Shown here: positions 1 to 64,000 of the stretch, piece after piece
Numbering within the stretch: position 1 is the first letter of the stretch
Layout: each line of letters opens with the position of its first letter
Assembly: GCA_004431415.1 (NCBI GenBank)
Contig: QPMI01000560.1
Span: 1-64,000, forward strand
Length of the DNA: 64,000 nt
From: Cyanophora paradoxa CCMP329
Lineage: Eukaryota > Plantae > Glaucophyta
Direction: 5' to 3'
The notes under the pieces: model-generated
Databases searched by the model: none
Told to the model about the DNA's origin: nothing
The model's input: only the letters and a program-made list of their open reading frames with translations
Position numbers and translations under genes: made by a program

Positions 1-930
1 GACAAGTGCGACTTAACAGAACGAACGAGTGCTTACCGGGCGGCCTGACAAAGGCCCAAGCTATGTGGAGCAACGAGGCGAGGAGCAGGACATGTATTGT
101 CCAGCTGCAACCCGCCTTCACAGCTCCTACCCGGGCCACCGCCCAGGCGACTTCGACCGCATGTAGGGGACCGGCTTGCCGTCGGGTGCGGTCAGCGTCG
201 GCCCGACTCGTTCATTGCCACGGTATCGCCCTGCTCGCCGCCACTCGCCCACCCGGCTGCCGGGAAGGATGCCTCGATGCTGCTTCCCTGTTTGTGTGCC
301 GATGCTAGCGAGCTGCCGCACTGCTGGGCCCTCCCTGCTGGCACCACCGCCTCCACGTCCGTTCGCCCGAGCCGCACGTCCCCGCTGTCGCACAGCGTCC
401 GATACTGCACTACACGTTCGCTGGATGTCAGCTGCGCGGTGCTCCTGCCGGGTGCGTTGGTCGCCGTGCTAGTGCAGGGTCGCTTCTCAGGCAGGTTCGG
501 TCTGCGAGGAGGGGCCAGATTGGGTACGTCGTCACAAGCACTTGCAAAGCCGGCCGTGCACCCGCCAGGTGTTCGGGCGGGCGTCCCAGCGGTAGGAACC
601 ACCTCAGAAACGCAGCTTTATTCTTTTCCGTGGATGCGCGCGCATTGTGGACCGAGCCCGCTTATTGCAGATCGAGAGCCGCAGTCTTAGTGCCGGCACG
701 GGCGTTTCTGTCTGGTTTCGAGGGGCTGTTAAGTGTTCTTCTGTTCCAGCGGTGAAGGCTCACGGCAGGGCCGCTAGATACACGTTTCCGTCGGATACGC
801 CTTGCTTCCCCCTCGATTCCATTCACACCTAGTCTATAGTAGGCATCCCGCGCGCGCCAGGCGGTTACAGCAGCAAACCAGCTGAGTGAGGGAGCAGTTA
901 CGCTGTGTCTCTGCGCGGGCAGGCCTCAAG

Positions 931-3816
931 ATGGGTTGCGGTAGCTCCAGCGCTAGCTACGAAGTTCCGTCGCGTCGCGTGCCGGGAGCGCCGCCGCCGC
1001 CAAGAGCTCCGCCAGGGGCGTCGGGTTCATATGCCGACTTCTCGAAGCCGGCCGCCGACTATCAGAAGCCCCCGAGCCTCGCGCCCGTCCGAGTGCATCC
1101 CGAACCACCCGCCAAGCCAACTAAGGCCCCGCAAGTTCGCCTGTTTCCGCGATGCGGGCGCACGCGCCACCCTGACTTGGCCGGCAGCAGAGAAGCCGAG
1201 CAGCGAGTCGAAGCCGCCTTCCGCGGCCGTCGTCCTCGTGCCACGAAGCGGACTCCAGCGCGAGGGTCCCGGCGGCGGCGCCCGCGGACGGCGTGAGGGC
1301 GACAAGCCCTCAAAGCCGAACTCGAAGCATGCAACAGCGCGCAGGCTGCGGAGGCGGCGGCCGCGCAGGGTCCCCGCCCGCGGCAGCTGCGGCGCCTCCA
1401 GTGCGCGGCGAACCCCGTCCGTCTCCGCGGCCGCCGGCCCCGCCCCGCAGCAGCAGCCGCCGGAGCCCGCGAAGCCGAAGAAGCCCGAATCCTTCTCCAT
1501 GGCGCGGCCGCGGCACGCCAGGCGCCTGCGCCGCCCCGGCCCCGTCCCCTCCGCTCCGGAGGCCGCCCCCGCCCCTGCCCCGCCCCGCCCAGCGGCCGCC
1601 CCGCTCCGCCGGCCAAAGAGGCGACCGCGCAGCTGATTTCGCTGGCGCCGGCGGCGCCGGCGGCGTTCAGCATCCTCGACTTCCTCACGCCGGCCCCCGC
1701 CAAAGTCGTCCCAGCGGACCCCGCGGCGCCCCCGCCCCTTGAGCTCACGCTGGCGCCTGCGCCTTCGCCTGCGGCGGCCTCCTCCGGATCCCCGCCGGCC
1801 CTCGCCCCGGCGGTGACGCCGGCCCCCGGGGCGCCGGCGGGGGCCTCCTCGGCGGTGGCCTCGGCGGGCCGTGAGCGAGCTGCTGATCGTGTTCGCGTCG
1901 GTGAGCGGAACGGGAGGGCCAGGCGCGCCGCCTCCGCAGGCGGCCCTCGAGCGCGGCCTGGCCGCCGACGCGGCGCCCCTCGCCGCCGCCTTTGCCGACC
2001 CCGCCGCCCTCGCCGCCGAGCGCCGCGCCGTCCTCTTCTTCGTCAGCTCCTTCGGCGACGGCGAGCCGCCCGAGTCGGCCCAGCGCCTCTGGGCCTGGCT
2101 CTGCGACCCCGCGCGCCCCGCCAACGCCCTCGCCGGCCTCCTCTTCGGCCTCTTCGGCAACGGGAGCCGCGTCTACGACCAGTACCAGCGCTTCCCCGCC
2201 AGCTCTTCGCCGTGCGCCCCCCGCCCGCCCCGCCCCCGCCCCCCTCCCGGCTGACGCGGGGCAGAGGCTGCGGCGCTGGGGGCGGTGCCGCTGTACGCGC
2301 GCGGGGAGGCGAACGAGGCGACGATGGAGGCGGACTTCGCGGCATGGCGGGGGGCTCTGGGGCGCCCTGGCGGACCCGAAGCCCGTCCCGCCCGAGGCGG
2401 CCGGGGACCCGAGGAGGAGCCCGTGCTCGAGTGGGAGCTCGAGGCGGCCGGCCCCGGGCCCCCCTCGAGGCGCCCCTCGACGAGGCCAGGCGCCTCCAGG
2501 CCTCGGCCCTCCAGCCGGGCGAGGAGGCTGCTCGCCGCCCGCGTCCTCGAGAACCGCGAGCTTCACGGGCCCGCCTCGCCGGACAGCACGCGGCACGTGG
2601 CGCTGAGCCTCCGCCGGCCCCCGCCGCCGCCTACCGCTGCGGCTGGTACCTCGGGGTCGTCCCCGAGGCCCCGCGGGGGCCGTCGAGGCCCTCGCCGCCC
2701 GCCTCGGGCTGCCCCCCTCGCTGCTCGACGAGCCGGTCGTCCCGCGGGGGCCCGGCGTGCCCCCCGAGATCCGGGGCGTCCCGAGCACGCGGCGGGCGCT
2801 GCTGGCGCGGGCGGTGGACGTGACGAAGCCGGCGACGCGGCGGCTGCTGGCGGCGCTGGCCCCCGCCGCCTCCAACATCTTCGACAGCGAGCGCATGCGG
2901 CTGCTCTCGCGGGACGCGAAGGCCTTCGCCGCGTGGCGCGCCGCCGAGCGCCGCACGCCGCTCGAGGTGCTCAACGAGTTCGCGTCGTGCGCGCCGGGCC
3001 TCGGGCTCCTCCTCGGGGCGCTGCCGCGGGTGCGGCCGTGCCTCTACTCCATCGCCTCCTCCCCCGCCGTCGACCCCTCCACCCTCGCCGTCGCCGTCAA
3101 GGCGCGCCCCTCTCCCCCCCGCCCCTCCCCGTCTTCCTCTTACCCCCGGCGGCAGCACGTGCGGTACGCGACGGCCTCGGGGGCCGCCCACGAGGGCCTC
3201 TGCTCCGCCTTCCTCGCCCGCCTCCCCGTGGTCCGCGTCCCCCTCGCCCCGCCGAACCCGCTGGGCCGGCCTCTCTGACGTGGCGCGGGGGCAGCTGGGG
3301 GCGGCGCACGTGTTCGTGCGGCGCTCGCGCTTCGAGCCGCCGAAGGACCCCGCGACGCCCCTCCTCATGGTCGCCACGGGCTCCGGCGTCGGCCCCTTCC
3401 TCGGCTTCCTCCAGGAGCGCTCCGCGGGGCGCGGCGCGGGGCGCGGCGCGGGCCCCGCGGCGCTGGTGCTGGGCGCGCGCAGCGAGGCGGAGCTGCTCTA
3501 CCGCGACGAGCTCGCCGAGCTGCGGGGGGAGGGCACGCTGGCCTCCCTGCACCCGCCCTCTCGCGGCAGCCGGGCGCCCCCGCGCCTACGTGCAGCACCG
3601 CCTCGGGGAGGAGGCCCTCGCCCGAGAGGCGGCCGCCCTCGTCGCCGGCGGGGGCGCGGTCTACGTCTGCGGCTCGGGCGCCGGCGCATGCCGAGGCCGT
3701 GCGCGCCGCCCTCGCCGCCGCCCTCGCCGCCCACGGGCCGCGGGAGCCCCGCCGAGGGCGAGGCCCTCGTCGCCCGCATGCGCGCCGAGGGCCGCTACAA
3801 GGAGGACTGCTGGTGA
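931..3816 (+). CDS. Diflavin (FMN/FAD/NADPH) oxidoreductase, CPR/NOS-reductase-like, with N-terminal MGCGSS acylation motif and Pro-rich linker (multi-exon)
   Basis: ATG at 931 (MGCGSSSA). Flavodoxin motifs LLIVFASVSGT, FFVSSFGDGEPPESA, FGLFGNGSRVYDQY. FAD motifs NRELHG..STRHVAL, RPCLYSIASSP, GLCSAFL. NADPH motifs MVATGSGVGPFLGFLQER, LGARSEAELLYRDEL, YVQH, VYVCG. Ends EGRYKEDCW* at 3816. Some frameshifts in GC runs. Confidence 0.9.
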
Positions 3817-4507
3817 CCGCCCCGGCGCGGCCCCCTCTCTCTTCTCATAAGGCTTCGTCTCCATCTCTCCCCCGCTGCCAGGTGTACAATTTCACGCGTT
3901 ACTCGGGGCTCAGCCCGTGTAAGTGACTTTTAGGGCTTAGTAATCTAGATAAGGCCGCATAGAGGCTACCAGTGATCATGTCAAGTGTTGTGAGCTGTTT
4001 CATCATCTGATGGTCCGATGATCCGGCAGTGTTGAGTGTTTCCAGTTGATCAGATTGCAGGTGCCTTCGAGGTTGAAGGCTTCAAATTGCAAAGGCAGTT
4101 TCTCAGTATCTGAGCTACAGTAGCCGCTGAGCCACAGGCCCACAGTAGCCTAGTAGATCATGGGATCGTTGTTCGTGAACTCTGCAATGATCATGAGTAC
4201 TTCTTGTGAATGTGTTCGTGTCTCAATGTGTGTGAATACGACTTAGCCTTCAGGCTTCAGAAATTCAGCCCCTGGCAGCCGGCATCCTGGCAGGCCGGGC
4301 TTCAAGGCTTCAAGGCTTGTGAATCAGCCTGGCAGTTGTGATCGGAGCCATGATCAGTGTCTAAATTAGTTACCTCCACCAGACGTAAGCGGTGCCACCG
4401 TGGCAACGAGGCACGGTGCGATTTAGCACGGAAATCATTCACGTGCACGAGACTAGTACTCGAGGCAGTAGACCGGATCAAGTACGAGCACGGAGCTAAA
4501 GACGAGG

Positions 4508-6444
4508 CTAGCGGGCCGGCGGGGGCGGGGCGGGCTACCGGGAGGCGGCGGTGGCGAGGGGTCGCCCAGCGGGCCCCCGCCCCCGCCCCCGCCCCGCTCC
4601 CGCCGTGGCGAGGCGCGCCGCCGAGCCGCGCTCCGGCGTTCCCGCCCCGCTCCCCGTCGGCGTGCCCCCCGGCGGGGCGGGGGCGGGCGCGAGGGCGGGG
4701 CCGCGGGCGGAGGTGGGGCCCGGGCGGCGTTGGCGTAGGGGAGGAGGCGGCCCTGGGGCCGGGGCGAGGGGAGGCCGCGGTTCGCCGCCGCCCGCTCCGT
4801 CGCGAACTCGAACGGCCGCGGCCTGGCCCGCGTCAGCCGCCACCTCGCGGGGCCGGGGCGCGCGGGGCGGGGCGGGGCCGGCTCACTTGGTGAGGGGCGA
4901 GCGGGAGTCGGTGGGGAGGATGGCGGGCCGCCCCCGGCGCGGCTCCCTCGCGTTGCCGGGGCGACGAGGAGCGGGCCGGGGAGTGCCGCCCCGTGGCCGT
5001 CCCGCCGGGCCCGAGCGGCCCGAACGAGCCGCCCATCGACTCGGCGAGGGACGGCGACCGCCGCCCGCTCGCCCCCAGCGCCTCCTCCCGCCCGCCCCCG
5101 CCCCCGCCCCGCCCCCGCCCCGCCGCTCGGCGGGGCGCGGCGGAGGACTGGGGCCGGGGGAGGGCCCCGGGAGGGCGTTGCGAGTGGAGGGGCGGGCCCC
5201 TCGAGGGGGTTCCGGTCCCCTCCACGCCCGCCACCCACGCCCCCGTCAGCGTCAGCGGCGCCGGCGCCTCGACGCCTCCGCCCCCGCCCCCGCCTCCGCC
5301 GCCGGCGCCTGCTCGGCCGGCTGGGGGGCCTCGCCCCGGGCGCTCGGCGGGCCGAGGCGCGCTCGCGCTCGCCGGGCGGTCGGGCCGCGCCGGCGGAGGC
5401 GGGGGCGTCGGCGAGGCGGGAGCCCGAGGGGCGGCGGGAGGGCGGCTCGGGGGCCGGGGCGGGGGCCGGCGCCGCCCAGTCGCTCGCGACGAAGCGGGCG
5501 GGGGCAGCGGCCCCAGGTGGAAGGCCGCGTTGTGCGGGGGATGAACTCCGGGGGATCGCCGACGGGTCCGCCACGACCAGCGGGCCCAGCGAGGGCCCCG
5601 CCGCCGCCGCCGCCGCCGCCGCCCCGCCCGCTCCGCCTCCCTCCCCCGCGCCCGCCCTCGGCCTGCGCACCCGTCAGCGGCGAGCCTTCGGGAACGGGGG
5701 GCGAGGCCCGCACCCCGCCGGCGACTTCTGCTGCCGGGGCGCGCAGAGCGAGTTAGCGGGAGAGGCGAGGGGCGCGCAGGGGACCGGGCCGACCGTGGTT
5801 CGAGGCCTGCGGGGTTGGAGCACGGCGGTCAGCGTGTGACAGGGGCGCGGCCAGCGGCGGGTTCGCCCGCACCCGGCACCGGACTGGGGCCTGTCGCGGA
5901 GACTCCTCCGGGACGACTGCGGCGCGGGGGTCAGCTCGCCCTCGCGTCGGGCGGCCCGAGAAGGCAGCGACGCACCTGCTTTCTTGCTAGCTCTGCGGCC
6001 AGCTGGAACTGCATGCTCACTTCGTCCTCTGTCTCCTTCGGTTTCTGGGGCGCGGGTCGGGCGCGAAGCGCTAGCCCGATTGAGCTCCCGCACCTGTAGC
6101 TTCATGAACTGTCCCTTGATATAGCAGCAGCCTTCCACGATCTTCTGCCCTGTGAACTGGTCGTACTGCACAGGCGAGGGGCAGCCTCAGCCGGCGCTGC
6201 GATCTCAGCGCGCCCAGGCCCGGCGCAGGGAGCGTCGCATCCTGCACAGCCGGCGCACCTCCGGAAGGAGCGTCGCATCCTGCAGGGCCGCTTTGGGAAA
6301 GTCCTTCGCCTTGGCCTTGTCTCGTTTTACATAGCTAATGTGCAGCGTCTTCTGCCCAGCCTTGGGGCTCTTCTTCGCGCTATCAAGGAGCTGCGTAAAC
6401 GCCTGTATATGCGACTCGGAGGGCTGTCGGGGCGTCTGAGCCAT
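4508..6444 (-). CDS. Hypothetical protein with long Pro/Ala/Arg-rich tail (multi-exon; 3' end uncertain)
   Basis: ATG 6444 MAQTPRQPSESHIQAFTQLLDSAKK. GT-AG introns join YDQFTGQKIVEGCCYIKGQFMKLQ and KPKETEDEVSMQFQLAAELARKQ in frame. A PRPFEFATERAA motif lies near 4800. Confidence 0.55.
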
Positions 6445-6610
6445 GGTCGCTGAGCGCTAAGGTGCCTAAACAAATTTGCCAGTTACTACACTTCTCCCAT
6501 GGACGTACAGAGTCCGGCGAGGCCGCAGGCGCTGAGATCGGAAGTCTTTGGGGGGTACAGCTCGTCGCAGACTCCGGTGCGGCATCGGAGCAGCTCGTAG
6601 AACCCAAACA

Positions 6611-6944
6611 ATGGCATACCGCGGGTCACACCCTGGCTTGAAGCTTGAGGCGTTCAAGTTCGGCCTGTGCTTCGGCATCCCGTTCGCCCTCGTCGCTGCC
6701 TTCAGCAACGCCGATTTCTACGAGTATGTGATGAAGAAGGTGCGCTGCCGCCGCGTATCTCGCGCCCCGCCGCACCTTAGGTCACGCGCTGAACTCGCGT
6801 GCCCGGCAGACGCAATACCTCGTCTTCCCGCCGGAGCAGAACCGCGACCTCCTGCAGCAGCACATGATGGAGCACAATTTGGCAGCGATGGAAAGGCGGC
6901 GCGAGAAGGAGGCGGGCACGGATGCGGCGAAGTCTTCTGCGTGA
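6611..6944 (+). CDS. PET100: Cytochrome c oxidase assembly factor PET100-like
   Basis: Two exons, intron 6740-6809 (GT-AG): MAYRGSHPGLKLEAFKFGLCFGIPFALVAAFSNADFYEYVMKK|TQYLVFPPEQ...SSA*. Has the LE-x-F-K-F motif, one TM segment and YxVxPxE typical of PET100. Confidence 0.75.
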
Positions 6945-7233
6945 GGACCAGCAGCTTCCAGCTTTCCTCGGCGGGCGCGGCCGTACGCGCGGAGCGGCTG
7001 CGCTTCTATCCTGGACGTCCAAACAACGCCATCCGCATCGGCTCATCGGCTGCTCGAGTCGTTTCCGGCCTGCAGGCCCCCGCGTCATCCTCTGCTCTCC
7101 CCCGCTTTTCCCTCTGCGCTTCTTCCCCGATGTAAATCATCTGTTCTGCGTACATATATATGATACACGGTAACGTCCTGCGCTCTGAGGCCGCGGGGCA
7201 GCCCCCTCCTATCTACGCTGGCCGCGGGGCGCC

Positions 7234-9860
7234 TCAGGGGCTGAACTTGGCGGAGAGGCCTCGCCGCTGCCCCTGCTCGGAGCGCATGTCCCGCAGCAGC
7301 GCCTTCGCCTCCTCCTTCTCCTGCGGCGCGCGGCTCGGAGGCCGCGGGGGCGGGCGGGGCGGGAGGGGGCGGACGGGGCCGGCGTAGTCGAGGAGGCGGG
7401 AGCAGTAGGCCTCGGCGGCCTTGAGGTCGCCGCGGGCGCGGTGGAAGTTGGCGAGGAAGAGCAGCGCCTCCACCGTCTCCTGCCCGTCCAGCTGCCCCGC
7501 CCTCTCAACGCCCCGCCCGCCCCGGCGCCCCGCCCCGCCCCGCCCCGCCCTCGCCGCACCTCCTCGGCGTCCCGCTTGTCGAGGTTGCGCTTGTAGTAGA
7601 AGGCCGCCTTGTCCGCCATGTTCAGCTGCTTGCAGTACAGCCGCGCCAGCTTCGAGAGCGCGATCCCCTCCCGGTCCTGCCGGCCCCCGCCCCCGGTGAG
7701 GCGCGGCGAGGGGGACAGGGGCGGGGGGAGGGGAGGCGGACGGAGTGGCACTCGGCGCGCTCGTAGCACTTGATGGCCTCGTGCCATCGCTGCATCTTCT
7801 CGTAGCAGTCCGCCATCGCGCACCACATCCGCGCGTCGTACGGCCTGCACCCGCCGCCCCGCCCCGCCCGCTCGGCCTCGCCCCCCGGGCCCGGCGGTCT
7901 GTGTGCGGGGCGGGGGCGGCACCGGAGGGTGGTGGCCTTCCTGTAGTAGTAGAGGGCGTAGAAGGGCATGTGCAGGAGCTCGTAGGTCTGCCCGAGGCCG
8001 TACCACGCCCGGTAGTCCCGCGCGTTGATGTCTGCCCGAGGAGTGAGGAGGGGGGGAGGTCGGCGTGGGAGGGGGGCGAGGGGGGGAGCGCACCGACGGC
8101 GGTGCGATAGGCGTGGATGGCTGCCGGCGTGTTCTGCGCGCGCTTCAGGCGGGGCGGGGCGGAGGCGAGGGACGTAGATGCGGGGAGGGCGCGCCTTCAT
8201 CTCGACGTACTCGTGGCCCATGAGGGTCCAGGCGGAGAGGTAGTTGCGGTTGAGGCGAAGCGCCCGCTGGAAGTAGATCACCGCCTTCTCGTGCTGGCCC
8301 CGCAGGCTGTAGTAGTTCCCTGCGGCGCGCCCCGCTCGGGCGCGGCGCGGGGCGACGCAAGGCGGGGCGGGGGGGCGGGGGCGGACCGACGATGCAGCAG
8401 GTCTCGGGGCGGTACTTGTCGAGCTGGGTGGCGGTGTGGGCGAGGAAGGAGAGCGGCGCGCGGCTCTCCTGCGCGGCGGTGAGGGGGGGAGGGAAGGGGG
8501 CGGCGCGGGGGCGGGCCTTGACGTAGAGGATGTTGGAGTAGATGTCCATGCCGTCCAGGCGGCACGGCTCCCGCTTCACCAGCTCCTCGAATTCCTCCTG
8601 CGCCTCATCGAACTCTGCCCCGCCCCGACCCCTCAGCGGTGGCGCCGCGGCGCGGGGCGGGGCGGGGCGGGGCGGACCGCGCTGGTTGTACTTGGCGATG
8701 GCGGTCTGCGCCAGGAGGTAGTTCGAGAGGGGGAAGAGCTGCTGCAGCGACTCGTACAGCGCGAGGCTCTCCTGCGGGGCCGTCAGCGCGGGGCCGGCGC
8801 CGCGGGCGGGGCGGGGAGGGCGCGCCTCGCTGTTCTGGAACTCGAGGGCGACGTGGGCGAGGAACATGTCCTTCATGTACTCCGGCTTGCTCCCCGCCCC
8901 CGCCAGCAGCTCCGCCTGCCCCCGCCCCCGCCCCGCCCCGTCGGTCCCCCGCTAGACGCACGCCGCGGCCGCCGCACCGTCTGCCGGTCGGGGCACAGCG
9001 CCGCCAGCTCGAGCCACGCCGACCAGTTCCACGGGTACGCGTCGATGGACGCCACGAGCACGTCTCGCGCCTGCGCCTTGTGCTCCGATTCTTTCAGGAC
9101 GACCCCGTACCTGCCCCGCGCGTCACCGCGGCCGAGCGGAGCCGCAGAGCGGCGGAGGGGCGCACAAGTACAAGTTGAAGCCGTCAAGCTGGTTAAGCTT
9201 GTGCGCCTCGCCGAGCTCCGCGGACAGCGCCGCGAGCTCTCCGTTGACGACGTCCGACTTCGTCTGAGCCGCCGCTGCCCCCGCGAAAAACCGCCATGAG
9301 CCGAGCGCGAAGTCGCCCCCCGGCTGGCGCGCCGCACCTGTGAGCTCTGCGACCTCCTCCTCCTTCCGCTTCTCGCCCGCCTGCGCGCTCCGGCGGCTCA
9401 GCGGGCACAGGTTGCGAGGCGCGCCCCATGCGCACGAGGTAGAGCGCGTAGCCGCGAAGAAACGTGCACTTCTGACTCCTGCATCCTTTTAGCGCGTGCC
9501 CCGCGCGCTTGAACTCCTTCAGCTCGAAGTAGCTTCGCGCCATCAGGAACTTGTCCTCCTCAAGCTCGTCCGCGATCGGCTCGTCCTCGAGCGCTGGCGA
9601 CGGTGCGTGTGGAGGAACGCCCACGGTCCCAATGCCTGCTGCTTGCTCCGACGCCCTGCACGGCGGCCGCACGTCAGCCGGGCGCCGCCGCGGGCCGGTT
9701 GGAGCGCTACGCGCCATTTTGCAGACTGGTAGAGGCCGCGCTCTAAGAGCTGCTTTGCAGCGAGCCGGAGCTCGGCCTTGACCGTGCGCGGCTCGAACGA
9801 CATCGGATTCGGGCGGGAAGACAGCGCCGCCTTCAAATTGTTTGTGTTCGTGTACCCCAT
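7234..9860 (-). CDS. CDC23: Anaphase-promoting complex subunit 8 (TPR protein), multi-exon
   Basis: Motifs [67 protein letters not shown]|[30 protein letters not shown]. Start is ATG 9860 or 9803. Confidence 0.95.
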
Positions 9861-9873
9861 CGCGATCCGCGCG

Positions 9874-12800
9874 ATGGCCGAGGCCGCCGAGGGCGCGGCG
9901 GAAGCCATGGAGATCGATACGGGAGGCGTGTGGCAAGAAGCTGGCCCGCCCCCGGAGACCAAGAAGCTCCTCGATGCTCCAGCATTCAAGCAGCTCGCGC
10001 CACCGACTCGGCCGCCCAAGCGAGCCCGCACGGAGCCTATTAAGGGCTTCGATCAAGCGGAAGAGCCCGAAACCGATTCCGATGCCGTTTCGCGGAAGAC
10101 GAAGCGAACGCCCATTACGCTCAAGCCGATGGTCAAGCCGGCAGTATTCGCGAAGAAGTCGTTCGACGGTCTACTCCGGGCGCAGCCAGCGCCTCGGAAG
10201 GATCAAGAGCAGCCTAAAGAGCTCATCAAGAAGGATACGAGCACTCCGTGGATGGGCAACAGCCGGCTAGGGGTCACCCGAGCACAGGCGCGTTCACATC
10301 ACTCTCGCGGGCATTCTGGCGCTAAAAGACACGCAGGCATATATCGACAACATTCTTAAACAGCTAGTAGACGAGACTCGGAAGCGTAGAGCCGAGGGCA
10401 ACGACATTTCTCCGCGACAGCACAAGGTTTGTTTATTCCTTCCTTTTCGCAACCGCCCCTCCATCCCGCGTCCTGCCATTCTTGTTCTAAATCGAGCACG
10501 TTTATTATTTTAAAAGTCTAACTCGTCAATAGAAGATTTCGATGCGTTCTACCGCGCATTTTCCTTTTGATGCCCCAGCCCCTCCCTCGTCTTTTCCACT
10601 GGGCATTTCGATCTAATTCGCCGCCACTGCCTTTCTTGTGCATGGGTATCGCTTCCGATAGATTTATTGAGCGTATGACGGCCCTGCAATTGCGGGTGCC
10701 ATGTCCGCAACCTAGAATTTGTCTCCCTTGGGTTGAATTCACACGATGCCGTCCTTGGCCCTCCGCGCTGACATCCACCGCCACCGCAGCATTTGAAGAC
10801 GCTTATACGGCAACGAAGAATCGAAAACCTCGCAGTCGGTGCGCCCGATGACCCGCTGATCGCGGCGGGTTTCCGGGGGGGTGGGGGCGGTTTCTGAGCG
10901 CCACGGCCGCAGTCGAGCGGCACCGGGGCCAGAAGCGAAAGGAGGCTGAGTTGTTTGGCTTGCGGCCGTCCCTGATCATCAACCTGTACCCTCGGGGCTT
11001 CTCCCTCGACAACGTCGTGCGCACGAGCCGCCCGTGCCCCTTTTGGCCTCGGTCCGGGCGAGCGGGGGCGGGGCGGCAGGAGCTGAAGCCGTACGACCGG
11101 ACGACGCGGGACTTCCTGCGGACGCTGGACGCGGGGCGGCTGCCGCCGGGCTTCGTGGACTTCAACATGCCGGTCGTCTTCTACGACGGCTGCCTTATCC
11201 TCGAAATCCGCGACTTCCGCCGCGTGCCCCGCAAGCACGACGCCCGGCCCCTCGTCCGCCGCCGCATCCTCCGCCCCGCCACCCAGTCCCTCCACGCCGG
11301 CCCGCCCGCCCCCCGCCCCGCCCCCGCGCCGGCCCGCCCCTGCTGACGCGCGCGCAGACGTCGAGCTGCTGCTCAAGAAGTACGGGCAGTACACGCAGGG
11401 GCCGCCGAGCGAGGAGGACCGCATCAAGATCGAGCAGCGCATCCTCGTGCGCCCCGCCCCGCCCCGCCCGTCCCGCCGGGCGCCACGGCCGACGCGGAGG
11501 CAGCTCTCGACGGCGGAGCCGCTATGCCTGGAGCCGATGCCCGAGGTCTCGCGCATCGCCAACATCCTCCACTTCAACCGCCTCAAGGGCAACGTCAAGG
11601 CCCCGCCCCTCGCGCCCATCTGCGGGCCGCAGCCTCCTCCGCCCCTGCCCCGCGAGCCGCCTCAGCCCGAGCGGCCCTACGCGCGCCAGGTGCGCCCCGC
11701 TGCCGCCGCCCGCCCGCCGGCCGCTGGCCGACGCGGCCCCGCAGGTGGTGCCGCGCATGACCCCCAACCGGGAGCAGCTTCTCGCAGTGCGCTGCCTGCA
11801 CCCGCGCGCCCCGGGGCCCCGCGCTGACGCTGGCGCAGCAACAGCAGCTGCGGCAGCGGCAGCAGGCGGGGGCGACGCGGGGCCACGCGGCGCAGGGCCG
11901 CTCGCAGCAGGAGACGTACCGGCAGCTGCTGGCGTACTTCGAGAACGACGGGCGGGCGGCGCCGCTGCCGTACCCGCGGGAGCTGATCGACCGGCTGATG
12001 GACGGGATCCCCGGGCGGCCGCGGGACCTCCCGCACACCGCCATCTCCGTGCCCCGCCGCACCCGCCGCATCGCCGGGCCCTCCCTCTTCGGCCACGGCC
12101 ACGACCAGGTCCCCCCCATGGCCCCCGTCCCCATCCCCCAGCCCCCCGCGCCCCCGGCCCCTCCCCCGGCCGCCCCCGCTCCCGGCGCCCCCGCCCCCGC
12201 CTCAGGGGCGCCCCTCCCCTCCGCCCCCTCGACGGCCTCGTTGCCAGCGATCGCCGCGACGGCCGCCACGGCCGCCGCGCCGTCGGTGACGCCACTGGTG
12301 CCGGTGCAGGCGCCGGTCGGCGCGCGCCCCGGCGAGGAGGAGTTCACGAAGCGAATCCTGTACTACGGCAACGCCTGGCACAAGCGCGTCGACGACAAGA
12401 AGCCCAAGGGTGCGCGCCCCCGGCGCCGCGTTTCATTTCGGTGCCCCGCGCGCCGACGCCGGCGCGCGCAGGCCCCGGGAGTGTGCCGCAGCCGCACGCG
12501 GTGAGCCACACGTGCACCTGCGTCTGCTGCAAGGCCGCGACGGGCGGGAAGGCGGTGCCGGCGGAGGTGCAGGGCCCGCACAACAAGGTGGTCCCCATGC
12601 GGGCGGAGCTCGCCCAGATGGCCAACCCCCCCATCAACGTCGTCTCCGTCAACTTCCACACCAAGCGCAGTGCGCCGCCCCGCCGCCCCGCCCCGCCCCG
12701 CCCGTGCCGGGGCCGACGCGGGGCGGCAGACACGTTCTTCGGGCTGGAGATCGGGGGCCGGCTCTACTCGGGCTTCACGGCGCACCTGACGGTGTGCGAG

Positions 12801-13115
12801 AGCCTGGCGGACCAGTCCAAGACCGTCTTCCACCGCTTCCCCGTCGGCACCCGCTACGAGGGCCAGAAGTTCGCCATCGCCTTCGCCCAGGCCGCCGAGA
12901 AGCTCGACGGCGCCAAGATCATCCCCCTCCAGACGCAGCAGGCCATGCAGCAGCAGGCGCAGCTCGCCGCGCAGGCCCAGGCCCAGGCCCAGCTCGCGGC
13001 CCAGCTCCAGGCCCAGGCCGCCCACGCCCAGGCCATGGCCGCCGGCGCCGCGCACCCCATCATGACCCCCGGGGGCGCCCTCGCCTCCACCCCCGACGCC
13101 GCCGCGGCCGCAGCA

Positions 13116-13146
<31 letters not shown>

Positions 13147-13361
13147 ACCAGCTGGGCGGGGCGGCGGCGCTGCAGCAGCAGCAGCTGCTGATCGCGCAGC
13201 GGCAGCAGCAGCTCCTCCTCCGCCAGCAGCAGTTCAACGCCCTGCCCCCCGAGCAGCAGCAGGCCCTCGCCGCCCAGTTCGCCGCCCGCCGCGCCGCTCA
13301 GCTCCAGGCCGCCCAGGCCGCTGCGCAGCAGGCCGCCCAGCAGGCAGGGGGGCAGCTCTAG
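9874..13361 (+). CDS. SPT20: SAGA complex subunit Spt20-like, with C-terminal Gln/Ala-rich tail
   Basis: SLIINLYPRGFS, PYDRTTRDFLRTLDAGRLPP, FYDGCLILEIRDFR, RILRP, EQRIL..TAEPLCLEP..VSRIANILHFN match the Spt20 SEP domain. PolyQ/polyA at 12940-13360, TAG at 13361. Confidence 0.85.
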
Positions 13362-13553
13362 CGGCCCCGCCACCCTCTCCTCCCCAGCCTCTTCCAGCCC
13401 GCTCGTCTCCCTCCCCCGCCTCCTCCGTAGCTCCTCTCGCTTTCCCGGCCGCTCCCGCACCCTGCCCGCCCTCCTCCGGCCGCTGTACCCGTGTACTTTG
13501 TGTAAAGATTTCAATATTCGTATCGACAACGCGCTGGGGGGCTGGCGCGACGG

Positions 13554-14741
13554 TCAGGCGGACATGCACTTGCAGGCGCGCTGGATGGCGGCGAGGGGGC
13601 CCTCGCGCGTAGCCTCCCACAGCTCGAAGGGTCCATTGTTGTCCGAGTAGCCCACCTGCGCGCCCCGCCAACCCCGGGCCGCCCCGTCGCCTCGAGCTCA
13701 GCCGGGGGCGACCTGGGGGGCGGAGGGGAGGCGACCTGGCTCCACTGCCCGGTGATGCGGCCGTCGCCCGCGAGCTCGCCCTCGTAGAGCAGGCTGTGCG
13801 CCCCGTGGTAGTTCTTGTACATCCGCACCACGCCCGTCCCCGGGTTGTGCGCCCCCACGATGCTGAACGCCCTGCGCCCGCGCCCCGCGCGTCGGGGGCG
13901 GCCGGGGCCGGGGGCCGCGCAGGAGCCCACCCCACGCTGTCCTCCCCCTCGCCCTTCACCTCCCCCTCCGGAGTGATGCCGAACTGCAGCTGCAGGCCGG
14001 CGCGTTGGGGGGAGGGGGGAGGGAGAAGGGGGGGGGGGGGGAGGGGGGAGGGCACCTCCATGTCGCCCTGTACGCCGTCGGACATGCGCCAGAAGCCGCG
14101 CCAGCGGACGGGCCGGGGCGAGGGCAGCGGCTCGCTCGCGGCCTGCACGTCCCAGAGCTGGAAGGGCCCCACGTGGCTCTCCACGTCGACCTGCTTCCAC
14201 GTCCCGACGATGCGCCTCCCGCCCACCATGTGCCCCTCGTAGCGCAGCGTGTGCAGCATCGTCTCCCCCTCGCTGCCGGCCAGGGCGATCCGTCAGCCAG
14301 GCCGGTCACGGGCCGCGCCAGAGCAGTGACTCGACGCATGCGCACTGGTACGTCTTGTTCCTGCAGCGGGCCCGGTCGGCGTTAGTGGGATCAGGGTGTG
14401 TGCGCGCGCGCTGGCGGACGCTCACATCTTTACGTCACCCGACTCGCTATCTGTGCAGCAGTGAGTGAGAGAGAAAGGCGCGGCGCGTGGTCCGTTCGGA
14501 CCGTATCGCCCGTCCAGTTTGAAGGTGCCCACGGAGTCGGAGCCGGTGCCCTTCACTTCCGAGCCTGCAATCGTCAGCTGGATCTGCGCGATAGTATTCA
14601 GCTGCAAAGATACGGGGATTCGATAGAGCGCGCGAGCCCGCGTACGTCCATCGCTCCGGACTCGCCGCTGCTTGTCCTCCACTGGCCTCCCCAGCGCTTC
14701 CACTGCAGCTGGGCCGCGTTGGCGTCGAAGCCCCCGGTCAT
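13554..14741 (-). CDS. Protein of two tandem ~100-aa uncharacterised beta-rich repeats, C-terminal CKCMSA
   Basis: Repeat 1: WGGQW..MDIQL..VKGTGSDSVGTF..VKMNKTY..HTLRYEG..IVGTW..GPFQLW. Repeat 2: WRGFW..MELQL..VKGEGEDSVGAF..VRMYKNY..HSLLYEG..ITGQW..GPFELW. ATG 14741, TGA 13554-13556, in-frame introns. Confidence 0.8.
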
Positions 14742-15026
14742 CGCGACCAAGTTGACAAGCTGGAGCTCGACGAGCTTGGTAGTCCGAAAGAAGCAACGAG
14801 CTCGCCTCGGAGTTGTGGCTTCAACTGCTGGCTGCAACTGCGCGGCTAGCAAGAGCACGGTAGCCGAGTTCGCTATGCTAGGAGCCCCAGTTCAGCGAAG
14901 AGGACACACGAAAGGGGATACGACAGCCACAGGCGTCATCGTGTACCCACTGTACCGCCGCGCGAATTTCGCCCGCGAAAGCTAGCTCCCTGCCCCTCCA
15001 GCAACGGAATTCAGCCTGTCGCACGC

Positions 15027-15400
15027 ATGAGTTCAGAAGAAGAGCGTGATCTCCCCTCGGCGAAGCGTCCTCGACTCAGCGTCGCTGGACGAGCCCCGTC
15101 ACTTTCGGACGCCCTTGGTCGGCTCTTTCGCACCCTCCCTTCTCTCGGATCAGTGAAGTCAGCGTCAGCTTCTCTCGGTGGCTCGCCACAGCGATCGCAG
15201 CGGGCGGAAGCCGAGCGAACGTTCGAACACGGCCCAGCGATGCGCTAGGCGCCCTAGCACAGTTGCAGCGGAGCAGCGGAATCCGGCTTGTCTTTTCGAG
15301 CGGCGAGGGTCGATCAGAAGGCAGCTGCATGCGAGCAATCCAGCGTCTCTCATTTCCATGGAAGACTTCGGGAGCGTTTGTCGAATTCGGCAGCCGCTGA
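15027..15400 (+). CDS. Possible short hypothetical protein with NLS-like PSAKRPRL (structure uncertain)
   Basis: ATG 15027 MSSEEERDLPSAKRPRL. A plausible GT-AG intron (~15117-15192) extends the frame to ~15400. Divergent from the gene starting at 14741. No recognisable family. Confidence 0.3.
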
Positions 15401-15685
15401 GCCGCGTCTGTAACGCATATCGTGATTTCATTAACGGTGGCTTGGTTTTTGAAGCGTAGAAAGCTCACGCTAGGTAGGTAGGTATCAATGAAGTTCTCCC
15501 TTGTTTGCTTCGGCTATAGCTTAGTTTGGCCGGGTTGGCCATTTACATGGCCTGCAATTTTGCCGTGCTCGCTGTCATTCTGAACAGTCGTTTCTGCAGT
15601 TCATCTGTAACCTCTGTACATGTACCAACTTTACATCTCTCCCGCCGCTGCGCGCCAGCTGGGAGAGGCCCACGACGGCGGGCCG

Positions 15686-16960
15686 TCATCGCTTGGCCTC
15701 GTAGCGCCGGATCTCCCACGTCTCGCCTGCGGGCGGGGCCCCGGGCGCGATGAGCGGGGCCGGGGCGCTGGCGGCGGGGCGGGAGGGGACCGCGCGGGAG
15801 GCGACGCGGTGGGCGGAGGCGAGGGCGAAGGCGTCGTCGATGGCGGCGCGGGGCACAAAGGCGAGCGCCGGGTCCACCACCTGCGCGCCGTCGGCCCCGG
15901 CCGGCGGGGCGGGGCGGGCGGGGCGGGCGTCGGGGGCGATGGCGGGGGCGTGGTAGACGGAGAGGAGGAGGGTGTCGACGGCGCGCGCCGCGTGGAGCTC
16001 CCGCGACGTCGACGGGCCCGCCTCCACCGACACCGCCCCGCACCCCGCCTGCCCGTCGAGATCGGGCCCCGCCCCCGCCCGGGGGCGGGGCGCGGGGGCG
16101 CACGGCGCGGAGGTAGGCGACGGCGGCGGCGATGGAGGGCCGCTCCGCGCCGACCACGCGCACGTGCCGCAGCTCCCGCTCCGCCGCCGCCGCCTGTCCC
16201 CGTCAGCGGCGGCCTGGCGCGGCGCGGGCGGGCGCGGCGGGCACCTCGAGGCGGGGCGCGGCGGCGGCGGGGCAGAAGAGGACAGGGACGATGGGCCGGT
16301 CGGAGGCGGCGGTGAACATCGCGTGCGAGAGGAGACCCGCCGGGTCCTGTGCCCGCGTCAGGGCCGGGGGGCGGGCCGGGGCGGGGGTAGGGGGCGCCTG
16401 GCCGCGGGTGAGGACAAGGACGAGCTGGGGGCCGGTCTTGCCGAGGGTCCGCACGCGCCAGTCCAGCAGGCCCTCCGCCGCCGGGCCCGCCAGCGCGTAC
16501 CGCAGCCGCGGCTCCTCCCTGGGGCGTCCGTGAGGGCTGTGGCGGGCGGCAGACCTCGAACTGAGGGCGGCGCACCGGAGGTTCTTGCCGCTGGTGACGA
16601 TGCCGTCGGCGAAGGCCCGCACGTAGTTCAGCACGAAGAAGTCTGCCGGGGGGGGGTCTGGGTGGGCAGCGGCGGGGGCGCTGCGGGTCGGGGCGGGCAC
16701 CGTGGTCGGAGCGCGGCGTCCGCTCGCACTGCCGCAGCGTCACGTACTCCGAGCCGTAGGGCCGCCCGTCCGTCCCGGGGTTGACCTGAGAAAGAAGAGG
16801 GCCGCTTGCCTCAGAGCGGTGCATACATGCGGGCGGGGCGGCGGGGCGGGGCGGGCGCCTGCCAGACGGCGCTGACGTGGATGATGCCGGGGCGGAGGGG
16901 CCGGCCCCCGAGCAGCGCCGCCGCGAGCCGCGTCACCTGCGATCGAGGGCCGCGTCAGAG

Positions 16961-16993
<33 letters not shown>

Positions 16994-19602
16994 GAGAGAG
17001 CGCGCGGACGTCGTCGGAGGAGGAGAGGACGGGGAGGAAGTCGGCGTCCGCGGGGAGGCCGCGGCCCGCCCCGCCCCGCCCCCGCCGGCGCCTCCAGCCG
17101 CGGCATCAGCGCCTCCGCCTGCGCGCGCGCGGCCCTCAGCGCGCGTGCGCCTGGCTGGCTGGGCGGGCGCGCGTTCTGGGCCTGAATGTGCCGCAGGGCC
17201 GAGGAGCTCTGCTGCTCCTGCGCCCCCGCGCTGCGCTCCCCGGGCGGGAGCCCGCCGCTAGAGCCGAGCTGCGAGCGCAGAGGCGGAGGTCAAGGGTGCT
17301 GGGCGAAGCGGTGAGGGGCGGGGCGGGGCGGGGCGGACGGCGACGTGGGCGAGGGCGGGGGGCAGGATGGCGGAGCGGAAGAAGAGGTAGGAGCCGGCGC
17401 GGCGCGCCGCCAGCGGCACCACGCTCGGCGTCGCCCCGAACTGCAGCAGGAGGAGGTCAGGGGCGAGACGTCAGCAAGGAGCCGAGGGCGCTGGGGCGGG
17501 CCTGGAAGGCGGCGCCCTCGACGAGAGAGGGGCGGGGGGAGCCGGCGGCCGCGTGGGCCCCCACCACCACCGGGCACCGCCTGCCCGCGCCACGCTCGGG
17601 CGGGGCACGCGGGGGCGGGGCCGGGGCGGGGCGGACGTGAGGAACTCCTCGGCGGGGATGCCGGAGCGGAGGAGGGAGCCGTAGACCTGCGGGCCCCCCT
17701 CGCACAGCACCGTCGCCGCCTGCCCACAGCAGACTCAGGTGAGCGGGGCCGAGCTGGCGCGGCGGGGCGGGGCGGGGCGGGGCGGGGCGGGGCGGGGCGG
17801 ACGCCGTAGTCGGCGTGGAGGATGCGGGCGAGCTGGCGCCAGTCGGCGCTCTCCTCCCCCAGCTCCAGCACCTCCATCGGCCTGCGCGGAGCAGGCGGGG
17901 CGATCGGTCCGGGGAGGCAGGGAGGGACGCGGGGGCGGCGCCGGCGAGCGGACCCGGAGCGGGTGTCGTAGAAGCGGGAGGAGCGGAGGCGCTCGGCGCC
18001 GCGGCGCGTCGTGGCGACGACGACGTGGACGTCTGGCGGGGCGGGGCGAGGGGAGGCTTGGAGGGAGCTCGAGCTCCGAGGGGCTGCGGGGGCGCCCAAC
18101 GGACCGTCGCGGCGGAGGACGGAGGCGTCCCTGGGGATGTCCCCCTCGGCGGACATGAAGACGTGGAGGGGCACGGGCCGGCGCCCCTCCTCCGCCCGCA
18201 GCGCCTTGAACTCCCCATCGTCGTCCGGGAAGATGTGCTCCGGCACCTGCGCGGGGCGCCCGGCTCGGCGCGGCTAGGCTTTGGAGGCCCAAGGCTTCCG
18301 GCGGGCGGGCACCAGCATGTGCTCGGGGTGCGCCCGGAGCGTGCCGTCCCCGATCACGATGGCGTCGGCGCGGGCGCGGAGGGCGGCCATCAGCCAGCGG
18401 TCGTGGACGGAGGAGTTGGTGATGTGGTGCCCGCCCGGCGGGTTGACGAAGGAGATGCGCCCGTCGTGCGCCGCCGCGAAGTTGACGTAGACGTAGGGGC
18501 CGGTGGCGGGGTCGGCGGGGACGCGCCAGTCGCCGTCGTAGAGGCGGCGCATGGCGGGGGGCAGGGAGAGGAAGCGGGTGGCGCCGTAGTCGGGGAGGAG
18601 GCCGCGGGCGGCGGCCGGCGGGGCGGGGCCCGCCGTGTCGTCGAAGAGGGCGGAGAAGGCGCGGCGGCCCTCCGCGAAGAGCGCGTTGCACTCGCGCTGC
18701 AGCACGCCGCCCACGACGGCCGCCTGCGGGAGGCCCCCGCGCGCCTGCGCCGCCACCGCGTCGGCGGCGATGTCGATCTGGTCCCACCCGACCAGCCGCA
18801 GGTACGGGATCGACGTCCCGAAGACCACCAGGCGGATGCCCGCCCACATGATCGCCGCCATGCTGCCCGCTGCGTCAGGCCGGCCGGCGCCGCGAGGACG
18901 GGGCGCCGGCGGGGGGAAGGTTGGGGGGCGCGCCACATGGGGCAGGGCTCGGCGGTGGTGTAGAGGGCGAGGTCGGACCAGTCTACGCCAGGGTACTTGG
19001 CGGCGCAGGCGCGGATGGCGGCGACCTCGCCGTGGAGCGTCGGGTCGGCGCGCGAGTTGTTGACGCCCTCGACGAGCACCTCACCCGTGCTGCGGCGCAC
19101 GACCACCGCCCCGAACGGCGCCTTCGGGTTCCTCTGCCCAACTTCGATCGCCAGCCGCATGTACTTCTCGTGCACCTCCCGCGCTGCGCCCCCCGCCGCG
19201 GCCGCCGCCCCGCGTCAGAACCCCGCTGTCAGCGCAACGGCGCCGCAGGGGCCGGCGTATGCAGGGGTTTCTGGCGGCGCTAAATGATCTAAGGGCATTG
19301 CCGACGCCTGTGCGGCTCGCGCCACGCGGGCGGGCTGACCGGCCGCGTACGTAACGACGGCCGCGGGCGGAGCACGAACCAGAGTGGCTTGGCGCGGCTC
19401 GTGGAATGACCTCAGCCGACCTTGCATTCATGCTGCGGACGCCGGGTTGCAGATGCGGGACCGGCGGCCGCGTGCAGGCGCCCGAAACCGAACCCGGCGG
19501 CAGGGGACCGCGCCCTGTCGCATGTGTGACGTACGTCGCACGTACGGCCGCGCCGAGGGCTCTGATGGCCGCCGAGCGCCGCCTAAGCGAGGCCGACAAC
19601 AT
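15686..19602 (-). CDS. Fusion of Zn-dependent nucleoside/nucleobase deaminase + RibD_C/DHFR-like reductase + second divergent RibD_C-like domain; possible organellar presequence
   Basis: Deaminase: YMRLAI..PFGAVVV..DPTLHGEVAAI..YTTAEPCPMCMAAIMWAG..GGVLQRECNALF. Domain 2: PYVYVNFAAAHDGRI..DRWLMAALRARADAIVIGDGTLR..LCEGGPQVYGSLL..EEFLT. Domain 3: IIHVSAVW..DFFVLNYVRAFADGIVTSGKNLREEP..VSVEAGPSTS..VDTLLLSVY. Start may be 19602 (MLSASLRRRSAAIRAL) or 19298. Confidence 0.8.
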
Positions 19603-19643
19603 GGCGGGGGGAAGAAGGACTGGCCGGGTATGCTGAATTCGAA

Positions 19644-21171
19644 ATGGCGGCGGAAGAGGAGCACACAGAGCCGTCGGCGAGCTCCTCTGGAGACGGAGTC
19701 GCTAGCATGTCGGGCTTCATGACCGTTTCCGAGGCGTACGATCGGGCCCACTCGCTCATGAAGGCCATCGACGGCAGCGGGCCGCCGGACCCGGCGGCGC
19801 GCGCCAAGCGCCTGGAGGCCGCCATCCGCGCGTTCATTGACGTCGAAGTGATGATCGACCGCGCTGCGCTTTTCTCGCGCAACGAGACGATGGACGATGT
19901 GCAGACGAACTGCATCAAGTGCGCGCCTCCGCCGCCGCTCGTAATCGCGCCGCAGTTAGCCTTGGCCGCTGCTGATTAGAAGCCGCCAGGTTTCTGCTCG
20001 TGCCCGCTATCCTGGCCGAGCTGGCGCTCAAGAACAACGACCGCGTCCGGCGAGTGAAGACGCTGGAGCGCGCCAAGGTGCGACTCTGTCGCGCGGTACG
20101 ATGCAGCTCTATGGCGCCGACCGTGCCGGCGCGCAGGCGCTGTACAGGCGCTTCCTCGCTCACTGCGACGAGCTCGGCATTCTGGAAGAGGCGGTGCGGC
20201 TGCGGCGGCCGCGCCGCGGGTGGCGGGGCGCGGCCTCACGGGGCTGGGGCGCGGTTGCAGGACAGGAAAGCGTTCAGGCGGGAGACGGAGGGGGACGCGA
20301 GCGGGGTGCGGGAGGAGAAGATCGAGCGGTTCAAGCGGGACCGCGTCGCCCAGCAGAAGCTTGCCGTGCGCCCCCCCGCCCGCCCCCTGCCCGCCGCCCG
20401 GCCGGCCCAGCGAGCCGCAAGAGGCGCACGCGAGCCGAGCCGGGCGGCGCGCAGGAGCTGGCGAGGAGGAAGGGGGCGCGGGCGGCGGAGGGGGCGGAGG
20501 GCCCGGACGAGGAGCTGGAGCGGGAGCTGTGGACGATGCTGGTGCAGTCGGCGTGCCGCAAGGCGCTGGACGAGACGCGCCTCATCGAGCAGGAGCGGAC
20601 GATGCTCGTCGAGATGGAGAAGCTCGACCCCGAGCGCTTCAGGGCGAGCCTCTCCATGGCCCCCGGCGCCGCCTACAACGAGCAGCTCCGCCGCGACGAG
20701 GCCAGCAGCAGCAGCAGCGGCGGCGCGGGGAGCAGCAGCCGCGGGGGCGGGCGGGGACAGCGCCCGATCCACATCACGGACGCGGCGGGGGCGGCGGCGG
20801 CGGCGGCGGCGATGAACGCGGTGATGAACCGGCGGGAGGAGATCCGGCGGGGCGTGATCGTGCAGGAGCGGCAGTACCTCTTCCCCGACGAGGTCCCCAT
20901 GGAGACCCTCCTCCGCGGCGGCCGGTCCGCCGCCGCCCGCCCGCCCCCGCACCCCCGCCCGCCCGCCCGCGAGGGACGCCGCGCCGTGCCGGGGGGCGCT
21001 GAGGCTCCGCCCCCCCGCAGCGTGCTCTCGGGGGGCACGGAGCCGAAGAAGGCGGAGGAGGAGGAGGACAGCGACCGGGAGGAGGTGTCGGACCGGAAGA
21101 CCCTCAAGGCCCGCAACTGGGACGACTGGAAGGACGAGAACCCGCGCGGCGCCGGCAACACCATCCGATAG
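19644..21171 (+). CDS. TAP42: PP2A regulatory subunit TAP42/TAP46/alpha4 (IGBP1)
   Basis: LFSRNETMDDVQT..IK|FLLVPAILAEL, REEKIERFKR, KARNWDDWKDENPRGAGN. Confidence 0.93.
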
Positions 21172-21550
21172 GCCCCGCCCCCCGCCCCCGCCCCCGCACG
21201 CGGCGGGCCGCGTGGGAGGATGCGATTGCCGGCGAATGCAGCGCCCGCTTGAAAGCGCTCCAGCCCGGGGGCGAGAGTCCGGGGGGAGGGGAGGGGAAAG
21301 GGGGGAGGGGGGGAGGGGGACGAGCTCGAGGGGGGAGGGGAGGCCAAGGCGCGGACGTCGACGGCCCGGCGCCGGGCCCCCACTCCGGATCCGCAGATCT
21401 AGATCTAGAATCACGATCGCGACGGGCGCTGCGATTTGCCAAGTTGTATTAACATACACTAACGCACTCGGTCGATGTCTGACGAGCTATGCACAGGGTC
21501 GGTACCGGGGCCGGGAAAAAGCGAAGAGGAGCAGGGCGGCGTGCCCTGCC

Positions 21551-22349
21551 CTACTTCGACTCGCCCTCGGCGGCCTCGGCGGCCGCGCGCTGCGTCGCCA
21601 GCTCCCGAGCCCGCTCGACGGCGTTGTTGTACTTGTACTGCGCGGCGCGTGAGCCGGGGCGCGCGGCGGGGCGCGGAGCGGGGCGCGGGGCGGAGGGCGC
21701 CTGGTCATAGACGATGCCGCCAGCGATAGCGCAGAGAGTGAAGCCCTGCATTCCCACACGCCACCGCATCATCGTCTGCGCGCCCCGCGAGCGTCAGCGC
21801 CGCCCCGCGCCGCCCCGCGCCGCCCCGCCGTCCTTTCGCAAGCGGCCAGCGCTTGCACGGCGGGAGCGCGGTCGTGGCGTGTGGCTGGGAGCAGGCACTT
21901 GGGACATCGTCTGATTGCCCACGCGGAAGTAGTACAGGCCCGTCGCGAGCACGCCGGCCGTCGCCAGCGCGCCTGGAACCCGCTCAGCCGCCGCCGCGTT
22001 GGCGCGGCGCTCCGGCGCACCGAGAGGGACAAAAGGGTTGTCCTTAAGGCGCCGTATTATCCGCTGCTTGGTCGTGAGCTGGCTCTGCGGCGGGCGCACG
22101 CGCGTGACTCAGTCGTACGGGTGTCGCACACTCGGGTCGCCGGCGTCATGCGTGTCATTTCCTGTGCAATCTAGATGTGCTACACGCACAGCGCTGCGGC
22201 GCAAGAGCCGGAGGCGGCGACCGGAGGGCGTGCCGCGTGCTTTTGCGTACCTCGCGGTGCGCCAAGTGCAGCTCGGCGCGGTACCTCTGGTACTCTTCCT
22301 CCGTCATAGTCCCACCGCTGCCGCTTCCGCTGGGTCCTTCGCCTCCCAT
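21551..22349 (-). CDS. HIG1-domain mitochondrial protein (RCF1/HIGD2-like)
   Basis: KQRIIRRLKDNPFVPLG|ALATAGVLATGLYYFRVGNQTMSQ|TMMRWRVGMQGFTL; two TM helices. Confidence 0.88.
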
Positions 22350-22583
22350 TGTGTCTTGCGTGCTTTACTGCTCTACCCCTCCCGTGCTCGTGCCCCCATA
22401 TCGGTTCCCTGACCTGCGGCTGGCCGCAAGCGGCCTGCCGCAAGTTTTCGAGCGCTCGAGTCGGCTGCCCGCGCCCCCGTTTTCGAGCGGCGCTCGCGCA
22501 TGCGCCGGGGCGCCCGACGTTAATCGCGCACTCTCCTCGAGCGCACCCGGCGCCCGGCGCCGCCAGCACGCCGATCGACAAGG

Positions 22584-25500
22584 ATGGGCAACACTCAAGT
22601 CACGCAAAGGCTCGAAAACGACGTGCACGCCGACGACCTGGTACGCGGCCCGCGCTCTCGTTCGCTGTTCGGACGCGGGCGCCTTCGCCCGCTCCGACGG
22701 AGATGCGGAGGGGCGAGTCCGATTCGTGAACGTCCTTTCGCGCAGGTGTTGCCGAAACTCGCGGGCGAGCTTCTCGTTCGGCTCCACGACGAGATCCTGC
22801 CCGCCTGGACGAGGTATTACGTACAGCTGCGCGGCCGCAAGCTCACCGCACAGAGCTCCGCTCCGTGCGTTTGTACATGACTGTCTCGCGCCGACGCCGA
22901 GAAGCGGCGCATCGACCTTTAAACACCGGGTCGCGCTCTCGCTGCCGGCTGACGCGCCGGCGCAGGGGCGCGCACAGCAGCCACGCGACGCGCATCTACC
23001 TTCTGTTCGATCTCCTCTCCGCTGAGCGCATCCGCCTCATGTGCCGCCTCTCCCCGCCCCGGCCACATCACGCCCTGCGCCTGACCCGAAGGGCGCAGCG
23101 GGAAGCGGAAGTTTGTGGTGGTGTGCTCGGCGCCCGGCTGCGGTCGGCAAGAGATCGGCCTCCTCGCGCCCTCCTCGCGCGAGCGCGACTGGTGACCGGT
23201 CCCCACCGCGTCCGCCGTGGCGGGGCGGCGAGGGGGCGGGGGCCGGCAGGTGGGTCTCGGGCCTCGTGGCCTGGCGCCGCTTCTACGTCCACCTCGGCTC
23301 CGACGCCAGCGTCAGCCTCCGCAGGCCCGCCCGGCCCCGCCCCGCCCCGCCCCGCCCGCGCGGCCGAGCGAGCGCCGCGCGCTGCGGGCGTGCAGGGTGC
23401 TGGACGGAGGGGGCCGGCGGTGCGGGGCGGGCGGGGCGGGGAAGGCGGGGGCGGAGGAGGAAGGGGCGGACTTCTACCTGCACGAGCTGCGGCTGGAGGG
23501 GAGCGCGGCGGGGGCGGCGGCTCTGGAGCGCCAGATCACCGCCGCCTCCCCGCCTGGCTCGCCGACTTCGCCGAGCGCGGCGCGCCCCGCCCCGCCCCCG
23601 CCCCTCCGCCCCGCGCCTGAGGCGCCACAGACGGGCTGGCGGCCCTCGCGGCGGTCTTCCTCGCCCGCGAGGCCCTCCCGAGTCCGCCCCGCCCCGCCCG
23701 CCCGCCCCGCCCCCTCCAGCCGGCCAGCTGAGCGCAGGGCCGCAGGAAGAGCCTGGAGGCGCTGGCGACGCAGGAGGGCATCCTCCGCTGCCTCGCCGCC
23801 TTCCGCGCCAACCCCGTCCGCCCGGACCCCGCCCTCGCTTGCTCCCTCGGGCCTCCGCGCCTGAGCGGCGGGGGCGGCGGGGGGCAGCACGCGGTGGAGG
23901 CGGCGGTGGGGGCGCACGGCGGGGGCGGCCGGGCGCTGCGCGGGGCGGCCCTCGCCCTCGCCTCGCGCTCCGTGCCCCTCTTCGCGGCGGCCCTCGCCCT
24001 CCTCACCGCCGCCGCCCGCCACTCCCCCGAGGGCCACCGGCGCGCCCCGCGCCCCGCGGGAGCCGGCGCCCCGCGCCTGACCCCCCCGCAGGCAGGTCCT
24101 CGACGCCCTGGACTTTGTCCGCGCCCTCCACTGCGAGAAGGCGCCCTGTACCCCTCCGCTCCACTCCACTCTGCTCCGCCCGCCCGCCCTGAGGCTCGGT
24201 CGCGCAGAGCCGGTTCGGGCGGGTGCTGGCGGCACTGGCGCACGCGGAGGACTTCGGCCTGCGCGTGGAGGCCCTCGCGCTCCTCGCCGCCCTCCTCCGC
24301 GCCCCGCGCGCCGCCCCGAGCGCGACGCCCTCCGCGCCGAGCTCGCCGCCGCCGGCGCCGCCCCGTCCTCCGCGTGCGCGATCGCCCTCGCCGCCCGTCC
24401 CGCTCGAGCTCCGCGTTCGAGCGGGGCGTGCGCAGGCGCTGCGGCTCGGCGCGCACGCGGGCGACCTGGAGCCTCTCCTCGACGTGCGCCCTACCCTCGA
24501 GCTCGCCCTGAGCTCCCCCGCCGCCGCTTTGGAGCCTTTGTCGAGCCGCCGCCGCCCCCGCAGCTCGTCGACGAGGCGGCCATCCCCTTGGGATCCGCCG
24601 GCGGGGGCGCCCCCGGCTCCGCCGCGGGCGGTCCCTACGACGCCTCCAAGGAGCCGCCCCGCGGGGCGGGCGCGGGGCGGGCCCCGAGGCGCGCGCGGGC
24701 CCCGGCGGGGGCGGACCCGAGGCGCAGCTGCCGCCCCTCTTCGCGGCGGCCGCGCAGGCCTTCGCCGCCGCCGCCGCCGGAGGGCCCCCGGCGCCCTCTC
24801 CGCCGCCGGCACCGCCGGGTGCGCAGCGCGTCGGGCGCGCCGGGGCCCCGCCGCGCCGCGCTCCGCTGCAGCTGAGGCGGGGCTGGCAGGGCGCTGACGT
24901 GGCGCGCCCTCGCCGTCTACCTCGAGGGCACCGTCGCCAACGGGCCCCGGCCCCCGGCCCCGCCCCGCCCCAGACTCCGCCCCAGACTCCGGCGCCGGCC
25001 CCGCAGCCGCCGTCCCCCGCGGCCGCCGGTCCGCCTACTCCCGCCCCAAAAGCCCCGCGGCGGCGGCCAAGCAGAGACGGCACCGGCGCCGGCGACTCGC
25101 CCCGTGAGCATCGGCTCCCGCTGGGATCTCCCTCGGCCCTCGCGCGCCTCTGACGCGGGGCCGGCGCAGCGCGAAAGGCGCCCGCCGCCTGCGGGCGGTG
25201 CGCATCGGGGACCTGCGGCCGGCCCCGGGATCCTTCCGCCGCCTCCTCCGCTCCCCGCCGCCCCGCCGCCGCGCGCGGCGTCCGGCCGCCGGCGCCGGCG
25301 CCCCGCCCGGGCGGCGCGGCGAGGTGTCTAGGCGAGGGGGCGCCCGGGCGGGAGCCGGGGCGGGGCCTCAGAGGGGTCAGAGGGGAGGAGGACGGGTTCG
25401 TGATGGTGGGCGGGCCCTCCTTCGCGCCCCCGGGCGGCCCGCCGCCTCCCGCTCCCCGCCCCGGCCGCCCCGCCCCGCGCGGCCCGGGGCCCATCAGCCC

Positions 25501-28207
25501 CGCCCAGCACCCCGCCATCTTCCGGTCCGCCATTGAAGTCTCGTCATTTTCGCGCCCTCTGAACCGCCGCAGGTACGCGCTGGGCCCCGGGGAGCGCGAG
25601 GAGGGGGCGGCCCCGCAAAGCCCGCGCGGCCGCTCCTCCTGGCTCTCCTGGCTGCCCTTCGGCAAGGCCCGCCCGGGGGCGCCCCGCCGCCCCGGCCCCG
25701 CTCCGCCCCGCCCCGCCCCCGCCGCCCGCCCCGCCGCACCGGCGGCCGAGGCGGCGGCGCTCGGATCGGCGCCACCAGCAGCGGAGTTTGGCGAGGCGGC
25801 GGACCAGGAGAAGGAGGCGGCGGCTTTGGGGATCGAGGAGGGGGCGGTGCAGGTGGCGGCCGAGGCGGCGCCGGCCCGCGAGCAGTCGCCGCAGGGGCGC
25901 GAGGCGGCTTCGCCGTCGCCGGCGGCGCAGGGGCGCCCGGCGCGGCGCACGGCCGACGCGGCGTGCCAGACAGCGTTCCGGGGGAGGCCCCGGCCGCCCC
26001 GCCGCCGAGGCCGCCGAGGCCGAGGGCGCGGCGCCGGCCGGCCCCGCCGCTTCGGCCCCGCCGCGGAGGCCGCGCGCGCCGCCCTCGGCTCCGCCGCCGA
26101 CGACGCCGAGCCCGCCGCCGGCGCCGCCGTTCCCCCGGCTCCCCTCACCTTCCGCCCTCCCGCGAACCCTCTTTCGGGGGGCCCCGCCCCGCCGCCCCGG
26201 CCCCGGCGGCCGGCCCGCGCCCGCCGCCGGCCCCGCCGGCCCCTCCGGGGGCGTCCCGCGGCCGGCGGTGCCCTCCCGCCGCCCTCGGGGGGCCCTCCGC
26301 CGCCGCCCCGCCGCCACCAGGGGCGGGCGGGATCCCGCCGCCCCGCCCCCGCCCCCGGGGCCCTGGGACCCGGTGGCATCCCGCCGCCGCCCCCGCCGCC
26401 CGGCTGCGGCCCCATGCTCATCCCCGCGCCCCGTGCGCCCCGCCGCCCGGCGCCCTCCCCCGCCGCCCGCCGCTCACCGGCCGGCCGGCACGACGCGCGC
26501 GCAGTGCAGTGGAAGGGCCCGCGGCCGGCGGTGCCGACGAAGACGTTCTTCTGGTCGCCCATCCCCCAGCGCGCCCTCGCCGGCACCGTCTGGGCCGACG
26601 CCGGCGCCGCGGGGGCCTGCCCACGGACCCCGACCTCCTCGCCGCCCTCGACGCCCGCCCCTGCCCCCTCCCCCGAGCCCGCGCTCGCCCGCTGACGCCC
26701 GCGCAGGTGAAGGAGCTCGAGGCGCTCTTCTGCGCCCGCCCCGCCCCCTCGGCCGCCGACCGCGCCGCCGCGGCCGCCGCCGCCGCCGCCGCGCAGCCGA
26801 AGGTCCTCCGCGTCCTCGACATCAAGCGCGCCAACAACGTCGGCGCGCCCGCGAGCCCCGGCCCCCCCGCCCCCTCCGCCCCCTCACCTCCGCGGCGGGG
26901 CAGAGATCTCGCTGTCGCGGTTCGGGGGCCGGGGCCCGTCGGAGCTGGTGGGGGCGCTGGAGGCGCTGGACGCGGCCCTCCTCGGGGGCCCCGAGGGCCT
27001 CGAGCTCCTCGCGAGGCTCGCCCCCTCCCCCGAGGAGGCGGCCGCCCTGCGCGCCTTCGAGGGGGACCCCGCCCGCCTCTCCCGCGCCGACGCCTTCCTC
27101 CGCGAGGCCCGCACCCGCCCCTTCCTCGCCCTTCTTCGTCCTCTTCCTCACTTCTCCCACAGCTGAGCGGGGTGCGGGAGCTGGCGGGCCGCCTCGACGC
27201 CGCCGCCCTCGCCGCCGCCGCCGCCGAGCGCGCCCCCGCCCTCGCCCGCGTCCGCCCCGCCCCTCGCCCTCCCTGCGCCCCCCCTCACGGCGCGCAGGAG
27301 GCCGGGGTCGTCGCTGCGGCGGCGCGGGAGCTGCAGGAGAGCGAGTCCGTCCGCCGCATCCTCGAGGCAAATCCCGCCCCTCCCCCCCTCCTCCTCCCTC
27401 CGCCCTCCACGACGCCCTTGGCCCGCAGCTGGCGCTGCTGACGGGGAACGTGATGAACTCGACGGCCCCGGCCCGCGGCGTCGCCCTCGGCTTCCGCCTC
27501 GACTTCCTCCCCAAGGCACGCCCCCGCCGGCCTTGACTGGAGCTTTGGGCCCGCCTCCTTACGCGCGTGCAGCTGGCGGACGTGCGGGGCGCGGACGGGC
27601 GGACGACGGCGCTCCAGTTCCTCGTCGCCACCGCCGTCCGCCGCTTCCCCGCCCCGCTCCGCTCCCCGCTCCACCAGTGCCCCTCCCTCGACCCCGCCTC
27701 CCGCGGTCCGCCCCCCGCCCCCTCCCTTCTCCCGCTCGCGCCCCCGCGAGCCTTCGTCCGCAGTGCTGCTGGCCGAGGCGGCGGCGGAGGCGGAGGCGCT
27801 CTGGGCGCGGCTGGAGGCGGCGGAGGCGCTGGCGGGGCGGCTGCCGGGGGGCGACCCCGCGCGGCCGCGCCTGGAGGGGGCGCTCCCCGCCGTGCGGGCC
27901 GCCCTCGAGGAGGCCCGCGCCGCCCTGCGCGACGCCGAGGCCGCCTGCGCCACCTGCGGTCCGCCCCGCCCCGCCGCCCCCCGTGGCCGCGTGCACGGCT
28001 CGCTGAGTGCCCGGGCCGCAGCGCGGTACTTCGGGAGGAGGGGGCGGGGCGCGGGGACCCGCCGACCCCCTCCGCCTCCTCTACGCCTTCCTGTACCCCT
28101 TCACCCAGGCCGCCCAGGCCGCCGCCGCCCCGCCGGCCCCCAAGCGGCCCCGCCGCGCCACCGCCGCCCGCCACGAGCGCGAGCGCGAGCACGCCCGCGA
28201 GCCGTGA
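22584..28207 (+). CDS. Formin (FH1 poly-Pro + FH2) with N-terminal PH-like segments
   Basis: FH2: KTFFWSPIP..GTVWA, ELEALF, VLDIKRANNV, PSPEEAAALRAF..LSRADAFL, LLTGNVMN..ALGFRLDFLPK|LADVR..TTALQFLV. Poly-Pro tracts at 26150-26450. N-terminus MGNTQV with GELLVRL..WTRYYVQL and WRRFYVHL. Confidence 0.88.
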
Positions 28208-29022
28208 CCGCCACGTGCACGGCCCCTCCCGCCGCCGGTTTCCAGCCTCGGAGGGCTGCCGTCTGGGTCCCCCCGGGCCCGCCTCAGCCTCACAAGGCTT
28301 AAAGCTTCGAATTCGATTCCCAGCCGCAGCAGTCTAGATCCAGATCTCCCTCAGAAGTTGCAAGCTCCGTAGGGCCGTCGCCGCTGCCCGCTTTTTGCAG
28401 CGCCGGCGCTTTTTACGTTCGTTTTCGATATTCTTATCCATGGCTATTGTTTCAGCATGCAGTTTCTTTCCAAGTCCTCCGCTTTTTCTCTCCCCACACA
28501 ACGGTCTCTTCCGAAGCTCAAGTTCCTTTTTCCCCCCGTGTGCACAGCCTTTCAGGCTTGGCGATGTAGATTCTCTTGAGTCTGACGGTCTCCCCCCCCC
28601 CCCCGAGGCTCTTTTCGCTCTCAAATTTAACTTGAGCCCCTTAGGCCTCGTATTCTCGAGCCTCGGAGCTCGCAATGTAACCGAACCGTGCGTAGTGTCG
28701 ACGTAGCATGGCGTGAAATATTGTAGCGTGATCATCGAAGCGTAACTAAGTAACTTCGCAAGTTCAATTCATGATCACAAGCCTTGAAGCCTTGAAGCCT
28801 TGAAGCTTCAAGGCTTGGAAGATGCCAACTTGGCAAGATGGGAGGCATCATGCCAACGCCGGGGCGCCGTGACGGTCCATGCTCATCATGACTCACTGAG
28901 TCATGGGCCGTCGGACTCCTCATGGTGGGCACGGCACTAGTACCGCAGCTGCTCGCATGCGTCCCGGAGTCCGATAATCAGTTGCCGATGGCATCATCCA
29001 AGACTCTCGACCGTCGGACAGA

Positions 29023-32000
29023 TCATGGAGACGTTTGCATTTCGTTTCGCAGCAAAGCAGCACATCTCAGGTCTGAGAGTGGGGAGGCGGGGCGGGGCTG
29101 GGGGGAGCGGTCCCCTGCGGCTGCAGCTGGGCGTGAAGGGCGCGCCCCGGGCTGCAGGGGGTCGCGGCGCCCCCCGGGCCCGAGGGCAGGGTGGGTATGG
29201 CGCAGTAGGAGAGGCACGCCTCGTAAGCAGCCTGCGCGCGCGCCCCCGCGTCTCAGGCCGGCGCGTTTGGAGGGCCGGGGCCCCGGCGGCGGGGAGGGGG
29301 GCTGGAGGGGCACCTGGAGGCCGGCCATGGCGGCCTGGAGCTTGCGGCGGCGCTGCCGGCGCGCCGCCTCCTCCTCGGGGCGCGCGGGGGCCTCCAGCTC
29401 ACGCAGCTCCGCCCGCAGCGTCCCCAGCGCCTCCTCCCGCCGCTCCTCGAGCAGCGCCAGCCGCCGCTGCGTGCCCGCCACCCCGCGACCCCCGCCGCGC
29501 GTCCTCCTCCGCCTCCTCCCGCTCCGCGCGGCGCCGGGCCGCGAGCGCCTTGAGCTGCCTCGCCGCCTCGTCCCGCTCCCCGCGCACCCGCGCCAGCGTC
29601 CCCTTCGCCTCCTGCGCGCCCGCTCTCGGCCAGGGGCGGGCCCAGGGGCGCCGGCGGCGGGCGGGGGCACCTCGAGGGCGCGGCGGGCGGCGGCGAGGTC
29701 GGCGTCGCGCTGGGCGAGGGCGGCGCGGAGGGCGTCCGCATCGGCCGCCGCCCCGCCAGCGCCGCCTGCGCCGCCGCCCGCGCCGCCGCGAGCTCCCCGC
29801 GAGCGCGCCCCGCCACCGCTCCGACTCGCCCCGCGCCGCCTCCAGCTCGGCGCCCCGCGCCGCGGCGGTCGCCTCGGCGCCGGCCGCCCGCCCGCGGCTC
29901 TCCGCGAGCGCCTCCAGCGCCTCCCGCAGCTCCGCCGTCTGCCCCCGCCCCGTCGGCCCCGCCGCCCCGCCCGACTCGGCGGGCGCACCAGAGTGGCCCG
30001 CGTCCCCTCCGACCGCTCCAGCTCCGCCCGCAGCCGCCCCGCCTCCCGCGCGCCTCCTCCAGCTCCCCGCCCCGCTCCGCGGCGGCGCCCTGCCCCGCGC
30101 CCGCTCGCCGGGAGGTCGGCGGGGCGGCGGGGCGGGGCACCTCGGCCGCGGCGGCGCGGGCGGTGGCCTCAGCGAGCGCGGCGCGCGCCTCCGCCAGCTC
30201 CGCCCCCTGCCGGCTGTGAGGGCGGGCGGGTGCAAGGGCCCGGGATGACCGTACGAGGGCGGCGCGGCACGCGGCGGCCTCTTGCAGCTCCGCCCGCAGC
30301 TCGCACGCCTCCGCCTCGGCTTCGGTACGCGCTGCCGCCAGCTCCGCCGCCCGCTCAGCCTCCGCCTCCTTCGCAGGCGAGCGGTCAGCCGGCGCGGTGG
30401 GGTGGGGGCGGGGAGGCGGGCGCCTCGGCGGCGGCGGCGCGGGCCTCCATGCCAACCAGCGAGGCCAGCGAGGCGTCCCGCTCCGTTTCCTGCCCGCCCG
30501 TCACCTCAGCTTTGCGTGCAGGGCCGCGGCCCGGGGGCGGGCGCACGAGGGCGCGGCAGGCCGCCTCCGCCTCCTCGAGCCTCGCCGCGAGCTCCGCCGC
30601 CTCGGCCCGCGCCCGCGCCGCCTCCGCCGCGCGCTCCTCCCGCTCGGCGTGCAGCAGCGCCTCGGCGGAGGCGAGCGCTGCGCGTTGGGCGGAGGCGGCG
30701 GCGGCGGCCTCGTCGGCGCGGCGCTGGAGGTCGGCCGCGCGGGCCTCGAGGGCGGACTCCGCCCCCGTCCACTCCTCGTGAGACGCGAAGAGCCGCCGCG
30801 ACTGCGGGGCGCCCTCAGCGCAAGGGCGGGGGGCAGAAGGTTTGGAAAGGGGGCCACTGACAATCGTGGAGCGGGCCTCGCGGGCGTCGGCGAGGTCGGC
30901 GGCGAGGCGGGCGGCCTCGGCGCGCAGCCCGGCCCCTCCGCCTCCCGCTCCTCCCGCTCCGCCTGCAGCGCCGCCCGCGCCCGCGCCAGCGCCGCGCGCA
31001 GCGCCCCCGCCTCGTCCTCGCTCTGCGCCGCGCGCTGCTGCAGCTCCGCGAGGCGCGCCTCCAGCGCCGCCTCCGCCTCGCCCCGCGCCTGCGGCGTCGC
31101 CGGCGCCTCGCCCCTCTCCGGCTGCACCCGCGCCCGCGAGAGCCGCAGCTGGATCGCCGCCGCCTTGCGCGCGTACTCCAGCGTCCGCAGCGTCACCGGC
31201 GCCGCTGCCGGCTCCGCCGAGACGCACGCCACGAGGCACGTCGCCGCGCCGCCGTCGAGCGCCGGCTGGAGCAGCCGCGTGAGCAGCGAGGTGCGGTACG
31301 GATGTGCGGCCCTGCCGCCGCCGCCGCCGCCACCGCCGCCGCGGGGACGTGAGCGAGGCGTTGAGCGCCGCGCTCTGCGCCGCCATTGCGCGGCAACGCT
31401 CCGCCAGCAGCTCGATCACCTGCCCCGCCCCCGTCAGCGCCCGCGCCGGCGCGGTCCGGGCGGTGCCAGCGCGGGCGGGCCTTGTTGAGGGTGAGGAGGG
31501 AGGTGTTGATCTTGGAGCTCTCCTGCTGGCGGCGCGCCTCGCCGCCCGTCTGGTCGGCGTTCTCGGAGCCGGCGAGGTCGACGAGGTAGAGGGAGGGCTG
31601 GACGACGGCCTCCGCCACGCGGAAGCGCGTGCGGACCCAGAGGACGCAGTGCGAGCGCGAGGAGACCTCGTTGGCGCGCGTCGCCGCCGTCTGCCGCCGC
31701 TCCACGGCCGCCATCACCGCCGCCTCCGCCTCCTCCGCGCTCTCCGCCGCCACCTCCGAGAGCCCCGGGATGCGGATCTGGCCCGTCGCGTCCGTCATGA
31801 TCTCTGCGCCCCGCCCCCTCAGCCCCCGCCGCGCCGGGGCCGACGGGGCGGGGCGCACGCAGGCGGGGCCCGGAGGGCGCCCCGTCGGCCCCCGCGGCCG
31901 GCTTGGCGAGCAGGTCGAGCAGCGTCTGCGGCGCGTGAGGCCCCGCCGGCTCCGCCCCGCCCGGGCACCCGCGCACCTCGTTGTAGATCTCGAGCATGGA

Positions 32001-32832
32001 GAGGGTGACGGCCCAGGGCTCCTGCCCGGCGGCGGCGGCGGCGGCGCGGGCGGCGAAGATATGGCGGAGGGAGCGCTGGACGGCGCCGACCTCGCCGGGG
32101 ACGCCCTGCATGGTGTACGTCTTGCCGCTCCCCGTCTGCCCGTACGCGAGCACCGCGGCGTTGAAGCCGCGCAGGTACTCCCCCAGCGAGGGCGCCACCG
32201 CCGCCGCGAAGACCTCCTCCTGCGTCGCCCCCGGCCCGAACACCCGGTCGAAGTCGTACGCCCGCGCCCCGCGCGGCGTCGCCGCCTCGTCCCGCGTGAA
32301 CTCGATCGAGGTCTGGCCTGTTGCGCGCACGCAGCCTTCGCCGGCCCCCGCCGGCGCCCCCACCCGACCTGCCCACGGCCGACGACCGATCAGATCCAGG
32401 CGACTTGAAGGCCGGGCGGGGCTGGGGCGCGGGGAGCACCGCGGATGCGTATGACGGACTGGATGCGGGTGTGGCGGGCGGGGAGGCCCTCGACGACAGC
32501 GGCGACCGACGGGCGCGGCTTGGCCGTGAAGGAGAGCGTCCGCCTGAGACCCGCCGGTGACCAGGTCGCCGCCGAGAAGGACGAGGTCCTGAAGAGCCCG
32601 GGCCTGCGGGATCCTGTGAGATCGGGCCCGCCGGACGCTGGGAAGGGCCCCGTACGCACCCGGTCAGGGAACCCTGGCGCGCTGCCTCGCTGCGGTTGGC
32701 CGCCGAGGCCAGGTTCTCGTTGTTACCAGCATGAGTGAGCCTGGGCGTCTTCGGGGAGTCGGCTGCAGGGCCCGGGAACGGCCTGCTAGGCGACGGCCTC
32801 GGCGAGGCGAAGCTCAGCCTCTCCGCCTCCAT
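29023..32832 (-). CDS. Kinesin motor protein, copy A (long coiled coil; 3' end approximate; apparent 1-bp frameshifts)
   Basis: YDFDRVF, AYGQTGSGKTYTM (P-loop), NEVSSRSH, LVDLAGSE, INTSLLTL, LTRLLQ, TLRTLEYA; Ala/Glu/Arg coiled coil. Confidence 0.85.
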
Positions 32833-34952
32833 TCCGGGCCTCGTTTAGCTAGGATTCTGCGGGCTATCCTCGCGTTCTTTTGCTCCCTGCTGTGCGCGAG
32901 GCTGGAGCTGCGCCGCGAAGGCCGCTCGCAGCAACGCCTTTTTTTCTCGGGAACGGCTGCGGCGAAAGAAACGGCTCGCAAGTGGAACACCTCCTTCCGT
33001 CACTCTCGCAGCTGCTCAAAAGAGGCGCAAATTCAGTACGCAGCCAGGGTGTGCTTGAATGAACCAGCAGTCTCCGCGGGCGCGAGCCTCGCCCGCCCGG
33101 GGCCGGTCTCCGTTCAGGACACCCAAGGAGGGCGCACAGGCAGCGGCCGACACTTCCAATGTGGAAAACGTGCCTTTAGCGGCGAATAGGAGCGGCAGCA
33201 GGCCCCCGTAAGCCGCCGCGCCGCGCATGAATGTGCGCTGGCTTCTCGAGACTCTTACCGTTCTCCGGCCCGGCGCAGGCTGCAGCGTTCGCTCACATTC
33301 TCTGGGGCGATGAGCTCCCCGCGGGTGCGCCCGACGATGTCTTTCGTCAGCGACAGCGCGCCCCCGCCGAAGAACATACGCGCCTGTGTCCGCATCCGCG
33401 GTGGTGCGGCCGCCCTCCGCTGCCTCCGAGAGGCGGCTCACGGTCCGGAGCAGGGCGTGTGGGCATGCTGGGTTCCGGGGAGGGCTGCGTGCGCCCCGCC
33501 GGGGAGTCCTCGATCGAGTTCACGCGGGACGAGGCGGCGACGCCGCGCGGGGCGCGGGCGTACGACTTCGACCGGGTGTTCGGGCCGGGGGCGACGCAGG
33601 AGGAGGTCTTCGCGGCGGCGGTGGCGCCCTCGCTGGGGGAGTACCTGCGCGGCTTCAACGCCGCGGTGCTCGCGTACGGGCAGACGGGGAGCGGCAAGAC
33701 GTACACCATGCAGGGCGTCCCCGGCGAGGTCGGCGCCGTCCAGCGCTCCCTCCGCCATATCTTCGCCGCCCGCGCCGCCGCCGCCGCCGCCGGGCAGGAG
33801 CCCTGGGCCGTCACCCTCTCCATGCTCGAGATCTACAACGAGGTGCGCGGGTGCCCGGGCGGGCGGAGCCGGCGGGGCCTCACGCGCCGCAGACGCTGCT
33901 CGACCTGCTCGCCAAGCCGGCCGCGGGGGCCGACGGGGCCCCCTCCGGGCCCCGCCTGCGTGCGCCCCGCCCCGCCGGCCCCGGCTCGGCGGGGGCTGAG
34001 GGGGCGGGCGCAGAGATCATGACGGACGCGACGGGCCAGATCCGCATCCCGGGGCTCTCGGAGGTGGCGGCGGAGAGCGCGGAGGAGGCGGAGGCGGCGG
34101 TGATGGCGGCTGTGGAGCGGCGGCAGACGGCGGCGACGCGCGCCAACGAGGTCTCCTCGCGCTCGCACTGCGTCCTCTGGGTCCGCACGCGCTTCCGCGT
34201 GGCGGAGGCCGTCGTCCAGCCCTCCCTCTACCTCGTCGACCTCGCCGGCTCCGAGAACGCCGACCAGACGGGCGGCGAGGCGCGCCGCCAGCAGGAGAGC
34301 TCCAAGATCAACACCTCCCTCCTCACCCTCAACAAGGCCCGCCCGCGCTGGCACCGCCCCGGACCGCGCCGGCGCGGGCGCTGACGGGGGCGGGGCAGGT
34401 GATCGAGCTGCTGGCGGAGCGTTGCCGCGCAATGGCGGCGCAGAGCGCGGCGCTCAACGCCTCGCTCACGTCCCCCGCGGCGGCGGTGGCGGCGGCGGCG
34501 GCGGCAGGGCCGCACATCCCGTACCGCACCTCGCTGCTCACGCGGCTGCTCCAGCCGGCGCTCGACGGCGGCGCGGCGACGTGCCTCGTGGCGTGCGTCT
34601 CGGCGGAGCCGGCGGCGGCGCCCGTGACGCTGCGGACGCTGGAGTACGCGCGCAAGGCGGCGGCGATCCAGCTGCGGCTCTCGCGGGCGCGGGTGCAGCC
34701 GGAGAGGGGCGAGGCGCCGGCGACGCCGCAGGCGCGGGGCGAGGCGGAGGCGGCGCTGGAGGCGCGCCTCGCGGAGCTGCAGCAGCGCGCGGCGCAGAGC
34801 GAGGACGAGGCGGGGGCGCTGCGGGCGGCGCTGGCGCGGGCGCGGGCGGCGCTGCAGGCGGAGCGGGAGGAGCGGGAGGCGGAGGGGGCCGGGCTGCGCG
34901 CCGAGGCCGCCCGCCTCGCCGCCGACCTCGCCGACGCCCGCGAGGCCCGCTC
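30869..34952. repeat. Large inverted repeat: arms ~30869-32311 and ~33508-34952 (kinesin motor regions), spacer ~1.2 kb
   Basis: The arms are near-identical reverse complements, introns included, and both translate to the same peptides in the ORF track. A second shared block is ~29670-29850 vs ~35115-35290. Confidence 0.95.
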
Positions 34953-36413
34953 GGCGGGGGCGGAGGAGCTGCGGGTCGCCCACGCCGCGCTCGCCGAGTG
35001 CCGCGCCCGTGCCGCCAAGGCCGAGGTTCGCCTGGCTCCCTCCTTCAGCCTCCTTGAGGTTCACGCGAGGTGCCTCCCTTGAGCTTTTCGGCAGGGACGG
35101 CGACGGCCCTCGAGGCGAGCTGGAGGCGGCGCGGGGGAGTCGGAGCGGTGGCGGGGCGCGCTCGCGGGGAGCTCGCGGCGGCGCGGGCGGCGGCGCAGGC
35201 GTCGCTGGCGGGGCGGCGGCCGAGGCGGACGGCCTCCGCGCCGCCCTTGCGCAGCGCGACGCCGACCTCGCCGCCGCCCGCCGCGCCCTGGAGGAGGCGC
35301 GTGGGGAGCTGGGGCGGCTGCGGGGCGAGCGCGACGACGACGACCTGCGCATCGCGGAGAGCGAGGCCCGGCGGGCGACGCAGGCCGCACAGCACGCGGC
35401 CGCCATCCTCCAGCTCAGCGCCGAGCTCAGCGACATGCGCGCCATGGCCACCGGCCGCGCCGCCGGCCGCCGCCCGCTCGCCGGGGAGGGCGAGGGGAGC
35501 TCGGCGGCGGTCGGGGCGGCGGCGGCGCAGGCGGCGGCGGCTGGGGAGGCGGCGCGACGGCTGGAGCGGCAGCTGCGGGAGGCGCGGCTGGAGGCGGCGG
35601 CGGCGCGGGAGGAGCTGGCGGCGGTGCGGGGCACGCTGCAGGGCAAGGAGTGCCTCTGGGAGGAGGAGCGCCGCCGCTCGAGCGCGAGCTGGCCGTCCTG
35701 CGCGCCGCCGGCGGCCGCGGCCCCCGCGGGCCTCCCCGGACCCCGACGCGCCCTCGTCGTCGAGGTCTGCGCCCGCGCCGCGCCCCGCCGCCGCCGCGCC
35801 GCCGCCCGGTGACGCCCCGCAGACGTCGACGTCGGGGCGGAGCCTGGCCGGCTCGAGCGCGGCCTCCGGGGCCGGCTCGAGCGAGGCCTCGGGCTCGAGC
35901 CGCAGCCTGGGCGACGGCGAGGCGCCGGCGCGCGGGCGCCGCCGCCGGAGCAGCGAGTCCAGCGGCTCCGAGGACGGCGCAGACGCGGAGGGCGCCGCCC
36001 GCAACCGCCGCCGCCGCCTCTCCCACCCCATCGCCGCGGCGGGGCCCGGGCCGGCCGCCGTGCAGGCACAGGCGGCGGGGCGGGCGGCGCTGGCGGCGCT
36101 GCAGGCGCGGCGGGACGAAGCGCTCGGATTCCTGCAGGCGCGGCTGGAGGAGCTGCAGGGGGCGGCCGGGGGCGATGCGGCGACGGCGGCGGCGCGGCGG
36201 CAGCAGCGGCGGCGGCTGGAGGCGGCCCTCGCCGGCCTGCAGGCGGCCTACGAGCACGGCCTCGAGCGCATCGGGCGGCTGCAGGGCCCCGGCGAGGCCG
36301 ACGCGGCGGGGGCGGCGGCGCGGGCGCTGGAGCGGCGGCACGAGGAGATCCTGCGGCAGGCCGGGGTGGACCCCGCCGCCTGCACCGACTTCCGCGTCAT
36401 CGTCCAGATCTAG
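33310..36413 (+). CDS. Kinesin motor protein, copy B
   Basis: MSSPRVRP..NIRACVRIRG, GQTGSGKT, SSRSH, DLAGSE, HIPYRTSLLTRLLQ, TLRTLEYARKA; ends DFRVIVQI* at 36413. Confidence 0.9.
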
Positions 36414-36662
36414 TCTCAGCAGCTAGCCGCCCGCCCGGCTCGCAGCAACGAGGCCAGGTTTTTTGATTCGTGAAGGGTATATTTTTTTGCATGCGGCATC
36501 AGAAATCGGGCTGCGGCCGCCGCGCGGCATGGGATGCCTGGGATGCCTGGGGGGTGGTTGTCGGGCTGCAGTTTGCGATCGATTTGCAACATCTCATCAT
36601 GGCATGATCAGCGGCTGAGCTACGTATACGTATACGTGCGTGCAGCAAAATACGCGTACAGC

Positions 36663-39370
36663 TTAGGAGTAGCTAGTGATATACCACCCGGGAATCTTAT
36701 GGGCGAACACGACGCAGGCTGCAGGGAGCGCCTGCTTTACCATCTCTTGAAGCGTGACCTGAGGGAAATGCATTTAAATTTGGCAAGCTAAGTGAGAATT
36801 CGAAATTGGAGCTAAGCTTGCACGCAGGCCCACCTCGTCCTCTTGCTCACGAGTGGAGCCAAAGATGCCATGAGATACTCGTAGACAGACCTGCAAAAGT
36901 TGCGGCAATCACGATCACGATCAGGGGCGGCGCCCGCGGCGCGCGGGCTAGCGCATGCATGAGCACGCGCAGCGAATAATATATGCACTGACCTCTATAT
37001 CAGTCACGCTGGCGGAGCAGCCAGCAAAGGCAGAAAGGTTGTCCAGCCTCGTCTGGCAGACACCACCATAAATGGTGGTGACGAGGGTGAGGCGGCCGAG
37101 TGTGCCGTTGGCCAGCGCTAGCGCCGCAGCAATCTCTGCAAAGCGAAAGGCGGCGATCTCCGCATTGCGATCAAAGTCGACGTTGAGCAACAGCACAAGG
37201 GAAAGACGCCCGGGTGCTCTCCGAGCCAGCGATGTGATGGGCTCGAGCTCTTCCGCCCTCGGATACTCTGCCCCATGCAGTGTGGATGGGCTAGCGTGCA
37301 CGTGGATGCAATGTGCCGCAGATCTAGAGAGCCTCGAAGCGCACCGAGCTGCAGGACGAGTTCAACGAGGGAGGCGGAGCAATCGAGGGCCTTCTCGAGC
37401 GCGAAGAGGCGGCTGGCGATCGACGCGAGGACCTCACGATCGGGCTCAAAGGTACCGTGTGATTTTTTGTGCGCGTACATGCCTCCGGAGGTGCTGAAGT
37501 GCGAATTTAAGTGCAGCGGTCCCAGGCTGCGGAGCGCAGGACAGGAGCCAATATTCGCCAGATCCTCATTCGAAAGATTCGACAACGTTAAATACGGGAA
37601 ATCGCAATTGGCCTTCTGCAGGGCGGGTAGTAAATGTAACGCGGGTCCGCCGAATAAGCGGACAACGAACGAATGAGCCCGATAGGCACTGAAGGGCGGT
37701 GAGGCGCGGAAGTGCGCGCAGAGCAGCGGGAGAAAGCTCCATTCCCTTGCAGTAAATCCTGCTGAATGCATGATGCTGCAATTGTAATGACAAATTAAAG
37801 TACGGTAGGATGATGCGCACACCTCTTGAGAGAGCGCGCAGCAGGCCCGGAGGCAAGGCCCTCGATCAGGGGCGCGAGGTCGTGCACGAAGTAGGGTTCG
37901 AAATCGGGACCGCCGCCGTAACGACGGATGCCGTATTTAAACTCTCTCGTGAAAGCAGTGAGTTGCTCAAGACAGGCGAGGGAGGCGAGGTCTTGGCCGG
38001 CCTCAAACGTCCCGAGAGTAATTTCCAGCTGCGCTCGCAAGCTTTGAGTACGAATCGGTCTAGATCAAGATCTAGATCTAGAGAGCTCGCAAGGCCGCAG
38101 AGGCGCACCCACTTGAGGCGCGGGAGGCATAGGGCAAGGGAGGCGGCGGTGGGGCGTTCGACTGAGCAGCAGCCTGGGAGGCAGAGGCTTTCGAGGTTCA
38201 TGAAAGGTCGGAGGAGGTCGTCGATTCCGCGAAGAAAGGGGAAGCCACGTGCTTGTCCAGGGGTTCGGGCAAGAGCGCAGCGTTCGTCCCCAGGCATACG
38301 AGCTAAAAAGTCGAAGCCCAACGCAGCAGCCCCCATGCGCTGAGCGGGATGCGCTAAGCAGTTGGCTAGGCCCAGAGGCGCCCCAAGCAGAGAGGGACAG
38401 GCCCGTACGGCACCGTAGGGCGGCGGCAAGCGGGTGCCATTACGTACACAGCAGGCGCAGAGCCAGCGTAAGACAGAGAGAACAAGAGAACAAGGACGTC
38501 GACAGACAGCAAGCGAGCGCCGCGCAGGGCAAGCGAGGGCCCAGGGCTAAAATAAGCGGGCCAGTTGGCAACAACGTGGCACCAGGAATAGCAGGCTACA
38601 AAGGGTACAAGGCAAGGCAAGCTGCCGGCTTAGAGCCGACGACCAGGGCTAGCTGGGAGTCGGAAAGTGGGCGGCACAACGTTAGAATGACAGCTGCAGC
38701 TGGAGCTCGCGTAGCGAAGGGCAAGGCTGCAGAGCGTGGGACAGGTGGCGGCCGCAGTGCCTGAAGGAGAGAGGGCAGCGAGCATATCGACGACACAGGA
38801 AGCACGAACGTTGACATGCGGGCAATCGATGTCGACGCTGCTTAGACCGCCGCTTGCCGCCGCGCACGCCGAGATGAGCGAGCGGACGCCGGGCCAGGGG
38901 CTCCTCTCGCACAGCATGTCACCGATTTTCTTAAAGCTGGCGGAGACAAACTCTAGATCTTCGAAGTGCACCCGCACGCGCAGCGCCGCGCCGGGGGCGA
39001 CGCGGATCCACCGCCGTGGTCGCGATAATGATCGGTTTGATGACGATCTCAAACCGGCCCGCCGGCTCGGCCCTGCCGCGTCCGCACCAAGGTCGCCGCC
39101 GACCAGGAGGCCCGCGAGCTGCCCCGCGCTCTCCTTGTGCCTCGCGAAAAGGTCCACATTGCGCCAGAGAATCGCCTCCGCCGTCTCCCGCAAGCGGCGG
39201 CAGACTGCGCGCGCTGCCGCGGCCGCGCGCAGTCCAGCGCGCTCGAGAATGTGTGCCAGGACCTCATCGGGCAGCTGCTCGAACGAAGAGGCGCATACTT
39301 CTGCGACCGCGCCTGCTGCGGCAGCGCCTTTAAAGGCTCGAGGTTCGCCCGATTTCCCCCGCTTTCCCAT
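36663..39370 (-). CDS. F-box/LRR-like protein, paralog 1
   Basis: F-box FEQLPDEVLAHILERAG..ARAVCRRLRE..LWRNVDL. LRR-like FMNLESLCL, CLPRLKWV, GLASGPAARSLK, ALRALPRLTALQCL, LANIGSCPALRSL. Ends ALPAACVV..YS* at 36663. Confidence 0.8.
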
Positions 39371-39576
39371 CGCGCTGAGTGTGGATGTCGTCAGCAGACA
39401 ATCAATGCAAGGGGCGAGGAGCAGAGGGCGACCTGAAGTCAATAAACTCACTCTAATGGTGCTCCGATGGCTCTCTGATGCGCCGCGCGCGGAACGGCCG
39501 CGAGCGAGAGCGCAAGCGCGCTGAGCGAGAATAATCCCCCGGCTGGAGTTGAACGCAATCGAAAATCTCATCAGCG

Positions 39577-41305
39577 ATGTTCGTCCAGCCAGCGCCAGCC
39601 GTAGCCGCGCAGCGTTCGGCCGCCTCTCTGTTCGAGCAGCGGCGCTCGCTCGTCTGCGGCCACCGCCGGGTTCGGAGCGTACGCCAGCCGTCGCGCGTCT
39701 TCGAGCCTGAGCTGGCGGCGTCCGCGGAGACGCAGACGCCCGCACAGTCCACCTCTTTCAAAGACGGTGCGCTCCGCGGCACGCGTGACGCTCGGGTGGG
39801 GCGCTGACGTCGACGCGCGGTTGCTTGTTAGCTGCGCTCGCTGCGCTCGTCAAAGGCGTGCTCAACATCGAGCCGCTCGCGTCGCTCCTGAAGAAGCAGG
39901 CTAGGAAGGTACGCCGCGTCCCGCGCCCCGGCGCCCAGCCCCGCTGCAGCGGGTCGCGCGCGTGACTCGGCCCCAGACCATCACCAAGCGCGCCGAGAAG
40001 ATGGGCCTCGACTGTGCGCTCCGAGAACCTCCATGCCGCCAGAGCGCGCCGCAGCTAAGGCCTGGGCCCCGCGCGTGCGCAGGGACGCGGCGCGTGGAGG
40101 AGCTGAAGGCGGAGGACCTGGAGGGCTACATGGCCCGCGTCGAGAACAAGGGACTGAAGATCCCGTGCGCTCCCGCCTCGCCTCGAGCGCCCTCGGCGAT
40201 CCCTCTGACCCCCGCGCCAGCGAGTACTACAAAGTGGACGTGCGGCGCCTGCCTGGCGCTTCGCCCCGCTCCACGCGCGCGCGCCCCTGACGCGCCGACA
40301 GTTCCACACGTACCCGTCGGGCAACCTGAGCTGGGAGGCCGCCACTGAGGTGCGCGGGGGGCCGCGGTCGGGCCGGGGGCGGGTGCTGGGCAGGAGGATG
40401 GGGAAGAATTGGATGGCGGGGCGAGGCGGCGCCTCGTGCCTCCGGGGGCCGCGCCTCGCCGCTGACAGGCCTCCCCGGCGCAGATCGAGGTCTCCAGCGT
40501 CGCCGTGCACGCCTCCATCTACCCCGACTTGCCCATGTGCGTGTACCCCCTCTGTACCCCACCCACGAGCGTTGAGCGCGGGCGGGCGGGGGGCCAGGGA
40601 GGAGGGGGACAAGGCGCTGCGGGGGTCGTACAGCGCGAAGCTGCGGGAGCTGGTGCCCGGGGAGCCGGCGCGCGTCCTCGACGTCGGCTGCTCCACCGGC
40701 CTCTCCACCCTCGAGCTCGAGGAGCTGTACCCCGGCGCCGCCGTCACCGGCATCGACCTCTCGCCCTACTTCCTCGCCGTCGCCCGCCTCCGCGCCGACC
40801 AGCGCGGCTCCAAAACGTGCCGCCCCCCTGTACTCCTCCGGCCATCTACGTACCCCCGCCGCCGCTCACGCCTCGCGGGCGGCGGGCAGGGAGTTCGTGC
40901 ACGCGGCGGCGGAGGCGACGGGGCTGGCGGACGGGAGCGTGGACCTCGCCTCGATCTGCCTCGTCACCCACGAGCTGCCCCAGGCCCCCACCCGCCAGTG
41001 CGCCCAGCGCGCCCCGCAGGCATTCGCGCTCGAGGCCGAGCTCGGTGGGCAGGATGCTGCGGGAGATGCACCGGGTGGTGCGGCCCGGGGGGTACCTGGC
41101 GATGATGGACCAGGACCCCCACTCGGAGGTCTTCCGCCGCATGGCCCCCGCCCTCAAGACCCTCTTCCGCTCCACCGAGCCCTACCTCGAGGAGTACCAA
41201 GCCCTCGACATGCCCCAGGCCCTCCGCGAGGCCGGCTTCGAGGCCGTCACCGTCGCCTCCAACAGCCCCCGCCACCGCACCATCGTCGCCCGCAAGCCCC
41301 TCTAG
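39577..41305 (+). CDS. Cyanobacterial-type class I SAM-dependent methyltransferase (UbiE/Methyltransf_11-like) with putative plastid transit peptide
   Basis: N-terminus MFVQPAPAVAAQRSAAS.. Motifs EYY..FHTYPSGNLSWEAA, VLDVGCSTGLS, GIDLSPYFLAVA, HAAAEATGL, HELP, RVVRPGG, STEPYLEEY, NSPRHRTIVARK. Confidence 0.9.
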
Positions 41306-41416
41306 AGCCCCGCCCCCGCACCCGGGCCCCGCCGCCCGTCTCTCCGTTCGCTCGCGCGAGGAAAGAGTACTGTACAGCACGCGTGGAGGAGAGGCGGGGC
41401 GGTCGAGGGGGGAGGG

Positions 41417-42584
41417 TCAGGTGAGGGAGTGGCGGCGGGAGCCGGAGCCGGAGGGGGGGTCGAGGGCGCCGAGGATGTCGCGGAGGCTGAGGGGCCGCTC
41501 GACCCTCGCGGGGTCCTCCATGAGGCCCACCAGCCGCCCCTCGGGCCCCCGCAGCCGCCCCGCCAGCGCTCCCACGTGCCCCCCCTCCAGCCGGTACACC
41601 TGGCGGGTACGCCTCAGCATCCGCGCGGGGCGGGGCGGGGCGGGGCGGGGCGGGGCGGGGCGGCGGGCCTCCCAGGCCTCGTTGGGGGTAGCCCCAAGCT
41701 TGCTGTAGAAGCCGATGGCCTTCTGGTTCCAGCGCAGCACGGACCACTCCATCCGCCCGCACTCCCGCTGCAGCGCGATCTGCCGCCGGGCTCGAGGGAC
41801 GCGCCCGGCGGGGGCCGAGCTCGAGCCGGGCGGGCGGGGCGCGCGCCTGGGCCATGGCGGCGAAGAGCTTGGTGCCGACGCCGCGGGCGCGCGCCGCCGG
41901 CTTCACGTACACGTCCTCCACGTACAGGTTCGGCCGGCACGCGAAGCTGCGCGCGCGCCGGAGCGCAGAGCGCGTGGGTCGGGGCGCGCGGTGCGGGCGC
42001 GGTGAGGGGCGGCGATCTCTGCGTGCGCGCACGTGGAGAAGGTGAAGTAGAAAATGGCGCATCCGACGGGCTTGAAGCCTTCCTCGACGTCTCCCGGCTC
42101 CGCCGCCCGGCGGTCTACGCCCAGCTCTGGGTCCAGGGCCGGCCGCTGCGGCGTCGAAGGCGCCGGCGGCTGTTGAGGCAGCTCCGCGTCGCCGGCCCCC
42201 GCGGCCGTGTACGTGCGGGGAAGGAAGGGGGACGCGAGGACGGACGGATCTTGCGAGGACGTGCGAGGATGATGAAAGGCGGGCTTGAGCGGCGAGCTCG
42301 TACTCGAAGAAGATGCGTCGCCTTCGGTGTCGACGGACTCGGCGATCAGCGCCTCGATGCTGGTTTCAGACACGTCAGCTAGTGCAGGCAAGCGCGTCAT
42401 ACGCGCTATCTCCATACACGGCACACGCGCACTAGGGCCGGGGTCCGAATAATGCGCGTCTCATCGAATCCTCGTCGCATTTGAAGGCCTCCTCCAGCTG
42501 CTCAAACTCGGCCAGATCGCGGAGGAGCTGCACGATAACGGGTACATCCTGCACGCTTGCGGGCCGTATTCTGACGTTCATCAT
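41417..42584 (-). CDS. GNAT acetyltransferase, spermidine/spermine (diamine) N-acetyltransferase-like, with large insertion
   Basis: IRPASVQDVPVIVQLLRDLAEFE..LFGPRPY|IEALIAE (an intron removes the apparent TAG), PVGCAIFYFTFST|F..LYVEDVYVKPAARARGVGTKL, MEWSVLRWNQKAIGFY. Confidence 0.9.
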
Positions 42585-43853
42585 GTTCGCCACTGCCTGC
42601 TGTGCGCTCGCCGGGCGCCGCGTGCCTGCAGCGAAGTCTGCCACGCTGGCTCTGCTCCGTACCCCGCGGCCGCAGCTGAAGTCCGGCGCGGCTTCGAGCG
42701 CTGCCGCTTTTTCGAAGTCGGCTACATTTGCAAGCGCATCGAAGATGACAGAAGCGGCGTTCCAGGCGGGCGGCGTAATTCCCGATGTGGTCGACCACGT
42801 CGGCGACGTGAAGCTCAAAGTAACTTACCCTGCTGGCACCGTCGCATTCGGGAATACGATGACTCCTACGCAAGTACGTGCGATCCCGTGCGATACGTTT
42901 GCGGCCACGTACGCGCCGCCGAATGTGACCTCTCTCCGCCGCCGCCGCCGCAGGTGCACTCCCCGCCGACCGTGAGCTTCGACTCTGCGCCCAACGAGTA
43001 TTTCACGCTGGTCATGACGGTAACGATTGCGTGCAAGCCCCAATTTCGCCCCTCACTCGCGCTCGCCGCAGGACCCCGACGCGCCGTCACGCGCTAACCC
43101 CAAGGTACTTGCGCACGCCGCGAAGCTCTGCGCCCGAGCTGAGCTGTGCCGATGAACTCCGCAGTTCCGCGAATGGTGCATCGGCGTTGCGGCGTGCATC
43201 GGAGGCGTATTCGGCGCTGCCTAGACCGAGCACCGGCCGCGGGGTTCGCTGCGCGTGCCGTGCCTCACGCGCGCGCGCGCAGGCACCACTGGGTCGTCGC
43301 CAACATCCCGGGCCACGACGTCGCCAAGGGCAAGACGCTCTCCGGTGCGCGCCCCGGTCGCGGCCCCGCTGAGAACCAACTAGCATGTGCCTGACGGATC
43401 CCTGCGACCACAGCGTACGTGGGATCCGGGCCCCCGAAGGTGCGCGCACGACGGGCGAGGGGGAGTGCTCGTGTCCGTGCGTGACGTTTTATCAGGGCAC
43501 GGGCCTGCACCGCTACTGCTTCCTGCTCTACAAGCAGCCGAGCGGCCCGATCGAGTTCCACGAGCCCATCCGCGGCAAGAACGGCGACGGCCGCGGCAAG
43601 GTCCCCCGCCTCTCCCCCGAAGCCAATCGGAGGCGAGACCCGACGCGTGCGCGGCGCGCGGCGCGCAGTGGTCGGCGAAGGCGTTCGCGGCGAAGTACCA
43701 CCTGGGGGACCCCGTCGGCGGCTGCTTCTTCCAGGCCCGCCGCCCCGCCCGGGGCCCTCGAGCTCCCGCCTCATCAGCTTGTGCCGCGCGCTCGAGCCGC
43801 CCCGCCCGCAGGCGGAGTGGGACGAGTACTCGGACAAGGTCTTCGACCCGTGA
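42583..43853 (+). CDS. Phosphatidylethanolamine-binding protein (PEBP/RKIP family) with 54-aa putative targeting peptide
   Basis: VIPDVVD, FGNTMTPTQV, YFTLVMT|DPDAPSR, HHWVVANIPG, YVGSGPP, GLHRYCFLLYKQ, FFQ|AEWD. An alternative start is ATG 42745 (MTEAAF). Confidence 0.92.
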
Positions 43854-44413
43854 GGAGGCCAGCCCGTCCCACAGCGCGCGCCGGCCCGGCGGCCCGGCGG
43901 CTGCTCCGTCGCTCGCTCCCGCTGCGCCCGCTCCCCCGCTCATGTGTGAGCCGAGACTCGAGATCGACTCTGTAAATAACGTGTCTCGAATTCGAGTTCG
44001 GCTCTCTTCGCTTGGCTCCGAGGCTCCGGCTCGCCTCGGCCCCGGCGCGCGCAGCAGACGCAGAACGTGAACGCCAACAACCCTGGTGACCCGCGCTCCC
44101 CCAGGAATGCGGGAGCCCGTGCCAGGCGACGAATGACTGTACGGTTTGATTGTAGCAAGTACTAAGCTCTCCCGAGGAGGGGAGGCGGCGGGGAGGGGCC
44201 GGGGGGGTTAGGGGATGCGGCGGGCGAAAGAGGGGACGAGGCCTAGGGGCGCGGCTGGCCCAGAAAGAAAAGCGTGATGTCAAGGGGATGAAAAAAAAGT
44301 GAAAGGCGGGGGGGGGGAAGGCGGAGGCGGGGTACGGGAAAGTGCGAAAGTGAAGCGAGAGGAGCGGGGAGCCGACTCGAGGAGCCGGGGCGCGACGGCC
44401 GGCCCCCGCAGGA

Positions 44414-46219
44414 TCATGCCCGCAGCGCGCTGCCCGGCCCGTGAGCGAACAGGAAGCGAAGCGGGGCGGGGCAGGGCGGGGCGGGGCGGGGCGGGGCGGG
44501 CACCTGAGGCCGTTCTTCTCCATGAGCTTCTCGACTGTGGAGCGGGAGACGGAGATGCCGAAGATCGCCTCGAAGACGTCCCCCTCCCGCAGCTCCTGCT
44601 CCGACAGCTTGTTCAGGCACGGCAGCACCTCCTCGAACTGCCGCGCCACGTCAGGTCGTGTCGGGTCGGGTCGGGCCCCGTGCAGTCGGGCGGGGCCGGA
44701 CCTCCATCTTGCGCATCTTCTTCTCGTCGTCGAGGTACTTGAGCACGCCTGCGCGGCCTCAGGCCCCGCGACGCGCCGCGGGGCGCCGGCGCGGGCGCAC
44801 CGAGGGCGGCGCGGTACATGAAGGTCTCGCCCTCGAGCACGTAGCAGTCCCAGACGTGGCACGCCATCTCGAAGGGCAGCGCCTTGGAGAAGAGCGTGAG
44901 GAGCCAGTCGACGAGGTACATCTCCGGCTGGATCTCCAGCGCCCTGAAATGCTTCTGCAGCGCCGGCAGCTGGTCCGCGAACAGCGCGTCGAACACCGCG
45001 AAGTACTTCCGCATCTGAGATGGCGTCAGCGCGCATGGCGCGGCGCCGGGCCGGTGCCGGGGCGGGGCGGGGCGGGGCGGGGCGGGGCAGGGCGGGGCGG
45101 GGGCGGGCCTGGGCCATGTCCATGCGGAAGAAGGTGAGGAAGTAGTGGTAGTTGAGGAGGTTGGCGAGCGCGACGAAGGCGGAGTAGCAGTCCATGTTGT
45201 ACAGCATCATTCCCGCCAGGTACGACATCCCCTGCACCTGCGCCCGCCTCGGCCGCCCGCCGCGCGGCGGGGCCGGGGGGGCGGGCGAGCGGAGCGGGCG
45301 GCGTACGTAGCCGACGTCGGGGCGGTAGCAGGCGTACGTCTGGAGGATCTCCCGCAGCTGGTCCACGTTCTCCGAGAAGAACTTGACCCCCGCGAAGGTC
45401 CGCGGCAGGTCCGTCTCGATCAGCTGCCCCGCCCCCGGGCGTGAGCGGCCGCGCCGCGAACCGCAGGGGCGGGGCGCGGACCTGCATGCTGTGCTCCTTG
45501 CCCAGGAACTTCTTCCCGTCCGCCTCGCCCTCCGTGAGCGCCGCCGTCGTCAGGTGCCGCGCCTCCTTCGCGTGCTGGTAGAAGATGTCGTACAGCTCTG
45601 CGCCGCCGCCGCCGCCGCCGCCGCCGCATGAGCCAAAAGGAAGCAAAAGGAACGACAAGGCCCGCAGCGCGGGCTACGCCCGGGGGGCGCGGCGGCGCAC
45701 CGCGGGTTATGTGCAGCGAGTTGCCGATGGCCTTCGACCAGACACGGCCGCGCATGCCTGGCGGAATTCCCATCTTGGACAGCGCACGAATCCTCCTCGA
45801 AAGCTTCTTTCCGCGCGGGCTAACACTGCAGCGACGGGGCGCGTCAGAACATAAGCTCGCAGGCTCCGACTCTGCTTGCGAGCTCACTGCTGGTCCCAGT
45901 AAGGTAGGACTTCGTCTGCCCACTCCTGACATCTCCTCGCTTCCTCCTCACGTTTCCGTGACTCCGAGTCAAGCCGGCTGTAGCTGGGAGAGTCGAGGCC
46001 GCTGAAATCAGTGCTGCGGCGGCGTTAGCTTGGGTGCGCTGGCGCTGGGGCGACGGCCGCGGTGGTGACACGTGCGCACCTTCCTCGTTTTGTGGGCGCT
46101 GCTGGCCGCCCGAAGCTGCGGGGGGCGAGCGTCAAGCCAATGAGTGTTCAAGAGCCCCGGCGCGCAGCCGGGGCTGAATTTGAAAGCAAAGGCGCTTGCG
46201 GCGCTCACATTATGCCCAT
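44414..46219 (-). CDS. TBC-domain Rab GTPase-activating protein (TBC1D12/14-like)
   Basis: WADEVLPYW, GIPPGMRGRVWSKAIGNSL, IETDLPRTF (R-finger), YRPDVGYVQGMSYLA (Q-finger), YLVDWLLTLFSKALP, VWDCYVLEG. Confidence 0.93.
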
Positions 46220-46618
46220 GGGCGTGCTGCCATGCGCTGCCTGGAGTCCGCTGCTCGCTGCCGATTACTGTCGCTTTCAAATGCGCTTTCGCCGCTCAAA
46301 TGCGCTTTCAGCGATCTATAGCTGCGCTGTTCCTCTCAAATAAGCCGCTCAAATCCGCCTCCTGCGTTCCCGCTTCTTCGTAATTCGGGCTCGGCTCCGG
46401 GAGGGGATATTAGTCTTCACCGGTGCGGGCCTCGCGTACGTGGCACGCACGGCACCCGCACTCCGGGGCCGCACAGCAAGCGCGGAGGGGCGGAACTCTT
46501 TGATCGCGCAAACTTCAGCGGCAGCGGTCAGCCCGTCGAACTTTCGGAACACGTCCGTCGAGCAAAGCACAGGACAGGGGCGCGTATCGCGGCCGAGGCG
46601 AAAGCCAATCGAAAGCCA

Positions 46619-48044
46619 ATGGATCGGCCGGCGTCGGCGAACCGCCCGCGTTCGGCAACGTCGCGTGCGCGGCCGCAGAGCGCCCGCCCAGCAGCTGCAA
46701 CGGCCCTGGCGCCCTTGCACGAGCCGCGCAGCCCGCAGGAAATCATTGCGGCCTCCAAGAATGCGTCCCCCGAAGCAGTCGCGGCCGCTCTGCGCGGGCA
46801 GAGCTACCCCGCGGAGATCCAGGCATCAATTTTGGCTGCGATCTATCCCACCGGCACGGAGGCGGCGCTCGCGGCGTGCCTCAAGGGTTTGCAGCTGCCC
46901 GGCTACAAGCTGGCGGCCGTGCTCGGCTGCTGGCTCGAGGAGCACTCGCACGTCGACATCCCGACCGTGCTCTCCGCGATGCAGGCGACGCCGGCCGAGC
47001 TCGCGGCGGTGCGCGCGTGCCCGTAATCCAAGTGCCTGGCCCCGTCTCACGCGCGCGCGCCCCTCAGATCCTAGGAGAGATGTTGGAGATGAGCAACGAG
47101 GTCAGTGCCCCGCGGCCGAGATAGGGCGGTGCAGGCTGCAGCCACCGTCTTAAGCACTCTCGCAGGACCTCGCGGAGCTACTGGCGCAGATGCACCTCCC
47201 CCCCGCGGACCTGGGGACGCTCCTCTCGTGGCTGCCGGAGCCGGCGACGAACCGGGACCTGGGGGAGGTGCTGGGGGCGATGCTGGAGGCGGGAGCCCTC
47301 TCGGGGGACGACCTCGCCGAGGCCCTCTTCCACGTCGTCGACACCAGCACCGGCGAGCTCTGCAGGCCCGCCCGCTACCCCGCCCGCCCGCCCGCCCTCG
47401 TCCCGCGCGCAGCCTGGGCCCCCGCTGAGACGCGGGTGCGGGGGCGGCAGCTTCGAGGACACGAGCGCGGTGGTGGAGGGGATGCGGCTGCCGGACCCCG
47501 CGTACGCCGGCCTCGCGGGGCGCCTCTGCGAGACGGCCGAGGAGCTCGCGGAGCTGGCGCGCCCCGCCGGGCCCTCCCCCGAGCGCCTCGGCGCCCTCCT
47601 CGACGGCGCCTGCGCGAGCAACGCCGAGCGCGCCGCCTTCCTGCGCGCCCTCCCCGCCTCCCCGGCCCTCGCCGGCCGCGCCCTCAACGCCACCGCCGCC
47701 CTCTCCAACGCCGACGCCGCCGAGGCCCGCCCCGCCCCCTCCCCCTGCCGCGGCGTGCCCCTTGACGTGAGACAGGTGATGCGGGTGATGGGCCTCTCCG
47801 TGCCGGAGGGGATAGGCGCGTGCCTCGCGCAGCTCTCCGCCTGCTCCTCCGCCGACCTCGACGAGATCCTCGCCGCCCTCGCCCTCCCCCCGTGCGCCCC
47901 CCCGCCCCGCCCTCGCTGCCAGAGCCCGCTTCGTTCGATGCGAGCGCGCGCAGCGAGGCGGCGGGGGCGGTGCGGGCGGCGTCGCACGCCGCCGCGGCCC
48001 AGGAGCTCACCGCCGGCGCCGCCAGCATGCGCCTCTCCGGCTGA
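46619..48044 (+). CDS. Hypothetical alpha-helical repeat protein with N-terminal RPxSA motifs
   Basis: ATG 46619 MDRPASANRPRSATSRARPQSARP. In-frame short introns link helical segments (LAAVLG, LAAILGEML, LGTLLSWL, LGEVLGAML). TGA at 48044. Confidence 0.7.
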
Positions 48045-48219
48045 CCCTCGCCGTCGACCCCCTCTTTCCCAGCTTTTTCTTGTGTTCTTCTCGTGATTTT
48101 CTTTTTGAAAAGATAAGTTTCCACTGTAAAAAGATAATCTGCTAAAGCACGAAAGAGATGCGAGGAAGGGGCGGGGCGTGTGCTTCTAGATCTGGGGTGG
48201 GGCTGGGGCGGGGCTAGGC

Positions 48220-51200
48220 CTAGGGCTTGTAGATGCGGTGGGCGCCGGAGAGGCCCTCGTCGACGACGTCCTCGGGGCAGCAGACGAAAGTCAGCGTGTT
48301 CTCCCACGTGTGCGTCACCCCCTCCACCGCCGCCCGCCGCTCCGCCGCGAACGACGAGGAGCGCAGCGCCTGCAGCGGCGTCCGCTCGGGGTCCCGCCCG
48401 AACACCTCCCGCACGCTCGCGTCCTCCGCTGTACCCCAGGATTCAAAAATTCAAAAAACTGTGTGTGTGTGGGGGGGGGGTACGGGCGCGGACCGTGCTG
48501 GACGCGCTGGGCGAAGCGGCGGACGTCGTTGACGTCGCGGCCGACGAGGGAGGAGAGGAGGCGGGCGGCGTCGCGGTTGTTCAGGAGCTGCTGGATGCTC
48601 TTCGTGCGCAGGCGGTCCGTGCGCCACAGCAGGTCGAAGAGGAAGAAGCGCAGGTCCGACGCCTCGTAGATCTTGCAGTTCCCCTCCGCCACCACCGCCT
48701 GGAAGTGCCGCATCGCCGCCCCGGGGTCCGCCTCCAGCGCCAGCGCCTGCGACCGCCCGAAGTCCGCGACTGCCGTGGGCGGTCAGGGGGCGCGGAGGGG
48801 GCCGGGCGGGCGCAAGCGGGGCGGGGCGGACTCTTGACGAGGGGCACGGTGTGCATGTCGAGGACGAAGCAGAGGTGCTCGACCTTCTGCGCCGACTCCG
48901 CCAGCGGGTCCGCCTCGAACACGTACCGCAGGTACCGCTGCGCGCGAGGCTTCCAAGTTGGAAGGCTTCAAGGTTGGAAGAGGCGGGCGGGCGGGGACCT
49001 GGGTGAAGGGCTGGGTGGGCACGCTGGTCTCGATCTGCTCGCCGAAGAGGCGGCGGGGCTCCGGGTGGAACTGGAGGAGGACGTTGTGCGCCTTGAGGTC
49101 GTTGTGGTGGAAGCCGAAGCCGGCGGCGTGGTGCAGCGCCACGCAGATCTGGATCAGCACGCCCCGCAGCGCCGTGATGAACCCCTCCGGCTGCTTCTCG
49201 TTGAAGCACTCCAGGAACTGCGATGGAGGTCAGGGGTAGGGGTTGGGGGGTTGGGGGGGGGGGGGGGGGGTACCTGGGTGAGGTTCATGTCGACGCGGTC
49301 GATGATCTGGACCTGGGAGCAGTCGCGGGGGCAGAAGAACCAGTCGCGCAGGGGGATGAAGTTCGGCGTCGCCTTCTTCAGCCACTGCGCCGCATGCTTG
49401 AGTGGCGGGGGGAGGCAGAGGGGAGTGGGGTGCAGTCACGGACGTCGAGGGTGTTGAGGAGGCGGTTGATGCGGACCTCCTCGAGGTGCATCGGCTCCAC
49501 GTCCGCGTCTGCGGTACCCCCCGCCCCGTCAGCCCCGCCCCTGCGCGGGCGGGCGGGCGGGCGGAGGGGGGCGCACCGGGGCGCGCGGCCTGGCCCATCA
49601 CGTCCGGCGGCAGGTTCTTGGGCCGCTGCGCAGCGTCAGTCGGGCGGAGGGGCCGGGGCGCGGAGACGGCGCGCGCGGGCCTGGAGCTTGACGGCGAAGG
49701 GCCGCCCCTTGTAGCTGTACGCGAGGACGTGGCTGAAGCCGCCCCTGCGCCCCGCCCCGCTCGGGAAGGGATGAAAGAAAAGGGGCTAAAAGGGGCGGAC
49801 CGGCCGAGCTGGCGGCCCTCGTCGGTGAAGCCGAGCTGGCGAAGGGCGTCGGCGGGCCCCAGCGAGGGGAACGGCGCCCGCTCCTCCCGCCGCAGCTCCC
49901 GCCGCTTCATCAGGTCCCGGTACAGGTTCGCCCCCCGCGGCCAGAGCGCCGCCGTGCGCGGGTCGCTGCTGTCGAACTCCGAGGCCGGGCGGAACGGGCG
50001 CAGCGCGTAGTGGAAGCCGCGCCAGGCGAGCAGCTGCCGGCGCGCCGCGTCCCGCAGCCCGGGGTCCAGGCCCGTCCACCCGCCCGGGGCCGTCGAGGCG
50101 CTCGCGGCGGAGGCGGCGGAGGCGGCGATGGGGTAGCGGTCCTTGTCGAAGAGGAGGAGGGCGAGGGGCTTGCGGGAGGGGGTGCGGACGGCCCAGCGGT
50201 CGCGCTTCTCGGGGTCGTACATGGCGACCTCGCGGTCGAAGGCGGATGCGGAGAGGCCGACGGCGTAGACGAGCAGCGTACAGGGGAGCGTGCGCTCCGC
50301 CTCGCCGGCGTGCACGCTGAAGGCGTAGCGGGAGGCCTCGAGGAAGCGGTCGAGGCAGAGCTCGCGCCGCTCGACGCCCAGGTCCCACCACCCCTCCTTC
50401 GCCTTCCCCGCCGCCGCCGCCATCGCCTCTGGCCAGACCCCCTCCGCCGCCTTGAGCGCGCGCCGCATCGCCCGCCCGCTCGCCGTGAGGCCCTGCCCCG
50501 GCGGGAGGACGAGGGTGGCCGTCGCGGCGCCCGCCTTGCCGGCGCCGCTGACGTGGAGGTACGAGTGCACGTCCGCCCCGTCGGGGCTCTCGCACACGCG
50601 GAAGTCGGTGTGGCGGACGCCCCCGCCCACGGCCTGCTGCTGCTGCTGCGCCTGGCCGGCGCCGGCGTGCAGGGCGAGGAGGAAGCGGCGGGCGGTGCCG
50701 AGCTCGTCCCGCGACAGGCTCCGGAAGTGCTCCGGCCGCACAGACGCCACCAGCCGCGCCACCGCCTTGGCCCGGTCCGCCGGCAGCGACGCCGCCGGCT
50801 TCGCCCCGGGCGGCCGGGCCGGGAACGCCGCCGGCAGCCTCGCCTCGGGCAGCGACTTCGCGTGCGCCGCTGCCGCCGACGGCTGCGCCGGCGCCGGCGC
50901 CGCGGCGGCCGGCTGCGGGTGGGGCTGGGAGGCGGCGCGGGCGGCGGGGACGGTGGGCGCGGCGTGCGCGGGGGCGTGCGGGCGGCGACCTTGGCCCCTG
51001 TAGGATCTGGTTGAGGGCGTTGGCCGGCAGCTGCTCCCGCCCCGGCGGCGGGGCGGCGGGGGCCGGCCCGCCGACGCGCCCCGCCAGGTCCCGGTTCCCC
51101 TCAGCGGCGTCCCAGTAGGGCGAGGAGCTGGCGCCCATCCCCGCGGGGGCGTCCCCGCCCCCCCGGCCCCGCTGCCCCACGTCCGACTGGGAGTGGGGCA

Positions 51201-53223
51201 TGCGGCGGGGCGGGGCGGAGGCGGCGGAGGGGAGGGAGCCGGGCTGGGGGGCCCCGGGGGCCCCGGCCGGCTCGGAGAAGATGGAGTCGTTGCGGATGGC
51301 GGTGAGGGCGGAGCCGAGGGCGGAGGTGCCCTTGCCCACCAGGTCCCGCGCCATCGAGAAGAGCGACGGCGAGGCCGGGCTGCCGCCCTCCGCCGCCGCC
51401 CCGCCCCGCCGCGGGCTCAGGAACTCGAACATCGTCTGCTCCTCCTGCGCCGCCCCGCCCCGCGTCGGCCCCCGGCGCGCGGCTGGCGGCGCGCGGCCGG
51501 CGGCGGGCGACCGGCGGGGACGGCACCTTGACGATGTGCCGCGGCGCCGCCGCCGGCTCCGCGTGCTGCCGCCGGGCCGGCAGGTGCGCCGCCGCCGGTG
51601 CCGAAGTGGGGCCGTCCGTCGAGTCGCGCTCGCCGAGCAGCTGCGCGCGGTGTGGGCCGACCCGAAGCGGCCCGGGGCGGCCTGGGGGGGGGGGGGGGGG
51701 GGCGGCGCGGCGCACGGCAGTGAGGGAGGCGATCTGCTGCTGCAGGTCCCCGACCTGCCGCTGCAGCGCCGCTTTCTCCTGCGCCCCGCCCCGGCTCAGG
51801 TGCGCCCCGCCAGGGGGCGGAGCGGACGGGGCGCGCGCCTTGGCGGCCTCCTCCTGGAGGAGCCGCATCTGCTCCTTAAGCGGCTTGAGCTGCTTGTTGT
51901 CGAGCTCCAGCGCATCCATCTTGCCTATCGTCTCCGCGCACTGCCCGGCCCGCCGCGTGGGCGGGCGGCCGGCGCAGCGAGGCGCCCCTGGGGGCGCGCA
52001 CCTTCTCCCAGGCGAGCTTCTCGAGGCGCTTGCGCTCCTCGATCTCGTTCCTCAGGTCGCCGACCTCCTGCCGCAGCGCCTCGTTCTCCGTCGCCAGCCG
52101 CCGCTCCGCCCCCGGCGGGTCCACCAGCGCCGGCAGCGGCACCCCGCCTCCGCCCCCGGTCCGCAGCTGCTCCCGCAGCTGCGCGTTCTGCTCCTTCTCC
52201 AGCCGCAGCTCCTGGCGCGCCTGCGCGGGCGTGAGGCGGGCGGGGCGGGGCGGGGCGAGCGGGCGGCGGGGCGCGCACGCGCTGCAGCTCGGAGCGGAGG
52301 GTGTCAATGGTGGCGTCGAGCGCATCGACGCGCTCGTCCACCCGTCGTGCCCCGCCGGGTGGCGAAGGCGACCGGCCCGGCGTGCTCAGCGGGACCGCCC
52401 GCGGCGCCGCCCGCGGGGTCGCCTTCGGGTGCCCCGCCCACCGAGGCCAGCAGCATCGCCTCGTCCGGCGAGGGCGGCGCCGGCGGAGCGACGGGCGGCG
52501 GCGGCGCTTGCCTCGCGCTCCCGGGCAGCGCCCGGTGCGGCGTCTGCATGGCCGCCGGCGCGGCCCGCGAGGCCGCGCTGGCGGGGGCCGAGGTGGAGGC
52601 CAGCAGGTTGTCGATGTGGCCCATCACGTTGTCGACGCCGGAAACTAGCGAGGTCGAAGAGCGCTCGTCTGTGGGAGACGGCGCTTTTGCTGGGGTGGGC
52701 AGCGCCAGGGGCGCCGCCAGAGGTGCCGTGGTGGGAGCGGCCAGCGGTGCCGTCCCGGCAATCGATGCCGAAGCTGTAGGCTGCAGCAGCGGGGCGACAG
52801 CTGGATCGAGCGGGGCGTCTCTCGGTGCCGCCGTACTCGCTGGCGGGAGAGTATGGGCTCTTGTGGACGTTGAGGGTTCGTGTGATGGTGCGGGCCATGC
52901 GGGCGTCGGCGACGTGCCTGCACGCATCGGGAATGTAAGCAGAGGAGCTCGTGCACCGGCGCGCAGGCGCTCGCTACCTCTAGAACCAGTGCTGGCGGTT
53001 GCGCTGTCGTGGGCAGCGGCCGGCGCATCGGCCGGTGCCGTTCGCTGCGGCGGGAGCAAGGGACGATCTACATCCGAAGCCTGCTCGGGCCTGATGGGCG
53101 CAAGGAGGGGCGGCTCGATGAGCTCGGTTGTCCCTGTCTTCGAGACGAGGACGAACTCTGCGCAGCGCGTAACGACAAAGCGAGCGCTGCGGCGCACGGC
53201 GACGGACCTTCTGGCGCGCTCAT
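48220..53223 (-). CDS. Large coiled-coil protein with C-terminal atypical protein kinase domain
   Basis: Start MSAPE|EFVLVSK; coiled coil ~51720-52345. Kinase motifs LGRGGFSHV, FAVK, HLEEVRIN, PNFI, LIQICVALHHA..FHHNDLKAHNVLL, VK|IADFGRS. Stop at 48220. Confidence 0.85.
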
Positions 53224-53440
53224 CTTTGAGTGATGGGGGGACGAGCTCGCGCCGGGTACAAACGCAACGGATGACCCTTCGCCGCGCAAAATGCGCAGGA
53301 TATCGATGCCGCGGCCGTATACGTGCCACGGTGCGCTTTACGACGGTGCGCTAGGTGCAACCGCGGCCGCTTACTCGGGCTCAACAGTACACGCTCATGT
53401 ACACAACGTTAACATCAGGCGGCCCCGAAAACGAGGAGGA

Positions 53441-55610
53441 CTAGGGCTGCGACGGGGCAGGCGAGACTTCGCCCTCCCCCGGATCCTTATCCGGGGGCAC
53501 CTGGCCCACGACGCGGGCTGTGGGAAGGGCCCGGGCCACGGCCGCCCGCGCGGCGCCCCACACGCCCCCGCCTCCACTATCTTCCAGCACGTTCGTCAGG
53601 CGGACCTGCGGCCGCCTCAACTGCTAGCCGCGTTGACGGCGGCCGGGGACGGACGCGGACCGTCATCCCTAGATCTCCCAGAGAGCAGGCGGCGAAGGCG
53701 GACAGGCCGTCCAGCTCGGCGATGGCCGAGGCGTCAACGTTGACGGCAAGGTCGAGTCTGCGGAGCGGGGCGGCCGCAAGCGCCGCAGCGGTCTTCGCGG
53801 GGCGGCCGGGCGCGAGGTCAACATCCAGAACGAGAGCGAGGCGCCCGCGGGCCGCAACGGCCAGCCGCTTGAGCGCCGGCAGCAGCTCCTCAGCCAGCGC
53901 CCGGCCTTTCGTGTCGTGATCATGAGTGTTGGGGGCCATAGTTTTGATCATGAGTGTTGAAAAGGGGCACGCACAGCAGGTAAGCTCGAGGAAGTTCAGC
54001 GAGGATGAGCGCTCGAAGGCAGTCGCGAGGCCATTCAGGCGGGCGGCGAGGCCTTCTTCGGCAAGCAGGACCACCCGCTCCAGGCTCTTGAGCGCCGGGA
54101 GGGACCCCAGCGCCGCCAGGTCCTCCTCGCCCACCTCTGAGTCAACCTGAGGGCCAGGCGGGGATCCCAGAGTCTGTCGGGGCGAGGCAGTCGAGGCGCG
54201 GGCAGAAGTGGGTCGGGGGGTACGGACGTAGGAGACGGGGTGCGCCCGGAGGTGCTGGAGGGCGGGCAAGCGCCCAAGGGCGCGCAGGCCCGCGGAGTTG
54301 AGCACCGCCACATTCGGGCCTTCCGACAGGTTCACCACGACTCTGAGCCTAGGGCTCGCGCGGTCGGCCGGGCGCAAGAGCAGTGTGGGGCGGCCGTGGG
54401 GGCAGCCGGCGCGCGCACTTCTTTAGAGAGAGGGCGGCGGGGCCGGAGGCGAGGTCCTCAAGAAGAGACGCCAAGGAGCAAAATCCGTGGATGTCCGCGT
54501 TCGACAAGTCCGTTGCATCGAGGCGCTCGAGTGCGGGGAAGGCGCCCGCCGCTTTGAGAACTGTCCCGCCGTCCTCGCGATCGTACTGTACTCTCAGCTG
54601 CGACACAGAATGAGCCGGAGTCGACGGAGAGAGGCTGTAACGAATTCGTACCCGCTTGAGGCGGGGAAGGCTCTGGGCAAGGGCTTCCGCGGCGAGGGCT
54701 TCCGCTGCGGGCCGGCCGGGGAAGCAGCAGAGAATGTCGAGGGAGAGGCTCTCGAGGTTCGGGAAGGTCAAGCGCCGGCTGCAGGGGTTGACCCCGAGGG
54801 AGACGTAGTCGCCGTCTTCACCGGTGTCGCCCCACAGTGTGAGGCTGCGGAGGGAGGGACAGGCTGCGGCGTCCGGCGCCACGAGGGCTTCGAAGATTTC
54901 GCGCAGGCAGTCGCCCGAGGCGCACGAGCAGTCCAGTTCGACCTCGCCCAGGCCGCCGTCACCGGCGCCGCTCGCCGCGCCGGCCGCGGCCGAGAACGCC
55001 GTGAGGAGGAGGAGAGTTGACCGCCACGCTTCGCTGAAACCATCCTCCGTGGCGGGCGAGATTTGCAGGCTTAGCGACGCTCCGGGGGCGACGCGGATGC
55101 GCCGCCCGCCCACGCGGGCATCGCTCGCCTGGCACCGAGCCACAAGCCAGCGCGTGACCTCCGAGCGCGCAGCGTCCAACTGATCCAACCGGCTCCAGCT
55201 CAGGCCCTGGGCGCCGAGCAGAATGCCCGCCAGCTCGTCTGCGCGCTCTGGGCAGAGCGCAATGTCCAGCCAGCGCCAGCGGATCTCATCGACCGCGTTG
55301 CGCCAGCGGCGGCACACGGCACGCGCGGCCGCCGCGTCCTGCAGGCCCACCCACTCGATGATGTACGAAAGGATCACGTCTGGCAGCTGGTCGAAAATCG
55401 ATGTTGGTGCCGCTGCAGCTTCTGCATCTTCCTCCGCTGCAATCTCTCCGGCATGTGGGTCTGCAGCCACCCTCCTGCGCTTGCGAGGTCCAGAAGCCTC
55501 CGCCGTGAGCTCTGTGTCCGGAGCTCCGTCCAGCAGAGATGCGACCGCGTCCGCAAGCGTGCGCTCGGCGCTCCTCTGCGCGTACTTCGTGGGCCGCTCG
55601 TGTACATCTG
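53441..55610 (-). CDS. F-box/LRR-like protein, paralog 2 (start codon not resolved)
   Basis: IFDQLPDVILSYII..AAAARAVCRRWR..IRWRWLDI, IRVAPGASL, CPSLRSLTL, FPNLESLSL, LASGPAALSLK, LAALGSLPALKSL. Colinear with paralog 1; ends ARALPTARVV..SQP*. Confidence 0.78.
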
Positions 55611-56699
55611 CACGTTTGCTTCAGGACAGCCGCAGCGCCGACCTTTCGAAACCGTTTACAAACCTGGAGGCAACACAACGCAACACGCCTTCATGCCACT
55701 GGCGTCGCAGCGGCGGTGTAGCTGTGGTGTAGTGGACCAAACAATTCCGTGGACCATCAAATTTTTTTGGTCCGCGTTTTTGATCCATCTTCGAGTAAAT
55801 GCGTAGCCCGACACAAAGAGGGGGATTGTGTGACGGGAGGGCGAGCCCTGCACGGGTAGCAGCGCATAGAACCGCGTGGGGCAGCGCACCCATTTGCATG
55901 CCGAACCAGGCCTGGCGCGCAGTAGCGGCGGCAACATCCGGGCCTGAATTTCGAAGTCGATCTGAACTCGAGCACTCGCGATCGTGGCACCGACTGATCT
56001 CTAGATCTAGCTGCGCCCTGTCGTCAGTCGGTGCCCTGTCGACGTCGTCTTCGCCCGCGTGCCACATCGCGATCGATATCTAGCCTCTAGCTATGCTCGG
56101 GCTGCGAATCCGCAGCAGCCCGCACGCGCAGCAGCCCGTCCGCCGCGCACGAGCGCAATATCAAGCGCGAGCTCGAGCCTGCGTGCAGCAGCAGGCAGAG
56201 CATGCGCAGACGCGAGTGTGCGCGCTAGCTCCGAGGCTCCACGATCGATTCCACACACAGGGCTCGCTCGCGCTATAGCAATAGCTAGCGCTAGCGAAGC
56301 TGCATGCGCAGCTAAGATCGACGACGCCTGCGCCGACAGCTGCAAAGAAGCGCAGGCGGCCGCCAAAGCGAACGTCAACATCAAGGTCTTCACGCGCAGG
56401 CTATAGCTAGGTGTGCAAAGGCGTTAACGTTCCATCAGGCCAGCGGCTGGCCCACGGGTCTTCTGGCGACGTTCCCCATGGCCAGCTCGGGCGGGCGCTT
56501 CTCTCCGCCGAGGAGATCTTCGAATTCCTAACAATCAAGGTGGGTCCCCATGCATATATATGTTACGCAAGCGGTCTAGTCTGCGTAACACTTTGTTACA
56601 CAAATGCGCAACACAATTGTTTCACGATGTGTCACACATTGCATCGATTTGCGTAACGTTTGCGTGACACAACGACGCAGCGGGAGCCCACCCCGGCTC

Positions 56700-57166
56700 G
56701 CGGCGGCCTCGCAGCGGCTCGCGAAGCCTCTGGAGCGCTTCCAAATCGACGTCAGCGGCGCCGTGTACGCCCCCCGGGCCCCGGCTCGTTCCCCCTGGCA
56801 TCGCCTCACCCCCCGCAGGGGCCTGGACGTGGGAGGCTCGACGGGCGGCTTCACGGACGTGCTGCTGGCGAGCGGCGCGCGGCGGGTCTACTCCGCTCGG
56901 ACGAGCGCGTCGTCATCCTCGAAAAGACGAACGCGCGGAGCCTCCCCCCCCCCGGAGCCTCTCCCCCGCCCTCCCTAACCCCGCCCTCAAGCTCCAGCTC
57001 GTCAACGTCGTCGTGTGCGCGGCCCCAGCCCCCCTCCGGAGCCCTCCCCTTCTCGGCTGAGGCCCGGCAGGTGCGACGCGTCGTTCATCGGGCTGGCGAC
57101 GGTGCTCCCGGCGGCGATGGCGCTGGGCGCCGACGGCTGCCACCTGGTGGCCCTCATCAAGCCGGG
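56700..57166 (+). pseudogene. tlyA: Captured fragment of a TlyA/hemolysin-A-like FtsJ rRNA 2'-O-methyltransferase gene inside the transposon
   Basis: LAKPLERFQIDVSGA|GLDVGGSTGGFTDVLLASGARRVY, DERVVILEKTNARSL, CDASFIGLATVLPAAMAL..LVALIKP. Retains spliceosomal-type introns. Lacks the VDVG..GQL segment and both termini. Confidence 0.82.
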
Positions 57167-59079
57167 CAAGGGCCACGGCCCCTGCCCCCGCGCCAGCCCC
57201 CCGGGTCGCGGCCCCCGCCCCCGCGCCGGCGCCATCCCCCCGGCCGGTTGTGCGGGAGGCTCGGCGGGCGGAGGCTAGGCTCGGCGGGCGGCACCGCGGC
57301 TCGCCGGGCCGCGCCGCGGCTCGCCGGGCGGCGCCGCGGCTCGCCGGGCGGCGCCTCGGCTCGCCGGGCGGCGCCGTGGCGCCGCGGGCGGCTCCGTGTC
57401 TCGTCGCATGGGGCGGCGGCGTGGTCACCGGGTGGGCGGTGGCGGGGCTCGCGGGCGGGAAGGAGGCGCGGCGGGCGGCCGGCGCCGCGGCTCGCCAGGC
57501 GGTGTGTGAGGCTCGGCGTCTGGCGGCGCGGCTTGCCGCACGTTAACGTTGTATACGTACATGCATATGGCGATGTTCAAGAGTAACATAGGGGACACGT
57601 CACAGCTCGCTTCGTCCGGACTTCCCCGGCCTCCGGCGGAGTCAACCAGCTTTGGAGATAGCTAGCGGAGTGTTTCAGGACTGACAGAGCCGTAACCGCA
57701 AGCAGCAACGTTGGGGCACGGTGGCGGGCCGGGGCATGGTGGGGCACGTCGACGTCCGGGCACGGCCGCATGGTGGGGCACGTAGGGGCATGGCCGCAAG
57801 TAACATGTACTATAGCTAGTATCCTTAGGGGACACGTCACAGCGTTGCAATTAGGGAACGGTGGCGGGGTATGATGCATATGGGGCACGTCGGGGCAATT
57901 TCGTTCCAACAAGCGATGCCCAGTGAATGAGTGATATCGATCATGATATATAAGGCTTGTTCAAGTTTAAGCCTTTGTAAATTATATGCAATATGCATGC
58001 CATGATGCTGTTATATATATTCAGTGGTAATGGAGTCACCCACCGTGGCACCGAGGTCACTGAGTCAGCTTTCATGATGACAGAAACGGATCATCGGATG
58101 AGGTTCAGTTGTCAGGTTTCAAGTTTGAGAACTCGTCAGACGTTTTTCCGGCCTCGTACGGGCAAGGGTAATTTGCGAGTCCCGACCTTTTTATATATCC
58201 TGAAAGCCCCTTTAATTGTCGTTCTCATGATATCATCTGATCTCATACACCTAATTTCCATCCAAAGATATGCAGTCCGGAACTTTCGGAAAGAATCGAG
58301 TACGTACTGATGCCATGATGTGGATGGCATATGGTGCCCTGGTCTCGCTCTGGTCATCCCCCTCAGGGCCTAGCGCTCGGCGCCCCCGGCTGATTTTAAA
58401 GATTCTGAATCGCCGATGCAGGCGCTCCGATGCAGGCGCGGGGCCCGTCCTGGCGAGAACGGGCGCAGTTCCGCGGGCCCATCCCCTCATGTGCCCCCCT
58501 CACTCCCTCGAGGCGAGCCTTTTGTCTCGCGCCGCTCAGAGGACGCCGGTTCGAATCCGGACCGGAACTACCGAACCCGCTTCAAATCCCGGAGAAACCC
58601 CGACCTCGGGGCCCCGCAAGGGGTACCGAACTCCTGGTCCCAACACGGCCAAGCATAGGAGCCATCAAGCAAGCAACTAGGACCGTGCAACTGGGTACAT
58701 CATGCCGAAGACTCACGACTGTGGACACACGCATCTTCAGCTGCGGCCCCATTGGAGGCTCCAGAGGATTATGTCTGAAGGGTACAATCAGCTCTGGGAG
58801 AACTGGCTCGGCAAGACCGGACACATAGTTAGTTGGACTACGACGTACCCGCTCACAGTAGTAGAGTAGCCCTCGTGCCGGTGGATGTGACGGACGGTGG
58901 GGTGGTGTGCATGTAAGGAATGACACCACAAACTTCAAAAAAAAGCGAGCCTTTTGTCTCGCGCCCGGCGGCCCCGGCTCATCTTATAGATTCTGAATTT
59001 GGGTTTAATACACGTCGTTTCTGTGTAATTCCGATGCATGCGCGGGGCCCATTCTGGGGAGAACGGGCGCGTCCGCCCC

Positions 59080-59390
59080 GTCCGTCGAGCCGCGCCGCCG
59101 CCCGCCGCGGCGCCGCCCCGCCCGTCGAGCCGCGCCGCCACCGGCTGCTCCGATCCTCCGCCCTGCCCAGAGCCGAGCCGCGCCGCCGCCCGCCGCGGCG
59201 CCGCCCCGCCCGTCGAGCCGCGCCGCCGCCGGCCGCTCCGATCCTCCGCACCGCCCAGAGCCGAGCCGCGCCGCCGCCCGCCGCGGCGCCGCCCCGCCCG
59301 TCGAGCCGCGCCGCCGCCGGCCGCCCGTCGAGCCGCGGCCCGCCCGCTGCTCATCCGCCGCGCTCGTCGAGCCGCGCCGCCCGCCCGGCA
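59080..59390. repeat. GC-rich tandem repeat (88-bp unit x2 plus partial units; core CCCGTCGAGCCGCGCCGCC)
   Basis: Core recurs at 59121, 59209 and 59297 (88-bp spacing). A related inverted motif GCGGCTCGCCGGGC is reiterated at 57250-57500. Confidence 0.85.
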
Positions 59391-60343
59391 GGCTGCCGAT
59401 TGCGTTACACAGTTTTCGCCACAGTGTATGGAATGTGTTACGCAACTCATGTGTGGCTTATGTGTGACTAAATGTAAGAGACTGCGTAACACAATGCATA
59501 TGCACACAGGCGCACCTTCAGAGGCAGTACACGGATCCGGAGACTGAAACGGGCTCCTCCCGCGGCGTCGCTTCCCCTCGGCGGCGTTGCCAGCCGTCGG
59601 TCCTTCTTGCCTTTGTCCTTCGGCTCCGTGCCAAGGCTGCGCGCGACGATAGACAACACGTCTGGGCTCGAAGCGCTAGCGGGCGCGGCGTCGCGGCGGC
59701 GCTCAAGCTCGTGGCCTGGGCGGCGCCTTCTTGTTCGAGCTGCTGCAGCTGCTGCTTCAAGAAGGCACGTTGTCCGCCTCCGGCTCCGCGGCTCCTCGCT
59801 TCGTCACGAAGTAGATCTAGAAGCACCGGCGCATGTGCGCGATGCTTGCACCGGCGCATGCGCGCGATGCTCTGCCTCGTTAAAAGTCTACACAGTCGAC
59901 CAAAACCTTCACATCAGCTGCGCGCCGGCTCCATCGATCGTGCATGCTTGCACTTGCACTTGCACTGTCGACGCTGCCCTCCTTCCTGCCGCGCGTCGAC
60001 GTCTGGCTTCTAGATCTTGCCCATCGTGCGATCGCCCCGGCCGTACGCGTACGAGCTCTAGCTATAGCTATAGGGATCGACTGCGCTCTAGCTAGCTGTA
60101 TCCTGGCGTAACGCAATCCCCCTCTTTGTGTCGGGCTACGCATTTACTCGAAGATGGATCAAAAACGCGGACCAAAAAAATTTGATTTTTTTTTGTTTTT
60201 TTAAGATCTACGGTGGGCGTGCCCACTCGTAGTACACAACGTGGTCCACTACAGTGGCGTCGCTGCGGCGAAAGGCTTGAGTCGACTCTGGCCGCTTGAG
60301 GCTTCGCAGCGGCGAAAGCAGTGCATGGGGTACAGGCGCAGCG

Positions 60344-61613
60344 ATGCCGTACTTCGTCCCGTCGCTCCCCGCCGCGCCGTCCTTCTCCGGCGACACGCTC
60401 GTGTTGGTGCGCAATGAAAAGCGCGGAAACTGGCTGACGCGGAGGGCTGACCGCGCGTGCAGCCCGCCGCAGGAAGCGGGAATGCAGCCCAGCTCGCCTT
60501 GGATTTGCTTGTATCAACGCTCAAGATGCAGCGCGTCGGTATCCTCGACGACGAACACGTGATTTCGGTCGCTGGCTACGATGCCTTCGCCGGCGCACCG
60601 CAGAGCCGGCGCCTCGCGCTGAGCCTTGAGGGTGCGTACGCGCTAATGTGCTCTGTGTAAGCCCGCGCTGTCCTCATTCGTTGCGCCTCCAGTGTTCCGC
60701 GACGCAGGCCGCAAGTTGACCGTCCTCATGCAGCGCGCTCCGGTCGTCAAGGTGAGGCGCACGGCCGTTCGCGCGTGAGAGATTCACGAGCCGTTGAACG
60801 CAGGGGCGGTGCGCGGCCTTCGCGAAGAACGTGTTCGATTGGGCGACGTCCGCGGGGTTCGCTCATGTCGTGGAGCTCGTGTGCCTGGACGCCGGCCGCC
60901 GCATCGACAGCCAGCTCTTCGGGTACGCACGCTCTGCTGCGCGGCCGCAGATGCCGTTCCGACCGCGCCCACGCGCGCAGGCGGCAGGTGCGGTACCTGG
61001 TGAACGAGCACGCGTCGGAGGCAGCGAAGCAGAAGCTCTGGGCCCTCGCCATACCGCCCCTGGAGCGTCTCGCGCCGGAGGGGGAGCGGGACGCGTCCGG
61101 GGAGCCGGGCATGAAGAAGGTGGCCAGGGACCACCTGGAGCGCGGGGAGCCCTGCGAGTACATGCGCGACGGGGCTCTTTCGAGGGCCCTCTACGATGCC
61201 GCCTCCGAGGCCAAGGTGCGCTGCGCGTCCATGGCCAGCGGCCCGCTGCGCAGTCATCCTTGACTTAGCGGTCCGCTCTGATTCCTTCCGAAACGCAGCT
61301 GTCCCTCTCCGTGCTCCTGGTGTTCACGCAAGGTAACAGAATGACCCGAATGCCCCATGGCTGCGGCCTTGGCAGCTGACGGCGGCGCAGGGGACAGCAT
61401 AACGGAGAGCCAGATCTTTCTGGAGATCATCGACTCCCTCCTGCAGATCTCCCCCGCGCAGGAGGAAGGCCGCGGTGCGTCGCACATCGCCCCCCGCTTC
61501 GCGCGCCAATCGCGCGTGCAGGCTGACCTCTCGCCCGCACAGCGAAGTGGCAGGCGCCGGAGAGCTGGAAGTTCATGTGGGGAGGCCCTGTCGAGCAGTC
61601 CCTGTACTGCTAG
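60344..61613 (+). CDS. PSMG2: Proteasome assembly chaperone 2
   Basis: TLVL|PAAGSGNAAQLALDLLVSTL..VGILD..LALSLE|..LTVLMQRAPVVK|GRCAAFAKNV..RRIDSQL, VLLVFTQGDS, KWQAPESWKFMWG..LYC*. Confidence 0.9.
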
Positions 61614-61868
61614 ACCGACAGCGCCGCGGCAGCTTAGGCAGGATTCAAAACTGTATATTTTACAAAACTGCAGGCGTCTACTGGATCCGGAGTCGCGCTC
61701 GCGCTGCATGCCTTAGAGCGCCCTTAATTGGCTCAGCTGCCGGGGCCAGCCGGGGGCCGACGCGGAGGCGCCGCTCGAGCGCAGGCTCCCTCAAGTGCTG
61801 TTGAACGTCGAGCGGGGCGGGGGCATGTCGACCTTGGGCGGCCGCGGCTCGGCTGCGCGACGCAGCGG

Positions 61869-62358
61869 TCAGCATGAACTTGGCGCAAGGCGGAAGGCGC
61901 GGACCAGCGTGGGGAAAAGTTCGATTCGCGAATTCCTCTGCACGCAGGCCCCGCGATCGGAATCACGCAGGCCCCGCGATCGACAGCTGCTAGGGCTAGT
62001 CCAGATGTCGTTGGTCGTGTCTGAAATGCACGCAGGCTTGAGCTCGAGGTGCGTGGCAGTACGTGCGCACCCTCGTTCTCGGGCGCTTCGGCTTCTCTAG
62101 CGGCCTTCAAGATCTCTACAATGTTGTCGCGGTTCGCGGGGCCTGCGGGCGATGCAGGTGAGCGCAAGAAGGACGACCGTGGAACTCGCGCGCACCCGGA
62201 ATGTCCGGAATCGCGCGCTCGGTCGTCGGGGCGCGCTCGGTCGGGATGGCGCGTTCAGGCGCCTCCCCGCTCCAACGCGGCACGCCCGCCGCGAAGAATC
62301 CGATGCCGCGAGAACCGGCGACGCTGGAGCGCGCGGAGCAGAAGGCAGCACGAAGCAT
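61869..62358 (-). CDS. Small hypothetical protein with mitochondrial-like presequence
   Basis: ATG 62358 MLRAAFCSARSSVAGSRGIGFFAAG. Two GT-AG introns join ..PDIP|GPANRDNIVEILKAAREAEAPENE|DTTNDIWTS.. in frame. Confidence 0.45.
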
Positions 62359-63118
62359 CTTGAGCAGAGCAGCGGCGACGAGTGCACCCGCGATGCGTTG
62401 CGCAGCTCCTTCCCCGACAGAGGCCGCGCTCAGGTACGCGCATGCGCAGCGCGCGCGCACGCGATCGAGCTTGTTTAAATTCAAGCTTGCCTCTTTTTAA
62501 AGCTTCGGGCGCTCGCGGTCGAGCGCCGACGTCGCGCGCGCAGGGGTTCCGTATGGATCTACACGCGCCCCGCTCTGGCAGGCCACCCAATCCCTCTGTG
62601 CGCTCTTCGGCGAGCAGCACTCACATTGGGCACCAGTGCGCTACCTTCGATTTCGATTTCGATTTCGTATGTTTTCTATAATTAATTTGATTTCGCGCGC
62701 GCGGCGTCGCGCAGGCGATCCGCACGGATTGCGATGGCCCCAGTACCCCAGCTTCGATCCGACGCGGCGCGATGCGGCTCCACCTTACGCACCTTCGGGA
62801 GCGGGGGAGGCCCGGTACCGGTCTCCCGGTCCGGGGCTCGTTGGGGTTCCGGCCCCCTCGGGCAGCATTCCTCTCCCTTAGGGCCAGTCCGTGGCGGGAA
62901 CGGGCGAGCCTCCGGGCACGGCCCGCACCTTTGATCCTATGATCTTAAGCCCGTAGGGTAAGTAGACCTAGGGTTTCGATCTCGAGCTTCGGTATTCGAT
63001 TTCGATTTTCGACGTCACTTGCCTATCTGACCGAGCCCATGGATTCGACCGGCGGCCCACTGCTAGCCAGACAGCTACCAGGGCTAGTCCAGATATCGTT
63101 GGTCGTGTCTGAAATGCA
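61982..63118. repeat. 49-bp direct repeat (61982-62030 and 63070-63118), 3 mismatches
   Basis: GACAGCTGCTAGGGCTAGTCCAGATGTCGTTGGTCGTGTCTGAAATGCA vs GACAGCTACCAGGGCTAGTCCAGATATCGTTGGTCGTGTCTGAAATGCA. Confidence 0.9.
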
Positions 63119-63230
63119 GACGAGAAGAGGGAGAAGAGAAGCGAGGCCTAGGGGGGAGAGAATCCGGGGATTCAAGCGGCGAGGGAGATCTAGAGGGAGA
63201 GGCGATGAGACGGGAGGGGGGAGTCATAGT

Positions 63231-64000
63231 CTAAGAGCAGTGCGCCTGCACGAAGGACGCAATGCGCTGGAGGACCGCCGCGTCGGCGTCCTCCTGTGTG
63301 GTCCCGCGCGCCTTGAGCTCCCGCTTGCTGACGACGAGGGAGTGGTCGCCCTGCTCGACCGCGAGCACCTCCGCCGGCACGCCCCGCCCCCTCATCTTCT
63401 CCACCGCCTCCCGCAGCTTCTCCATCGGCGACATCGCGTCCCGCGTCCCTGCAGGCCAAGACCTCAGAAGCAGGGGCTGGGCGGGGGCCGAGCGTGGGCG
63501 GGAGGGGCAAGAGGGGGAGGGGAAAGGGCGGGGTAGATAGGGTAGGCGGGAAGAAGTGCGGACCCTGGACGAAAAGAGTTGGGTGCTGGACGCTCTGCAG
63601 TACCTCGTCCCGAAGCTTCCCATTCGCGCCCTAGCAGGGAGGCCGTCTGAGCCGCGTTCGGCTAGTGCGGGGTTCAACGCATGTGGCTCACTTTGAGGGG
63701 GTAGCCCAGCGCGATGACGCAGCGAACGCGCTGCCGAAGGTGCCCCTCCAGCTCGGCAGAGAGGTGGCAGCTGGCGCGGGACCCCATCGACTTGCCGATA
63801 AGGACTATGCCGCCAGGTGACGCATTCGCGACCCGCTCCAGCTCCTCCCTGCTCGAGGGAGTTTAGCGAGCGGTGGCCGCTGTTGATCACGTTGAGAGCT
63901 CGAGGGCGCGCGCTGACCTGTGCTGCTGGACGAGCTTTGGCATCGGAGCGGGCGCGCCGCGCTTGCCCCCGGCAAGGTAATGGTAGTCGAACGCGTGCAC
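63231..64000 (-). CDS. Alpha/beta hydrolase, KANSL3/TEX30-like family (5' part outside the window)
   Basis: FDYHYLAGGKRGAP, nucleophile elbow LIGKSMGSR, CVIALGYPLK, LRDEVL..PTLFVQGTRD, EQGDHSL (Ser-Asp-His triad); ends ASFVQAHCS*. Confidence 0.88.
   Translation of the reverse strand, partial: ARVRLPLPCRGQARRARSDAKARPAAQVSARPRALNVINSGHRSLNSLEQGGAGAGRECVTWRHSPYRQVDGVPRQLPPLCRAGGAPSAARSLRHRAGLPPQSEPHALNPALAERGSDGLPARARMGSFGTRYCRASSTQLFSSRVRTSSRLPYLPRPFPSPSCPSRPRSAPAQPLLLRSWPAGTRDAMSPMEKLREAVEKMRGRGVPAEVLAVEQGDHSLVVSKRELKARGTTQEDADAAVLQRIASFVQAHCS

What the first reader, a model, noticed from the sequence alone, without database searches (positions are those of the whole stretch)
15686..19602. 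Three-domain enzyme: nucleobase deaminase fused to two different RibD_C-like reductases
Seen: one apparently continuous spliced frame joins an HGE/PCxxC deaminase, a RibD_C-like domain (NF..DG, LRARADAIVIG.GTLR, EGGP) and a second, very divergent one (DFFVLN..RAFADGIVTSGKNLREEP, EAGPST). The domain 2-3 linker splices in phase (ALAHVA|LGSSGG) with no intergenic-looking DNA. Known: true RibD has one deaminase (PC-x8-9-C, NP.VG motif) and one reductase. This deaminase instead has the PFGA/PCPMC form of guanine-deaminase/TadA-like enzymes. Inference: this is not riboflavin RibD but a multi-step purine/pyrimidine salvage, catabolic or metabolite-repair enzyme, probably built from bacterial genes and possibly organelle-targeted (MLSASLRRRSAAIRAL). 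The fusion would functionally link two orphan reductase families. Best candidate for an undescribed system in this window.
Basis: partly seen in the sequence, partly recalled or inferred. Interest (0 to 1): 0.8.

Follow-up and report, generated by a model that had tools for sequence, protein, structure and literature searches.

The report
Deaminase fused to two RibD-like reductases
A real, transcribed gene of the alga Cyanophora paradoxa joins a guanine/cytosine-deaminase-type zinc deaminase to two different bacterial-type RibD_C (DHFR-fold) reductase domains in one reading frame, a layout found nowhere else in the protein collections searched and split in the published annotation; what it does has not been tested.

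Summary
On the minus strand, 19602-15686, lies one gene of about 19 exons. Spliced cDNA contigs from three studies join the exons in one frame. A DNA run of the same organism shows none of these joints.

The product is about 826 aa:
- a 74-aa Arg-rich presequence;
- a zinc deaminase (HGE, PCPMC; Pfam PF00383, E 5e-15);
- a complete member of a bacterial ~290-aa RibD_C subfamily ('A', closest solved structure M. tuberculosis Rv2671);
- a short linker;
- a member of a second bacterial ~264-aa RibD_C-like subfamily ('B').

Exons 10-14 hold no ATG, so domain 3 can only be made as part of the fusion. The organism is Cyanophora paradoxa. Its published annotation models only domain 3 (263 aa).

It is not a canonical RibD. 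No fused relative appeared among 1.84 billion representative proteins.

Bacterial family-A genes recurrently sit beside CodA-like deaminases, creatininase-family hydrolases, FAD oxidases and ABC transporters. That favours a deaminate-then-reduce pathway for an aminopyrimidine-type heterocycle. The substrate is unknown.

Verdict: a new variant of a known kind and a useful fusion lead. Interest is moderate.

The parts
19380..19602 (-). Exon 1: ATG at 19602 and a 74-aa presequence. It is Arg-rich, has no acidic residue before about position 63, and has no Phe.
   Evidence: cDNA contigs reach 19610 (X1) and 19600 (X2). The 19183/19380 joint is GT..AG. Translation.
18934..19183 (-). Exon 2: N-terminal half of the zinc deaminase (PFGA, HGE, PCPM). 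It ends with TG of the second Cys codon and has a GC donor.
   Evidence: PF00383 E 4.6e-15. PDB guanine deaminase 1wkq E 3e-10. Joint 18862/18934 in three runs.
18313..18862 (-). Exon 3: completes PCPMC and the C-terminal half of the deaminase (to about 18658), a linker of about 22 aa, then the start of RibD_C family-A domain 2 (from about 18591).
   Evidence: the deaminase hits and the RibD_C hits fall on separate parts of this exon. A1 profile positions 16-108, 120.6 bits.
18105..18246 (-). Exon 4, domain 2.
   Evidence: A1 profile 111-155, 45.2 bits. Joint.
17954..18032 (-). Exon 5, domain 2.
   Evidence: A1 profile 158-175. Joints 18032/18105 and 17880/17953.
17803..17881 (-). Exon 6, domain 2.
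   Evidence: A1 profile 182-206. Contig-length arithmetic.
17637..17719 (-). Exon 7, domain 2, with the CEGGP motif.
   Evidence: A1 profile 209-233, 28.1 bits.
17502..17580 (-). Exon 8, domain 2. GC donor.
   Evidence: A1 profile 236-258. Joint 17440/17502.
17339..17440 (-). Exon 9: end of domain 2 (..YLFFRSAIL), then ..ALAHVA.
   Evidence: A1 profile 261-286.
17170..17268 (-). Exon 10: linker (LGSSGG..QAQNA), 33 codons, no ATG. In this assembly the boundary of intron 10 is non-canonical (CG..AG or GC..CA).
   Evidence: Joint 16936/17170 in X1 and X2. Phase 0 on both sides. No ATG.
16859..16936 (-). Exon 11: start of family-B domain 3 (GIIHVSAVW, matching the bacterial GVIHPTAVW).
   Evidence: Bacteria-only family-B profile positions 9-35. 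Alignment. This exon is missing from the published model P0154.
16701..16785 (-). Exon 12, domain 3.
16576..16642 (-). Exon 13, domain 3 (FFVLNYVRAFADGIVTSGKNL).
   Evidence: Profile 57-77, 18 bits. Joints.
16398..16518 (-). Exon 14, domain 3 (REEPRLRY..). GC donor.
   Evidence: Profile 79-120, 30.6 bits.
16245..16346 (-). Exon 15, domain 3. It holds the first ATG downstream of exon 9.
16104..16193 (-). Exon 16, domain 3.
15929..16048 (-). Exon 17a, domain 3 (VEAGPSTS, VDTLLLSVY).
   Evidence: Profile 178-219, 37.4 bits. Pfam RibD_C on P0154, E 7.7e-5.
15791..15880 (-). Exon 17b, domain 3. The 48-nt GC..AG intron before it (15928-15881) is in frame and rests on the published model and the bacterial alignment.
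   Evidence: P0154 sequence. Alignment. Not seen directly in the listed joints.
15686..15726 (-). Exon 18: ..GETWEIRRYEAKR and the stop codon. It is in frame only with the extra C that the cDNA carries near 15796.
   Evidence: Joint 15727/15796 with 5 letters between, in X1, X2 and X15. C-terminus of P0154.

Best explanation
This is one nuclear gene of Cyanophora paradoxa. It encodes a polypeptide of about 826 aa built from three modules that occur as separate proteins in bacteria.

Modules:
1. A CDA-fold zinc deaminase of the guanine/guanosine/cytosine-deaminase type, with the catalytic HxE and PCxxC motifs intact.
2. A complete 'family A' RibD_C reductase, Rv2671-like, with all family-invariant residues and the EGGP motif.
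3. A 'family B' RibD_C-like domain, with all 14 family-invariant residues.
These follow an Arg-rich presequence, probably mitochondrial.

Shown: the fusion, its transcription, the domain identities, and that it is not an orthologue of RibD.

Inferred: the protein carries out consecutive steps on one small N-heterocycle. These would be hydrolytic removal of an exocyclic amino group from an aminopyrimidine-type ring (cytosine-, guanine- or pterin-like, or a ribosylaminopyrimidine) and NADPH-dependent reduction by the DHFR-fold domain(s). The two reductase-fold domains probably pack against each other as an internal pseudo-dimer, as RibD/Rib7 reductases do as homodimers (recalled, not checked here). 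The pathway is more likely salvage or catabolism than riboflavin synthesis.
For: Single spliced transcript and frame: joints, contig lengths; phases; no ATG in E10-E14.

Deaminase.

Domain 2: profile 16-286 of 289; all 8 invariant columns of A1 present; A1 against Rv2671, E 3e-30.

Domain 3:
- 7.7e-5 to Pfam RibD_C.
- hhalign probability 95-96%.
- Bacterial homologues at 35-42% identity and 80 bacterial loci.
- The A1 HMM hits those ORFs at 1e-12 to 1e-20.
- Invariant columns of A3 include the Cyanophora rows.
- The model of a bacterial family-B member (P0157) has pLDDT 95 and matches Rv2671, Rib7 and RibD reductase domains.

Not RibD: TIGR00326 scores 16 bits against 156, on single exons only, and the zinc motif is PCPMC.

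Deaminase-reductase partnership: in 80 metagenome loci, family A sits beside CodA-like amidohydrolase deaminases in 14 loci, FAD_binding_4 in 11, creatininase in 9 and ABC transporter genes in 13-14. An unrelated deaminase fold is thus paired with the same reductase family.

No fused relative.
Against: - No biochemical or genetic data exist for this protein or for either bacterial subfamily.
- The operon evidence concerns an amidohydrolase-fold deaminase, not the CDA fold. No CDA-type deaminase lies within 8-10 kb of family A or family B genes in 160 bacterial loci.
- Families A and B are never neighbours there.
- The pseudo-dimer idea is untested. The joined protein could not be folded and no complex job was possible.
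- Targeting is read by eye.
- Contigs cannot exclude minor isoforms that end after domain 2.
- As given, the window has a 1-nt difference that would shift the last 14 codons.
Confidence: 0.6

Rival explanations
1. It is Cyanophora's working RibD equivalent. A non-orthologous deaminase and an Rv2671/Rib7-like reductase would carry out the deamination and ribosyl reduction steps of riboflavin synthesis, with domain 3 as a dimer partner.
For: - The overall layout (deaminase followed by RibD_C) is that of RibD.
- The profile of relatives matches archaeal and fungal-type pyrimidine reductases and RibD reductase domains.
- The RibD substrate carries the same 2-amino-4-oxopyrimidine ring as guanine (established chemistry).
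- An earlier scan note reports that this genome encodes a GTP cyclohydrolase II fusion (s1-515194), so the pathway is present.
Against: - The deaminase has PCPMC and lacks the RibD-type motifs. TIGR00326, TIGR00227 and TIGR01508 all score far below their cut-offs, though only single exons were scored.
- The bacterial family-A relatives examined lie in transporter/CodA-like/creatininase clusters. No riboflavin genes were among the recurrent neighbours.
- Rv2671, the closest characterised relative, is reported not to be the riboflavin enzyme (PMC12855090).
- I could not check whether Cyanophora has a canonical RibD/PyrD/PyrR elsewhere.
Confidence: 0.15
2. It is a pterin/folate enzyme. The DHFR-fold domains would reduce a dihydropterin or dihydrofolate-like ring, and the guanine-deaminase-like domain would deaminate the 2-amino-4-oxo pterin ring (pterin to lumazine), for example in pterin turnover.
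For: - The top structural and sequence relative is Rv2671, crystallised with dihydropteridine and tetrahydrofolate rings and reported to reduce dihydrofolate (PMC10530724, PMC12855090).
- GTP cyclohydrolase I lies 0.3-2.7 kb upstream of family-B genes in 24 of 58 bacterial loci with enough flank.
- An earlier scan note reports another RibD-like reductase beside GTP cyclohydrolase I and two PCD genes in this genome (s1-512851; not checked here).
Against: - Of the FolE-linked loci that are in the tree, nearly all fall in one tight Polyangiales clade. A cholesterol-oxidase-like gene and an opposite-strand ORF lie in between, so this may be inherited gene order rather than an operon.
- Family-A contexts show no folate or pterin genes among the recurrent neighbours.
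- The DHFR activity of Rv2671 is described as that of a functional analogue, not as its proven native role.
Confidence: 0.15
3. These are two genes, as in the published annotation: a deaminase-reductase gene and a separate domain-3 gene. The cDNA contig would then be an assembly chimera of overlapping transcripts.
For: - The published model P0154 covers only domain 3.
- C. paradoxa genes are densely packed, with overlapping UTRs (PMC6704402).
- Logan contigs cannot prove a single molecule.
- The boundary of intron 10 is non-canonical.
Against: - The link is a spliced, in-phase junction (E10|E11), seen in two studies and absent from the DNA run.
- E9|E10 fits the exact contig length.
- E10-E14 hold no ATG.
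- P0154 starts inside intron 11 and lacks the conserved GVIHPTAVW exon that all bacterial relatives have.
- The authors themselves say the models need manual curation.
Confidence: 0.05

Closest known systems
Bifunctional RibD (E. coli RibD, B. subtilis RibG; TIGR00326)
   Same: A zinc deaminase of the CDA fold is followed by a RibD_C (DHFR-fold) NADPH reductase in one chain. The reductase fold is matched by profile and by structure.
   Different: - The deaminase is of the PCxxC guanine/cytosine/TadA type, not the RibD type.
- The reductase belongs to a different subfamily of about 290 aa.
- A third domain, a second RibD_C-like domain, is appended.
- The RibD family scores are far below cut-off, though only single exons were scored.
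- Bacterial relatives do not show riboflavin neighbours.
[quoted passage not shown]
   Same: It is the closest solved relative of domain 2's family (E 3e-30) and the top structural match of the family-B model. It is a stand-alone RibD_C protein outside the riboflavin pathway (PMC12855090).
   Different: - Rv2671 has 258 aa and a single domain.
- The bacterial family-A relatives scanned score 54-82 bits on the PRK14059 models, against cut-offs of 184-274, so family A is a sister group, not a member.
- Rv2671 has no deaminase attached.
CDA-fold base deaminases: B. subtilis guanine deaminase (1wkq), plant guanosine deaminase (7dbf), yeast cytosine deaminase (1uaq)
   Same: They are the best solved relatives of the deaminase half encoded by exon 2 (E 3e-10 to 2e-6). 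They share the HxE and PCxxC zinc site and the domain size of about 150 aa.
   Different: - Similarity is modest (31-43 bits), so the substrate cannot be read off.
- Here the domain is fused to reductases, whereas those enzymes are stand-alone.
- The closest relatives are an unfused Cyanophora paralogue (P0025, 55-62% identity) and bacterial 'nucleoside deaminases'.
Plant PyrD/PyrR (RibD homologues with one inactive half each)
   Same: They are eukaryotic, organelle-targeted deaminase-reductase fusions descended from bacterial genes (recalled from the literature, not tested here).
   Different: Those are true RibD homologues. This protein is assembled from other subfamilies and carries two reductase-fold domains.

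Membership tests
RibD, bifunctional riboflavin deaminase/reductase (TIGR00326, PRK10786) | RibD-type deaminase domain, with the zinc cysteines spaced as PC-x8-C and an NPxVG loop. | tested here: not met
   The sequence shows PFGA and PCPMC. TIGR00326 scores 16.5 bits (E2) and 15.8 bits (E3) against a cut-off of 156. Single exons cannot reach a whole-protein cut-off. The motif spacing of RibD is recalled knowledge.
RibD, bifunctional riboflavin deaminase/reductase (TIGR00326, PRK10786) | C-terminal RibD_C reductase domain. | tested here: met
   Exon-wise profile match 16-286 of 289. Relatives hit PF01872 at 45-72 bits. The profile hits RibD chains 2b3z and 2g6v.
RibD, bifunctional riboflavin deaminase/reductase (TIGR00326, PRK10786) | A role in riboflavin synthesis (complementation, rib operon context). 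| not testable with these tools
   The recurrent neighbours of bacterial relatives are CodA-like deaminases, creatininase, an FAD oxidase and ABC transporter genes, not rib genes.
CMP/dCMP-type zinc deaminase (Pfam PF00383) | Score above the gathering cut-off, with H-x-E and PC-x-x-C present. | tested here: met
   55.8 bits against a cut-off of 25. HGE lies in E2. PCPM|C is completed across the cDNA-supported E2|E3 splice.
Guanine deaminase of the CDA fold (B. subtilis GuaD) | Substrate-binding residues, including the swapped C-terminal Tyr. | not tested
   It is only the best PDB hit, at 43 bits over the N-terminal half. Specificity residues were not mapped.
RibD_C (Pfam PF01872), domain 2 | Pfam gathering score. 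| tested here: inconclusive
Exon 3 alone holds only the first 56 profile positions and scores 16.6 bits against 24.1. Its family members pass.
Rv2671-like 'pyrimidine reductase family protein' (NCBIfam PRK14059 models) | Score above the equivalog cut-off. | tested here: not met
   The family-A relatives scanned reach 54-82 bits against cut-offs of 184-274. They are related (A1 against 4xrb, E 3e-30) but form a separate subfamily.
Bacterial family A (~290-aa RibD_C proteins, alignment A1) | Full-length collinear match and the 8 invariant columns (L24, N50, F51, G57, D79, R87, P239, G243 of P0005). | tested here: met
   All eight residues are present in E3 and E8. The exon scores sum to about 239 bits.
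Bacterial family B (~264-aa RibD_C-like proteins, alignments A2/A3) | Collinear match to a bacteria-only profile, and the 14 invariant columns. | tested here: met
   (E11-E17, positions 9-219; the C-terminal WxxxR is seen). The invariant columns of A3 include the rows P0154 and P0155, which carry the window's residues.

The most novel reading that the evidence does not exclude
The fusion is a Rosetta stone for an undescribed pathway. On this reading, family A and family B RibD_C proteins and an aminopyrimidine deaminase act one after another on a single heterocycle, for example deamination followed by NADPH reduction of a cytosine-, isocytosine-, pterin- or ribosylaminopyrimidine-type compound. 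Bacteria would encode this route as the transporter/CodA-like/creatininase/FAD-oxidase operon, and Cyanophora would have condensed it into one organelle-targeted protein.
Probability: 0.2. Interest if true: 0.75.

Novelty: new variant of a known kind. Interest (0 to 1): 0.5.

Why it matters
- RibD_C/DHFR-fold proteins outside riboflavin synthesis are numerous and almost all uncharacterised. Gene fusions are among the most reliable computational hints that proteins act together.
- This fusion ties together two such subfamilies. One is widespread in bacteria and sits in a conserved operon. The other is centred on Myxococcota, Gemmatimonadota and Acidobacteriota. Both are tied here to a base deaminase. 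That gives a short, testable list of substrates.
- It corrects the published C. paradoxa annotation, which models only the last third of the gene.
- It adds an intron-rich example of bacterial-type modules assembled into a new multidomain enzyme in a glaucophyte.

Tried and rejected
1. All searches used single exons by reference, the read-through ORF 16203-16700, the partial published models (P0154, P0155) or bacterial relatives. For the same reason no complex or pseudo-dimer prediction was run: domain 2 has no single reference.
2. AlphaFold on P0155 alone gave pLDDT 37 and was unusable. P0155 also looks mis-modelled, with two deletions.
3. Exact look-ups of P0154 and P0155 found no contig. 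The paralogue's locus, and any fused upstream part it may have, could not be examined.
4. I looked for a bacterial operon that mirrors the fusion. No CDA-type deaminase and no A-B adjacency occurs in 80 + 80 loci. Three loci have a different second RibD_C paralogue upstream of family A.
5. The GTP cyclohydrolase I link of family B rests almost entirely on one Polyangiales clade, judging from the linked loci that are in the tree. I kept it as a lead only.
6. The quick tree of family B leaves the Cyanophora pair on a long, unplaced branch. No donor can be named. The careful search did not finish.
7. The Atlas search with exon 3 was uninformative, scoring 0.78.
8. The Rv2671 primary paper (PMC6201685) is not held. 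Its claims are cited through two secondary papers.
Full report
**What is there**

The region is very GC-rich: 66-80% in 2-kb bins. It reads as an intron-rich eukaryotic gene on the minus strand. I placed the exons by reading the sequence, computed their phases exon by exon, and checked them against public sequencing runs.

Runs X1, X2 and X15 come from three studies. They hold contigs that skip exactly the predicted introns, with GT..AG or GC..AG ends on the minus strand. Run X13 lies collinear with the genome, introns included, and shows none of these joints. So the joined forms are cDNA.

One X1 contig of 2061 nt starts at 19610 and ends 16 nt into exon 15. The sum of 8 nt of leader, exons 1-14 and those 16 nt is exactly 2061. 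An X2 contig of 2051 nt starts 10 nt later. The E10|E11 joint (16936/17170) is listed for both runs. Shorter contigs link E15 to the 3' end.

**The fusion is real**

- E9|E10 and E10|E11 are both phase 0.
- Exons 10 to 14 hold no ATG in any frame. The first ATG downstream of exon 9 is in exon 15.
- Exon 11 encodes the conserved GVIHPTAVW-type strand that every bacterial relative of domain 3 has.
- Domain 3 can therefore only be translated as a continuation of the upstream frame.
- If intron 9 were retained, it would shift the frame to a nearby stop. I saw no evidence of such an isoform, but contigs cannot exclude one.

**Organism and annotation**

A word search with the read-through ORF 16203-16700 found two EukProt proteins with Cyanophora paradoxa-style identifiers:
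- P0154 (tig00021126_g18484.t1, 263 aa) maps onto this locus.
- P0155 (g18469, 266 aa) is a paralogue.

The published genome paper describes 67.6% GC, 9.2 introns per gene with a mean length of 86 bp, dense packing, and models that 'will require additional manual curation' (PMC6704402). All of this fits the window. Earlier notes of this scan also name the organism.

P0154 covers only domain 3. It starts at an ATG inside intron 11, lacks exon 11 and retains intron 14. A search of 1.84 billion representatives with exon 3 gave no hit below E 1e-30. So the deaminase-reductase part seems absent from the protein collections.

**Domains**

1. Exon 1 gives a 74-aa Arg-rich presequence. It has no acidic residue until about position 63 and no Phe. 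From recalled knowledge of Cyanophora plastid transit peptides, which carry an N-terminal Phe, I read it as more likely mitochondrial. This is inference.

2. Exons 2-3 encode a zinc deaminase.
   - PF00383 scores E 4.6e-15.
   - HGE and PCPMC are intact. The second Cys codon is split by intron 2.
   - The best solved relatives are B. subtilis guanine deaminase, plant guanosine deaminase and yeast cytosine deaminase.
   - TadA and RibD models score far below cut-off on single exons.
   - The closest relatives are an unfused Cyanophora paralogue (P0025, 182 aa) and bacterial 'nucleoside deaminases'.

3. Exons 3-9 encode domain 2. The exon-3 search returned stand-alone bacterial RibD_C proteins of about 290 aa at about 50% identity.
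   - A profile of 20 of them (A1) is matched by exons 3-9 in order over positions 16-286 of 289. All eight invariant columns and the CEGGP motif are present.
   - That profile hits M. tuberculosis Rv2671 at E 3e-30, then archaeal Rib7-type reductases and RibD reductase domains.
   - Rv2671 is reported to be a dihydrofolate-reductase analogue rather than a riboflavin enzyme (PMC12855090, PMC10530724).

4. Exons 11-18 encode domain 3.
   - Pfam sees RibD_C at E 7.7e-5, just under its cut-off.
   - hhalign against A1 gives probability 95-96%.
   - P0155 finds bacterial proteins of about 264 aa at 35-42% identity.
   - A scan of species genomes found the family in 80 species, mostly Myxococcota, Gemmatimonadota and Acidobacteriota.
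   - The A1 HMM hits those ORFs at 1e-12 to 1e-20.
   - A bacteria-only profile is matched by exons 11-17 in order.
   - All 14 invariant columns are kept.
   - A model of a bacterial member has pLDDT 95 and matches Rv2671, Rib7 and RibD reductase domains at TM 0.58-0.70.
   - The EAGP motif is a feature of the whole family, not decay.

Domains 2 and 3 are each much closer to their own bacterial family than to each other. They share about 20% identity with each other. So this is not a recent internal duplication.

**Is the layout known?**

- No hit spans both halves of exon 3, and the longest hit is 411 aa.
- A word search that admitted proteins of 226-719 aa gave 42 relatives, all with RibD_C alone.
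- In 160 bacterial loci there is no CDA-type deaminase next to family A or family B, and no A-B adjacency.
- Three loci have a different RibD_C paralogue upstream of family A.

Within the limits of these searches, the three-domain layout is unique to this locus.

**Function**

Family A has a recurrent neighbourhood. Among 80 metagenome loci, about 45-48 of which have more than 1.5 kb of flank on a given side:
- amidohydrolases occur in 14;
- ABC transporter genes in 13-14;
- an FAD_binding_4 oxidase, nearly always just downstream, in 11;
- a creatininase-family hydrolase in 9.

The amidohydrolases tested score as the CodA-like cytosine-deaminase subfamily, at 281-311 bits, which is under the cut-off. 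So in bacteria the same reductase family keeps company with an aminopyrimidine deaminase of an unrelated fold. In Cyanophora it is fused to a CDA-fold one. This is the best support for a deaminate-and-reduce pair acting in uptake-linked salvage or catabolism, rather than in riboflavin synthesis.

For family B, GTP cyclohydrolase I lies upstream in 24 of 58 loci. Of the linked loci that are in the tree, nearly all fall in one tight Polyangiales clade. Unrelated genes lie in between.

A riboflavin role is not excluded. I could not test whether the genome has a canonical RibD.

**Limits**

- Everything rests on exon-wise references, partial published models and relatives.
- The pseudo-dimer idea, the targeting and the substrate are inferences.

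**Verdict**

This is a new domain arrangement of known folds, with moderate interest as a functional lead and as an annotation correction.

Noticed in passing
window 15791-15800 (minus strand ..GCCTCCCGCGCG|GT..): cDNA contigs of three studies and the published model P0154 carry one more C here than the window (CCCC against CCC). With the 64-nt intron 15790-15727 spliced, the window as given would shift the last 14 codons. Either the assembly has a homopolymer error or the strains differ.
   Followed up: partly
window 16937-17169 (intron 10), with a G run of about 38 at 16964-17003 on the + strand: The cDNA joint gives CG..AG (or GC..CA) boundaries in this assembly, although a perfect GC-donor consensus starts one base earlier. 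The tool reports no ambiguity, while my reading allows a shift of one base. This could be another 1-nt assembly difference or a truly non-canonical intron.
   Followed up: partly
window 15686-19602, all introns: Five or six of the 18 introns use GC donors (after E2, E8, E11, E14 and E17a, perhaps E10). Introns are 47-233 nt long, and several are built of GGGGC/GCCCC repeats.
   Followed up: no
window 19602-19644: A TAP42-like gene lies head to head on the + strand (PF04177). The two start codons are 41 bp apart, and only about 36 nt (19611-19646) are left uncovered by cDNA contigs. That makes an extremely short bidirectional promoter region.
   Followed up: partly
P0155 (tig00021126_g18469.t1), not in the window: This paralogue of domain 3 has a C-terminal two thirds identical to the window's protein, while its N-terminal third is only about 40-68% identical. 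That suggests a recent partial duplication or gene conversion. Its locus could not be fetched, so I do not know whether it too is fused.
   Followed up: partly
Read-laying table 5c: joints 15783/18543 (X1, X2 and the DNA run X13) and 16271/18365 (X1, X2): Some contigs join distant points of this gene with 25-39 foreign letters in between. One of these joints is also in the DNA run. They probably come from another locus that shares GC-rich stretches. Not explained.
   Followed up: no
L001 787-11690; L095 49-3180; L097: A conserved bacterial cluster: ABC transporter, NIF3-like gene, NMT1-type binding protein, family-A RibD_C reductase, FAD_binding_4 oxidase, creatininase-family hydrolase, and one or two CodA-like amidohydrolases. 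No function is assigned to it.
   Followed up: partly
L048 4185-10744 and 23 other loci: In a Polyangiales clade the gene order is alpha/beta hydrolase, FAD_binding_2 protein, GTP cyclohydrolase I, cholesterol-oxidase-like GMC oxidoreductase, a conserved 225-aa ORF on the other strand with no family match, then the family-B RibD_C-like gene.
   Followed up: partly
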